Shown one piece after another: positions 1 to 64,000 of a stretch of DNA of 64,000 nt. The position numbers and the translations under genes were made by a program. Origin of the DNA: Eledone cirrhosa (taxonomy: Eukaryota); assembly GCA_964016885.1 (NCBI GenBank), contig OZ024742.1:18166001-18230000 (forward strand), given 5' to 3'. The stretch's first letter is position 1, and the number at the start of each line of letters is the position of its first letter. The notes below the pieces were generated by a model. It was not told the origin of the DNA. It did not search any database and was given only the letters and a program-made list of their open reading frames with translations.

Positions 1-2935
1 ATACTAATGCTAACATTAACGCTAACCTTAACACAAAAACAAAGACTAACGCTAACACAATCACTAACACTAATGGAAACATCTAACACTAATGCTAACA
101 GAGATACTAACACAAATATTAACACAAAAACAAATACTAACACTGAAACTAACACTAACGTTAACTTGAACGCTAACACTAACCTGAAAACTAAGCTAAC
201 ATTAACCTAAACACTAACACAAACGCTCATGCTAACACTAACAGAAATACTAATGCTAACATTAACACAAAAACAAAGACTAACGCTAACACAATCACTA
301 ACACTAATGGAAACATCAATTACTAATGCTAACAGAGATACTAACACAAATATTAACACAAAAACAAACACTAACACAATATCTAACACTAACCTTAACA
401 CTAAAACTAACATTAACACTAACACTAACCTGAACACTTACACTAAAACTAACATTAACCTAAACACTAGCACTAAAACTAACACTACCATAAACAGTAA
501 CACGAACACTGATCTGAGCACTAACACTAACATAAAAATTAACACTAAAAAAACCACTAACACTAACACTAACCTGAACACTAACACTAAAACTAACATG
601 AAAACTGATACTAACCAGAAAACTAAGCTAACATTAACCTCAACACTAAAACAAACACTAACATTAACAGAAAAACAAAGACTAGCACTATCACTAATGG
701 AAACACTAACACAAACATTAACACAAAATAAAACACTAACACTAATGGAAAAAATAACACTAACACTAAAACTAACACTACCGTAAACACTAACCTGAAC
801 ACTAACACTAAAACTGACATTAACACGAACATTAACCTGAACACTAACACTACCACTAAAACTAATACTACCATAAACCACTAACCTGAGCACTAACACT
901 AAAAGTAACACGAGCCCTAATCTGAAAACAAACACTACCCAGAAAACTAAGTCAACATTAACCTGAACACGAACACTAACCTGAACACTAACACTAACAA
1001 AAATGTTAACACTAATACAAAATCAAACACGAACACTAATGGAAACACTAACACTAACGCCAACGCTGACACTGACGAAGATGGCTATGCTGGCACAAAC
1101 GCTAGCGCAAATGTTGACACAATCGCTTACGCTGACACAAACACTAACGTGAATACTGATGCAGGTGCAAAGACGAATGCTGACAAAGACTGACGCACAC
1201 GCTGATGTAAATGCTACACAGACTCTAACGCTGACGTGGACACTGACACAAATGCTCACGCTGATGCAAACACTAAAGCAAATGCAGACACTAATGCAAA
1301 CACAGACGCAAATGTTGATGCAGATGTTAAAGCAAACGCAAACGATGACAGCGATGCTAATGTGAACCTTAATGCAGACGTAAACATTGGTGTAGAAGCT
1401 AAAGGAAACACTGATGCAAACACTAATGAAAATGCTGACACAGATGCTAACACACTTTAACACAGATGCTAACGTAAACACTGACGCAGACGCTAATATA
1501 AACACTGACGCAGATGCTAATATAAACACTGACGCAGACGCTAACATAAACGCTGACACAGATGCTAACACACGTTGACACAGACGCAAACGTAAATGAT
1601 GACGTAGTAGCTAACGTAAATGCTGACACAGACGCAAATGTAAACGCTGACACTGATGTAGATGTAAATGCAGACGCTGACGTAGAAGCTAACACAAACG
1701 CTGACGACACTAATGTAAGCGCTGACGTAGAAGCTGATGTAGATGCTGATGTAGAAGCTAAAGTAAATGATGACGTAGTTGTTACGTAGATGCAGGCGTA
1801 GAAGTTAGCGTTGACCCCTACCGTCGAAGCTGATCTCCAAAACGCAATTGCTGATGCGGATTGCTGAAGCCAAAGCCAAGCTAACGCTGACGCAAATGTT
1901 GAGGCAGTTTTGCCGGCGCTGACGTGTATGCTGACACTAACGCAAATGCTGATGCGGACGCTAGGGCTAAGGCTAACGCTAATGCTGATGCAAATGCTGA
2001 AGTTAACGCTTACATGGGATATGCAGACGCTGCAATGATGAGGACGCCACAGGAAAGGTTGATGGAAACGCCAATGCTAACGGAAACGCTGACCAAGACG
2101 TTACGGAAACGCTGACGTAGAAGCTAACGTAAACACTGACACAGACGCTAACGTAAACACTGACGTTAACTGAAACGCTGACGCTGATATAGATGTAAAT
2201 ACTGACGCTGACACAGACGTGGTCGGAAACGCTGACGTAGAAGCTAACGGAAACGCTGACGTAGAAGCTAACGGAAATGCTGACATAGAAGCTAACGGAA
2301 ATGCTGAGAAAGATGTTAAAGGAAACGCTGTCGCAAACGCTAATGCTAATGTGAACGCTGATGCTGACGCAAATGCTAACCCCTACACAAATGCAAACGC
2401 TGATGCTAACACTGACTCAAACACTAATGCAAATGCTGACGTGCACGCTGATGCAAACGCTGACACTGAGGGAAATGCTGACACTGACACAAGTGCTGAC
2501 GCGGACGCTAATGATAATTCTGACTCGGAAGCTGACGTAGACGCAGGCACTGAAACAAACACTAATGTTGACTCAGACGCTAAGGGAAATGCTGACACAA
2601 TGCTGACACAATCACTATCACCAATGCAGACGCTGACGCAAATGCCGACATAGATGCTGACACTTACGCAAACACTAAGGCTAATCCAAACACTAATGCA
2701 GATGCTAACACCATTCTACATAGACACTAACACAAAAGCTTACATAGACGCTTATGCAAATGCTAACGCTGATGCAGACAGTAACGCAAACAGTAACAGT
2801 AAGAGTAACAGTTACAGTAACACTAACAGTGACAGTAATGCTAACAGTAACACAGTCACTAACAATAAACTTACCATTAACAGTAAAACTTACCTTAACA
2901 CTAACCCTAAATCTAACATTAATCCAGAGAAAAAA
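1..2935. repeat. Degenerate hexamer-based low-complexity array, grading from (AACACT)n to (GCTGAC/GCTAAC)n
   Basis: Continuous aacact/actaac repeats for the first ~1 kb, then gctgac/gcaaac/gatgct variants. ORFs here are only T-N, L-T or A-N-A-D repeats broken by stops. Confidence 0.85.
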
Positions 2936-3019
2936 GTCATTTGCAATCACATTTAAGGTCACTCTTTAAGATATAGAAGATAGGCATTACATTTTAATGA
3001 TTTTAATGTAAAGAGAATC

Positions 3020-6000
3020 ACACTATACAATGCAACACAATAACGCACCACAGCACACTAACCTACACGACACCAAACCAGATTATACCATACCTTGGTA
3101 AATTTATAATAGGTTTCCATGTTATAACTCCACCAAACTAAACCATACCAAACTACACCAAACCAAACCTCACCATAACAAACTACACCATGCTATTAAT
3201 CTCAGTGAGAACATTTTTTCTGTGTGTGTGTGTGCTTACCACCCAATCTGATATCAAAGGTGCTCACAAATGACTATTTTTTTTACACATTATCAATGTA
3301 TATAACATGGAAACCTATCATTTGCAATAGGTTCCCATGTCATAACTACAACAATCCAAACCACACCATAACAAACTACACCATTCTACATCACACCATG
3401 CTTTTGATCTCAGTGTGAAAAATTTTCTTCCTGTTTCTTTTTTTTTGTGTGTTATTACCACCCAATCTGACATCAAAAGTGCTGCAATTGACTATTTTTC
3501 GCACATATTATCAATAATTATGACATGGAAAATTGTCGAAAATGACTAGCTTTGTAGAAAAAAGAGGGAGGATGTGGGTGGAAATACCATTTACAAAGAT
3601 AGTCATTTTTTATTGCAGCGGAAGTCATATTTTTTCTTAATATGCTAAAACCATAGTCCACTGCGAGCATCTTGGAAGTTGTATTAGTTGATAGCACATG
3701 CAAAAGTGAAGGAAAAAATTTTTTTCTTACATAAATCAAAGTGGAAATTTAATTACTTACTTATAACAAAGCACACCACACCACTTTTTTTTTTTTTTGT
3801 GGTTACCACCTCAAACTAACATCAAAGGTGCTTGCAAATGACTATTTTCCCCACACATTATCAATGAATATGACATGGGAATCTATCGTATACAATTGGT
3901 TTCCATTTCATAACTTCACCAAACCAAACCAAACCAAACCACACCATACCAAGTTACACCATACTACATCACACCAAGCTATTGATCTTGCTGTGAAACA
4001 TTTTCTTCCCGTTTCATTTTTTTCTTAATTCCCATTTCATATTTTTTGTTAATATGCTAAAAGCATAATCCACTGTGAGCATCTTGGAAGTTGATAGCAC
4101 ATGCAAAAATGAAGGAAAAATTTTTTTTCTAACATAAATCAAAGTGGAAATTTAAAACCTCACTTATAACAAAGAACACCACAGCACATTAATCTACCCC
4201 AATCCACACCATAAATTCACCATAACCATAGTTCACTATATGGTAAATTTATTACAGAACACCTAACATTTACATCACACCATGGTATGGAGATCAATGT
4301 GACAAATTTGCTACCTGCTTTTTTTTTTTTTTTTTTGTGGTTACCACCTCAAACTAACATCAAAGGTGCTTGCAAATGACTAATTTCCCCACACATTATC
4401 AATGAATATGACATGGGAATCTATCGTTTACAATTGGTTTCCATTTCATAACTTCACCAAACCAAACCACACCATACTACATTGCACTAACCTATTGATC
4501 TTGGTGTGAACCATTTTCTTCCCGTTTCCTTTTTTTTTTTTGTTGTTTGTGCTTACCACCCAATCTGACATTAAAGGTGCTCCCAATTGACTATTTTTTT
4601 TCTACTTATCAGTAATTATGACATGGAAACCTGTCGAAAATGACTATCTTTGTAGAAACTTCACCAAACCACACCATACTACATCACACCAAGCTATTGA
4701 TTTTGGTGTGACAAATTTTCATCTGGCATTTTTTTTTTTTTTTTTTTGTGCTTACCACCCAATTTGACATAAAAGGTGCTTGCAAATTACTATTTTATGC
4801 ACATATTATCAATGGTTATGACATGGAAACCTGATGAAAATGACTAGCTTTGTAGAAAAAAGAGGGAGGATGTGGGTGGAAATAACATTTACAAAGCTAG
4901 TCATTTTTTATTGCAGCGGAAGTCATATTTTTTGTTAATATGCTAAAAACATAATCCACTGCGAGCATCTTGGAAGTTGATAGCACATGCAAAAATGAAG
5001 GAAACATTTTTTATAACATAAATCAAAGTGGAAATTTAAATCCTCACTTATAACAAAGCACACCACAGCACATTAATCTACCCCAATCCACACCATAACC
5101 ATACTTCACTATATGGTAAATTTATTACAAAACACCTACTCCTACCATTTACATCACACCATGGTATGAACATCAATGTGACAAATTTGCTACCTGCTTT
5201 TTTTTTTTTTTTTTTTTTTGTGGTTACCACCCAAACTAACATCAAATGTGCCTGCAAATGACTATTTTCCCACACATTATCAATGAATATGACATGGGAA
5301 TCTATCGTATACAATTGGTTTCCATTTCATAACTTCATCAAACCACACCATACCAAACCACACCATACTACATCGCACCAATCTATTGATCTTGGTGTGA
5401 AAAATTTTTTTGTCGTTTCCTTTTTTTTTTTTTTTCTGTGTGCTTACCACCCAATCTGACATTACAGGTGCTCCCAATTGACTATTTTTTTCCACTAATC
5501 AATAATTATGACATGGAAACCTGTCGAAAATGACTATCTTTGTAGAAACTTCACCAAACCACACCATACTACATCACACCAAGTTATTGATTTTGGAGTG
5601 ACAAATTTTCATTTGGCATTTTTTTTTTTTTTTTTTTTTTGTGTGCTTACCACCCAATTTGACATAAATGGTGCATGCAAATTACTATTTTATGCACATA
5701 TTATCAATGGTTATGACATGGAAACCTGATGAAAATGACTAGTTTTGTAGAAAAAAGAGAGAGGATGTGGGTGGAAATACCATTTACAAAGCTAGTCATT
5801 TTTTATTGCAGTGGAAGTCATATTTTTTGTTAATATGCTAAAAGCATAGTGTACTGCGAGCATCTTGGAAGTTGATAGCACATGCAAAACTGAAGGAAAA
5901 ATTTTTTTCTAACATAAATCAAAGTGGAAATTTAAATCCTCACTTATAACAAATCACACCACAGCACATTAATCTACCCTAATCCACACCATATACTTCA

Positions 6001-6290
6001 CCATATGGTAAATTTATTACAGAACACCTACTCCTACCATTTACATCACACTAATGCTCGCAGTTGACTATTTTTTTCACATATTATGAATGAATATAAC
6101 TTTGAAACCTATCATCAATGATTAGCTTTGTAGAAAAATGAAGGCAGAAAGTGGGTGGAAAAACTATTCACAAAGCTAGTCATTTTTAATTGCAGTGGAA
6201 ATCATATTTGTTGTTAAAATGCTAAAAAAATAGTCAATTGCAAGCATTTTGGAGGTCGGATTAGTTGATAGGACATAAAAAAACAAAGGA
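3020..6290. repeat. Diverged tandem repeat with ~0.9-1.3 kb composite units
   Basis: gtagaaaaaagagggaggatgtgggtggaaa recurs at ~3555, ~4852 and ~5747, with a variant at ~6130. catcttggaagttgatagcacatgcaaaa and ttatgacatggaaacctg also recur. Confidence 0.8.
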
Positions 6291-6407
6291 ACACAAATAT
6301 TGTCTATATGTTCCTGTGGAAAGTCGGGTCTTCTGTATTACTGTGTGATGCCAGAGGTCATGGTCGTGTGTCATTGCCCTTGAGAGGTGCAATTGGGAAA
6401 GGTCGGC

Positions 6408-7345
6408 TTAGAAATATTTACTTCTGCGTTCACAGATCGATTTTTTTTTTTTTAGTTTCAGAAGATCCCATTAAGGGTCAAAGCAGCCGATTCTTTGCTT
6501 AAACTTTAATCTCTTATTTTAATAAATATTTGCTCTACGGTTCTTATATATTTGATATATATTTATCCTTATCGAGCCCTCTTTGGATGTTAGTCTTCAA
6601 ATTTATTATTATTACTATTTGGCTCCCTTGATTGAGTACTCTATTGACTTATATTCATCATGCAGAAACATCTGAATATTTCTACAAAGAACATACCCGT
6701 ACCAAGCAAGAAGAAATACCTAAAACTACGTCTCCACAAACCAAAGTATCGTCTTCCTGTCTTCCTTCGGTTGCAACGTTTTTCGAAATATTTACTTCTG
6801 CGTTCACAGATTGATTTTTTTCTTTTAATTTCAGAAGATCCCATTAAGGGTGAAAGCAGCCTATTATTTGCTTAAACTTTAATCAGTTATTTTAATAAAT
6901 ATTTGCTTTACGGTTCTTATATATTTGATATATATTTATCCTTATCGAGCCCTCTTTGGATGTTAGTCTTCAAATTTATTATTATTACTATTTGGCTCCC
7001 TTGATTGAGTACTCTATTGACTTATATTCATCATGCAGAAACATCTGAATATTTCTACAAAGAACATACCCGTACCAAGCAGGAAGAAATACCTAAAACT
7101 ACGTCTCCACGAACCAAAGTATCGTCTTCCTGTCTTCCTTCGGTTGCAACGTTTTCGAAATATTTACTTCTGCGTTCACAGATTGATTTTTTTTTTTTTA
7201 GTTTCAGAAGATCCCATTAAGGGTGAAAGCAGCCGATTCTTTGCTTAAACTTTAATGTTATTTTAATAAATATTTGCTCTACGGTTCTTATATAATTGAT
7301 ATATATTTATCCCTATCGAGCCCTCTTTGGATTTTAGTCTTCATA
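6408..7345. repeat. ~373-bp tandem duplication (~2.5 copies)
   Basis: Near-identical spurious ORFs at 6632/7005 and 6660/7033. aaatatttacttctgcgttcacaga occurs three times. Confidence 0.9.
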
Positions 7346-7358
7346 TGTATTATTATTA

Positions 7359-7390
<32 letters not shown>

Positions 7391-7437
7391 ATATATATAC
7401 AGTATATATATATATATATATATATACATACATACAT

Positions 7438-7805
7438 ATTGAGAGCATTGGCCTTGCAATCGAAAGGTTGTGAGTTCAATTCTCACACCGGGTGATGTGT
7501 TGTTTCCTTGAGCAAGACACTTTATTTCACATTGCTCCAGTTTACTCAGCTGTAGAAATGAGATGATAAGACTGGAGTCCCTATCATTCCACTGCAAAGT
7601 GGTCGTGGAGGTGCCACGGCAAAAAAGCACCCAGCCCACACTGTAAAGTGGATGTGGAGGTGCCACGGGAAAAAAGCACCCAGCACTCACTGTAAATGAG
7701 GTTGGTGTTAGGAAGGGCATTCAGCTGTAGAAATCAAGCCAGAATCAGTTCCCGTCCCACCCTTACAAGCAGGGAAAAAGTGGATGTAAAATGAAATGAT
7801 GATGA
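7438..7805 (+). mobile_element. tRNA-derived SINE (family A, RTE-like tail), 5'-clipped
   Basis: B-box gagttcaattc and a (gat)n tail. Nearly identical to 56239-56580. Confidence 0.8.
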
Positions 7806-8140
7806 ATGCTCCCAGCTGTGGTCACCCCATAGTATCAAACTAACCATGGAGCTTGAAGCAATCCAATGAAGCTACACCAAGAAGGTTGCCACGATGAAGG
7901 AGATAAACTACTGGGAGAGTCTAAAAGAACTGAAACTCTACTCTTCGGAATGAAGACGGGAGAGATATGCAATGATATACATATGGAAAATCCTGGGGGG
8001 GACTAAGACCAAACTTTCGCATCGAGAGCTGGACCAATTCTCGAACAGGACGTCATTGTGTGGTACCAAAGGTCCCGTCTTCCACATCTAAAATCAGGAG
8101 CAGCTATTGTAATAGCCTGGGGTTCAAAGGCCCTCAACTT
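7806..8140 (+). mobile_element. CR1/L2-group LINE ORF2 C-terminal fragment
   Basis: Manual translation gives ELEAIQ*SYTKKVATMKEINYWESLKELKLYSSE*RRERYAMIYIWKIL, typical of the CR1/L2 post-RT region, with stops. Confidence 0.65.
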
Positions 8141-8214
8141 GGTTTTCAAAATTTAAATTTGTGTTTCCTATTCATCAATGCTTCAATCAAGCTATAAAAC
8201 TCTGTTATATTGTT

Positions 8215-9020
8215 TACCGTGTCACCATCACGACCACTTTACAGTGTTTCAGTCTGTTCTCATGAAAGATATATTGGCGGGTGGGATGGAGTGGTGCATA
8301 CTGTATGTATGTTTCAGCCTTGGCCTGGGCCCGTGGGAAGTTGGGGTTTCTGTATTACCTCATAACGCCAGAGATCTTGGTCCTGTGTCATTGCCTTTCA
8401 GGGGTGCAATTGGGCAAGGTCGGCTTTTATCACTTCATCTCAAGTCTTTCTGGGACTTTATGTAGCTGTCATCCGTCATTCGAATCACATGTCCATACCA
8501 ACATAATCTCCTCTCCTGCACATTTGATTCCTCTTAGGCCTAGTTTCTCTTTCAGTTTGTTTATGCTTTGCTGTTCGCGTATATTACTATTACACATCCA
8601 TCGGAGCATACAAGCTTCATTCCTTTCTAATCTACGCAAGTCTTCTACACACAGCGCCCAGCTCTCACTACCATGCAACATTGCCGTTCATATGCACACA
8701 TCATACAGTCTACCTTTTATTCTGAGGGAAAAGCCTTTTGTATTTAGCTGTGACAGTAGCTCCCTCAACTTCTTCCATCCCGTTCTTTCAGAACCCCCCC
8801 CCCTCCTCTGCTGCTAATTCGGTATTGTTTTTACCAAGTCCTCCCAGACTTTGATGTCACTTGTTTTCAGTGATTGTCCTGCTTACTGTCCTGGTGCAAC
8901 TGCTACATGTAAAGCCTACATTCTTAACTAAACTTCCTGAGATCCCACTACATCTCTTGTGTACCCATAGTTTGCATATGGGGCAGAGGATGGAGTTTCT
9001 ACCTACACCTCTCCTACATA
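8215..9020 (-). mobile_element. Degenerate RTE LINE 3' fragment
   Basis: MLHGSESWALCVEDLRRLERNEACMLRWMC and CSLCRRGVGRNSILCPICKLWVHKRCSG match the RTE ORF at 56.7-59.1 kb. Confidence 0.9.
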
Positions 9021-9309
9021 ATGAGCACACACACACATATATATATACACACACTCACATATATATATATACTATCCGAATTACCAGCGCCTTGCTGCGT
9101 TTCACACATTTTTTTTTGTAAGAAAATGATGATTGATTTTAAATCAGTGATATAATTTATGGAGAAAAACTCAATATTACTCAATGTAAAATATAATGCA
9201 TGAAAAATTGGAAAACATCATTTTTTGTAATATATCAAATCAAAATTGCATTATTAAATCTTATTCTTATTTTGTTTCTTGTAAATAATTTTTTTCAAAA
9301 TATCAATTG

Positions 9310-9830
9310 AAAACTTTTGTGAATAGGCATATCTTATCATTTACCTATGGTTTAAGTTTCATATAAATCGAAAGGGAAAAGTTTTCAGCGGGGGTTTGTA
9401 CCCCCGGGGAACCCTAATAGGGAGTTTAACCACCATTAAGGTGTCTTATAGTATTGAAATTTTGTGAATAGGCATCATATCTCTTCATTTATCTATGGTT
9501 TAAATTGCATATAAATCGAACCGAAAACATTTTCAGCGGGGATTTTGTGCCCCCTGGTGAACCCTAATAGGGGGTTTAACCCCCATTAGGGTATTTTAAT
9601 TTTATTGAAATTTGCTTAAATTTTGTGAATAGGCATCATATCTTGTCATTTACCTATGGTTTAAATTTCATATAAATCAAAGGTAAAGTTTCAGCGGCGG
9701 TTTTGTGCCCCCGATGAACCTTTTGATTAAAATGAAATATACTTATACAAGTACCCTGGGCAATGTAGTTTCAGAATATATATGGTTATGGGGTCTATCT
9801 CCAAAACCATAGGAGGAGTTCGTAAAATCT
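9310..9830. repeat. Three diverged ~165-bp tandem units, probably internal to an unclassified element that continues at 10470-10545
   Basis: ttttgtgaataggcat...aaccctaataggggg tttaacccccattagg is repeated, and the motif resumes after the MITE. Confidence 0.6.
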
Positions 9831-9832
9831 TG

Positions 9833-10461
9833 GGCATAGGTTAATTATAACGTTCGAGAAAGTGAAAGTCAATTTTCTGACAAGTGAATGTGTTTGTTTG
9901 TTTTTTTTACATTGAAATTTACGATACAGTTTGTTTATTTACAACAGGTCTCTATAGTGATATGGTGTTAATTAGTATTGCGTGTGTGATTATTTTCTCT
10001 TATATATATATGTGTGGGTGTGTATATATATGTGTGTCTGTATGTATATATATATGTGTGTTTGTATATATATATGTGTTTGTGTCATCATCATCGTTTA
10101 GATGTTTTTACCCAAATCCCTTATCATTCTCTGTCCTTCTTATGACCCGGCCTTAATTTGTTTATAGCTGGTGCCAACTTTGGCAAGATATTATAAAAAC
10201 ATCTAAACGATGATGATGACACAAACACATATATATACAAACACATATATATATACATACAGACACACATATATATACACACATATATATATAAGAGAAA
10301 ATAATCACACACGCAATACTAATTAACACCATATCACTATAGAGACCTGTTGTAAATAAACAAACTGTATCGTAAATTTCAATGTAAAAAAAACAAAAAA
10401 ACACATTCACTTGTCAGAAAAATGACTTTCACTTTCTCGAACGTTATAATTAACCTATGCC
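9833..10461. mobile_element. Fold-back MITE with ~275-bp TIRs and 8-bp TSD (Merlin-type ends)
   Basis: Begins GGCATAGGTTAATTATAACG and ends with its reverse complement. AAATCTTG is duplicated at 9825-9832 and 10462-10469. Confidence 0.9.
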
Positions 10462-10559
10462 AAATCTTGTTCCATTTATTGGCCAAACTTTTCACTATAG
10501 GGCGTTTAACCCCCATTAGGGTGTCTTAATATTATTGAAATTTGCACACACACACACAC

Positions 10560-10704
10560 ATGAAAATATGTGACGTCATTCGTCAACCTTCCCCTACTTT
10601 CACTTCTGACAGCTAATACCATGAACTGTAAAAATACAGTTCATGGTATTAGCTGTCAGAAGTGAAAGTAGGGGAAGGTTGACGAATGATGTCACATATT
10701 TTCA
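10560..10704. repeat. Near-perfect ~70-bp-arm palindrome at the Merlin left end
   Basis: ...ctgacagctaataccatgaactgta-aaaa-tacagttcatggtattagctgtcag..., with a 4-nt loop and one visible mismatch. Confidence 0.9.
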
Positions 10705-11008
10705 TAGTTATGGTTATCAATATAAAAAACAAGTCATTTTCATCAACAGTGGAGTTAACTTAAATGAAAATATAGGTGGCCCTTAAAAGGGCCAAATTAT
10801 AGTTATCAAATTTTCTTCACCAACCTTATATATTTATGAAGAAATGTTTAGAAAACAAATTATTTTCACCAACCTTATTCAAAAGCATGGATACAGTGCC
10901 CATGGAGACAATCCCCACCAATCAGCAACAATCATCACCAACACCACGTGTAAATAAATAAACTTTAATCTTTACTTTGTGATAATACACGCATCTGCAA
11001 GTTGAAAA

Positions 11009-11911
11009 ATGAGTCCTATAATATATCCAAGTGTTAAGGGAATTAACCATCGCGATCTTTCCATCGCTACTACAGCAGATACCGTCAATTGGTTGAAAAT
11101 TCAAGGACTTCTGAATACACAAAAGGTCTGCCCTTCATGTGGTCAACGTATGTTGGAAGTAGCGAAACAAAATGTGTCAGATGGGATTATCTGGTCATGT
11201 AAAAGACCATGTAGAAAACAGGTTTCTATTAGAAAAGGCACATTTTCTAAAAATAGCAATTTGAAGTGTGAACAAATAGTTGATATATTATATTTTGGGG
11301 CAAAAGAAGATTTAGCCAAGAAGATTTCAGAGGAATGTCGTATCGCGAATGTGGCCGTAGCAGATTGGCGAAATTTTTGCCGTGATGTATGTGCAGAGTA
11401 CTATGTGGCACAAAACATTAAGCTTGGCGGGCCAAACCGAATTGTCGAGATTGATGAAAGCACATTCGTGAGAAGGAAATACCATCGTGGCCATTCTGTG
11501 AAAACACAGTGGGTTTTTGGTGCTTTGGAAAGAAGTACCAGAAGATGTATTTTAGTAGCAGTAGAAGACAGGACAGCGGAGACACTTTTAACCATTATAC
11601 AGGATCGTATATTACCAGGGACAACCATAATATCTGATCTATGGCGTTCCTATAATACGATCGATCAGCTAGGCTATCAACATTTGACGGTGAACCATTC
11701 GATCAATTTTGTTGATCCAGTAACATTTGCCACAACGAATCACATAGAATGCTTGTGGAAACACGTAAAAAATAGGAATAAAAGGGAAAACGGGATAGCC
11801 AGAAATGTGCTTCAAACCCATCTCATTGAATTCATGTGGCGGTATGAATTTAAAGGAGAAATTTTCCAAAAGTTATTAGAACATATCCGTCATCTGATTC
11901 CATGCATTTGA
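11009..11911 (+). CDS. Merlin/ISXO2-family DDE transposase, apparently intact (300 aa)
   Basis: N-terminal Zn ribbon CPSC...WSCKRPC. Catalytic motifs VEIDES, IISDLWRSY, H.TVNHS..FVDP and TNHIECLW. No stops or frameshifts. Confidence 0.93.
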   Translation: MSPIIYPSVKGINHRDLSIATTADTVNWLKIQGLLNTQKVCPSCGQRMLEVAKQNVSDGIIWSCKRPCRKQVSIRKGTFSKNSNLKCEQIVDILYFGAKEDLAKKISEECRIANVAVADWRNFCRDVCAEYYVAQNIKLGGPNRIVEIDESTFVRRKYHRGHSVKTQWVFGALERSTRRCILVAVEDRTAETLLTIIQDRILPGTTIISDLWRSYNTIDQLGYQHLTVNHSINFVDPVTFATTNHIECLWKHVKNRNKRENGIARNVLQTHLIEFMWRYEFKGEIFQKLLEHIRHLIPCI

Positions 11912-12048
11912 ATAAGGTTGGTGAAAAAAATGTTTCTAAACATGCTTTTGAATAAGGTTGGTGAATAATGAAAATATAAATCAATAAATCAAATTTATTT
12001 GATAACCATGACTTGTTTTCTAATTAACTTAAATTTGTTTTCTAATTT

Positions 12049-12069
12049 GGCCCTTTTAAGGGCCACCTA
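12049..12069 (+). other. Histone 3'-UTR-type stem-loop motif
   Basis: GGCCCT-TTTA-AGGGCC-ACCTA, ~137 nt after the transposase stop. A mirror copy lies on the - strand at 10773-10793. Confidence 0.6.
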
Positions 12070-13395
12070 TATTTTCATTTAAGTAACTCCACTTACATCG
12101 ATATGCTTTATAACCATGACTTGTTTTCTAATTTGGCCCTTTTAAGTCTTCCCTCTCTCTCTCCTCCCCCTTTCACCCCCCCCCCCCTCTCCAAAATACG
12201 CGTGAAAACTCCACTTACGCGTGGTAGTAATACGGAAATAAACGATGTTTGACGAGTGACGTCACCTTCGCCTGTTTCCATCGGCTGCTTGGACTGACAG
12301 CTAATAGCGTTGTAGTGCCTATATATTGACTCATATTTCTTTTTGATATAAAATATCTGATTGTATAATATATATCTTTAACAAGAATGGTATTGTTTCA
12401 TCCATAAGCTTGGCTGGTCTCGCTTGGGAATCCAGCCGTATAAGTTGGAGATAATTGTTTCTGACAGGACCTGCTGGAAGGAGTGTTTGAGGACTTTCTC
12501 AGAGTTAAATTCATCGCTGTTAGGAAATGATTTGTGGGGAATTTAGCAGCTATTTTTAGCTCAGTGACTGTTCTCTTGATGATTCCGGGAGTGTATGTTT
12601 GTCAGTTATTTCGCTGCCCAAGATCATCTTTTATAAAGCAGATCCATAAACAAAAGTATGTATTTAATGTGACATTCTTTAAATAAAAAAAAAAACGGCT
12701 GTGTGATTTGAGGGAGATTTAGCTGCTATTTCTAACAGGTCGATCGACGACATAGAGAGAGAGAGACTGGTGGTCATGTATATTTTGAAATGATGTAGAT
12801 GTGTATGGTGGGTGACTTTCATTTATGTCGCTACTAAAGGGTTTGTTTTACATAAAATGACCACTCTTACATTTTCTGTTATATCACTGATTGTTTTTTC
12901 TGTTATATCACTGAAATTAAATTATTATTTTGGATTACTTTGATTATTTTTGAAACATGTTACGATATATTCGCCTGTGTAAATATAAATATAGATGCTG
13001 GGATGTTAATTTAAATATAAACAGACGTATATACATAGACAAGTACTGAATTCCTTACGTAATTTTTTTTTACATCAATTGAAAAATTAGAATCATTATA
13101 AATATAATGGTGAGAAAAAAGTTCAACTACCTTTTTCTGTAATTCCGTCAATGGGAAAGAAGAGAGTTTTGCTGGATATATCAGCTTCGGCCGTCATAAT
13201 TTGTTCCCCCTAATTTGAAATAATCGTTGTTTGTGTAATAAATGACCGAATTCCACACAACGAAATAGTCCACTGTTTCATCACCACTGCTGTTGCAATA
13301 TCAAACTTTTTGGTAAATTAGATTATACTTTAATAGAAAGGGAGAAAAATATAACTTAATGTTTGTTACAGTGCGTCCTTTATATATATATATAT

Positions 13396-13444
<49 letters not shown>

Positions 13445-13599
13445 TTCAGTCATATTCATACACCTACTTACATCATAGTCCAATAAAAATACCAGTTGCT
13501 CCGTGATGTGGCTATTATGTCTGAGTAGATATTCCATTCATAACATTTTGGTAAATGTGTTATGAATGGGATAACTTTACGTTACTTCAGAGCATATAA

Positions 13600-14000
13600 A
13601 TAAATTTACAGTAGAATAACATAACAAATATGTTTTAAATATATACATAAATAACATTACAAATGCTTAGACAACATTATAAATTGCTCGCGATTCTTTC
13701 AGAAAGATATATTCTTTCAATGTTGCAATATTAAAGAAAATGTAAAGGAAGGGATGAACAACCGAGCCAACACCAGAGCAAAAGACAGCAGCGTCGCGAG
13801 AGGTACCGGGCAACCTCTCTAATGATTTTTGAGGCAAGCCAGCACACTCGCAGCGTTGCCTTGGGTGATGGCGAGGCTAATGCGCTGGAACAACCAAGCG
13901 CCCTCGCGAGATTCGCCAGTTACCTCTATTAGGCGAGCCGCCAGTGAAGAAAGGAACCTCGCAGTCAGCGACCCGACTCCCCCAGACGTCTCGAAAGCCA
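13600..14000 (-). mobile_element. 3' end of a CRE-like (restriction-like endonuclease) non-LTR retrotransposon
   Basis: AFETSGGVG...REGAWLFQRISLAITQGNAASV. The same sequence occurs on the + strand at ~35050-35350. Confidence 0.7.
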
Positions 14001-15259
14001 CATATACAGATATACATTTATTGTATACTCTCGGGTCACAAATATAGTGGGGGGAGGGGGCATAAACGAGTTGGAAAATCAGTAATTTCTCTGTTGCCTC
14101 CGTTGATTTTTTTTTTATAAAACCAGAATTAGTCGTTTAGTTTACAATTTGAGACACCTAACCCAACCTATTTATTTTATAACGTATGAAAATTCTAGTG
14201 ATGTACTTTTTTTGTCTTGTATAATGTTTTGTAATGTATCTGAAAAATATAAGCCCTCCACCTGTTTTGCTGTGTCCCAATGTGCACTCGGGTCCCAAAT
14301 AATAGGGGGGGGGGGGGAATCGTGATTTTTCTATGTTGTCTCTCTTATTTTTTTTTAACTGTAAAATCTACAATTAGTCATTTAATTTACATATTGAGAC
14401 CCCCCTCCCCCCTCCAACCCATCTTATTTATTTTATAACATGGGATTCCTTGTAATGTACTTTTTTGTCATGTATAAGGTTTTTAATGTATTGTGGCAGG
14501 AATGTTACCACTTAAAATAAAATATTTGTGTCCATTCTCTGCATCTTACCAACAGCTCAGGTCTCCAATATGTTGTGCAAACTGGTGCAATCCCACCTTT
14601 ATGTACGAAATTGCGTAAGAGAAAGTGGTTGAAGAGGTTTAATGATGCTGTTGTTTGTTCGTCTCATGCAACTATTTTTCTGCCAGCATTTTTTGTTGAT
14701 ATTTTATAAATATGTGTACGTGTAATCATCACCATCATCACCACCGCCGTTTAACATTCATTTCCCATGCTTGCATAGTTTAAATGGTCTGTCATGATTT
14801 AGACGGTGGGGAGCAGGATACTTCAGGTTTGTGGGGTCCCTCATACACAAAAAAATTAGAATAATCCCCCCCCCCCCCCCCAAAAAAAAAAAATTACGTA
14901 TCTAAGTTAGTTGGAAGCAAGTAATTGGAATTGAAAAATTATACATACAGGTATTAAATTAAAAATTCTAACCATTCTAAAACTAAAAAGCCCAGCAGAG
15001 GGCACAAATAAATTGCTATGGCCGTCGTTGGTGGTGGACCCCACTCAGGGGGGTTGGGGCAACTGCCCCCCATTAAATCCGGCCTTCTGTGTGTGTTCTA
15101 ACAATTCCACCTATATGATTTGATTAGAAATTACAAAACTCATTGAAGGCATAAAATCTAAAACACTAAGATATTGCAAGTTAATTGAAGGGAAATAATT
15201 ATAGCATATCTAGTCATCCATAGCTATGGTTACTCTATAATTGCCGGTTCTCTTTTTTA

Positions 15260-15310
15260 AAACTTCCTATCTCTGTCGGCTGGGAAACTATAAATGCTCT
15301 TCAGGTAGGT
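15260..15310 (+). promoter_or_regulatory. Putative non-coding first exon and splice donor of the 17-kb ZNF gene
   Basis: aacttcct...ttcag|GTAGGT (15305) is homologous to aacttcct...ttcag|GTATGT (22792) upstream of the paralogue. Acceptor ttttatttcag ends at 16955. Confidence 0.5.
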
Positions 15311-16349
15311 TCACATTATTCTTTCATATTTACAGTCCTGTTGCATACTAATTCTATAGCATATCAATTGCTAGACATATTTAGTTTTGAAACATATACA
15401 TTTTCATCACGTCTATACTGCTGAAGACGAAGTATTTTCTTTTCTGTTGTGTTGATAGTTGACGGAGATTGATGTTTTTGATGTGTTGTCAGTATAGACA
15501 GACTGTGTCAAATTACTACAACGATGTTCTTTACTGCTGTGACTTGGGATCTAAGAGCTATTTATCTAGACTGGAGGTTCAGTTGGTATTCAAGCCTGTC
15601 ATTTAGATTGGTGGTAGATTTTAGTCAACCACCCATCTTCTTCTCAGGCTCATCATAAATATGTAATTGCGATTTTAACATAAACCTGTCTTGGATTAGT
15701 TTAATCTCTTCACTAAAACAAATTAAACTCATAATGTTATCCTTCTCTGAAGAATATAACCAGTGATCTTTCTCTATATATAGTTGCTCTGTCTGATATT
15801 GGCAGTGCCATTAATATTGCTCATGTTGTTGTGTCTGGTGTTATTGTTGTTAAAGTTGTTAGTGTTTAGTGTCAAGTCCTAACTGAGCAGATGTACGATC
15901 GAATGGGTTCCATCTATGACACCACTCCATCGTATTTTCATGTCTAGTTCTTGTAGTGCCACATTATTCTGTTGTTGCTGTAGATGATGATATACAGGGT
16001 GTCCAAAAAAACGTATACACACTTCAACGGCATTCTAATAAATATTGCCTGTACAGGTAATCAAAGTAGGTATACATTGTATGTGGGGATTAAACATTGA
16101 TCATTCCTCTTACAGGTGTTAATGTTATGATGTTACGAATGCGATGATGATGATAGTGATTAGTAGGGATTAACGATAAGCGGTGGTAGTGATAATTATG
16201 ATGACATTACTTGAAATCCCATATGTTATAAAATAAATAGGATGGGCTGGGGTCTCAATATGTAAACTAAACGACTAATTCTGGTTTTAAAAAAAAAAAA
16301 ATCAATACAGACAATCCAGAAAAATTACCGATAATTACCGATTTTTTTT

Positions 16350-16890
16350 CACCCCCAACACCCTGCTTATTCCACCCCCACCACCCTGTTTATTCCACCC
16401 CCACCATCCTGCTTATTGCACCCCCACCACCCCGTTTATTCCACTACCACCACCCTACTTATTCCACCACCACCACCCTGTTTATTCCACCCCCACCACC
16501 CTGCTCATTCCACCTCCCACCACCCTGTTTATTCCACCACCACCATCCTGCTTATTCCACCACCACCACCCTACTTATTCCACCCCCACAACCCTGCTCA
16601 TTCCACCACCACCCTGTTTATTCCACCCCCAGCACCCTGCTTATTCCACCCCCAGCACCCTGCTTATTCCACCCCCACCACCCTGCTTACTCCACCACCA
16701 GCACCCTGCTTATTCCACCCCAGCACCCTGCTTATTCCACCCCCACCACCCCGCTTATTCCACCACCACCATCCCGCTTATTCGACCCCATCCCGCTAAT
16801 TCCACCCCCACCACCCTGCTCACCCCCACCACTCTGCTTATTCCACCCCACTTATCTACCACCACCACCCTGCTTATTCTACCCCACCCC
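16350..16890. repeat. C-rich ~19-22-bp minisatellite (ccaccctgcttattccaccc)
   Basis: Direct tandem repeats embedded in the inverted TIR copy. Confidence 0.9.
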
Positions 16891-17020
16891 TATTATTTGG
16901 GACCCGAGATTAAGTAAAACAGCGCTACTAAAGGATATATTTCCTTTTATTTCAGTACCAACAATCATTTATGGATGAGACACAGGAGTAGAGCTTTGAA
17001 GAGATCTCTCTCTCTGAACA

Positions 17021-17722
17021 ATGGACTTGTCGGCACGTGAAGCCGAACCATTCTACTGTGGCGTATGTGGTAAAGATTTTCTCCATGTTGTTCACTTGGA
17101 GGAGCACATGAAGACACATACTTTGGAGAAACGGTTCCCTTGTGAAATATGTGGGAAGAATTTTTCAAAAAACTCTGACCTCTCAAGACACATAAGAACA
17201 CACACAGGTGAAAGACCTTTTCGCTGTGATATTTGTGGTAGAGACTTCTCCATGAATTATAACTTAAAAAACCACTTAAAGACTCACACTGGTGAAAAAC
17301 CATATCAATGTGATATTTGTGATAAATTTTTTACTGAAAGATCCTCTTTGAGAAAACATACCAGGATTCACACTGGAGAAAAGCCTTACCATTGTCACAC
17401 ATGTGGAGACAGTTTTACAGATTATTCTACATTACGAACTCATTTAAGGACACATACAGGAGAGAAACCATACCATTGTGAGATTTGTGGGAAGGATTTC
17501 ACTGCAAATTCCTCCCTAAAAAGTCACATTCGAACACATAATAGAGAGAAACCATTTATCTGTAAAGAATGTAGTAAAGGTTTCTCATTCAAAGTTCATC
17601 TAAGGGAACACATGAAGGCACACACTCAACCGGAACCAAGTCCTTTACGTTGTAAGATATGTGGAGACAACTTTGTGGATGGTGTTGCTTTAACAAGCCA
17701 TTTAAGGATACATACAGAATGA
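17021..17722 (+). CDS. C2H2 zinc-finger protein, 8 fingers (paralogue 1)
   Basis: CxxC-x12-HxxxH repeats with TGEKP linkers. Splice acceptor at 16955 and AATAAA at ~17759. Confidence 0.9.
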   Translation: MDLSAREAEPFYCGVCGKDFLHVVHLEEHMKTHTLEKRFPCEICGKNFSKNSDLSRHIRTHTGERPFRCDICGRDFSMNYNLKNHLKTHTGEKPYQCDICDKFFTERSSLRKHTRIHTGEKPYHCHTCGDSFTDYSTLRTHLRTHTGEKPYHCEICGKDFTANSSLKSHIRTHNREKPFICKECSKGFSFKVHLREHMKAHTQPEPSPLRCKICGDNFVDGVALTSHLRIHTE

Positions 17723-17992
17723 TATTTTGTTTATCGGGAGGTGGTATCACTATTTGTAAATAAATATTTTATTTTATATTTAAACTTATTAAAATTTCAA
17801 TCAGCACTTGGTCATGAGAAGAAGCAAAGTAGGTGTCACTAAGAAGAATAAGAAAATTTCAATCAAAATTGTATTTGATTGTAACTATGTGTTTCTCTTT
17901 AAGTGATGTGCATAGTTGAAAGATGTAAACATCAGTGAGAGAAATGATAAACCAATGTTCTCAAATTAAAGCTCTTTTGATATTTGTTTTGC

Positions 17993-18165
17993 TTGGCTTA
18001 GTGGTAAGGGTGTTGGACTTACAATCATAATGTTGTGGGTTCGATTCCTGGACTGAGAATTTGCATGTTCTTGAGCAAAACACTTAATTTCACATTGCTC
18101 TAGTATACTCAGCTGAAAATGAGTACCAGCAATAGTAGGGGGTTTAACTCTGCAATGGGCTGGAT
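17993..18165 (+). mobile_element. tRNA-derived SINE
   Basis: A-box tggcttagtgg and B-box ggttcgattcc. Body ttgagcaaaacacttaatttcacattgctc is shared with family A. Confidence 0.7.
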
Positions 18166-18169
18166 CCCA

Positions 18170-18560
18170 CTGGTGAATGCTGGAGCATTATCCTGATGAA
18201 ACAAGACCTGTTTTGTCAGATTTCCTGGGCATTTGGTCTTCAGAGACTTTTGTAACTGTCTCACCAAGTTGGCATAGTACTCTCCATTGATGATGTGGTC
18301 CTTTTGAAGATAGTTATTAAACACAATCTCTTTTGCATCCCCAAAAAACTGAGGCCATCACCTTCTCTGCTAATGAAACGACCTTGGTCTTCTTTGGTGC
18401 AGGCAAAGGGGATTGTTTCCACTGCATGGATTGTTTCTTTGTCTCTGGCTCAAAGTGATGAACCCAACACTCAGCCTGGGCTAGGAAATGTTTAAGAAAA
18501 CCAACTGGATCTGCCTCAAACATTGAAATTTTCCCATAATGTGGTATCTTGTTAAGAAAT
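18170..18560 (-). pseudogene. Mariner transposase fragment
   Basis: WVHHFEPETKKQSMQW...KVMASVFW and INGEYYANL...VLFHQDNAPA, frameshifted. Confidence 0.85.
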
Positions 18561-19039
18561 AATTCTACACCTCAATTTAGGGTGACTAAGAGGACTAGGA
18601 TCTATGGACAGTGCCCTTCTTTCTCAGCAAAAATAAAAAATAAAAAGATCAAGCAAAAGTGGTAGAGTTCCAGCATGACCAGACACATACAACTTGATTG
18701 CCATACAAAATTCTTTTGCCATTTTTAAACATACACAGCATGAATATTAAAAGGTTTACACACATCCTCAATAATTATTTACTTGTTACGATTGGGTCAA
18801 GAAACAGTCCACTAATTGAGGGTTTATTGATAAGCCTTATTAACCTCACTTCTATAGTGCATAATTTGTTGCAATTTGGTGAAACTGCAGTCGGGACTTT
18901 GAAGAAAAAATAGGTATATTTTTGTCTATTATTACCTCGCATTTTTAATTTGATACATATATATATATTGGCTGCACTTCTGATTGCATTCATTGGCTTA
19001 GCTGCGGCTCGAGCTTCGACTATGCTGTACTTCCATTTG

Positions 19040-19072
<33 letters not shown>

Positions 19073-19075
<3 letters not shown>

Positions 19076-19257
19076 TAAAATTCTGTTATAACAAAATTCA
19101 CAAGGTATAAAAAAAAATTTGTTGTAACAAAAAATTCTTAATAATGAGATCGACTGAAACGAATTGACCGCTTGTTTGTTATTACCTCAGGGATTGAAAA
19201 CAATTTTGTTATACTCAAAAATTTGTTATGGTATTCATTATAACAGAATTTTACCTG
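19073..19257. mobile_element. Tc1/pogo-type MITE
   Basis: TA|cagtaaaattctgttataa ... ttataacagaattttacctg|TA. Confidence 0.7.
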
Positions 19258-19259
19258 TA

Positions 19260-19867
19260 TCATCATCATCGTCGTTTAACGTCCATATTCCACGCTAGCA
19301 TGGGTTTGGACGGTAATTTTCCCACTTGAGGCAAGATTGGTTGTCTTGCTCATATAGGACTGTCTGGCGGGTTTTCTACGGCTGGATGCCTTTCCTAACA
19401 CCAACCACGTTTACAGTGTGGGCTGGGAGGTTTTTACCGTGTTACCTACACGGCCACATTACAACGTGGACTGTGTGTTTTTTTGTCGTGACACCTACAC
19501 GACCTCATTTATTTAGGACTGGATGTTGTGGTACCAACATAACTTTACATCGAAAGGGGGTGGTGTGGATGGGGTGGGGGTAGTGGGACGGGGGTGTATT
19601 TTGGTAAGAGGTGCCTACTGACTAGGTTTCGCTTTGCACTTAGGCAAGGCGGGTCTTCTGTATTACTGTGTAGCGCCAAAGATCTCGGTCCAGTGAGAGG
19701 TGTAAGTGTGTGAGGTCGGAATTTATCAAGTCGTACCAGGTTTTCAGGGTCTGCCTACTCCGTGGCTACCGTCTATTTTGATTGCCCTGCACTTTTTTAT
19801 ACAGCTGTCGTCTTTCATGCGCATCACGTGACCGTACCAACATAGTCTTCTCTCGAGTAAACAGCAT
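19260..19867 (-). mobile_element. RTE LINE 3' end (ORF tail, 3'UTR, (gat)n)
   Basis: Reverse-complement match to ~58910-59540. Confidence 0.85.
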
Positions 19868-20070
19868 ATATACATATATATGTATATATATATATATAAA
19901 TCAGGATGGATTCAGTTTGAAACTAGTTAAACCAACAGAGTACTCAATATTTGGGGTAGTGGGATAGGGTTATATTATAAAGAGTTGGGACCCGACAACT
20001 GAGCTCTTGCCGGTTCAACAACTAGTTCCAGATAGAGCTCAGCCATCGTGTCCCAACTCTTTATAAGATA

Positions 20071-21310
20071 CTAGCTGCAGTACCCGGTAATATCCGGGGA
20101 AATGCGGGGTTATTTGCAGTTCCCAGAGTGCACCTGAAAATGCTAGTGACCCTGGGTGCCCATACTGGATTTTCAATAGCAACCTTTGCTAGGTGTTTTT
20201 ATGGCAGATCAATTTATTGTGTGGAACTATCAATAGCTGTTTAAGTCATATGTCCTTCTTCCATCCAGCTTTCTTCATTCAGAGTGAATAATCCGGGGAA
20301 GTTTGAGCTCGAAGAGTATCAAACTTATTCAACAAACTTATGTATAAGAGTAGCAGACTTACTGCCTTAGTGCTCAACACAGAACAATTGAGGAAGTCAT
20401 CACAACTATTGAAGAAATTATAACCAAGTGAACATATTCGGGTACTGTTTAAGCACCCTGTATATCACTGTTTGTAAAGGCCTTCGAATGATTGAAGCAA
20501 TTCAATAAAACTATCCTGTTTTCCCCCTATAGTAGACATAACCCGAGAAAACACCATAATAAGTCAGATAAACAATCAGAAGTGTTGACCCAAAAGAGGG
20601 CCTTGTAACGTTCACTGTTGCAAAGTGTCAATAATAGGGGAGAAGTTACATCTTAATTTGTGTTAATCTTCCACGATCCGACACCTCGAAATATTGACAA
20701 AATAAACTCTACTCTCAAAGACGACATGTTACAATTAACATGCCGGGAGTACGAATATTCGTCAACATACGATTTGGGTTTTATTCTTTAGACAAATCTC
20801 ATGGTAAGCCAACTTCCAGGTCATTGATCATCACACTTTTTTGTAACTTATCGATTCCTGCAGTTGACCTTAATGTGACCTAAGCGTGTGCACGTGTTGA
20901 GAATCCATATCAGTGGATGTGATATATATATATATACACACACATACATACAGTTCAGTCGTCAACCAAAATTAGATTGTTGTAATTTCTTTATGTATAT
21001 TTCTAATAAGTTGTTGCCTGGTTTTGGAGGACTGAGTTGTGGGAGGAGGAAGGGGAGTAGTGGGAAGGAGGGTTTAACATACAGTAGTAGTATCTCCTCT
21101 TCCCCCTCTCTCACTGAAACGTCTTCTCTTTCCTGCTCCATTGTAAAGATGTCCTAAGGAGTTCCATTATTGATTTTTATTGAAATCCAATTAGCCAGTC
21201 CTGTTTCTGAATATTAGCTTAACATGTGTGTAAAGTTTCCTCAGGATCGGATCACTGGTGTAGGTGCCAACTGGTTATACACAGACAGAAATTGCCATTT
21301 ATATAGTAGA
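20071..21310 (-). mobile_element. Non-autonomous Helitron-like element
   Basis: On the - strand it starts TCtactatataaatggc and ends with hairpin cccggatattaccggg then tactgcagCTAG, inserted between A and T. Confidence 0.7.
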
Positions 21311-23339
21311 TATATATATTGAGAGAGAGAGAAAGAGAAGTAAATATATATGTATGTATGTATGTATATATCATTATCAAGCAGGGCAAAAGATTAAATA
21401 GTAAGGAGACACCGAGACTCTAAAAGCAAACTTAAAATGTCTCAACATATCCTACAAAAATCTTGAATCATGTGCATCAGATAGAGTGGCCTGGAGAAAT
21501 GTCATTTGAAATGGAGAGGGTAAAACATACAGAACTGAAAAGGAAAGTGCGGTGAAATGAGACCAACAGTAATAATGATGAATCTTATCCTGTGTTGGTT
21601 TTCCAATCCCCTGTGTACTCCAAGGTGTGCCTTTCAAATGCTGGCTTGAAGTCACACCAACAAACACATGATGGTAAAGGCGAAGTTGGCTATTGAAACT
21701 TCATTGCAGAGAATCTGTTCCAGTGCCATGTTTGTCAGAAAACTTGAAATCAGGTGGATTGAAGCAACATCTGAACATACACATTGAGCAAACCCAAAGT
21801 GGAAACAAGAACGAAATGAGAGGGTCGGACACCATGCTTTGACGCATAGAGTTACGGCCCTTGCCATTCTGAGTTCAAATCCCACCGAGGTTAACTTTGC
21901 CTTTCATCCTTATGGGGTTGATAAAATAAAGTACCAGTAATGCACTGGGATAATTGCTGGCCTTGTGTGTGCCAAAAGTAGAAACAATTATTTGTGGACG
22001 AGTGTTTCACAGGCTTTCAGGACTAAAAAGACATCTCATGTCAGGAAGGAACAGATATAAAGTGCAAGAAGTTGTCAAGCTTTGTATGGAGCAGACGACC
22101 TTCATTTATTATTATCATTATTTTCGATACAATGGTGCTTGTGTTGGCCTCAACCAGACTGGGAAGGCCGTGATGAGGGAGAAGGCTGCATATTGCTTAT
22201 CAAGAGGAAAACATTATCCTACTATGGAAATTCGAATTATTTTGTATATAATCAAATTCCTCGCTTTGGAATAGAAATTCCACCTATGGGGGGGGGGGGG
22301 GGGGGGCAAATCTCTAACAACCATTGATCTTCTATTTCGTTGAAAGATCTGCTTAGCTGTTTCTACTATCTTAACACTACACTGACGGGAGTGCGGTCAT
22401 GTCGCACTGGGTGGTGAATTGATGGTCGTTTTTGTTTTTACTTCCATTTTTTGTGTATTATATTTGATATATTTTTGTGTATTATATTTGTGAGGTTCCT
22501 AGCAACAATTGGTTGTACTTTTATGTTTTTATATTGCCATCCTTTAGCGATTTGTAATGGTATTTATACAATTGTGAATAATAATAAAAAGTTCCCCTGT
22601 AGAAATAGAAATCTATAACAAGATGATATAACACGAAACTTAACGAGGAAGTTTTAAAAAATATTAATGAAATGAAAAGGAATCTAAATTTGATTATAGC
22701 ACGTCTGGCTATCCGTAGTTTCAACTTCATATTGTGTTTCCAGTCTTAGTTTTAGTAACTTCCTGTCGTCTGGAAGGCGCCGATATTTCAGGTATGTTCA
22801 GATAGATTTCTCCTCATCTACTCTATTATTTTTATTGTTATATACACAATATACACCAGTTGTTAAACATATTACGTGTAAAACATTTACAGCTCTCTAC
22901 CACGTCTATTTTGTTGAAGTGTCTGCTCTTGTTTCTTATATGAAATGTTGTGTTGTTGGTAGACGGAGACAAACTGATGTTGTTGGTTTTTTTCGTAAAC
23001 ACTAAGCTCTTTTATTCACAGTTGTATATACAAAAATAATAATATAATGGTTACAGAACGAAAACACATATAATATATACAAAGCAGGTAATATATACAT
23101 CTAGGACCACATACAACACTAGGGAGGCGAAAGGGGTGGACAAACGAACGTGTTTAATTGTTGTGATCACTGTAGACAGGTTCTGATTAACTAAACCATA
23201 CAGCCGTATCTACTTACAACATACTTCTAGAACATCCCAAACGTACAACAAAAATTGGCGATTTATTCTCTAAAATAGAAATATATAATACAAGAAAACA
23301 TTTGTAAATTAATATATTTATTCGGACACTTGAAATAAG

Positions 23340-23757
23340 AAAATGGCAAAATCGATAGAGCGCCGGACAAAATGTTTTCTAGCATTTGGCTACGGCTCTT
23401 TACGTTCTGGGTTCAAATCCCGCCGATATCAAGTTTGTATTTCATCCTTTCGTGGTTGATAAAATAAAATACCAGTAACGTAGTGGGCTCCATCTAAATG
23501 ACTTTTTCCCTCCACATAAATTGTTTGCGTTGTGCCTAAATTAAACATCACTATTAATTAAAAGGCGCTGGATTGGCAGTATCGGTAGAGGGTCGGGCGC
23601 CATGCTTTGAAGCATAGAGTTGCCTCCTTTTCTGATCTTAGTTCAAATCCCTCCGAGGTTAACTTTGCCTTTCGTCCTTACGGGGTCGATAACATAAAGT
23701 ACCAGTAATGTACTGATAATTTCTGGCCTTGTACCAATAGTAGAAACAATTATTAAT
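23340..23757 (+). mobile_element. Dimeric tRNA-derived SINE (family B)
   Basis: Two gttcaaatccc heads, each followed by a tttcatcctt.cggggtcgataaaataaagtaccag-like core. Other copies at ~21820-21990, 26290-26478 (-) and 36860-37232. Confidence 0.8.
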
Positions 23758-24127
23758 TAAAAGAAAGCAGGATTAATAAAATATATGCTAATTATATGTT
23801 GGAGTTAGCTGAATTGAATATACTCCATCGATAAAATTTGTTAGAAATATTTCAGTTAATGTTGTTTCTTAGCGATAGAAAAAAACTATCCTAAAGTTGT
23901 AATAAGGAACCTGTGAATACATGAAAACCATAGTAATGGTTTTTAATGTTTATTTAATACGGTTTTTTTTTTTGTTGTTGTTATTTTTTAGAATGAATTA
24001 AAGGAATTGAAGATCATTAAAGTTGGTTACATCCTACCTTGGTTAAACAGAATATTATAACATTTTGGAGCTGATAGTTTATTGCTATTGTGGCATATGT
24101 GACAAGGACTTTATCTGGGAAGATCTC

Positions 24128-24745
24128 ATGAAGGCACACACTTCAGCAAGACGCTACCCATGTGAAACATGTGGCAAGAGTTTCTCACAAAATTCCCACC
24201 TTTCAAGGCACATAAGAACACATACAGGGGAAAAACCTTTCCGATGCGAAGTCTGTGGCAAGGGCTTCCCCGAGAATTATACCTTAAAAACCCACATGAA
24301 AACCCATACAGGAGTGAAGCCTTTCCATTGTGATATATGTGAAAAAGATTTTACAGAAAAAGCCACATTGATAAAACATACTCGTAGCCACACAGGGCTG
24401 CGACCTTACAGCTGTGAAACTTGTGGTGATAGTTTTGCAGATCATTCTACTTTAAGAACACACATAAGAATTCACACAGGAGAGAAACCATATCATTGTG
24501 AGATTTGTGGCAAAGATTTTGCAGTACATTCTAATTTTAAAAAACACCTTCGAATCCATGCCCGACAACAAGAATTATTCCAATGTGAAAATTGTGGAGA
24601 GAAATTCTCCCATAGATTTTATTTAATGAAGCATATGGAAACACATGCCCCCAAATCCCTCTCACATCTGCGTTGTCAGATTTGTGGTGATAACTTCCTT
24701 GATAGTGCCGCCTTACAAAGTCATTTAAAGATTCATAATGATTAG
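24128..24745 (+). CDS. C2H2 zinc-finger protein, 7 intact fingers plus a degenerate first finger (paralogue 2)
   Basis: The ORF-track start at 24065 is TTG, and the first in-frame ATG is 24128. Putative intron 22792-23991. Confidence 0.85.
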   Translation: MKAHTSARRYPCETCGKSFSQNSHLSRHIRTHTGEKPFRCEVCGKGFPENYTLKTHMKTHTGVKPFHCDICEKDFTEKATLIKHTRSHTGLRPYSCETCGDSFADHSTLRTHIRIHTGEKPYHCEICGKDFAVHSNFKKHLRIHARQQELFQCENCGEKFSHRFYLMKHMETHAPKSLSHLRCQICGDNFLDSAALQSHLKIHND

Positions 24746-24979
24746 TAAATATTTCAGAGACCACTAGCTTTCATGTCAAGAGATAAGTGACAAAAAACAG
24801 AATTTTATAATTAATTGAAAATAAAACTGTGACTATGGCTTACATTAGTTTCCCTAAAGACAAGATCAAATGGTACCGATTCTGGCATTACATGATACTA
24901 GTATCAAGTAGTTAGTACTAAAGTAGAGCGATCAGTGACTTATACTAAACAAGTTCTTCTTAAGTAAATATTAATAATA

Positions 24980-25300
24980 AAATCATGAAAATGTATTGCG
25001 TACAGTGCTCAGGTGCACTACAACTCATCAAAGGTGCATGTATTGTACATAGAATACTGTACAAATGTCAGGAAAGTGAACAATGTATGAGTCATGTAAG
25101 GAGGGGGAATATCAGGTGCAACGTTGGCGAATTTTGGGAAGCATGGAAGTTTTGAAGGATGCAGTGTCCCGACAACTAACAACTGATGTAGGTAGTTTGT
25201 TACATACTTCAGCAACTCTGCATGTGAGAAAATGATTCCAAAAGTCATGGCAGCTGTACTGTTTTATGATTTTGTAAGCATGTCCATGGCTGTTAGATGG
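24980..25300 (-). mobile_element. CR1-like LINE 3' end
   Basis: HGHAYKI...FLTCRVAEVCNKLPTSVVSCRDTASFK. Same family as 47490-48110. Confidence 0.8.
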
Positions 25301-26885
25301 CAAATGAGAAGAGTCATTAGAATATCAGATAGAATGCTTTGTATTATTTGTTCCAGCTCTCTGCTCTCTGAGTTGAAATCCCACTGAAGTCAACTTTGCT
25401 TTACATTCTTTTGAGGTTGATAAAAAAAAATGTACCAGTCCCAGTACTGGGATTAATTCTTCCTCTACATTTCTTACTTTCTCATTTCCTCTCACTGGAA
25501 GAAATTAGCTGTGTTCAAACCTGGAGAGTGATGGACAGTTTCAAATGTCATGGCAGCACCTCTACAACTCCACCAGGAGTTCCGAGTTCATACCTACATA
25601 CAAAGTAAATATTTATTATTCTTATTTTTAAGGATTAATCTGGGATTGAATGAAAAATATGTCATCATCGTTTAACGTTTGTTTACCCTGCTAGGAAGAG
25701 TATGTTTGTTTTGAAATTAAGTGTAAATGCAGGCACAAATGGCATAAATGAAGAATATCAAAATTATATTTGACATAGTGTAAAATATTTTAAGTAGAAA
25801 TTATGATATAATTTTTTTTTTAACAAAAAGGAAATTTCTTTTTAATATATAATGTCAACTATATTTGACAGACAGAAGTTATACAATGATGGAAATATGA
25901 AAAAGAAAGATAAAAACAAAATTAAGTAATGAAAAGAGTGGGGAAGGGGTAAAGAAGGGCAGATCTTGCTGTATAGGAAAGGACTATAAATGTCATAAAT
26001 AAGAGGAAAGGGAGGGGAAAAGGCAGGGGAGAGGGGGATAATTAATTTAGGTAAACTTACTCTGTAGGTATTCAGAAGTAAATGAAACCATTTTTAGATA
26101 TATACTTATTAATTTGAATTTTATTTAACTTAAAATTGAAGAAAGGTTTCCTGCCAGTTGTTTTTGCCCATAAAATCTGTCCAGCAATTCTTTCCTGAGA
26201 TAATATAATGATAATATAGTGAAATTATTGTGTACAGTGCTCAGGTGCACTACAATATTGAGAAAATATAATGATATTGAGATAATATAATTGTTTCTAC
26301 TTTTGGCACAAGGCCAGCAATTATCCCAGTGTATTACTGGTACTTTATTTTATCGACCCTGTGAGGATGAAAGGCAAAGTTAACCTCGGCAGGATTTGAA
26401 TTCAGACCATAAAGGACCGTAACTCTTTGCTGCAAAGCATGGCGTCCGACCCTCTACCAATACTGCCAATCCACTGCCCTGTATTGAGATAATATAATGA
26501 TAATATAATGAAATTATTGTGTACAGTGCTCAGGTGCACTACTACATTGAGAAAATTAGGTAAAAAAAAGCAGTCAGAGACAGTTTTTTCTATAAGTAAG
26601 ATTAATTTACCCAATGTTCTCAAGTATTATCTACAGAGACCAATTGTTGTTAGTTTCGACATTTGGAATCTCATATTTTCAAATAAACATTAGCAGGTTT
26701 TGGAGAGAGATAATATGACATCTTGTCTGTGTAACAGATAATCTTTTATAGAAAAGTATCTTTCTCACTCACATATATATATTTACAGGAAAATTATGAA
26801 TATCAGATGGCAAATGTATATATATCATTATATCCGCTTTTCCATGCTTGCATGGGTTGGACAAAAAAAAAAAACACATTGTAGA

Positions 26886-26959
26886 AGGCTCCAGAGGGAT
26901 TTGAACACTTGACCTCCAGTTTACTAGACTGGTGCTCTAACCAACTGAGCTATGGGGCC
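26886..26959 (-). tRNA. tRNA-Thr(AGT), likely pseudogene
   Basis: GGCCCCATAGCTCAGTTGGTTAGAGCA-CCAGT-CTAGTAA-ACTGG...TTCAAATCCCTCTGGAGCCT. One acceptor-stem and two T-stem mismatches. A T-run terminator lies ~10 nt downstream. Confidence 0.75.
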
Positions 26960-29221
26960 ACAAGATGCTTTATTATGTATCCTAACTATTAAATAAATAG
27001 CATCTGTTACAATAGCCATCTGTTACAAACAACATTTTCTCTGTAGGACTTAAATGGAAAGGTGATAGCTTTAATACAGAAATACCATTAAACAATGATG
27101 ATGAGTATAAGATCAATGTAAAATATTGATCTTGAAGGAAGAATACATGTTTAGAATTAAAATAGGATTCTTTGTGCCTCAAAAGAGAATTAATTTCTCT
27201 CCATCCCTCTTTGTCTAGTTGTCCTTACTCTTCCTCTCCTTTATGGCATTTATAGTCCTGTCCAATGCTGCTTTCTTTTTCTGTATGTTTAACCACATAA
27301 ACAATTCAGTGTCATATGATCCTAGCAGCTGACAATTGTCACCAAATACATTAACATAGCCATTTCACAAGCCATAGAAGAAGCTTGTTTATGGTTCAAC
27401 CTGTTGGTAATAGCAACTACTGCCTCAGGAGTGTTTGATAGGGGCCTTTTGCCAAATAGGGGCACTGAATGGCAATTGCTCCCTACTTTTCAATAATGCA
27501 CTCTCAGATTTAGAAAAATTTACAGATATGTTTAGAATTGTTGCAAATTAGAGTTCTCGCCTGGAATGTTCTAACACCCCCCCCTCTCCCCTCTCCAGTC
27601 CAAAAGCCTGATAACAGGCTTGAGGTACATAATGGCAATGGAACCATCGCAGGATACATAGCAAAGGCAACAGCAGGAAGATGTGAAGCTGGTAAAGTTA
27701 ATCTAAAAACACTGGAACTTACGAAAGAGGTGCTGCTATATTGTAAAGCAGGCTTTAATAAAAGAACATGTTAAGTTGATTATGATTTGATTTAAATTGT
27801 GGGAGAAGGTTTTTTTTTTCTATGAAATTCAACCCTGTTCTATATTTTAACCCTTTAGCATTTAAACCGGCTGTATCTGGCTAGAATTTTCTCACCTCTT
27901 TCTGTTCAAACCAGCTGTAATGGGCCACTCATACTGATGTTAAGGTATTGTTCTCAAAATAAATAATATCAAAATCTCGTAGATTCAATATTATGTGAGA
28001 TAATTATGTCTGGTAAAGCCTTTACCAAGAGAATATAATAGTAAATATAGAAATACTCTCATCAATTGTTTTACAAACACCTCTCCATTATAACTAGCAT
28101 GGGTTGGAATCATGGAATTGTCTCTGTACATGTATTATATTGCAGGTGGTTAAAGTTGTTTTTCCCTAAAAACTTTTGTATTGTGATATATTCTATTAGA
28201 TAAACAGTGTTGTGACAGTCTGGTAGTTTATCACTTTGTTGTGATGAAATAAAAAGCTATAGTTTGTTTATTATTGTTAACAAGCATTGTGTTTTTGATA
28301 CATGAAGAAATATACAGATAAAACATACAATAAATTTTTTATTAGAAATGTAAAGAGTAAAGATTTGGTTGTTTTATATATTACTTTCATTATTGAGGTT
28401 GATAAAATAAAGTCCCAGTCATGTACTTGGTTGATATAATTTACTCTTCCCTCTTGCCAAAATTATTGTCTTACTTCTAAAGCCTGTCTCAGTCCCGGAA
28501 CCTTATTAGGCTGGTGCTTATCCCAGTTTTCTTGGTGTTAAGTGAGAGTACAAGACTTTTCCCTTGAAAGGATGCAAGTCCATCATGGGGTTGAACCCCC
28601 AGGTATTGCTGGTATTAATTTTCAGCAATTTGGAGCAATGTAAAATGAAGTTATACTCAAGAAGACATACAGCCCGGTCCCAGAATTAAACCCACAACAT
28701 TATAATCCTACGTCTAACACCCTAATCACTTGGCCCTGTGCCTTTACAAAATTATTGGCCTTGGTCTAGATAAGAAACCATTTTCATTACTGAGTTCAAA
28801 CATGATACAAGTGATAGAAATGGTGGTGGTATTTAGATGTCACTTGTAGTTTTGGTGTTCAAACCATACCAAAGAAAACTTTGCATTTCATCCTTTCAGG
28901 GTCAATAAAATAGATACCAGTCATGTGCTGATCTAAGTCCAAAGTCTGTGTCAAGACAGGAGTCTCATCAAGCTGGTGCTTATCCCGGTTTCATGTCTTG
29001 AAGTGACTGAGAGTACAAGACTCACCCCAGGACAGGATACCAGTCCATTGCAGGGTTAAATTCCCAGATATTGCTGATAATCATTTTCAGCTGAGTATAC
29101 TGGAGCAACGTGAAATGAAGTGTTTTGCTCAAGAACACAACACACAACCCAGCCCAGGTAAGAAAAAGAAACACAAATGCCATGGTAAGAGGTTGCAGAA
29201 TTCTAGACTGGATTTAATAAC

Positions 29222-31340
29222 CAGGAAATATGTAACAGCTGACCTACCACTGTTCTACAGGAGATATGTAACAAACAGATGACCTACCACTGTTCTACAG
29301 GAGATATGTAACAAACAGATGACCTACCACTGTTCTACAGGAAATATGTAACAGCTGACCTACCACCGTTCTACAGGAGATATGTAACAAACAGATGACC
29401 TACCACTGTTCTACAGGAGATATGTAACAAACAGATGACCTACCACTGTTCTACAGGAGATATGTAACAAACAGATGACCTACCACTGTTCTACAGGAAA
29501 TATGTAACAGCTGACCTACCACCGTTCTACAGGAGATATGTAACAAACAGATGACTTACCACTGTTCTATATGAGATATGTAACAGCTGACCTACCACTG
29601 TTCTATAGGAGATATGTAACAAACAGATGACCTACCACTGTTCTACAGGAAATATGTAACAGCTGACCTACCACTGTTCTACAGGAGATATGTAACAAAC
29701 AGATGACCTACCACCGTTCTACAGGAGATATGTAACAAACAGCTGACCTTCCACTGTTCTACAGGAGATATGTAACAGATGACCTACCACTGTTCTACAG
29801 GAGATATGTAACAAACAGATGACCTACCACTGTTCTACAGGAGATATGTAACAAACAGATGACTTACCACTGTTCTATATGAGATATGTAACAAACAGAT
29901 GACCTTCCACTGTTCTACAGGAGATATGTAACAGATGACCTACCACTGTTCTATATGAGATATATAACAAACAGATGACCTTCCACTGTTCTACAGGAGA
30001 TATGTAACAAACAGATGACCTACCACTGTTCTATATGAGATATATAACAAACAGATGACCTTCCACTGTTCTATATAAGATATGTAACAAACAGATGACC
30101 TACCACTGTTCTACAGGAGATATGTAACAAACAGATGACCTTCCACTGTTCTATATGAGATATGTAACAAACAGATGAGCTACCACTGTTCTACAGGAGA
30201 TATGTAACAAACAGCTTATCTACCACTGTTCTATATGAGATATATAACAAACAGATGACCTTCCACTGTTCTATATGAGATATGTAACAAACAGATGACC
30301 TACCACTGTTCTACAGGAGATATGTAACAAACAGATGACCTTCCACTGTTCTACAGGAGATATGTAACAAACAGATGACCTACCACTGTTCTACAGGAGA
30401 TATGTAACAAACAGCTGACCTACCACTGTTCTACAGGAGATATGTAACAGATGACCTACCACTGTTCTACAGGAGATATGTAACAGATGACCTACCACTG
30501 TTCTACAGGAGATATGTAACAAACAGATGACCTTCCACTGTTCTACAGGAGATATGTAACAAACAGATGACCTTCTACTGTTCTATATGAGATATGTAAC
30601 AAACAGATGACCTTCTACTGTTCTATATGAGATATGTAACAAACAGATGACCTTCTACTGTTCTATATGAGATATGTAACAAACAGATGACCTTCTACTG
30701 TTCTATATGAGATATGTAACAAACAGATGACCTTCTACTGTTCTATATGAGATATGTAACAAACAGCTGATCTACCACTGTTCTATATGAGATATGTAAC
30801 AAACAGATGACCTACCACTGTTCTATATGAGATATGTAACAAACAGATGACCTTCTACTGTTCTATATGAGATATGTAACAAACAGATGACCTAACACTG
30901 TTCTATATGAGATATGTAACAAACAGCTGATCTACCACTGTTCTATATGAGATATGTAACAAACAGCTGATCTACCTCTGTTCTATATGAGATATGTAAC
31001 AAACAGCTGATCTACCACTGTTCTATATGAGATATATAACAAACAGCTGACTACCACTGTTCTATATGAGATATGTAACAGCTGATCTACCACTGTTCTA
31101 TATGAGATATGTAACAGCTGATCTACCACTGTTCTATATGAGATATGTAACAAACAGCTGATCTACCACTGTTCTATATGAGATATGTAACAATCAGATG
31201 ATATACCACTGTTCTATATGAGATATGTAACAATCAGATGATCTACCACTGTTCTATATGAGATATGTAACAATCAGATGATATACCACTGTTCTATATG
31301 AGATATGTAACAATCAGATGATATACCACTGTTCTATATG
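29222..31340. repeat. 40/36-bp minisatellite, roughly 54 copies
   Basis: Unit caggagatatgtaac(aaac)agatgacctaccactgttcta repeated head to tail with no spacers. Confidence 0.97.
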
Positions 31341-31929
31341 AAGTGAATGATAAGTTTGAAATGTTTCAAATTATAAGTCCGTGTCATAATGTTAGAAAGA
31401 AATATTTCTAAAATAACAAGAGAGCACTTGTTCTGTGACAATAGTATACAAAGGATGTGGAAGCATCTATACAAAATCTTGCTAAGTAGCATGAAGAGTT
31501 TAAGGAGAGCCTACAGCTAGTACCACCAATTGAAGGGAAAATTGTAGGGAGGGCTCAGATAAGAAACTGAAGGACATAATTTAAGTGTTAGTAGCAGAGA
31601 AAGTTACAGGACTTGTAGATATTGTCAGCCTAAGCAATACTCACATGTCCTCGGCTGTCAGAACTTATTATCGACTGGATCCCATTGTTAATACAATTCT
31701 ACAACAGCTTAAATGAACAACGCAAAAACATACAAGCCTATATATATATGATAAACTAGCTAACAACAAAAACGATGTCAGAAAACGATACTAGCTTTAG
31801 ATTGACAAAAGCAAAATGGAAAACTAAAGGCTAGCCCAATTGATTTCTACTTTGTCTTTTCCACTTTCATCTTTCTCTATACTTCCTCAGTTATCTCCAC
31901 TGCCAGTCTGAAAACTGAATGGCTCTTTA

Positions 31930-32350
31930 TCATCATCATCACAACTGTGTATATCCGTTCTTCCACGCTAGCATGGGTTAGACGGGTTGTCCTGTTGTGG
32001 GCAGTGTCCAGTCGGCTGACCTTGTCTTGCTCATATGGGAACTGATTCTGGCTTGATTTCTACAGCTGGATGCCCTTCCTAACACCAACCTCATTTACAG
32101 TGAGTGCTGGGTGCTTTTTTCATGGTGCCTACACGTCCACTTTACAGTGTGGGCTGGGTGCTTTTTTGCCGTGGCACCTCCACGACCACTTTGCAGTGGG
32201 AAGGTGTGGCAGTGTATTGTCTATATGCTTCAGCTTCGGCTTGTACCCGTGGGAAGTCAGGTCTTCTGTATTACTGCGAGACGCCAGAGGTTGCGGTTGT
32301 GTGTCATCGCCCTTGAGAAGTGTAATTGGGTAAGGTCGGCTTTTATAACC
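31930..32350 (-). mobile_element. RTE-family 3'UTR fragment
   Basis: Contains tttctacagctggatgcccttcctaacaccaacc and a (cat)n tail, shared with RTE and SINE 3' ends. Confidence 0.7.
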
Positions 32351-32744
32351 TCTTTATGTTTCACATAAATGTATAGTGTTGGATTTAGAACAAATGAGGC
32401 CCTGTACTAGTTAAGTTATGATGCCCCTAAAGGAAGTAACAAATTTGTTTAGCAGGAAGATGGGTTCCCCCTGGCCAACGGGGACCTGTGTTTAAGCACA
32501 CCTAAGCATAATGGTAAAATCCGACACTGTAAATGTATTATTGACACACATGGTAAAATTACTTAATCTTTAACTCTACAAAATACTTCAACAATGCTGA
32601 TCTAGTAACTGTCTCCGTCTCTATCACTCTATAAGTGTTCATAAAATAACCAGGAGCAGTATTTACTGTTGAATCAATGTCCTTTGCTTTTTCCAGCTTC
32701 CATAAACAGAGACATGTGCACGTCGTAAACAATATAACATTCAT

Positions 32745-33418
32745 TACCTTGAAGCTTGGACTCCGGATCTGCGAGCCACATAAATGTCGCTGTGGATCCA
32801 CCGTGGACTCTTTTGGACTCCACCCGCTTTCCTGTTGCCACAGTGCCGGCCGCTTTCCACACCATGCTGCCCTCAACGAGTTCATTAAGCACGGCTTGGA
32901 CGCTGCAGGCTTCCCCTCCCAGCTCGAGCCAGTGGGGCTGGCAAAAGGCTAGATGGCATGACCATATTCCCGTTCCGCGGTGGCAAACCCCTCGTCTGGA
33001 ATGCCACTTGCAGCGACAGTTTCTCCATCCGCAACCTGGTGCAGTCTGCGACTAACCCAGGTACTGCTGCAGGTCAGGCTGAGGAGGCCAAACTCTCCAA
33101 GTACCGGTTGCTCTCCTACAGGTTTGCAGTCGTGCCTTTGGCAGTGAAGACTTCTGGTGTCCTCGGCCCTAGGGTTCCCTCCCTACTCACCACCATAGGT
33201 GCTGAGCTAGCCAGCCACAGGTGAGTCTTGCGAGTTGGAATGGCTCTTCCAGCGCATCTCCCTTATCATCCTCCGAGGAAACAACTTCTCCATCCTGTCC
33301 ACCAAGGCTGTGGGGAGGCCAGCACGTGGGACCCCATTTGCTCACCATACGGATTAATAGGCAAAGTTATAAACTATTGTAAATAAACTTCACATTTATC
33401 TGACAAAAAAAAAAAAAA
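32745..33418 (+). mobile_element. CRE-like non-LTR retrotransposon 3' fragment with poly(A)
   Basis: HKCRCG..VDSFGLHPLSC zinc motif, DGMTIFPFRGGKPLVWNATCSD, PLAVKTSG and WLFQRISL..RGN form a restriction-like endonuclease domain. A-tail at ~33404-33418. Confidence 0.75.
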
Positions 33419-33802
33419 TTTTATTCACAGTTGTATAAATAACATTACAAATCATCGCTGGCATCTCGCCTTACTGAGTGTCAGGTAATGCCCGTGAGGG
33501 TGCTTGGCTGTTCCTGGGCTGTAGCCTCTCCATCACCTGGTAATGTGAGCGTGTTGGCTTGCTTCAAAGGGTTCCGTTGACCCTTGTGGTGTGTTGTAAT
33601 GTACGGCCGATTGTTGCACTTGGTGGTAAATGATCGTTTTTGTCCCGCCCCCTCCTTTTTTCTTTCTCTTTCTCTGGTCATATATTTGGTGTTGTTTTTG
33701 TGAGGTTCCTGGCAATGGTTGGGTTTATATTTGTGCTTATTAATGACATTATATTTGTAATGTTATTCTGAAAGAATTGTGAGATATTAGCAATGTTATT
33801 TA

Positions 33803-33847
<45 letters not shown>

Positions 33848-33938
33848 TTATAAAATTCGTTGAAATATGAAAAAATATATATTAGCTTCCATGTAACATT
33901 ACAAATTGCTCAACACTCTTTCAGAATGAGAACATGTG

Positions 33939-34949
33939 TATATATATAAAATTAAGTGTGTGTGTGTCTGTGTATTACCTATAGGGGCCTACATCTTACG
34001 ACCGATTTTCATGAAACTTTACAGGCTCATAGATTAATCATCGGGGAGTGTTTTCTATATATCAGCGTATCGTTTTTTTTATTCCGGGGTCATTCTGCAG
34101 ATAAAAATCGATAGGGGTGGTGGGTGGGGGTCACCTTTTTTTAGATATCGAAAAATAAGATTGTTGGCTCTAGCTCCCACTTTTTGCCATCGATTTCGTT
34201 CAAATGTTAAAGCAAAATAGAATTTATCATTGCACATCCTGTAATGGCTTTATATTTTGCATTTGTTGTTCAGGGACAGCGTGGCAGCCGCTTAAATATT
34301 CAAAAATACCACTTTTAGACTCAAATTTCCACTTTTTCGGCTCTAGTTCCCACATTAATCAACCTACTTTGTTCAAATTTTACACTACGCTAGATCTGAT
34401 TATTTCACGTCTTAAAGTGGCTTTACATCTTGGATTTTTTGTTCAGGAACGGCGTGGCAGCCGCTTAAATATTCGAAAATACCACCTTTTCGATCAAATT
34501 TCCACCTTTTCGGCTCTAGCTCCCTCATTTTTCAACCGATTTCGTTCAAATTCGAAACTTCGGCTCCACCTCACGCATAAACCAATTTATTTGGTTCAAC
34601 TTTTATACTACGATAGAACCTATCATTGCACATCTTATAGCTGGTCAAAGGCAAAACGATGGCCCCTGACGTCGTCTGAGCTTTTAGTTGTGTATTTGAG
34701 AATTCATCGGTTTCCAATCAAGTAGCGTAAGGAAATTTGGCTTAGTGTTAGAGGTCATTACCTCCCTCCCCCAGCATGCCCCTTCGTCAGTCACCCACGT
34801 TTCTCAGTGATAGAAGTCATCACCACCCTCCCCGCATGGCCTGTGTGTGGCCATAGATGAGTCATCGTGAAGCAGTCGCTAAGATCAACACCTTTTCAAC
34901 AAAGAGATATTATTTTACCTACCCAGGCAACGCTGGGTACTGCTGCTAA
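33939..34949 (+). mobile_element. Non-autonomous Helitron-like element
   Basis: 5' tatatataaaattaag(tg)n, internal ~165-bp repeats, and 3' hairpin cccaggcaacgctggg followed by tactgctgCTAA. Confidence 0.7.
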
Positions 34950-35180
34950 TAAACACATAAAATAAATACAATTAACAATGTGGGTGTAATTTAGTGAAGT
35001 AAGACGCTCAAATACTGTGATCTGTCGGCCAGTTACATTTTTCAGCCTGTGACTTTCGAGACGTTTGGGGGAGTCGGGTCGCTGACTGCGAGGTTCCTCT
35101 CTTCACTGGCGGCTCGCTTAATAGAGGTAACTGGCGAGGGCGCTTGATTGTTCCAGCACATTACCCGAGGCAATGCTACG

Positions 35181-35718
35181 AGTGTACTGGCTTGCCTCAA
35201 AAATCATTAGAGAGGTTGCCCGGTACCCCTCGTGACGTTGCTATCTTTTTATCTGGTGTTGGCTCAGTTGTTCATCACTTCCTTTACATTTTCTTTAATA
35301 TTGCAACATTAAAAGAATATATCCTTCTGAAAGAATCACGAGCAATTTATAATTGTTTCTACTTTAGGCACAAGGCCAGAAATTACTCAGTGCATTACTG
35401 GTACTTTATTTTATCGACCCCGTAAGGATGAAAGGCAAAGTCTACCTCGGCAGGATCTGAGTTCAAATCCTGCCGAGGTAGACTTTGCCTTTCATCCTTA
35501 CGGGGTCGATAAAATAAAGTACCAGTAATGCACTGAGTAATTTCTGGCCTTGTGCCTAAAGTAGAAACAATTATAAATTGCTCGTGATTCTTTCAGAAGG
35601 ATATATTCTTTTAATGTTGCAATATTAAAGAAAATGTAAAGGAAGTGATGAACAACTGAGCCAACACCAGATAAAAAGATAGCAACGTCACGAGGGGTAC
35701 CGGGCAAGCCAGTACACT
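35181..35718. repeat. Fold-back palindrome made of a SINE half plus CRE-tail flank
   Basis: Identical translations on both strands (35144+ and 35498-). Centre ggcaggat-ctgagttcaa-atcctgcc at ~35460. Confidence 0.92.
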
Positions 35719-38700
35719 GCCAATAATGTTGTCTAAGCATTTGTAATGTTATTTATGTATATATTTAAAACATATTTGTTATGTTATTCTACTGTTAATT
35801 TATTCAGTGAATGTTTAGCTGCTATTTCTAGTATGTCGGTCAACTACTAAAATACATCTTTGCTCCTCGTTTACATTAATTACGATAACTGTGGTAATTT
35901 CCCCACCTATTAACTATTGCTAGGAACAACACAAATATAAGGCACCAAAATATATGACCAGAGCGAGAGAAGGAGAAAAGGGAGGGGGTGGGGCAAAAAC
36001 AGAAACACCATCAATTAACCAACAAGTGCGACAATGGATCCCACATTACAAGGGTCAGTACATCCCTTTTATTCTGTATCCGGTTCCGTTTTATTGTTGA
36101 TTTTAAACTCGAGAAAGGCGCTAGTAACTCACCAGGTATGTGAAACCCCATACCTCGACATACTGATATCTGTCGGGAGAAAGGCACTAGTAACTCACCA
36201 GGTATGTTAAACCTCATTCAAACATCTAACCCCATTATATTTACAGCCTGTTGCTCATAGATAATACATTTATTAGACATATTAACTGTAAAATATTTAC
36301 ATCTCATTATAACGTATATTTTGTTGATTAATGAAGTGTCTCTCATTGTTATATGAAGTCTGTTGATGAATACAGGCAGTGGTATCGTAGGGAATGTTGT
36401 GTGATGTATAAACTACCCTTACTCTTCTCCAACAGTTTAGAGAAAAACAAATGAACATCCACCGGTTTCGAGGATGAGCGTTCCATTTGTTCATGAAATT
36501 GACGTGTAAGTGGCTAAGAATTCCACAAACACGTGTACTGTTACAAGAATTCTCAGGGAGATTCAGCGTGATACAGTGTGACAAAACTGACTCTTTGAAT
36601 TGCGGTTACAGTTCATCTGACAGGCTTCCAAAGTGTTCCCGTCTCCCATATTTTATTCACAAGGTATAAGTCAACCTGAGGAGGCAAGTGGTAGATAACA
36701 ATAGCCAAACGATGCAGGATCGAAAGATGACGGAGCGAACTTTTTAGCCATTCGGTCATGCTGTGTCCTCAGTCTGCAGACGACCAAACAACAAAGATAT
36801 GAAACTTACTAAAGATTTCCACTAACAGACAGCAAAACCGATTAAGAGAAGTTGTTGGTACTCAGTATCGATGGAGCGTCGGATATGCTTCGTGGCATAG
36901 AGTTACATCCCTTTGCTTTCTGACTTCAAATCCCGCCGAGGTTAACTTTGCCTTTCATCCTTTCGGGTGGATAAAATAAAGTACCAGTAACGCACTGGGG
37001 TCGATTTAATTGACTTTCCCCTCCCCTCAAATTGTTGGCCTTGTTCCTGTGGATTGGCAGTATCGGTAGAGGGTCGGACTTCATGCTTTGACGCATAGAG
37101 TTATGGCCCTTTCCATTCTGAGTTCAAATCCCGCCGTGGTTAACTCTGCCTTTCATCTTTATGGGGTCGATAAAATAAAGTACCAGTAATGCACAGTAAT
37201 TTCTGGCCTTATGCCAAAAGTAGAATCAATTATTTAGCCTGGTTAAGTTCTGATCGAGCATACATGATAGAAAACATTCCATCCATGATCACTCAGCCTC
37301 TCTCTCTCTCTCTCTCTCTCTCCATCTCTCTATAACAAGAACTTAATGATCATACTTTCTCTCACCTTTTTTAAAGACGGTAGGGTGTGATTTACCTACT
37401 ATTTCTAGTTTGATAGGGCTCCCGTGTGAGATTGAGGGTTTGTTTAACCCAGCCACTCTGATCTATTTTCTGACATATCCTTTTATACCTCCTATTTGGT
37501 AGTTAGTAGCTAGTTCAGTTCTTGTTCACATTTGGTTTATTTATACAATCCATTTAAATGTCTGTGTAAAGCTAGTAAGCCATGACAGATTAGGAGTTGA
37601 GTCGAATTGCCTCAGAATTAAGAACCAAAAGCAATGGAGTGAAAAAGAAAGAGACGGAAAGGTTTGGCAAAAGAAGCAAAAATAAGAAGGAATTGGCCGC
37701 CCGCAGCTGCCAGCCCATCGGGGACAATATATTCCCCGTCCTTTCGACAAGTATCCAGAGGTTGAGGGTAATTAGTTGGTAGAGGAGGATACTCGTTCTG
37801 ACGTCACTTTCATTCATATTTCAAAAACAAAGAATTTAATTCTTAGCTAGTACTTGAGGTAGAAAAAAGTAAAAAACAAAGACAGCTATAAAGCAGCTAC
37901 AAATTTCTGTTACTGTATCTTTTCGTAGCCGTCATGAACTAGAAAATCTTGGCACTATATAGAAATGTGATAGCTTATCTCTAGATGTAGCAGCATTACT
38001 CTTAGCACGTTTCATTCACAATTAAATGTTTGTAAGAGACCTGTTACCTCCTGTCACACTATTTATATATGTTGCTATTCTTTTTTTATCAACTGTAATT
38101 ATTCTAACTCTGTGAGTCATTAACTGATGCAACTAAATACATATTTCATGAGTCTACATTACAAAATGTTTTCATTAGTTTACAATATTTACATAATTAT
38201 ATAAGGGACATAACTGTGATTGTTGACAAAATTTATGCATAGTGGTAGAAGCATCATGTACACGTTCAAAAGTTGTGTAGTTTTCTAAAAAAAAAAAGTT
38301 TTTTCTTGGTACCCATTTAGTTATACCTTAATTAGATAAATTGAAGTGTTCAGAAAAGTGCTTTAACCCTTAGCGACCATCTCCATCGTAGACAGCATGG
38401 TTGAATAGTTAAGAGGTTCGCTTAGTATTCATTAGGCATGGGTTCGATCCCACTGCATGCTATCTTGAACAAGTGTCATCTACCATAATCTAAGATTGAC
38501 CCATGCTTTGTGAGTGAAATTGGATTGACAAAAACTGTTTAGATGGACTTTACCTGTAATTCAAAAGGTCAACCTTATCAGACAGTCACAATAAATCTCC
38601 ACAAGAATTACGTTAAGGGTACTTGTCTCTGGAATGCTTAGCTACTTACCCGTTAATTTCATCAGTAGGTTGTTCCATTGATCGGACAAGGACACTCATC

Positions 38701-38989
38701 GTCGAAACCAATGGAGGTCCATTCCATTTATATGAAACCGCTTTTTATAAATTTATTCTATGTTTAAGAGCTGAGACTAGATAAGATGAAATCAGAGTAA
38801 AGGACCTCTTGAGATTATAGGAAAACTGGTGAAAACTATAGTGCTCTTAATGTTGAATATATATCTAAATGGGAATTTATATATTGATAATTTTCCTTCC
38901 AGAATGTATTTTCAAAAACTGAAAGAAAATTAGTATTGGTTACATCCCATCTGAATTGACGTGAATATTCCAAGCCAGCACTTATAAAA

Positions 38990-39520
38990 ATGGATAAAAC
39001 AAGAGGTCCTGAGTTAGAAGAGCCTTACCACTGTGGGCTATGTGGCCAGGACTTTCTTGACATATCAATACTGAAGAATCACATGAATATACACAAATCT
39101 CTAAAAAGCTATCCTTGCAAAATATGTGGGAAACATTTCTCAAAAAATTCGCATTTGTTAAGACATATAAGAACTCATTCAGGGATGAAACCATTCCATT
39201 GTGATGTCTGTGGTAAGAACTTCACTGAGAGTTACACTTTAAAATCACATTTGATAAAACATACAGAAGTGAAACCTTTCCTCTGTGATATATGTGGTAA
39301 AAACTTTACAGAAAAGGGTACTTTAAAAATACACATCCGAATTCATACAGGATACAAACCTCACACATGTGAATACTGTGGATACTGTTTTGCAGGTCAA
39401 TCTACATTAAAAACTCATGTAAGAACACATACAGGAGAAAAACCATATCATTGTGATATCTGCGGAAGAAATTTTTCTGTAAATTCTAACTTAAAAAAAC
39501 ATATACGAAACCATGTCTAG
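38990..39520 (+). CDS. C2H2 zinc-finger protein, 6 fingers (paralogue 3, C-terminally shortened)
   Basis: aaaATGg start, acceptor ttccttccag at 38902, and fingers collinear with paralogues 1 and 2. Confidence 0.88.
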   Translation: MDKTRGPELEEPYHCGLCGQDFLDISILKNHMNIHKSLKSYPCKICGKHFSKNSHLLRHIRTHSGMKPFHCDVCGKNFTESYTLKSHLIKHTEVKPFLCDICGKNFTEKGTLKIHIRIHTGYKPHTCEYCGYCFAGQSTLKTHVRTHTGEKPYHCDICGRNFSVNSNLKKHIRNHV

Positions 39521-39564
39521 GAACAATAAAAGTATTTGAAATATAGCAGCTAGATCTCCTTTTA

Positions 39565-40147
39565 ATAATAATTGTTTCTACTTTTGGCACAAGGCCAGCT
39601 ATTACCCCAGTGTATTACTGGTACTTTATTTTATCGACCCCGTAAGGATGAAAGGCAAAGTTAACCTCGGCGGGATTTGAACTCAGAATAGCAAGGGCCG
39701 TAACTCAATACGTCCGACCCTCTACCGATACTGCCAATCCACCGCCCTTTTAATAATAATTGTTTCTTATATAGGCACAAGGCCAACAATTTTGGGGGAA
39801 GGGAAAGTCGAGTAAATCGACCCCAGTGCGTGACTGGTACTTTATTTTATCGACCCCGTAAGGATGAAAGGCTAAGTTAACCTCGGCGGGATTTGAACTG
39901 TCTGTAAAGGGACGTAACTATGCTGGAAAGCATGGCGTCCGACTCTCTACTGATACATAGAATAATTGTTTCTACTATTGGCACAAGGCCAGCAATTATT
40001 CAGTACATTACTGGTACTTTATTTTATCGACCTTGTAAGGATGAAAGGCAAAGTTAACCTCGGCAGATTTGAACTCAGAACGCAAAGGGCCATAACTATG
40101 CTGCAAAACATGGTGTCTGACGCTCTACCGATACTGCCAAACCACCG
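39565..40147 (-). mobile_element. Three tandem family-B SINE monomers
   Basis: actggtactttattttatcgacc..gtaaggatgaaaggc.aagttaacctcggc occurs three times. Confidence 0.85.
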
Positions 40148-40687
40148 ATACATAGAATAATATAGAAATGTCAGGGAAGTGAATAGTGTATGAGTCATGA
40201 TATACATGTATGCGTGTGTATGGGGGAGGAATATTAGGTGGTGTTGGCGAATCTCAGGAAGCATGGAAGTTTTAAAGGATGCAGTGTCTCGACAATCAGA
40301 TTCTATCATTTAAAACAAGGAAGGGTGCATTTCAAAGTGTCATCATAGATATATAAACAAAAAACAACTGGTATGCTTTTGATTACAAGACTGCTGGATC
40401 AGCAGATCTGGGTTTATCAACCACAAATACTTAAATGAAGAAATGCTATTTATAATATAAAAAGAATCCAAGCAAAACTGTTGGTTAGAGAATAAAATTT
40501 TGTTTTATTTTTTAAAATAATGAAAAAAAATATTGATTTGAACCTTTGTAAAAAAAAATATATGCTTAATTTTTTATAATCTAAAAGACCATAGAATAAA
40601 AATATTTTTGTACTGTTTTGTATAGCACATTTTATTTATAGCATGTATCATGTGTATTTTTGTCACAGGATGTCACGTGATATCTGC

Positions 40688-40722
<35 letters not shown>

Positions 40723-40886
40723 AGGCACACTGTTTTGTAAAATGTCCTCAAATAGATAAAATGGAAATTGATTTATATATATGTCAGAGTCCTGGTTCTA
40801 TAATGTCTGGGAAACGAGAGGGTGCATAGTATTCAAGAAGGGAATACTGGCTTCTGAAAGAACTGTGGACTCAAAAGCCTCAACAT

Positions 40887-41225
40887 AATGAATGAATGAA
40901 TGAATGATGAATTCTTCGCTTGCAAAGAATTGTTGTCCTCTTCTGTGCGGGGACATGCCATGAGGTGACTGTAGAGGCTAATCTTGAACCCACAGGCTCT
41001 GGTACAGTTGGGGCAAGAGTATAGTTGGTCAGTTGGTGGTTGGGTGGCAGACAGCTTTCTTCTTTCATGTTTTCACCTGACACCTTCTTGCCCTTCTCAA
41101 AGCTGGCTGCAGCTGTTTTGATTGTTGCTCTCTATTTCTCTCTGATCAATATTGCCTTGAACTAGCTGGTGCTTGAGTTGGTCCTTGAAGTGTTTTCGGG
41201 GAAGCCCCTTTGGTTTCGCTTGCCG
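40887..41225 (-). mobile_element. RTE (BovB-like) LINE 3' end with C-terminal zinc finger and (TTCA)n tail
   Basis: Manual translation YSCPNCTRACGFKISLYSHLMAC and a (tgaa)n tail. A related fragment lies at ~21380-21530 (+). Confidence 0.7.
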
Positions 41226-41350
41226 TAGAAAAAATTATCCTCGTGATGTTAATAAAATTTTTCATGTAATTTGTTGTAACAACATTTTCATAAAACTTTC
41301 TGAATTTCTGTCTTTAATGATTGGACACAAGATTCTGTGTACATAGATTA

Positions 41351-42289
41351 TCATGAGGCATGATTATTATGTGTTCGAAGATGAGTATTTAAGGTTGATT
41401 TCCGGGAGAAATTATTCCCACAAAATTCACAGTAGAATGGTCTCTCTCCAGTGTGACGCCGACCATGTCTCTTTAATGTAGATCTGTCTGCAAAATTCTG
41501 ATTACACACTTCACAACTGAAGGGTTTCTCACCTGTGTGGACTCTGAGGTGGCCAGTCAGAGAATCGCTTGACACAAACCCTTTTTCACAAACAACACAT
41601 TGATAAGGTTTCTCTCCGGTGTGAATTCTCCTGTGACGATTTAACGTTGATCGTTCACCAAAGTTCCTTTCACAGATGTCACAGGAATATGGTTTTTCTC
41701 CTGTGTGAGTTTTTAAATGGCTGTTTAAATCACCACTACGAGAAAACCCTTTGTTGCATATGTCACATTCATATGGCTTCTCTCCAGTATGTATTCGAAG
41801 ATGACTGTTTAATTCACTCATATAAAAAAAGCCCTTTTTACAGACCTGACATTTTAATGGCTTTTCCCTGTCAGAGTTTCGATGTTTGTTATTTTTGTTG
41901 TTTACCTGTCGAGATGTGACTTCCCCAGTATGGGTTTTAATATGTTCTTTTAAGCAATAACTTCTAGAAAATACTTTAGTACAAGTGAGGCACTGGAAGG
42001 GTTTCTCACCAGTGTGAACTGCCACATGACGTACCAAAGAACTGTTGTAAGCAAAGTTTTCTCCACATATTTCACAGTTGTAGGGTTTTTCATCAGTGTG
42101 GATCCTAACATGCCTCTTATAATTGGAGTTGTTATTGAAACTTTTATCACATATCTCACAATTATAGGGTTTCTCTCCAGTGTGGATTCTCAGGTGATTT
42201 GTTAAATCTCCCTTCTGTGAAAAGGCTTTCTCACAAACATTACATGTATATGGCTTTGTTGTGATTTGGTTTTGCATTTTATAGAACAA
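41351..42289 (-). CDS. C2H2 zinc-finger protein, 10 fingers (4+6)
   Basis: TGEKP-linked fingers with an N/K/R-rich spacer between F4 and F5. Polypyrimidine acceptor at 42387. Confidence 0.92.
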   Translation of the reverse strand: MFYKMQNQITTKPYTCNVCEKAFSQKGDLTNHLRIHTGEKPYNCEICDKSFNNNSNYKRHVRIHTDEKPYNCEICGENFAYNSSLVRHVAVHTGEKPFQCLTCTKVFSRSYCLKEHIKTHTGEVTSRQVNNKNNKHRNSDREKPLKCQVCKKGFFYMSELNSHLRIHTGEKPYECDICNKGFSRSGDLNSHLKTHTGEKPYSCDICERNFGERSTLNRHRRIHTGEKPYQCVVCEKGFVSSDSLTGHLRVHTGEKPFSCEVCNQNFADRSTLKRHGRRHTGERPFYCEFCGNNFSRKSTLNTHLRTHNNHAS

Positions 42290-43377
42290 CCAACATAGTG
42301 ATATGCACAGGAGTTATTGGCCAAAGGATGACGGTATTAGTCTGTAGTGTCTAGGACAATTGTTCTGTAACTGAGGTGAGTACAACCTAAAATAAAAAAT
42401 AAAAAATAAAAAAGATATTGGGCTAGAGATTACAATCCATCAATGTATGTGTATCATCATCATTTAATGTCTATTTTCTCTATTAGTAAGGGTTGTCTAG
42501 ATGACCAGTCTGCTTATCCCTAACATACCTTCCAACACACCACAAAGTGAACATGATGCATTTTTATCAAGGCACCAGCACTAGGGAGGTTGTCTTTAAT
42601 ACAACTGAAGAGTCCTCCCTACCTTTTATTTGGCAGGTTTTTTGCAGATGGATGCTGTTCCTATCGCTAGTGTGTATTTTTTTGTTTTTGTTTTGCTTAG
42701 TCAGAATAGGAATGCCAGCACTTTATAATCCTTTTCAGAGACACTGAGACTGGTGAAAGGAAAATAGGATGTTATCCTCAGACAAGAGGCCTGTTCTAAA
42801 CTCTTGCAACAGAGTTAACTTTGCCAAAGTCATCCAAATTCCAAATAACTAAGTGTTAGTGTTAAACTTGGAATCTAAATTTATCAATCTACTTGGAACC
42901 AATGTAAGCAAGATGTGGGCTGGCAGCCTCCCGGAGAGGTCGGTGGATCTCTTAGATGCTTGGAATAAACATTTTTTCCCGGGTTAGGGCTAGGGTTTCC
43001 GTTTTCCGGGATCAAGTAAATTGTAAGCAGCTAAGAGGTATTGAAAAAACAAAACAAAGGAAGATAATTATTTCCAACCAAACGCAAGAGATATGTAGAT
43101 CTGCGAAACTCCAATGGTCTTTTGGCCCCTTTTCACCCTACCTTTTTCTACAAATTTAATCGTTTCAGACTGGTTTGAAAGTCCTATTTGTTAACACGCA
43201 AAAACAATCGTAGATAAAACTCCAAGGAGGAGGGAGACAAACACCCGACGCCCTCCGTTCTCCGGGAAAAGATTCCATTGCTAGTATCTTTGAGATTACT
43301 TTAATAGCACACGAAAAAGAATGAGGAAAACATTTTTTTTCCTACTGAGGGGGGGGGGGGGGGGTTCTATAAATTTA

Positions 43378-44308
43378 CAGCATGCTACATTAAATAAATA
43401 GTAAATAATAGATAATTGAGAATATTATAAAATCAGTAGGAAATATATTGTCATTGTTAAGTTGTAACGACTAACCATAAGATTCCTTATTAGGTGTGTC
43501 GTCCAGTGGCTTATTAAAGAGATGTAGACCTTACAACGTAAAGTTGATCTTGGTTGTTGTTAAAGAGACAGAAAGAAGGCAAGTAAGACGAGTATATAAC
43601 TAATGATGTTTAGTGTTATATATATATCTTGTTGAGATATGTCTGTGTGTGCTGTACATGTAGTTACAGGAAATATTATCACAAACCTTAATATCAAAAC
43701 AAACCACACAATTGATTTAAATTACCGGTGTTCACTAACTCAAGTCCTCTCTCAAAAGCGTCTTCCATGAAACTGGAAGTTTCCGGTTAAAGTATTCAGC
43801 AGAGAATATTTGTTTTTAGTATGAAAGAGGGGGTGTTTCATTCTTACACCGTACGTGTGTTATGGAGTTCTCGGGTGGGGATCCACAGAAAACTATTAAT
43901 TTACAGGCGCTTTTGAGAGAGGACTTGAATTATTGAACACCGGTAATTTAAATCAATTGTGTAGTTTGTTTTGATATTAAGGTTTGTGATAATATTTCCT
44001 GTAACTACATGTACAGCACACACAGACATATCCCAACAAGATATATATATAACACTAAACATCATTAGTTATATACTCGTCTTACTTGCCTTCCTTCTGT
44101 CACTTTAACAACAACCAAGATCAACTTTACGTTGTAAGGTCTACATCTCTTTAATAAGCCACTGGACTAACTGAACGACACACCTAATAAGGAATCTTAT
44201 GGTTAGTCGTTACAACTTATCAATGACAATATATTTCTTACTGAACTGTTAGGTTTTATAATATTCTCAATTACCTATTATTTACTATTTATTTAATGTA
44301 GCATGCTG
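43378..44308. mobile_element. Long inverted repeat / MITE-like element (~385-400-bp arms, ~145-bp spacer)
   Basis: CAGCATGCTAC...GTAGCATGCTG flanked by TAAATTTA on both sides (palindromic, so the TSD call is ambiguous). Arms carry scattered mismatches and indels. Confidence 0.8.
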
Positions 44309-44671
44309 TAAATTTATTAACAGCTTTATGTATTTCTGAGACTTTTCTTTCCCTACAGTTGTGCTGAATGTTCTATTACAACCTATAGTATATGAGTCCA
44401 ATTGCTCCAGCATGACAGCTACCAGTTAGTTATGGAAGCTCTATGTGATTTTAGCCTACATAACATCCATTAACCATATCCATATTTTCTGAAAGGCGAA
44501 ATAGAACAACCACTTGGAGAGGACCGAAGTAGTCTCAAATGTAGCTAGAAAATATATGTTTACATGTTAACCATATATGTAAACAGTGTTACATGGTATC
44601 CATGACAAGAAACTAAACCATAACATATATATTCAGAAACATTTCAGTTAAGAATTCTTTGAAAATTTAAT

Positions 44672-46162
44672 ATGGAAGACATTAACCATTTAGACAATTC
44701 TAACACAACTGTTTTTACCAATATAGATTCAGTTTCACCAACATACACTGGTGAGAAAGATTTACCCAGTGAAACGTTTACTAACCTAAAAGCATTACAT
44801 GGAAATATTCCTGAATATCACTGTGAGATTTGCAGCAAAACTTTCTCTTCAAAATATGAAGTCTTAACACACAAAGAAATACATAGAGAAAAACCCTTTC
44901 CCTGTGAAATATGTGGGAAATCTTTCTCTTATAAATCTCATCTTGTAGTCCACATACGTAGTCACACTGGAAAAAAATCTTTTCCCTGTGAAATATGTGG
45001 GAAAACTTTTATCTCTAACAGTAAATTAACAAAACACAAAAGAACACACACTGGAGAAAGACCCTTTCTCTGTGAAATATGTGAGAAATCTTTCGTTAAT
45101 AAAAGTGATTTAGCAAGACACAAAAGAATACATACAGGGGAAAAACCCTTTCCTTGTGAAATATGTGGGAAATCATTCTCTACTAAGTCTCATTATATAA
45201 TCCACACACGTAATCACACTGGCGAAAAACCCTTTTCCTGTGAAATATGTGGGAAATCTTTTTCTAACAAATCTCATCTTGTAGTTCACATACGTACTCA
45301 CACTGGAGAAAAACCCTATCATTGTGGAATATGTGGGAAAACGTTTAACTCTAACAGTGTTTTAACAATACACAAAAGAACACACACTGGAGAGAAACCC
45401 TTTCACTGTGAAATATGTGGGAAATCTTTCGTTGATAAATCTCAACTGTCAGTCCACATACGTAGTCATACTGGAGAAAAACCCTATCATTGTGTAATAT
45501 GTGGAAAATCTTTTGTTACTAATTATAATCTTATATATCACCTTCGTAGTCACACTGGAGAAAAACCATTTCACTGTGAAATATGTGGGAAAACCTTTAT
45601 TGGTAACAGAAATTTGACGAGACATGAAAGAATACACACCGGAGAAAAACCTTTCAGTTGTGAAATATGTGGGAAAACTTTGCGCTCTAACAGTGAATTA
45701 ACAACACATAAAAGAATTCATACAGGAGGAAAACATTATGGCTGTGAAATATGTGGGAAATTTCTCTCTACTAAGTCTCATCATGTACTCCACATACGTA
45801 GTCACACTGGAGAAAAGCCCTTTTCCTGTGAAATATGTGGGAAATCTTTCTCTAACAAATCTCATCTTGTAGTCCACATACGTAGTCACACTGGAGAAAA
45901 ACCCTTTTCCTGTGAAATATGTGGGAAATCTTTTATCTCTAACAGTGTTTTAAAAACACATAAAAGAATTCACACTGGAGAAAAACCATTTCGCTGTGAA
46001 ATATGTGGGAAATCTTTTGCTCAAAATCCAAGTCTTGCAGTCCACATACGTAGTCACACTGGAGAAAAACCATTTCCCTGTGAAATATGTGGGAAATCTT
46101 TTGTCACTAATGGCCTCTTAAAAAGACACAAAGAGATACACCCTATAGAAAATCCCTACTAA
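44672..46162 (+). CDS. C2H2 zinc-finger protein, 16 fingers
   Basis: Highly homogeneous CEICGK.F...H...HTGEKP array. Acceptor ttttctttccctacag at 44358. Confidence 0.93.
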   Translation: MEDINHLDNSNTTVFTNIDSVSPTYTGEKDLPSETFTNLKALHGNIPEYHCEICSKTFSSKYEVLTHKEIHREKPFPCEICGKSFSYKSHLVVHIRSHTGKKSFPCEICGKTFISNSKLTKHKRTHTGERPFLCEICEKSFVNKSDLARHKRIHTGEKPFPCEICGKSFSTKSHYIIHTRNHTGEKPFSCEICGKSFSNKSHLVVHIRTHTGEKPYHCGICGKTFNSNSVLTIHKRTHTGEKPFHCEICGKSFVDKSQLSVHIRSHTGEKPYHCVICGKSFVTNYNLIYHLRSHTGEKPFHCEICGKTFIGNRNLTRHERIHTGEKPFSCEICGKTLRSNSELTTHKRIHTGGKHYGCEICGKFLSTKSHHVLHIRSHTGEKPFSCEICGKSFSNKSHLVVHIRSHTGEKPFSCEICGKSFISNSVLKTHKRIHTGEKPFRCEICGKSFAQNPSLAVHIRSHTGEKPFPCEICGKSFVTNGLLKRHKEIHPIENPY

Positions 46163-46555
46163 TGTGAAATATGTAGGAACACTTTTGTCTCTAACTGTTT
46201 TAACAAGATACAAGAAAATACACAGTGAATACCGTTTCACTGAAAATATGTGTGAAATCTTCTGTTAAAAATTCAAATCTTGTTAACCACATACATAGTC
46301 ACACTGGAGAAAAGCTATTTCATTGTGAATTATGTGGAAAAGTGTTTGTCTCTAATGATTACTTAAGAAGACACAAACAAATACATAATGTAGTGAAGAA
46401 GACTTAACTGTAAAACATGAAAAATACATGCACTGGAGAGAAGTATTTTTACTGTGTATTTTGAAAAATCTTTCTCTTACACATCTAAACTTATAGTACA
46501 CCAAGTACATATTGTAAAACATGTTGAAATATGTTGGGAATCATTCTCTTGGAAT
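46163..46555 (+). pseudogene. Decayed zinc-finger repeats downstream of the stop codon
   Basis: tgtgaaatatgt... and HIHSHTGEKLFHCELCGKVF, with frameshifts and stops. Confidence 0.75.
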
Positions 46556-46588
46556 TCTGGTATTTTACTCTACAAATATCTTATTTAA

Positions 46589-46796
46589 CCCTTTAGCAGT
46601 ATCTGGCTAGAATTCTCTCACCTCTTTCTGTTAAAACTGGCTATAACCAGCCACTCATACCGATGTTCAGGTATTGTTCTCAAAATAAATAATATCAAAA
46701 TCCCATAGATTCGATATTATGTGAGATATTATTTGAGATAAAGCCTTTACCGCAAAAATACAATTCTATATACAGAGTAATGTAAATGCTAAAGGG
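46589..46796. mobile_element. piggyBac-type MITE
   Basis: TTAA|ccctttagca...tgctaaaggg|TTAA. Related copies at ~27852, 47330-48202 and 49435-49835. Confidence 0.8.
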
Positions 46797-47489
46797 TTAA
46801 AATAAATGCTTTCACTAAATTGTTTTGAAAATTTGTATTTGTGAATTGTAGCTGAATAAAAATCTACATCAATCTAAAATATTTATTGAACCATGTACAG
46901 TAAAGTAAGTTTAAACTTGTGATCAACATCATCATCATCATCTTTTTTACGTCTGTTTTTTTTCTATGCATGAATATAGGAGCATGGCATAATTGTTAGG
47001 AGGCTTGACATATGATTGTAAAGTTTGATTTCTTGAGTGGTTTGTGTATTTTCTTTAGGCACAAGGCCAACAATTTTGGAGGTGGGGAAAGTTGACTAAA
47101 TTGATCCCAGTGCATTACTGATACTTTATTTTATCAGTTGGTTTTGCCTGTAAAATTTGTCCAGTGATTCTTTCCTGAGATATTCTAATTGAGAGCTGTG
47201 ATCTCTCAATTCCTTTTTAAGTAAAAAACAGATTTCTTTCTCAGAGAATAATCCATAATCTATATATGTTCCACTTTGGTGATTCCCTGCACCATTAATT
47301 AGTGCATATCAACGATAGGGCAAGCTATTTAAACCAGCCATGTCTGGTCAGAATTCTCTCACTTTTTTCTGTTCAAATTAGTCATAACTGGCCACTCATA
47401 CCAACATTAAGGTATTGTTCTCAGAATAAAAACCAAAATCTCATAGATTCGATATTATGTGAGATAAAGCCTTTATTGTGGAAATATAA

Positions 47490-48110
47490 TAATAATAATA
47501 ATGAAATTATTGTGTAAAGTGCTCAGGTGCACTACAACTCGTCAAAGGTGTATGTATAGTACATAGAATAATACACAAATGTCAGGGAAGTGAATAGTGT
47601 ATGAGTCATGGTATACATGTGTGTATGTGTATGGAGGGGGAACATTAGCTGTAGTGTTGGCAGATCTCAGGGAAGCATGGAGGCCTTAGAGGATGCAGTG
47701 TCTCCACAGCTAACAACTGATGCAGGTAGTTTGTTCCATGCTTCAGCAACTCTGAGCGTGAAAAAATGTTTCCGAAAGTCATGGGAACGGTGCTGTTTTC
47801 TGACTTTGTGGGCATGTCCACGTGTGTTAGACACATGGAAATCAAAAAGGTACTCAGGGTTGTTGTTGGCAAGATGGTTAACAATTTTGTGGGTGTTTAC
47901 CAAGTCAGTTGCCAGGCGTCGGAGCCTCAATGTATCCATGCCCAGGGAAGCAAGGCGCTCAGAGTATGGTAGATGCCTGATGGAGGGTATTCGCTTGGTT
48001 GCACGTCTCTGAACAGTTTCCAGGCGGTCAATGTTCTGAGCAAGATAGGGGTTCCAGACTGGTTATGCAAATTCTAAGTGTGGCCGCACCATAGCCATGT
48101 ACATAGTAAA
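47490..48110 (-). mobile_element. CR1-like LINE 3' fragment nested in a piggyBac MITE
   Basis: LRLRRLATDLVNTHKIV...TRGHAHKVRK...HFFTLRVAEAWNKLP with an (att)n tail. Confidence 0.85.
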
Positions 48111-48476
48111 TATAGAGTAATTTAATTGTTGTGTGAGATATGTGAGGTAAAGCCTTGACCATGAAAATATAGTATATATAGAGTAATGTAAATTGTAAAG
48201 GGTTAAAAATACTCTGAGTCAATCACACATTGTAGTCAATTATTTCTGGATAGTTTATTTGTCCAATATTGTTACAGCTATATAAATACATTTTGTGTTT
48301 CAGTTGTCACAATACACCTTTTATTACATATCTCACTATCTCTTGTTAGGTTGAAAATTTATTCAAATATGTTTTTAAACAGAAACCGTTTGTTTAGATA
48401 ATTGATGTGCTTAATCTTCATAGAAGACTTTGTTTTGAGAGTTCACAGATCAGCTTTATCATTGTTAAGTTCTACT

Positions 48477-48576
48477 TCACCAAATGGTTGCTTTTCTTGT
48501 CGGATTCATAAAATCATTTGGCTTACAATTAAATGCTGAAGAAAATTCTTCTGTGTTTTGCAAAGTAATGATGACT
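48477..48576 (-). CDS. Neprilysin/M13 peptidase-like gene, last exon
   Basis: ttttacag|A then VIITLQNTEEFSSAFNCKPNDFMNPTRKATIW*, matching the M13 C-terminus (IIGTLQNS.EFS.AF.C....MNP..KC.VW). Confidence 0.88.
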
Positions 48577-49233
48577 CTGTAAAATAAATAAACATAAATA
48601 AGATAAAGAAGGGGCACCAATATATTTCTTCCCCAAACTACCAAAACACACATCTATTTGAATATGCTCTACAATTTATGTACATGTTATGTTTATCGCA
48701 TATCAGTTTTTTTTTTATATCCTGGTTGGTATTTGATAACAACAACCAAACTAATCACTACAACTAAATTGACCCCCCTCCCCCCCTCCATTCAGAAATG
48801 CTTCTCTTGCCCCTGTAAAGGATGTATATTTTGAAATGTGACAAGCAAAGTTTGGAATAGAAATAGTTGTAATATTTTGACTAAACAATTATTTGATTAA
48901 ACAATTATTGCTAATACTATCTATCAGTCGCAACTCCAGGTAGAAGGAGCAACGTGAAATAAAGTGTCTTGCTCATGGACATAACGCATCGCCTGGTCCA
49001 GGAATCGAACTGACAACCTCACGATTGTGAATCCAGTTCTCTAACCACTCAGCCACATGCCTTCACTAAAGAATATAGTCTAAAAATGTGGCATATAAAC
49101 CTGCTGAACAGAAAAAGATGGGTATCAGTACACATGGGAGTTGAATCCACACCTCTCATTTACTGAATCAAGAGGTGTGGGTTCTATCCCACAATATAAC
49201 TGCAATTTTAACAATGTTTATCATAAAACTCAC

Positions 49234-49310
49234 CTGCTTTTGCCCGACATATTTGATCTTTGAGATTTTGTATCCATTGCATTTTGCATTATTTGTTTAT
49301 CACACCACGC
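49234..49310 (-). CDS. Neprilysin/M13-like gene, penultimate exon (77 nt)
   Basis: ctacag|AWCDKQIMQNAMDTKSQRSNMSGKS(R)|gtgag, in phase with the last exon. Confidence 0.82.
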
Positions 49311-49468
49311 CTGTAGTAGAAATATTGATATATATGTCAGTAGGCTAAAATTGAATACTTTAGATTTTAGAAAAATGGGTAGATTGAATGATGTTTGCTG
49401 CCAGTCCATCTGAGAAGTAAGTAGCCCCAATTAACCCTTTAGCATTTACATTATTCTATATATACTAT

Positions 49469-49655
49469 GGGCGGTGGATTGGCAGTATCGGTAGAGGGTC
49501 GGACGCCATGCTTTCCAGCATAGTTACGTCCCTTTACAATCTGAGTTCAAATCCCGCCGAGGTTGACTTTGCCTTTCATCCTTACGGGGGTCGATAAAAT
49601 AAAGTACCAGTAATGTACTGGGTAATTGCTGGCCTTGTGCCTAAAGTAGAAACAG
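49469..49655 (+). mobile_element. Full-length family-B SINE monomer with 18-bp TSD, inside a piggyBac MITE
   Basis: TTATTCTATATATACTAT duplicated at 49451-49468 and 49656-49673. A and B boxes present. Confidence 0.9.
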
Positions 49656-50940
49656 TTATTCTATATATACTATTGTATTTTCACAGTAAAGGCTTTAACT
49701 CAGATAATATTGCATCTAGGAGATTTTGATATTATATATTTTGAGAACAGTACCTTAACATCAGTATGAGTGGCCAGTTACAGCTGTTTGAGCAAAAGAG
49801 GTGAGAGAATTATGGCCGGTTTAAATGTTAAAGGGTTAAGTAGTGTGACAACCCTTGCAACCTTGATAGTAAGGAAAAACTAATGATCATGATGAACATA
49901 GTCACTTCATTTCTCTTCAACCTGCACATATCCTCTATATTTACTGCCCATGTCTCACTGCCATGTAACAACACACAGTGATGTTCCCTGGCAGTGAGAT
50001 ATGAGCAGTAAATGTGGAGGCTGGAGTTTGATGTTAAACATATTAAGCTAAATATCGAACACAAACATTCTTATTCATTTTTATTCTGACTCACAAATAC
50101 TATGTACATATTACTGGCAAAATTTTAAACATTCATTTCATTAATTCATGGTTTCTGAAGTTAGATAGAATACCTCGGCAGTATTTCATTAACTGTAGCT
50201 GTAGACTTCTCACCTTATCAAGTGTGTGAGTGCAGTCTACTGGGGACTTTTTATCATGGCAGCAACATTAGAAAGACTAACAGAAAAACCACCCTTCAGG
50301 TGGTTTTCTGCTATCATGTGTAATGTGCATATTGATATTATACACAAGTATGATACATCAAATAAAATCTACATGTAGATATGATACATCAAATAAAATC
50401 GTAATTGACAATATACACTGAAATTGAGCGAAGACTGCATTACACTGTCTTATGTAATCAGTAACGTAATCCATGATACATTAAAAAAAGACGATATATA
50501 TAAACTGCATTAGGAGAAAATTAGTGACAGAAATATATGAATGTTTATTTAAGCGATCGCTAACCGGAAATGTTGACATTTGAAAATTTAAAAAAAGGGA
50601 ATCTTTAAATAACCAACAAAATTATTTATATTTAATCAAGAATAACGAAATTTAGTAGATAAATTATGTAATATTCATTATTTATTCAAAGTAATCCAAC
50701 TTATTTTACTAATGGGATAAAAAATTATAAACCGTACGCAGCCCCGTGCTCCTTATTTTATTATAGTTTAGATTTTTGGTCTTTGAAGTAGGATGAAGTG
50801 GTGGGGGGCTGTATGATGAAGTGTGTGTGTGGGGTGTATGATGGAAGGAGTTATGAAAGATGATAAATACAATGTTACGTGTAAGTGATGACAATTGCTT
50901 TAGAAAACAATAACTTAGTAGATATTAAAATATAACATAC

Positions 50941-51039
50941 ATGAGCATAACTGACAAAAAACAGTTGTTGACTTGTAAAATTAATTGTTGGTAATCTCTG
51001 GGCTTCCAAGTTCAACTCTTGCATCATTTTATGATAGGC
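50941..51039 (-). CDS. Neprilysin/M13-like gene, internal exon (99 nt)
   Basis: ttttgcag|AYHKMMQELNLEAQRLPTINFTSQQLFFVSYAH|gtatgt, matching the M13 motif LPGL..T..QLFF..FAQ. Confidence 0.88.
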
Positions 51040-51299
51040 CTGCAAAAATAATTTACTATAAAATATAAATTTGGATTTATGTAATTGAATACAAACTAAT
51101 TTTGAAGCAAAGGGTTTATAATAATAATGAAATTGTGTACAATGCTCAGGTGCACTACAACTCATCAAAGGTGCATGTATAGTACATAGAATAATATACA
51201 AATGTCAGGGAAGTGAATAGTGTATGAGTCATGATATACATGTGTGCGTGTGTATGGAGGGGGAATATCAGGTATAGTGTTGGCGAATTTCAGGAAGGT

Positions 51300-54200
51300 T
51301 CATGTAGGTTTTAAAGGATGCAGTGTCTCGACAGCTAACAACTGATGTAGGTAGTTTGTTCCATGGAGGTTTTAAAGGATGCAGTGTCTCAACAGCTAAC
51401 AACTGATGTAGGTAGTTTGTTCCATGGAGGTTTTAAAGGATGCAGTGTCTCAACAGCTAACAACTGATGTAGGTAGTTTGTTCCATGGAGGTTTTAAAGG
51501 ATGCAGTGTCTCAACAGCTAACAACTGATGTAGGTAGTTTGTTCCATGGAGGTTTTAAAGGATGCAGTGTCTCAACAGCTAACAACTGATGTAGGTAGTT
51601 TGTTCCATGGAGGTTTTAAAGGATGCATTGTCTCAACAGCTAACAACTGATGTAGGTAGTTTGTTCCATGGAGGTTTTAAAGGATGCAGTGTCTCGACAG
51701 CTAACAACTGATGCAGGTAGTTTGTTCCATGGAGGCTTTAAAGGATGCAGTGTCTCCACAGCTAACAACTGATGCAGGTAGTTTGTTCCATGGAGGTTTT
51801 AAAGGATGCAGTGTCTCGACAGCTAACAACTGATGCAGGTAGTTTGTTCCATGGAGGTTTTAAAGGATGCAGTGTCTCGACAGCTAACAACTGATGCAGG
51901 TAGTTTGTTCCATGGAGGCTTTAAAGGATGCAGTGTCTCGACAGCTAACAACTGATGCAGGTAGTTTGTTCCATGGAGGCTTTAAAGGATGCAGTGTCTC
52001 GACAGCTAACAACTGATGCAGGTAGTTTGTTCCATGGAGGTTTTAAAGGATGCAGTGTCTCCACAGCTAACAACTGATGCAGGTAGTTTGTTCCATGGAG
52101 GCTTTAAAGGATGCAGTGTCTCGACAGCTAACAACTGATGCAGGTAGTTTGTTCCATGGAGGCTTTAAAGGATGCATTGTCTCCACAGCTAACAACTGAT
52201 GCAGGTAGTTTGTTCCATGGAGGCTTCAAAGGATGCAGTGTCTCGACAGCTAACAACTGATGTAGATAGTTTGTTCCATGGAGGCTTCAAAGGATGCAGT
52301 GTCTCGACAGCTAACACCTGATGCAGGTAGTTTGTTCCATGGAGGCTTCAAAGGATGCATTGTCTCAACAGCTAACAACTGATGTAGGTAGTTTGTTCCA
52401 TGGAGGCTTTAAAGGATGCATTGTCTCCACAGCTAACAACTGATGCAGGTAGTTTGTTCCATGGAGGCTTTAAAGGATGCAGTGTCTCGACAGCTAACAA
52501 CTGATGTAGATAGTTTGTTCCATGGAGGCTTCAAAGGATGCAGTGTCTCGACAGCTAACACCTGATGCAGGTAGTTTGTTCCATGGAGGCTTCAAAGGAT
52601 GCATTGTCTCAACAGCTAACAACTGATGTAGGTAGTTTGTTCCATGGAGGCTTTAAAGGATGCATTGTCTCCACAGCTAACAACTGATGCAGGTAGTTTG
52701 TTCCATGGAGGCTTCAAAGGATGCAGTGTCTCGACAGCTAACAACTGATGTAGATAGTTTGTTCCATGGAGGCTTCAAAGGATGCAGTGTCTCGACAGCT
52801 AACACCTGATGCAGGTAGTTTGTTCCATGGAGGCTTCAAAGGATGCATTGTCTCAACAGCTAACAACTGATGTAGGTAGTTTGTTCCATGGAGGCTTTAA
52901 AGGATGCATTGTCTCCACAGCTAACAACTGATGCAGGTAGTTTGTTCCATGGAGGCTTTAAAGGATGCAGTGTCTCGACAGCTAACAACTGATGTAGATA
53001 GTTTGTTCCATGGAGGCTTCAAAGGATGCAGTGTCTCGACAGCTAACACCTGATGCAGGTAGTTTGTTCCATGGAGGCTTCAAAGGATGCATTGTCTCAA
53101 CAGCTAACAACTGATGTAGGTAGTTTGTTCCATGGAGGCTTTAAAGGATGCATTGTCTCCACAGCTAACAACTGATGCAGGTAGTTTGTTCCATGGAGGC
53201 TTCAAAGGATGCAGTGTCTCGACAGCTAACAACTGATGTAGATAGTTTGTTCCATGGAGGCTTCAAAGGATGCAGTGTCTCGACAGCTAACACCTGATGC
53301 AGGTAGTTTGTTCCATGGAGGCTTCAAAGGATGCATTGTCTCAACAGCTAACAACTGATGTAGGTAGTTTGTTCCATGGAGGCTTTAAAGGATGCATTGT
53401 CTCCACAGCTAACAACTGATGCAGGTAGTTTGTTCCATGGAGGCTTTAAAGGATGCAGTGTCTCGACAGCTAACAACTGATGCAGGTAGTTTGTTCCATG
53501 GAGGTTTTAAAGGATGCAGTGTCTCCACAGCTAACAACTGATGCAGGTAGTTTGTTCCATGGAGGCTTTAAAGGATGCAGTGTCTCGACAGCTAACAACT
53601 GATGCAGGTAGTTTGTTCCATGGAGGCTTTAAAGGATGCATTGTCTCCACAGCTAACAACTGATGCAGGTAGTTTGTTCCATGGAGGCTTCAAAGGATGC
53701 AGTGTCTCGACAGCTAACAACTGATGTAGATAGTTTGTTCCATGGAGGCTTCAAAGGATGCAGTGTCTCGACAGCTAACACCTGATGCAGGTAGTTTGTT
53801 CCATGGAGGCTTCAAAGGATGCATTGTCTCAACAGCTAACAACTGATGTAGGTAGTTTGTTCCATGGAGGCTTTAAAGGATGCATTGTCTCCACAGCTAA
53901 CAACTGATGCAGGTAGTTTGTTCCATGGAGGCTTTAAAGGATGCATTGTCTCCACAGCTAACAACTGATGCAGGTAGTTTGTTCCATGGAGGTTTTAAAG
54001 GATGCATTGTCTCCACAGCTAACAACTGATGCAGGTAGTTTGTTCCATGGAGGTTTTAAAGGATGCATTGTCTCCACAGCTAACACCTGATGTAGGTAGT
54101 TTGTTCCATGGAGGTTTTAAAGGATGCATTGTCTCCACAGCTAACACCTGATGTAGGTAGTTTGTTCCATGGAGGCTTTAAAGGATGCATTGTCTCCACA

Positions 54201-55210
54201 GCTAACAACTGATGTAGGTAGTTTGTTCCATGGAGGTTTTAAAGGATGCATTGTCTCCACAGCTAACACCTGATGTAGGTAGTTTGTTCCATGGAGGCTT
54301 TAAAGGATGCATTGTCTCCACAGCTAACAACTGATGCAGGTAGTTTGTTCCATGGAGGCTTTAAAGGATGCATTGTCTCCACAGCTAACAACTGATGCAG
54401 GTAGTTTGTTCCATGGAGGTTTTAAAGGATGCATTGTCTCCACAGCTAACAACTGATGCAGGTAGTTTGTTCCATGGAGGCTTCAAAGGATGCAGTGTCT
54501 CGACAGCTAACACCTGATGCAGGTAGTTTGTTCCATGGAGGCTTCAAAGGATGCATTGTCTCAACAGCTAACAACTGATGTAGGTAGTTTGTTCCATGGA
54601 GGCTTTAAAGGATGCAGTGTCTCAACAGCTAACAACTGATGTAGGTAGTTTGTTCCATGGAAGGTTTTAAAGGATGCAGTGTCTCGACAGCTAACAACTG
54701 ATGCAGGTAGTTTGTTCCATGGAGGCTTTAAAGGATGCAGTGTCTCGACAGCTAACAACTGATGCAGGTAGTTTGTTCCATGGAGGCTTTAAAGGATGCA
54801 TTGTCTCCACAGCTAACAACTGATGCAGGTAGTTTGTTCCATGGAGGCTTCAAAGGATGCAGTGTCTCGACAGCTAACACCTGATGCAGGTAGTTTGTTC
54901 CATGGAGGCTTCAAAGGATGCATTGTCTCAACAGCTAACAACTGATGTAGGTAGTTTGTTCCATGGAGGCTTTAAAGGATGCAGTGTCTCAACAGCTAAC
55001 AACTGATGTAGGTAGTTTGTTCCATGGAAGGTTTTAAAGGATGCAGTGTCTCCACAGCTAACAACTGATGCAGGTAGTTTGTTCCATGGAGGCTTTAAAG
55101 GATGCAGTGTCTCGACAGCTAACAACTGATGCAGGTAGTTTGTTCCATGGAGGCTTTAAAGGATGCATTGTCTCCACAGCTAACAACTGATGCAGGTAGT
55201 TTGTTCCATG
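51300..55210. repeat. 61-bp satellite (~64 copies) amplified inside a CR1-like 3' end
   Basis: Unit gaggctttaaaggatgcagtgtctcgacagctaacaactgatgcaggtagtttgttccatg. CR1 sequence continues on both flanks (51125-51300 and 55210-55337). Confidence 0.97.
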
Positions 55211-55530
55211 CTTCAGCAACTCTGAGCGTGAAAAGATGTTTCCGAAAGTCATGGGATCTGTGCTGTTTTCTGACTTTGTTGGCATGTCCACATGTAAGTC
55301 AAAAAGGTACTCAGGGTTGTTGTTGACAAGATGGTTAATAATTATCATCATTATCGCTATCATCATCATCACTATCATCATCATCATTGCCATCACCATC
55401 ATCATAGATTTTATCTAGAAAAACCTTGATCTTTATGAATGAACAATACTTTTTTCAAAATTTAGATGTTTTACAAAGTATTTAAATTTAAATACTAATT
55501 TAACTTTATTTAACCAACTTTATTTCTTAC

Positions 55531-55729
55531 CTGAAGGGCTATTTTGAGACCACCAATATCGGCGCTACTTTCTAAGATGTCTTGTAGTTGTAATTCCTGT
55601 AAAATAACTGAACTGGTTATCAGATGTAACATGTCATATTGGTTCAAACAATGTAGATAACATTTAAAGTTTTGTACAATATCATTTGAAAACCCAAGAG
55701 GAAAAAATGACAAATAATTCATTCCATAC
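55531..55729 (-). CDS. Neprilysin/M13-like gene, exon with the ExxADxGG motif (5' boundary uncertain)
   Basis: NFKCYLHCLNQY...ILESSADIGGLKIALQ|gtaag. Candidate acceptors precede 55729 (gacag) and 55596 (ttttacag). Confidence 0.78.
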
Positions 55730-55814
55730 CTGTCAAATAAATGCCTGCATTTAGTTAAATAAAATTTTGATGAATTAAAAAAAATGTATACACACACATA
55801 TATATTATTTGATT

Positions 55815-55958
55815 ATATAATAATCAACACAATATAATTATTCCATTACCAAAGGTTTCAGGAAACTAGACGATCTTAACAGAAACAATGTTTCTGTAAG
55901 GATCATCTAGTTTCCTGAAACCATTGGTAATAGAATAATTATATTCTGTTGATTATTA
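55815..55958. repeat. Imperfect ~70-bp-arm palindrome (MITE-like)
   Basis: ggtttcaggaaactagacgatc...gaaaca-a-tgtttc...gatcatctagtttcctgaaacc. Confidence 0.75.
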
Positions 55959-56039
55959 TGTAATTAAATAGCTCTGTACTATATGTAGAGCACTCTTCTT
56001 TCCTTTACCGTTTCTACAGAAATACTTAACACATAAAAC

Positions 56040-56122
<83 letters not shown>

Positions 56123-56149
56123 GTGTGTGTATATATATATATATATATA

Positions 56150-56238
<89 letters not shown>

Positions 56239-56586
56239 GGAGGCATATGGCTTAGTGGTTAGAGCATTGGCCTTGCAATCGAAAGGTTGTGAGTTCAATT
56301 CTCAGACCGGGTGATGTGTTGTTTCCTTGAGCAAGACACTTTATTTCACATTGCTCCAGTTTACTCAACTGTAGAAATGAGATGATAGGGACTGGAGTCC
56401 TATCATTCCACTGCAAAGTGGTCGTGGAGGTGCCACGGCAAAAAAGCACCCAGCACTCACTGTAAATGAGGTTGGTGTTAGGAAGGGCATCCAGCTGTAG
56501 AAATCAAGCCAGATTCAGTTCCTGTCCCACCCTTGCAAGCAGGGAAAAGTGGACGTAAAATGAAATGATGATGAAATGATGATATA

Positions 56587-56617
<31 letters not shown>

Positions 56618-56685
56618 GTGTGTATATATATATATATGTGTGTATATATATATATATGTGTGTATATATATATATATATGTGTGT

Positions 56686-56739
<54 letters not shown>

Positions 56740-56740
56740 T
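56040..56740. repeat. (TA)n/(TG)n compound microsatellite interrupted by a SINE
   Basis: Runs at 56040-56238 and 56582-56738. Confidence 0.9.
56239..56580 (+). mobile_element. Full-length tRNA-derived SINE (family A)
   Basis: ggaggcatatggcttagtggttagagc A-box, gagttcaattc B-box, RTE-like 3' region and (gat)n tail. Confidence 0.88.
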
Positions 56741-59547
56741 TGCCTTACCAGAAGACGTGACAGAGTGTCTGTTGTTAACACTAAATCCCTCCCCCATGAA
56801 GAATGCACCTCCCAACATAGACTGATAATTAGCGACCTCATAGTCAGGACGAGACGTACTCGACAACAGAAGAGGACTATCCTCAGGAGGAAAATATGGA
56901 AGCTAAAGGACCCCACAGCCAGGAATAAATTTCAAAGCATATTACTTGATGCTTTCGACAGTAAGGAAGAACATTTAGAGTCGGACAATATAGAGGGAGA
57001 GTGGGAATTTCTGAAAGCAAACCTGCTGTTGGCGACAGACGAGGTCTGTGGCTGGAGCAGGCCTGTAGGCAGGAGGAGAGTAACATGGTGGTGGAACAGT
57101 AAGGTGGAGGGGTCAATTAAGGCCAAAAAGCAGGCTTGGAAAGTATGGCGGGATGGGGGAAGTAGAGAGGACTATCAAGTGGCCAGGAGGGAAGCTAGGA
57201 GACAAGTGTACTTAGCAAGAAGGGAAGCTGAGGAAAGAAAGTTCAAGCATGTTCTACAACGCGATGACCAAAAACGTGAGGTGTTCAGGATTGCTAGGCA
57301 ATGCGTCAAGGAAAACCGTGATATTGTCGGGGAGAAGTGTGTACTAAACGACGATGGCACACTTGCCATCACCGACGCTGATAAGAAGGTAGCTTGGAAG
57401 TGTCACTATGAAAGGCTTCTAAATGAGGAGAATAATTGGGAGAAAGGCAGTCTCCCCCATATCGACCCAATAGAGGGACCAGCAGTGTTAGTCGAGGGGA
57501 GTATAATAAGTAAGGCAATCAAGGATATGAAGACTGGTAAGGCGGCTGGGCCTTCGGAAATAGTTGCTGAGATGCTGAAGGCATCTGGCACGGTGGGACA
57601 CACCATGGTCACCCGCATAGTTAACCAAGTCGTACAGAATGGGGTTGTTCCGAAGGACTGGCATAGCAGCATCATCGTTAACTGTTATAAGGGTAAAGGA
57701 GACGCCCTAGATAGGAGTAACTATAGAGGCATTAAATTAATCGACCAGGTCATGAAGGTCACGGAAAGAGTAATAGCGCAACTAATCAGAGAGAGAATTG
57801 ACCTAGATGAAATGCAGTTCGGGTTTGTGTCAGGCAAAAGTACCACAGACGCTCTTTTCATAGTACGACAACTACAGGAGAAGTACCTAGCTAAAGGTAA
57901 ACCCCTCTACTTAGCTTTTGTCGACTTGGAGAAAGCCTTCGACAGAGTCCCCCGCTCCATTATCTGGTGGGCTCTTAGAAAACTAGGCGTTGACGAATGG
58001 CTTGTGAGGGCTATACAAGCCATGTATAAAGAAACAGTCAGCAAGGTTAGAATTAACAACGAATATAGTGAAGAGTTTAGCGTAAAAGTTGGCGTCCATC
58101 AGGGCTCTGTTCTCAGTCCACTACTATTTATTATTGCCCTTCAGGCTATAACAGAGGAGTTCAAGACAGGCTGCCCATGGGAACTCCTATACGCAGACGA
58201 CCTGACACTCATAGCAGAATCAATGGCCGAGCTAGAGAAGAAATTCCAAACATGGAAGCACGGCCTAGAGTCAAAAGGACTTAAAATTAACCTGGCTAAG
58301 ACCAAAGTACTAGTTTGTAGGAAAGAAAACAAGGCGGCGGTCCCTTCTGGGAAATGGTCGTGCTCGGTGTGTAGGAAAGGCGTAGGTAGAAACTCCATTT
58401 TATGTCCTAAATGCAAAGTATGGGTGCATAAAAGATGTAGTGGGATCACAGGTAAGCTAACTAAGAACATAGATTTTACATGTGGCCGGTGCTCTGGTGC
58501 AATAAGTAGCAGCAAGTGCCCACAAAATACTAGCTCTTTCAATTGCGCAGAGGGTTCTATAGAAATAGTGGACAGCTTCCGTTACCTGGGCGATAAAATC
58601 AGCAGTGGGGGAGGGTGCTCTGAAAGTACTGTAGCTAGAGTCAGAACTGGTTGGAAAAAGTTCAGAGAGCTTATACCACTATTAGCTGCTAAAGGGTTCT
58701 CACTAAAAATGAAAGGCAGGTTGTACGATGCCTGCATACGAACAGCAATGCTGCATGGCAGTGAGACCTGGGCATTGTGTGCAGAGGATATACGCAGACT
58801 AGAGAGGAACGAAGCTTGCATGCTCCGCTGGATGTGTAACAGTAATATACGTGAACGGCAAAGCATAAACGAACTAAGGAAAAAATTAGAGATAAGAGGG
58901 ATCAGATGTTGTTTACTCGAGAGAAGGCTACGTTGGTATGGACACGTGATGCGCATGAAAGTCGATAGCTGTATAACAAAGTGCAGGGCAATAAAGATAG
59001 ACGGTAGTCACGGAATAGGCAGACCTAGAAAAACCTGGGACGAGCTGATAAACTCCGACATCACACACTTACACCTCTCCAAGACAATGTCACTGGACCG
59101 AGACCTTTGGCGGTACTCAGTAACAGAGAAGACCCGCCTTACCTAAATATATAGTAAAACCTACTCCAGCCAGTAGGCATCTCTAACAAAATACACCCCG
59201 TCCCACCACCCCCACCCCCACCCGATCCACACCACCCCGTTCTATGTAAAGTTATGTTGGTGCCGCGCCATCGAGGCCGAAACAAATGAGATCGTGTAGG
59301 TGTCACGACAAAAAAACACACAGTCCACGCTGTAATGTGGCCGTGTAGGCAACACGGTAAAAACCTCCCAGACCCACACTGTAAATGTGGTTGGTGTTAG
59401 GAAGGGCATCCAACTGTAGAAAACCTACCAGACAGTCCTATGCGAGCAAGACAATCACTCTTGCCTCAAGTGGGACTACCCCCGTCCAAACCCATGCAAG
59501 CGTGGAACACGGACGTTAAACGTTGATGATGATGATGATGATGATGA
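56740..59547 (+). mobile_element. 5'-truncated RTE LINE: open RT ORF to 59146, 3'UTR and (GAT)n tail
   Basis: NYRGIKL, QFGF, AFVDLEKAFDRV, GVHQGSVLSP, LLYADD (YADD at 58190-58201), an internal PHD-like finger, RLRWYGHV and GRPRKTW. Tail gatgatgat ends at 59547. Confidence 0.95.
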
Positions 59548-59555
59548 TATATATA

Positions 59556-59588
<33 letters not shown>

Positions 59589-59640
59589 GTGTCTGCATTT
59601 ATATATGCATATGTATATATATATGCATATATATATGTGT

Positions 59641-62600
59641 CTGCACTTCTTTACGGCTTACTACCCTGTCTTTAACCTAATTCATTCAATCTGAAAATAT
59701 TGAAGAGATAAGACACTTTCCCATTCTTCTCTGCTAAAATGTACCACTAGAGCTGATTCCAATTTTCCCAGCCAGCCATCCATCTAATCTACGAAGGTAT
59801 TTTAGCCTACATATTGTCGTTAATATTATGATGTTCCCTGCTGTATTAGCGTTAAATTTTCCCTGCTGTATTAGCGATAAATTTTCGAGGGTTTCTCTTA
59901 GTAGCTTTTTTCATGACGTTATTATTGTTAATTTTACTGATGTAGTATTAACTTGGATATTTACCATGCGGTATTCTAATCCTATTGTATCTCTCTCAGT
60001 TATTTACCATGCGGCCCTCAGTTCCTACCCCCCCCCCCTCTCTATGCACTTCTTTAAGGCTTACTACCCTGTCTTTAACCTAATTCATTCAATCTGAAAA
60101 TATTGAAGAGATAAGACACTTTCCCATTCTTCTCTGCTAAAATGTACCACTAGAGCTGATTCCAATTTTCCCAGCCAGCCATCCATCTAATCTACGAAGG
60201 TATTTTAGCCTACATATTGTCGTTAATATTATGATGTTCCCTGCTGTATTAGCGTTAAATTTTCCCTGCTGTATTAGCGATAAATTTTCGAGGGTTTCTC
60301 TTAGTAGCTTTTTTCATGACGTTATTATTGTTAATTTTACTGATGTAGTATTAACTTGGATATTTACCATGCGGTATTCTAATCCTATTGTATCTCTCTC
60401 AGTTATTTACCATGTGGCCCTCGGTTCCTACCCCCCCCTCTCTATGCACTTCTTTAAGGCTTACTACCCTGTCTTTAACCTAATTCATTCAATCTGAAAA
60501 TATTGAAGAGATAAGACACTTTCCCATTCTTCTCTGCTAAAATGTACCACTAGAGCTGATTCCAGTTTTCCCAGCCAGCCATCCATCTAATCTACGAAGG
60601 TATTTTAGCCTACATATTGTCGTTAATATTATGATGTTCCCTGCTGTATTAGCGTTAAATTTTCCCTGCTGTATTAGCGATAAATTTTCGAGGGTTTCTC
60701 TTAGTAGCTTTTTTCATGACGTTATTATTGTTAATTTTACTGATGTAGTATTAACTTGGATATTTACCATGCGGTATTCTAATCCTATTGTATCTCTCTC
60801 AGTTATTTACCATGCGGCCCTCAGTTCCTACCCCCCCCCCTCTCTCTATGCACTTCTTTAAGGCTTACTACCCTGTCTTTAACCTAATTCATTCAATCTG
60901 AAAATATTGAAGAGATAGGACACTTTCCCATTCTTCTCTGCTAAAATGTACCACTAGAGCTGATTCCAATTTTCCCAGCCATCCATCTAATCTACGAAGG
61001 TATTTTAGCCTACATATTGTCGTTAATATTATGATGTTCCCTGCTGTATTAGCGTTAAATTTTCCCTGCTGTATTAGCGATAAATTTTCGAGGGTTTCTC
61101 TTAGTAGCTTTTTTCATGACGTTATTATTGTTAATTTTACTGATGTAGTATTAACTTGGATATTTACCATGCGGTATTCTAATCCTATTGTATCTCTCTC
61201 AGTTATTTACCATGCGGCCCTCAGTTCCTACCCCCCCCTCTCTATGCACTTCTTTACGGCTTACTACCCTGTCTTTAACCTAATTCATTCAATCTGAAAA
61301 TATTGAAGAGATAAGACACTTTCCCATTCTTCTCTGCTAAAATGTACCACTAGAGCTGATTCCAATTTTCCCAGCCAGCCATCCATCTAATCTACGAAGG
61401 TATTTTAGCCTACATATTGTCGTTAATATTATGATGTTCCCTGCTGTATTAGCGTTAAATTTTCCTTGCTGTATTAGCGATAAATTTTCGAGGGTTTCTC
61501 TTAGTAGCTTTTTTCATGACGTTATTATTGTTAATTTTACTGATGTAGTATTAACTTGGATATTTACCATGCGGTATTCTAATCCTATTGTATCTCTCTC
61601 AGTTATTTACCATGCGACCCTCAGTTCCTACCCCCCCTCTCTATGCACTTCTTTAAGGCTTACTACCCTGTCTTTAACCTAATTCATTCAATCTGAAAAT
61701 ATTGAAGAGATAAGACACTTTCCCATTCTTCTCTGCTAAAATGTACCACTAGAGCTGATTCCAATTTTCCCAGCCAGCCATCCATCTAATCTACGAAGGT
61801 ATTTTAGCCTACATATTGTCGTTAATATTATGATGTTCCCTGCTGTATTAGCGTTAAATTTTCCCTGCTGTATTAGCGATAAATTTTCGAGGGTTTCTCT
61901 TAGTAGCTTTTTTCATGACGTTATTATTGTTAATTTTACTGATGTAGTATTAACTTGGATATTTACCATGCGGTATTCTAATCCTATTGTATCTCTCTCA
62001 GTTATTTACCATGCGGCCCTCAGTTCCTACCCCCCCTCTCTATGCACTTATTTACGGCTTACTACCCTGTCTTTAACCTAATTCATTCAATCTGAAAATA
62101 TTGAAGAGATAAGACACTTTCCCATTCTTCTCTGCTAAAATGTACCACTAGAGCTGATTCCAATTTTCCCAGCCAGCCATCCATCTAATCTACGAAGGTA
62201 TTTTAGCCTACATATTGTCGTTAATATTATGATGTTCCCTGCTGTATTAGCGTTAAATTTTCCCTGCTGTATTAGCGATAAATTTTCGAGGGTTTCTCTT
62301 AGTAGCTTTTTTCATGACGTTATTATTGTTAATTTTACTGATGTAGTATTAACTTGGATATTTACCATGCGGTATTCTAATCCTATTGTATCTCTCTCAG
62401 TTATTTACCATGCGGCCCTCAGTTCCTACCCCCCCCCTCTCTATGCACTTCTTTAAGGCTTACTACCCTGTCTTTAACCTAATTCATTCAATCTGAAAAT
62501 ATTGAAGAGATAAGACACTTTCCCATTCTTCTCTGCTAAAATGTACCACTAGAGCTGATTCCAATTTTCCCAGCCAGCCATCCATCTAATCTACGAAGGT

Positions 62601-62790
62601 ATTTTAGCCTACATATTGTCGTTAATATTATGATGTTCCCTGCTGTATTAGCGTTAAATTTTCCCTGCTGTATTAGCGATAAATTTTCGAGGGTTTCTCT
62701 TAGTAGCTTTTTTCATGACGTTATTATTGTTAATTTTACTGATGTAGTATTAACTTGGATATTTACCATGCGACCCTCAGTTCCTACCTC
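59641..62790. repeat. ~400-bp tandem array, ~8 near-identical copies
   Basis: The same spurious ORF starts at 59828, 60231, 60631, 61031, 61431, 61830, 62229 and 62630. Confidence 0.97.
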
Positions 62791-63030
62791 ACAATTTCCC
62801 TCCCCCCACCCCCACACACCACCATAGTCTATTCGACCAATCAAACCTAGCATGCCATTTCCACTGCTGCTGCTGCTACTACCTGCCTAACTAACTCTCT
62901 CCTCCTCTGGCGCATCCCAACACACCCTGCCATTACCCCACCACCACTGTCCTTCTAGCCCTCAATTTTCCCACCGTTATGGATGGATGAGCTGGGAATA
63001 CACGAGCAACTCTGAATCAATAGATGAAAT

Positions 63031-64000
63031 ATGAATCTGCGAGCTACCAAGCACCCACGTGAAGCGCCAACCCAGAGACCCTCCCCTACGAGTGTCGACA
63101 AATGCCCAAAACTCCGAGTTGGTACCATCAATGTAGGCTCAATGAAAGGAAGAGCAGGAGAAATCGTAGAAATGCTAGAGCGAAAGGAAGTTGATGTATG
63201 CTGTGTGCAAGAGACTAGATGGAGAGGAGGGTCTGCTAGAGTCCTTGTAGGAAAAAGCCAGTGCTACAAATTTTTCTGGGTGGGAAATGACGATGGGATG
63301 GGTGGTGTAGGTATACTATTAGCTGACAAGTGGGTAGATAAAGTAATCTCAGTGTACAGGGTAAATGCAAGAATCATTAAACTCAGACTAGTCCTGAATA
63401 AGACAATTACCACAATAATATCAGCTTACGCACCCCAATCGGGGCTGCCAGACGAACTTAAGGATAGGTTTTACGAGTCCCTAATACACACTACTGCTCT
63501 AACAGACGACAAGGACTTCCTAATCATTGCAGGAGATTTTAACGGACACGTAGGTAAACACTGCGACGGCTTCAATAGAGTACATGGAGGCCATGGAGTT
63601 GGCACAAGGAATGAGGAAGGATTCAGACTTCTAGAATTCTGCGACGCCAATGACATGTCGATATGTAACACAAACTTTAAAAAACCCGACAACCACCTGA
63701 TCACCTATAGATCAGGGGAGCACTCTAGTCAGTTAGATTTTATCCTCATCAGAGGACGTGACAGATGGACGGTCGTAAACACAAAAGCCTTCCCTAGTGA
63801 GGAATGTACATCCCAACATAGCTTAGTTGTCAGCGACCTCACGGTCAGAACTAGACGAGCCCTGAAACAGAGGCCAACCTGGAGAAGAAAGATCTGGAAG
63901 CTGAAAGTCCCCTCAACCAGTAACAGATTTAAAGATATTCTACTCAACGCCTATGACAGTAAAGAAGAACAGATAGAGACATTCAATGTAGAAGAGCACT
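63031..64000 (+). CDS. RTE LINE ORF, APE endonuclease domain (open to the window end)
   Basis: Manual translation from ATG 63031: LRVGTINVGSM, CCVQETRW, ISAYAPQ, IAGDFNGHVG, SQLDFIL, SQHSLV, with no stops. Absent from the ORF track because it has no stop in the window. Confidence 0.92.
   Translation, partial: MNLRATKHPREAPTQRPSPTSVDKCPKLRVGTINVGSMKGRAGEIVEMLERKEVDVCCVQETRWRGGSARVLVGKSQCYKFFWVGNDDGMGGVGILLADKWVDKVISVYRVNARIIKLRLVLNKTITTIISAYAPQSGLPDELKDRFYESLIHTTALTDDKDFLIIAGDFNGHVGKHCDGFNRVHGGHGVGTRNEEGFRLLEFCDANDMSICNTNFKKPDNHLITYRSGEHSSQLDFILIRGRDRWTVVNTKAFPSEECTSQHSLVVSDLTVRTRRALKQRPTWRRKIWKLKVPSTSNRFKDILLNAYDSKEEQIETFNVEEH

Follow-up and report, generated by a model that had tools for sequence, protein, structure and literature searches.

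The window, a 64,000-nt stretch of Eledone cirrhosa DNA (GCA_964016885.1, contig OZ024742.1, positions 18,166,001 to 18,230,000, forward strand), contains the right-hand portion of a Merlin DNA transposon. The transposase is encoded on the plus strand at 11009–11911 by a single open, intronless frame of 300 aa, which matches DDE_Tnp_IS1595 (PF12762; E 2e-19, 70 bits) and retains three intact motif blocks that we take to be the D/D/E motifs. Its nearest named relatives are Octopus proteins (62–86% identity). The right terminal inverted repeat (TIR), which starts with GG, lies on the minus strand at 12294–12319 and is followed by an 8-bp target duplication at 12320–12327; genomic copies share the sharp end at 12319. 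The left TIR was located at C3:18,130,166, some 35.8 kb before the window starts, where the same TIR is accompanied by a perfect 8-bp duplication. Both ends begin GGCAC and are identical over their first 27 nt. With GG-starting TIRs, an 8-bp target duplication and a DDE_Tnp_IS1595 frame, the element is a Merlin, as a preliminary description of this locus had held.

Running from C3:18,130,166 to window position 12319, the copy is a giant Merlin of 48 kb. Four further copies were traced over 47 kb. Two of them, largely collinear, measure 23.6 kb (copy D, duplication 8/8) and 22.1 kb (copy C, 7/8). In copy B the left TIR lacks a matching duplication, and no left TIR was found for copy A; the duplication of the window copy is 8/8. 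Giant copies with matching TIRs and target duplications reside at C1:392.475–392.499 Mb and C2:143.995–144.017 Mb, and several TIR pairs spaced 22–31 kb apart suggest that there are more. Compact forms (1.75–2.2 kb) and MITEs are also present, with an 8/8 target duplication in four of five compact or MITE copies. Divergence of copies from their consensus is approximately 1.3%, which suggests recent activity.

Most of the element that falls within the window is cargo (1–10559), consisting of tandem repeats and other repeat fragments that comparison of copies shows to be common to other copies. Giant Merlin cargo includes reverse-transcriptase remnants and low-complexity repeats; here, a long hexamer repeat coding for Thr/Asn/Ala occupies 1–2900, and about 1,300–640 nt upstream of the first window base lies a 224-codon lysine-rich repeat frame (L136) that resembles a linker-histone tail in composition. 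A MITE of another Merlin family, bearing its own 8-bp target duplication, is nested at 9833–10461 and is absent from other copies; its family has 65 exact ends genome-wide and intact 330-aa partner ORFs (L186–L191). At 10560–10705, a hairpin with 71-nt arms derives from a remnant of an older-type TIR, the former left end of a compact element. A tRNA match at 26886–26959 on the minus strand (54.8 bits) could be the head of a SINE.

On the plus strand at 12049–12064, starting 137 nt 3′ of the transposase stop, is a 16-nt histone-type stem-loop (6-bp stem, 4-nt loop) followed by ACCTA, with the G2–C pair and U at loop positions 1 and 3. Scored against Rfam Histone3 (RF00032), as had been proposed, it reaches 34.0 bits, exactly the gathering score (cut-off 34). 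The preliminary description had reported this motif about 137 nt behind an intact, intronless ORF, with a truncated copy at 12135–12146 and an AATAAA near 11983. Coordinates and spacing were reproduced, the truncated copy is present at the end of a short internal duplication (12107–12146, plus strand), and the AATAAA lies at 11983–11988. The stem-loop consensus plus ACC occurs twice in the window versus never in 200 mononucleotide shuffles. Upstream of the ORF and antisense to it, the left arm carries a mirror copy (about 10748–10799, minus strand), in which the stem-loop and 30 nt of flank occupy 10748–10793; it scores 37 bits at 10753–10798, above the right-arm motif. The two copies flank the ORF as an inverted repeat that is perfect over 42 nt and extends to 52 nt with one gap. 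Upstream of the right-arm stem-loop, 11983–12022 has the layout of a canonical poly(A) site that may be functional: the AATAAA begins 71 nt after the ORF stop, a CA follows 18 nt further on (12007–12008), and a GU/U-rich stretch comes next. A SINE-like tail at 12110 was considered and rejected, as the A-rich loose ends there match arm sequence of other subfamilies.

The origin of the stem-loop was traced by comparison with 36 distinct host histone 3′ ends bearing a stem-loop, a set that leaves out seven histone frames without one. The 48 nt 3′ of the element stem are identical at 47 positions to one host H4 gene (C7:67.458 Mb), which is intact and paired with an intact H3; matches number 29–40 for other H4 genes and at most 35 for other histones among these 36 ends. 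The loop differs from the donor at position 4 (A for C), an A-loop found in 6 of the 36 host ends. An AAGT-like motif near +16 to +20 is common to the host histone ends, often with a GATATG-like motif beyond. The element has both: its captured downstream flank (12065–12111, plus strand) contains AAGT at +17 to +20, which is likely the histone downstream element, and a GATATG-like motif, and the downstream element matches that of host H4 in sequence and in position, about 15 nt past the cleavage site. The earlier view that no U7-binding element follows the stem-loop is thus wrong for this host, as the downstream sequence is the H4 gene's own. Among host genes, the GATATG-like motif lies roughly 35–45 nt 3′ of the stem in all four core histone classes and could guide a search for mollusc U7.

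Non-autonomous relatives carry longer portions of the same gene. One (L048) extends 28 nt into the H4 coding sequence, while another (L092) carries the H4 locus to about +590, with 19 mismatches in 426 positions. Relative to the H4 stop, the retained length varies among derivatives from −28 to about +590, and the ORF-bearing lineage keeps only +35 to +98. Because derivatives reach into the H4 coding end and out to +590, the transfer ran from H4 to the transposon. Judged by these alignments, the stem-loop is a copied 3′ end of host H4, present on both arms of one Merlin lineage, and the matches show the donor to be this H4 gene (C7:67.458 Mb) or a close ancestor of it. The motif's histone identity is therefore stronger than proposed, being by descent and including the downstream element. 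The fallback that had been offered, a palindromic transposase-binding site, leaves the origin unexplained. A single genome contains the donor gene, the breakpoint and sister lineages with and without the piece, which makes the capture traceable.

Phylogeny of 35 ORF copies groups the stem-loop carriers into a single clade (support 100). A separately built protein tree concurs (99/96), with four Octopus proteins falling outside that clade. The captured piece is missing from two full-length sister elements (L164 and L184), which have a TIR type of their own and target duplications that are perfect or 7/8, and from the outgroup (L176) as well. Capture thus likely happened once, in one Merlin lineage. 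In other Merlin families, no stem-loop was found within about 2 kb of the ORF at any of 20 loci. Within the lineage, 36 of 41 ORF-linked 3′ regions carry the stem-loop, 25 of them perfect and 11 altered, and the best-sampled recent subfamily is a carrier. Compensatory stem changes, for which a check had been proposed, are absent from the 11 altered stems (seven break a pair, three give G–U, and one is a deletion), an outcome that private mutations in dead copies would produce under any model.

The cassette has spread well beyond the ORF-bearing copies. A genome-wide Histone3 search returned 75 matches; among the top 30 examined, three lie behind an intact H4 and 27 in foldback repeats, transposon-borne loci that would mislead histone annotation. 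Exact 35-nt contexts comprise 391 with the ORF-type junction and 59 that keep the H4 5′ flank. These 59 belong to ORF-less foldback MITEs in which two complete cassettes stand in opposite orientation, and they could cut host transcripts. Such foldback Merlin MITEs of about 600–800 bp (L046–L074, many on C18) make up most of the Histone3 hits; a spacing of 45 nt separates their two H4 3′ cassettes, and the 5′ flank is intact. In total, at least 450 exact element-borne stem-loop contexts outnumber the stem-loop histone genes, of which 51 were found.

No shared changes separate basal from recent subfamilies in the 45 positions of stem-loop and downstream element, versus 52 of 872 for the ORF. This conservation is not specific, because the neighboring non-H4 UTR (0/130) and the antisense copy (0/46) are equally unchanged and the arms overwrite each other. 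In two elements (L163 and L185), the left arm was copied from the right arm; such alignments show that the captured piece occupies both arms and that these have overwritten one another. Constraint specific to the stem-loop was considered and set aside, as it is inseparable from general arm homogenization. Shared synonymous/nonsynonymous codon changes number 19/21, 13/9 and 43/26, versus 24/106 for private changes. From this synonymous enrichment, it follows that the transposase was under selection before and after capture, and purifying selection after capture in turn implies that it was expressed with the captured 3′ region. In three contig sets, depth over 11962–12123 far exceeds that over the ORF, a quantity that measures neither copy number nor expression.

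Several features bear on whether the stem-loop could serve as a functional histone-type 3′ end. The capture junction falls exactly at the first G of the stem, so the ORF-linked version has lost the H4 5′ flank. An A at −3 is found in 35 of 36 host histone ends versus 0 of 36 element copies in register (one element copy shows it only via a register shift), bearing out the earlier caveat that the 5′ flank is not A-rich. Full affinity of human SLBP depends on two 5′ adenines (PMC10388802). The 137 nt between stop and stem-loop compare with 19–40 nt in host histone genes; a preprint (bioRxiv 10.64898/2026.10.14.759114) puts the metazoan median at 30 nt and describes 25–60 nt as critical for stability control, a range the element exceeds. 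The poly(A) hexamer AATAAATC lies 5′ of the stem-loop in 33 of 36 copies, basal ones included, so the region ahead of the stem-loop is not free of poly(A) signals as a histone-type transcript would have it. The transcript would be intronless, in keeping with the single 300-aa frame. In predicted folds, the hairpin forms fully (pair probabilities 0.85–1.0) when the transcript starts after the left arm and is fully sequestered when the left arm is included. Folding of 11909–12150 is not better than that of shuffles (z −1.09). A U7 snRNA candidate was rejected: it scored a sub-threshold 29.7 bits, had no U2-type upstream motifs and paired weakly even with H4. The stem-loop is unlikely to form the 3′ end of the transposase mRNA, on sequence grounds. 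The proposal that it places this mRNA under S-phase or oocyte control is thus not supported, given the lost 5′ flank, the 137-nt spacing, the upstream hexamer, the equal antisense copy and the sister elements without the motif.

Merlin ends are concentrated beside histone genes. The family of the window element has 690 exact TIR ends in 3.0 Gb, of which eight lie within 2.5 kb of the 51 stem-loop histone genes (0.036 expected), in four clusters on two chromosomes, and nine fall in 380 kb around histone hits (0.09 expected). In a second Merlin family, which lacks the captured piece and has 392 ends, four ends lie within 2.5 kb of these 51 genes versus 0.020 expected, from two elements in one cluster. 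Both families are thus strongly enriched beside histone genes, by about 200-fold over the genome average, with the qualification that the counts are small and partly non-independent, that the baseline is the genome average and that regions were chosen with some hits already known. One giant copy ends approximately 70 nt behind an H3 stem-loop. The U2 snRNA control gave no ends at 30 loci, a weak comparison as 27 of these belong to one tandem array. The enrichment may stem from a general preference for open chromatin. Flank CpG o/e was 0.79 for 33 insertions versus 0.46 and 0.66 in two backgrounds, a weak hint. Insertion bias at histone loci likely provided a direct route to H4 capture. Several Merlin families are found between or just behind histone genes in the C2 and C7 clusters (L208, L210, L211, L214, L218, L219, L223). 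On chromosome C1, a few kb often separate an end of one of these two Merlin families from an end of the other, which suggests shared hotspots or nesting.

The reading we favor, and consider probable, is that the H4 3′ end on both arms was likely copied once and likely travels as a passenger, with the transposase mRNA predicted to be polyadenylated upstream of it. Merlin ends gather beside histone genes, and an ancestor next to the H4 gene would have copied flanking DNA via template switching during gap repair. Derivatives have kept H4-derived pieces of differing lengths, with +35 to +98 alone in the ORF lineage, and the piece occupies both arms, which have overwritten each other. Cut at the AATAAA site, some 40 nt ahead of the stem-loop, most transposase mRNA would lose the stem-loop, and the lack of the 5′ adenine would weaken SLBP binding on any read-through RNA. 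The passenger interpretation is further supported by the occurrence of the cassette, 5′ flank intact, in foldback MITEs that have no ORF, and by an antisense copy as conserved as the sense copy. Against it, the retained piece consists of just the stem-loop and downstream element, cut at the first stem G, which selection could also yield; the unchanged sequence of the piece, its predicted full folding and the purifying selection on the transposase after capture weigh against it too. In a rival reading the cassette is used, with SLBP and the U7 snRNP cleaving at least part of the transposase pre-mRNA after the stem-loop to give a non-polyadenylated mRNA of the S-phase or oocyte type. We regard such use as unlikely, though it has points in its favor: a complete stem-loop and host downstream element lie in the right order on the sense strand behind an intronless ORF, unchanged across subfamilies and predicted to fold, in 36 of 41 ORF-linked regions and in the best-sampled recent subfamily. 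Furthermore, SLBP can be bypassed in mammalian extracts where pairing with U7 is strong (PMC5435866). These points are countered by the lost −3 adenine, the long spacing and the upstream hexamer, by the antisense mirror copy and the sister elements and other families without the motif, and by the predicted full sequestration of the stem-loop in transcripts that include the left arm. The fuller scenario, in which Merlins target histone clusters, one lineage hijacked the H4 cassette for an SLBP-bound, poly(A)-less transposase mRNA of S phase or oogenesis, and MITEs scatter complete signals genome-wide, appears more doubtful still.

A role at the level of DNA, in which the captured piece acts as a subterminal hairpin, a binding site or a homing sequence toward histone loci, strikes us as improbable. 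It would account for the symmetry of the two arms, for retention in MITEs and for window-family insertions in histone neighborhoods mostly carrying the piece. However, sister elements with perfect or 7/8 target duplications do without it, and the piece-less Merlin family is similarly enriched at histone genes, albeit on the basis of only two elements in one cluster; homing via captured DNA, tried as an explanation of the insertion bias, is weakened by that second family. Least credible of all, and very nearly dismissed, is a chance or convergent palindrome without histone ancestry: location in an inverted-repeat arm and the lack of compensation in all 11 altered stems suit it, but the 47/48 downstream identity to one H4 and the relatives that reach H4 coding sequence do not. 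The lineage is a natural setting in which to ask whether histone-type 3′ processing can serve a transposon.

As defined in PMC8101967, Merlins have GG-starting TIRs, 8–9 bp target duplications, a single DDE_Tnp_IS1595 ORF and internal repeats. The window element shares its TIRs, target duplication, single ORF and internal repeats with this superfamily (IS1595/IS1016-related), and differs from described Merlins in carrying a host H4 3′ end on both arms and in occurring as compact (1.75–2.2 kb) and giant (22–48 kb) forms. In the accessible portions of these sources, the word "histone" is absent from PMC8101967, "Merlin" is absent from a review of giant transposons (PMC6431247), and a study of O. 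vulgaris repeats (PMC13282606) mentions Merlin once, in a table, and histone never. Within a literature search whose scope excluded subscription papers, supplements and Repbase, we found neither a description of a transposon with a histone stem-loop nor one of Merlins at histone genes; the roughly 200-fold enrichment and the 22–48 kb forms are likewise Merlin traits for which no description was found.

Compared with the 3′ ends of replication-dependent histone mRNAs, the element has a stem-loop, ACC and downstream AAGT that derive from a genuine H4 gene, with an Rfam score at the cut-off, whereas it lacks the 5′ adenine, lies 137 nt from the stop of a non-histone ORF behind a poly(A) hexamer, and has an antisense duplicate. 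P elements exhibit insertion hotspots and homing. Merlin insertions are similarly concentrated at particular loci, but the histone-cluster bias is common to a Merlin family without captured DNA, which argues against homing of the P-element kind. Pack-MULEs are TIR transposons known to capture host gene fragments. Here too, a host gene fragment with an identifiable donor sits between TIRs flanked by a target duplication and has spread by transposition. Unlike Pack-MULEs (sizes of which are given in PMC6431247), the carrier is a Merlin rather than a Mutator element, the host is an animal, the fragment is an RNA-processing signal rather than exons, and copies that encode a transposase have it too. 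TIR transposons are known to take up host fragments, and the uptake of an H4 processing signal by a Merlin appears to be a new case.
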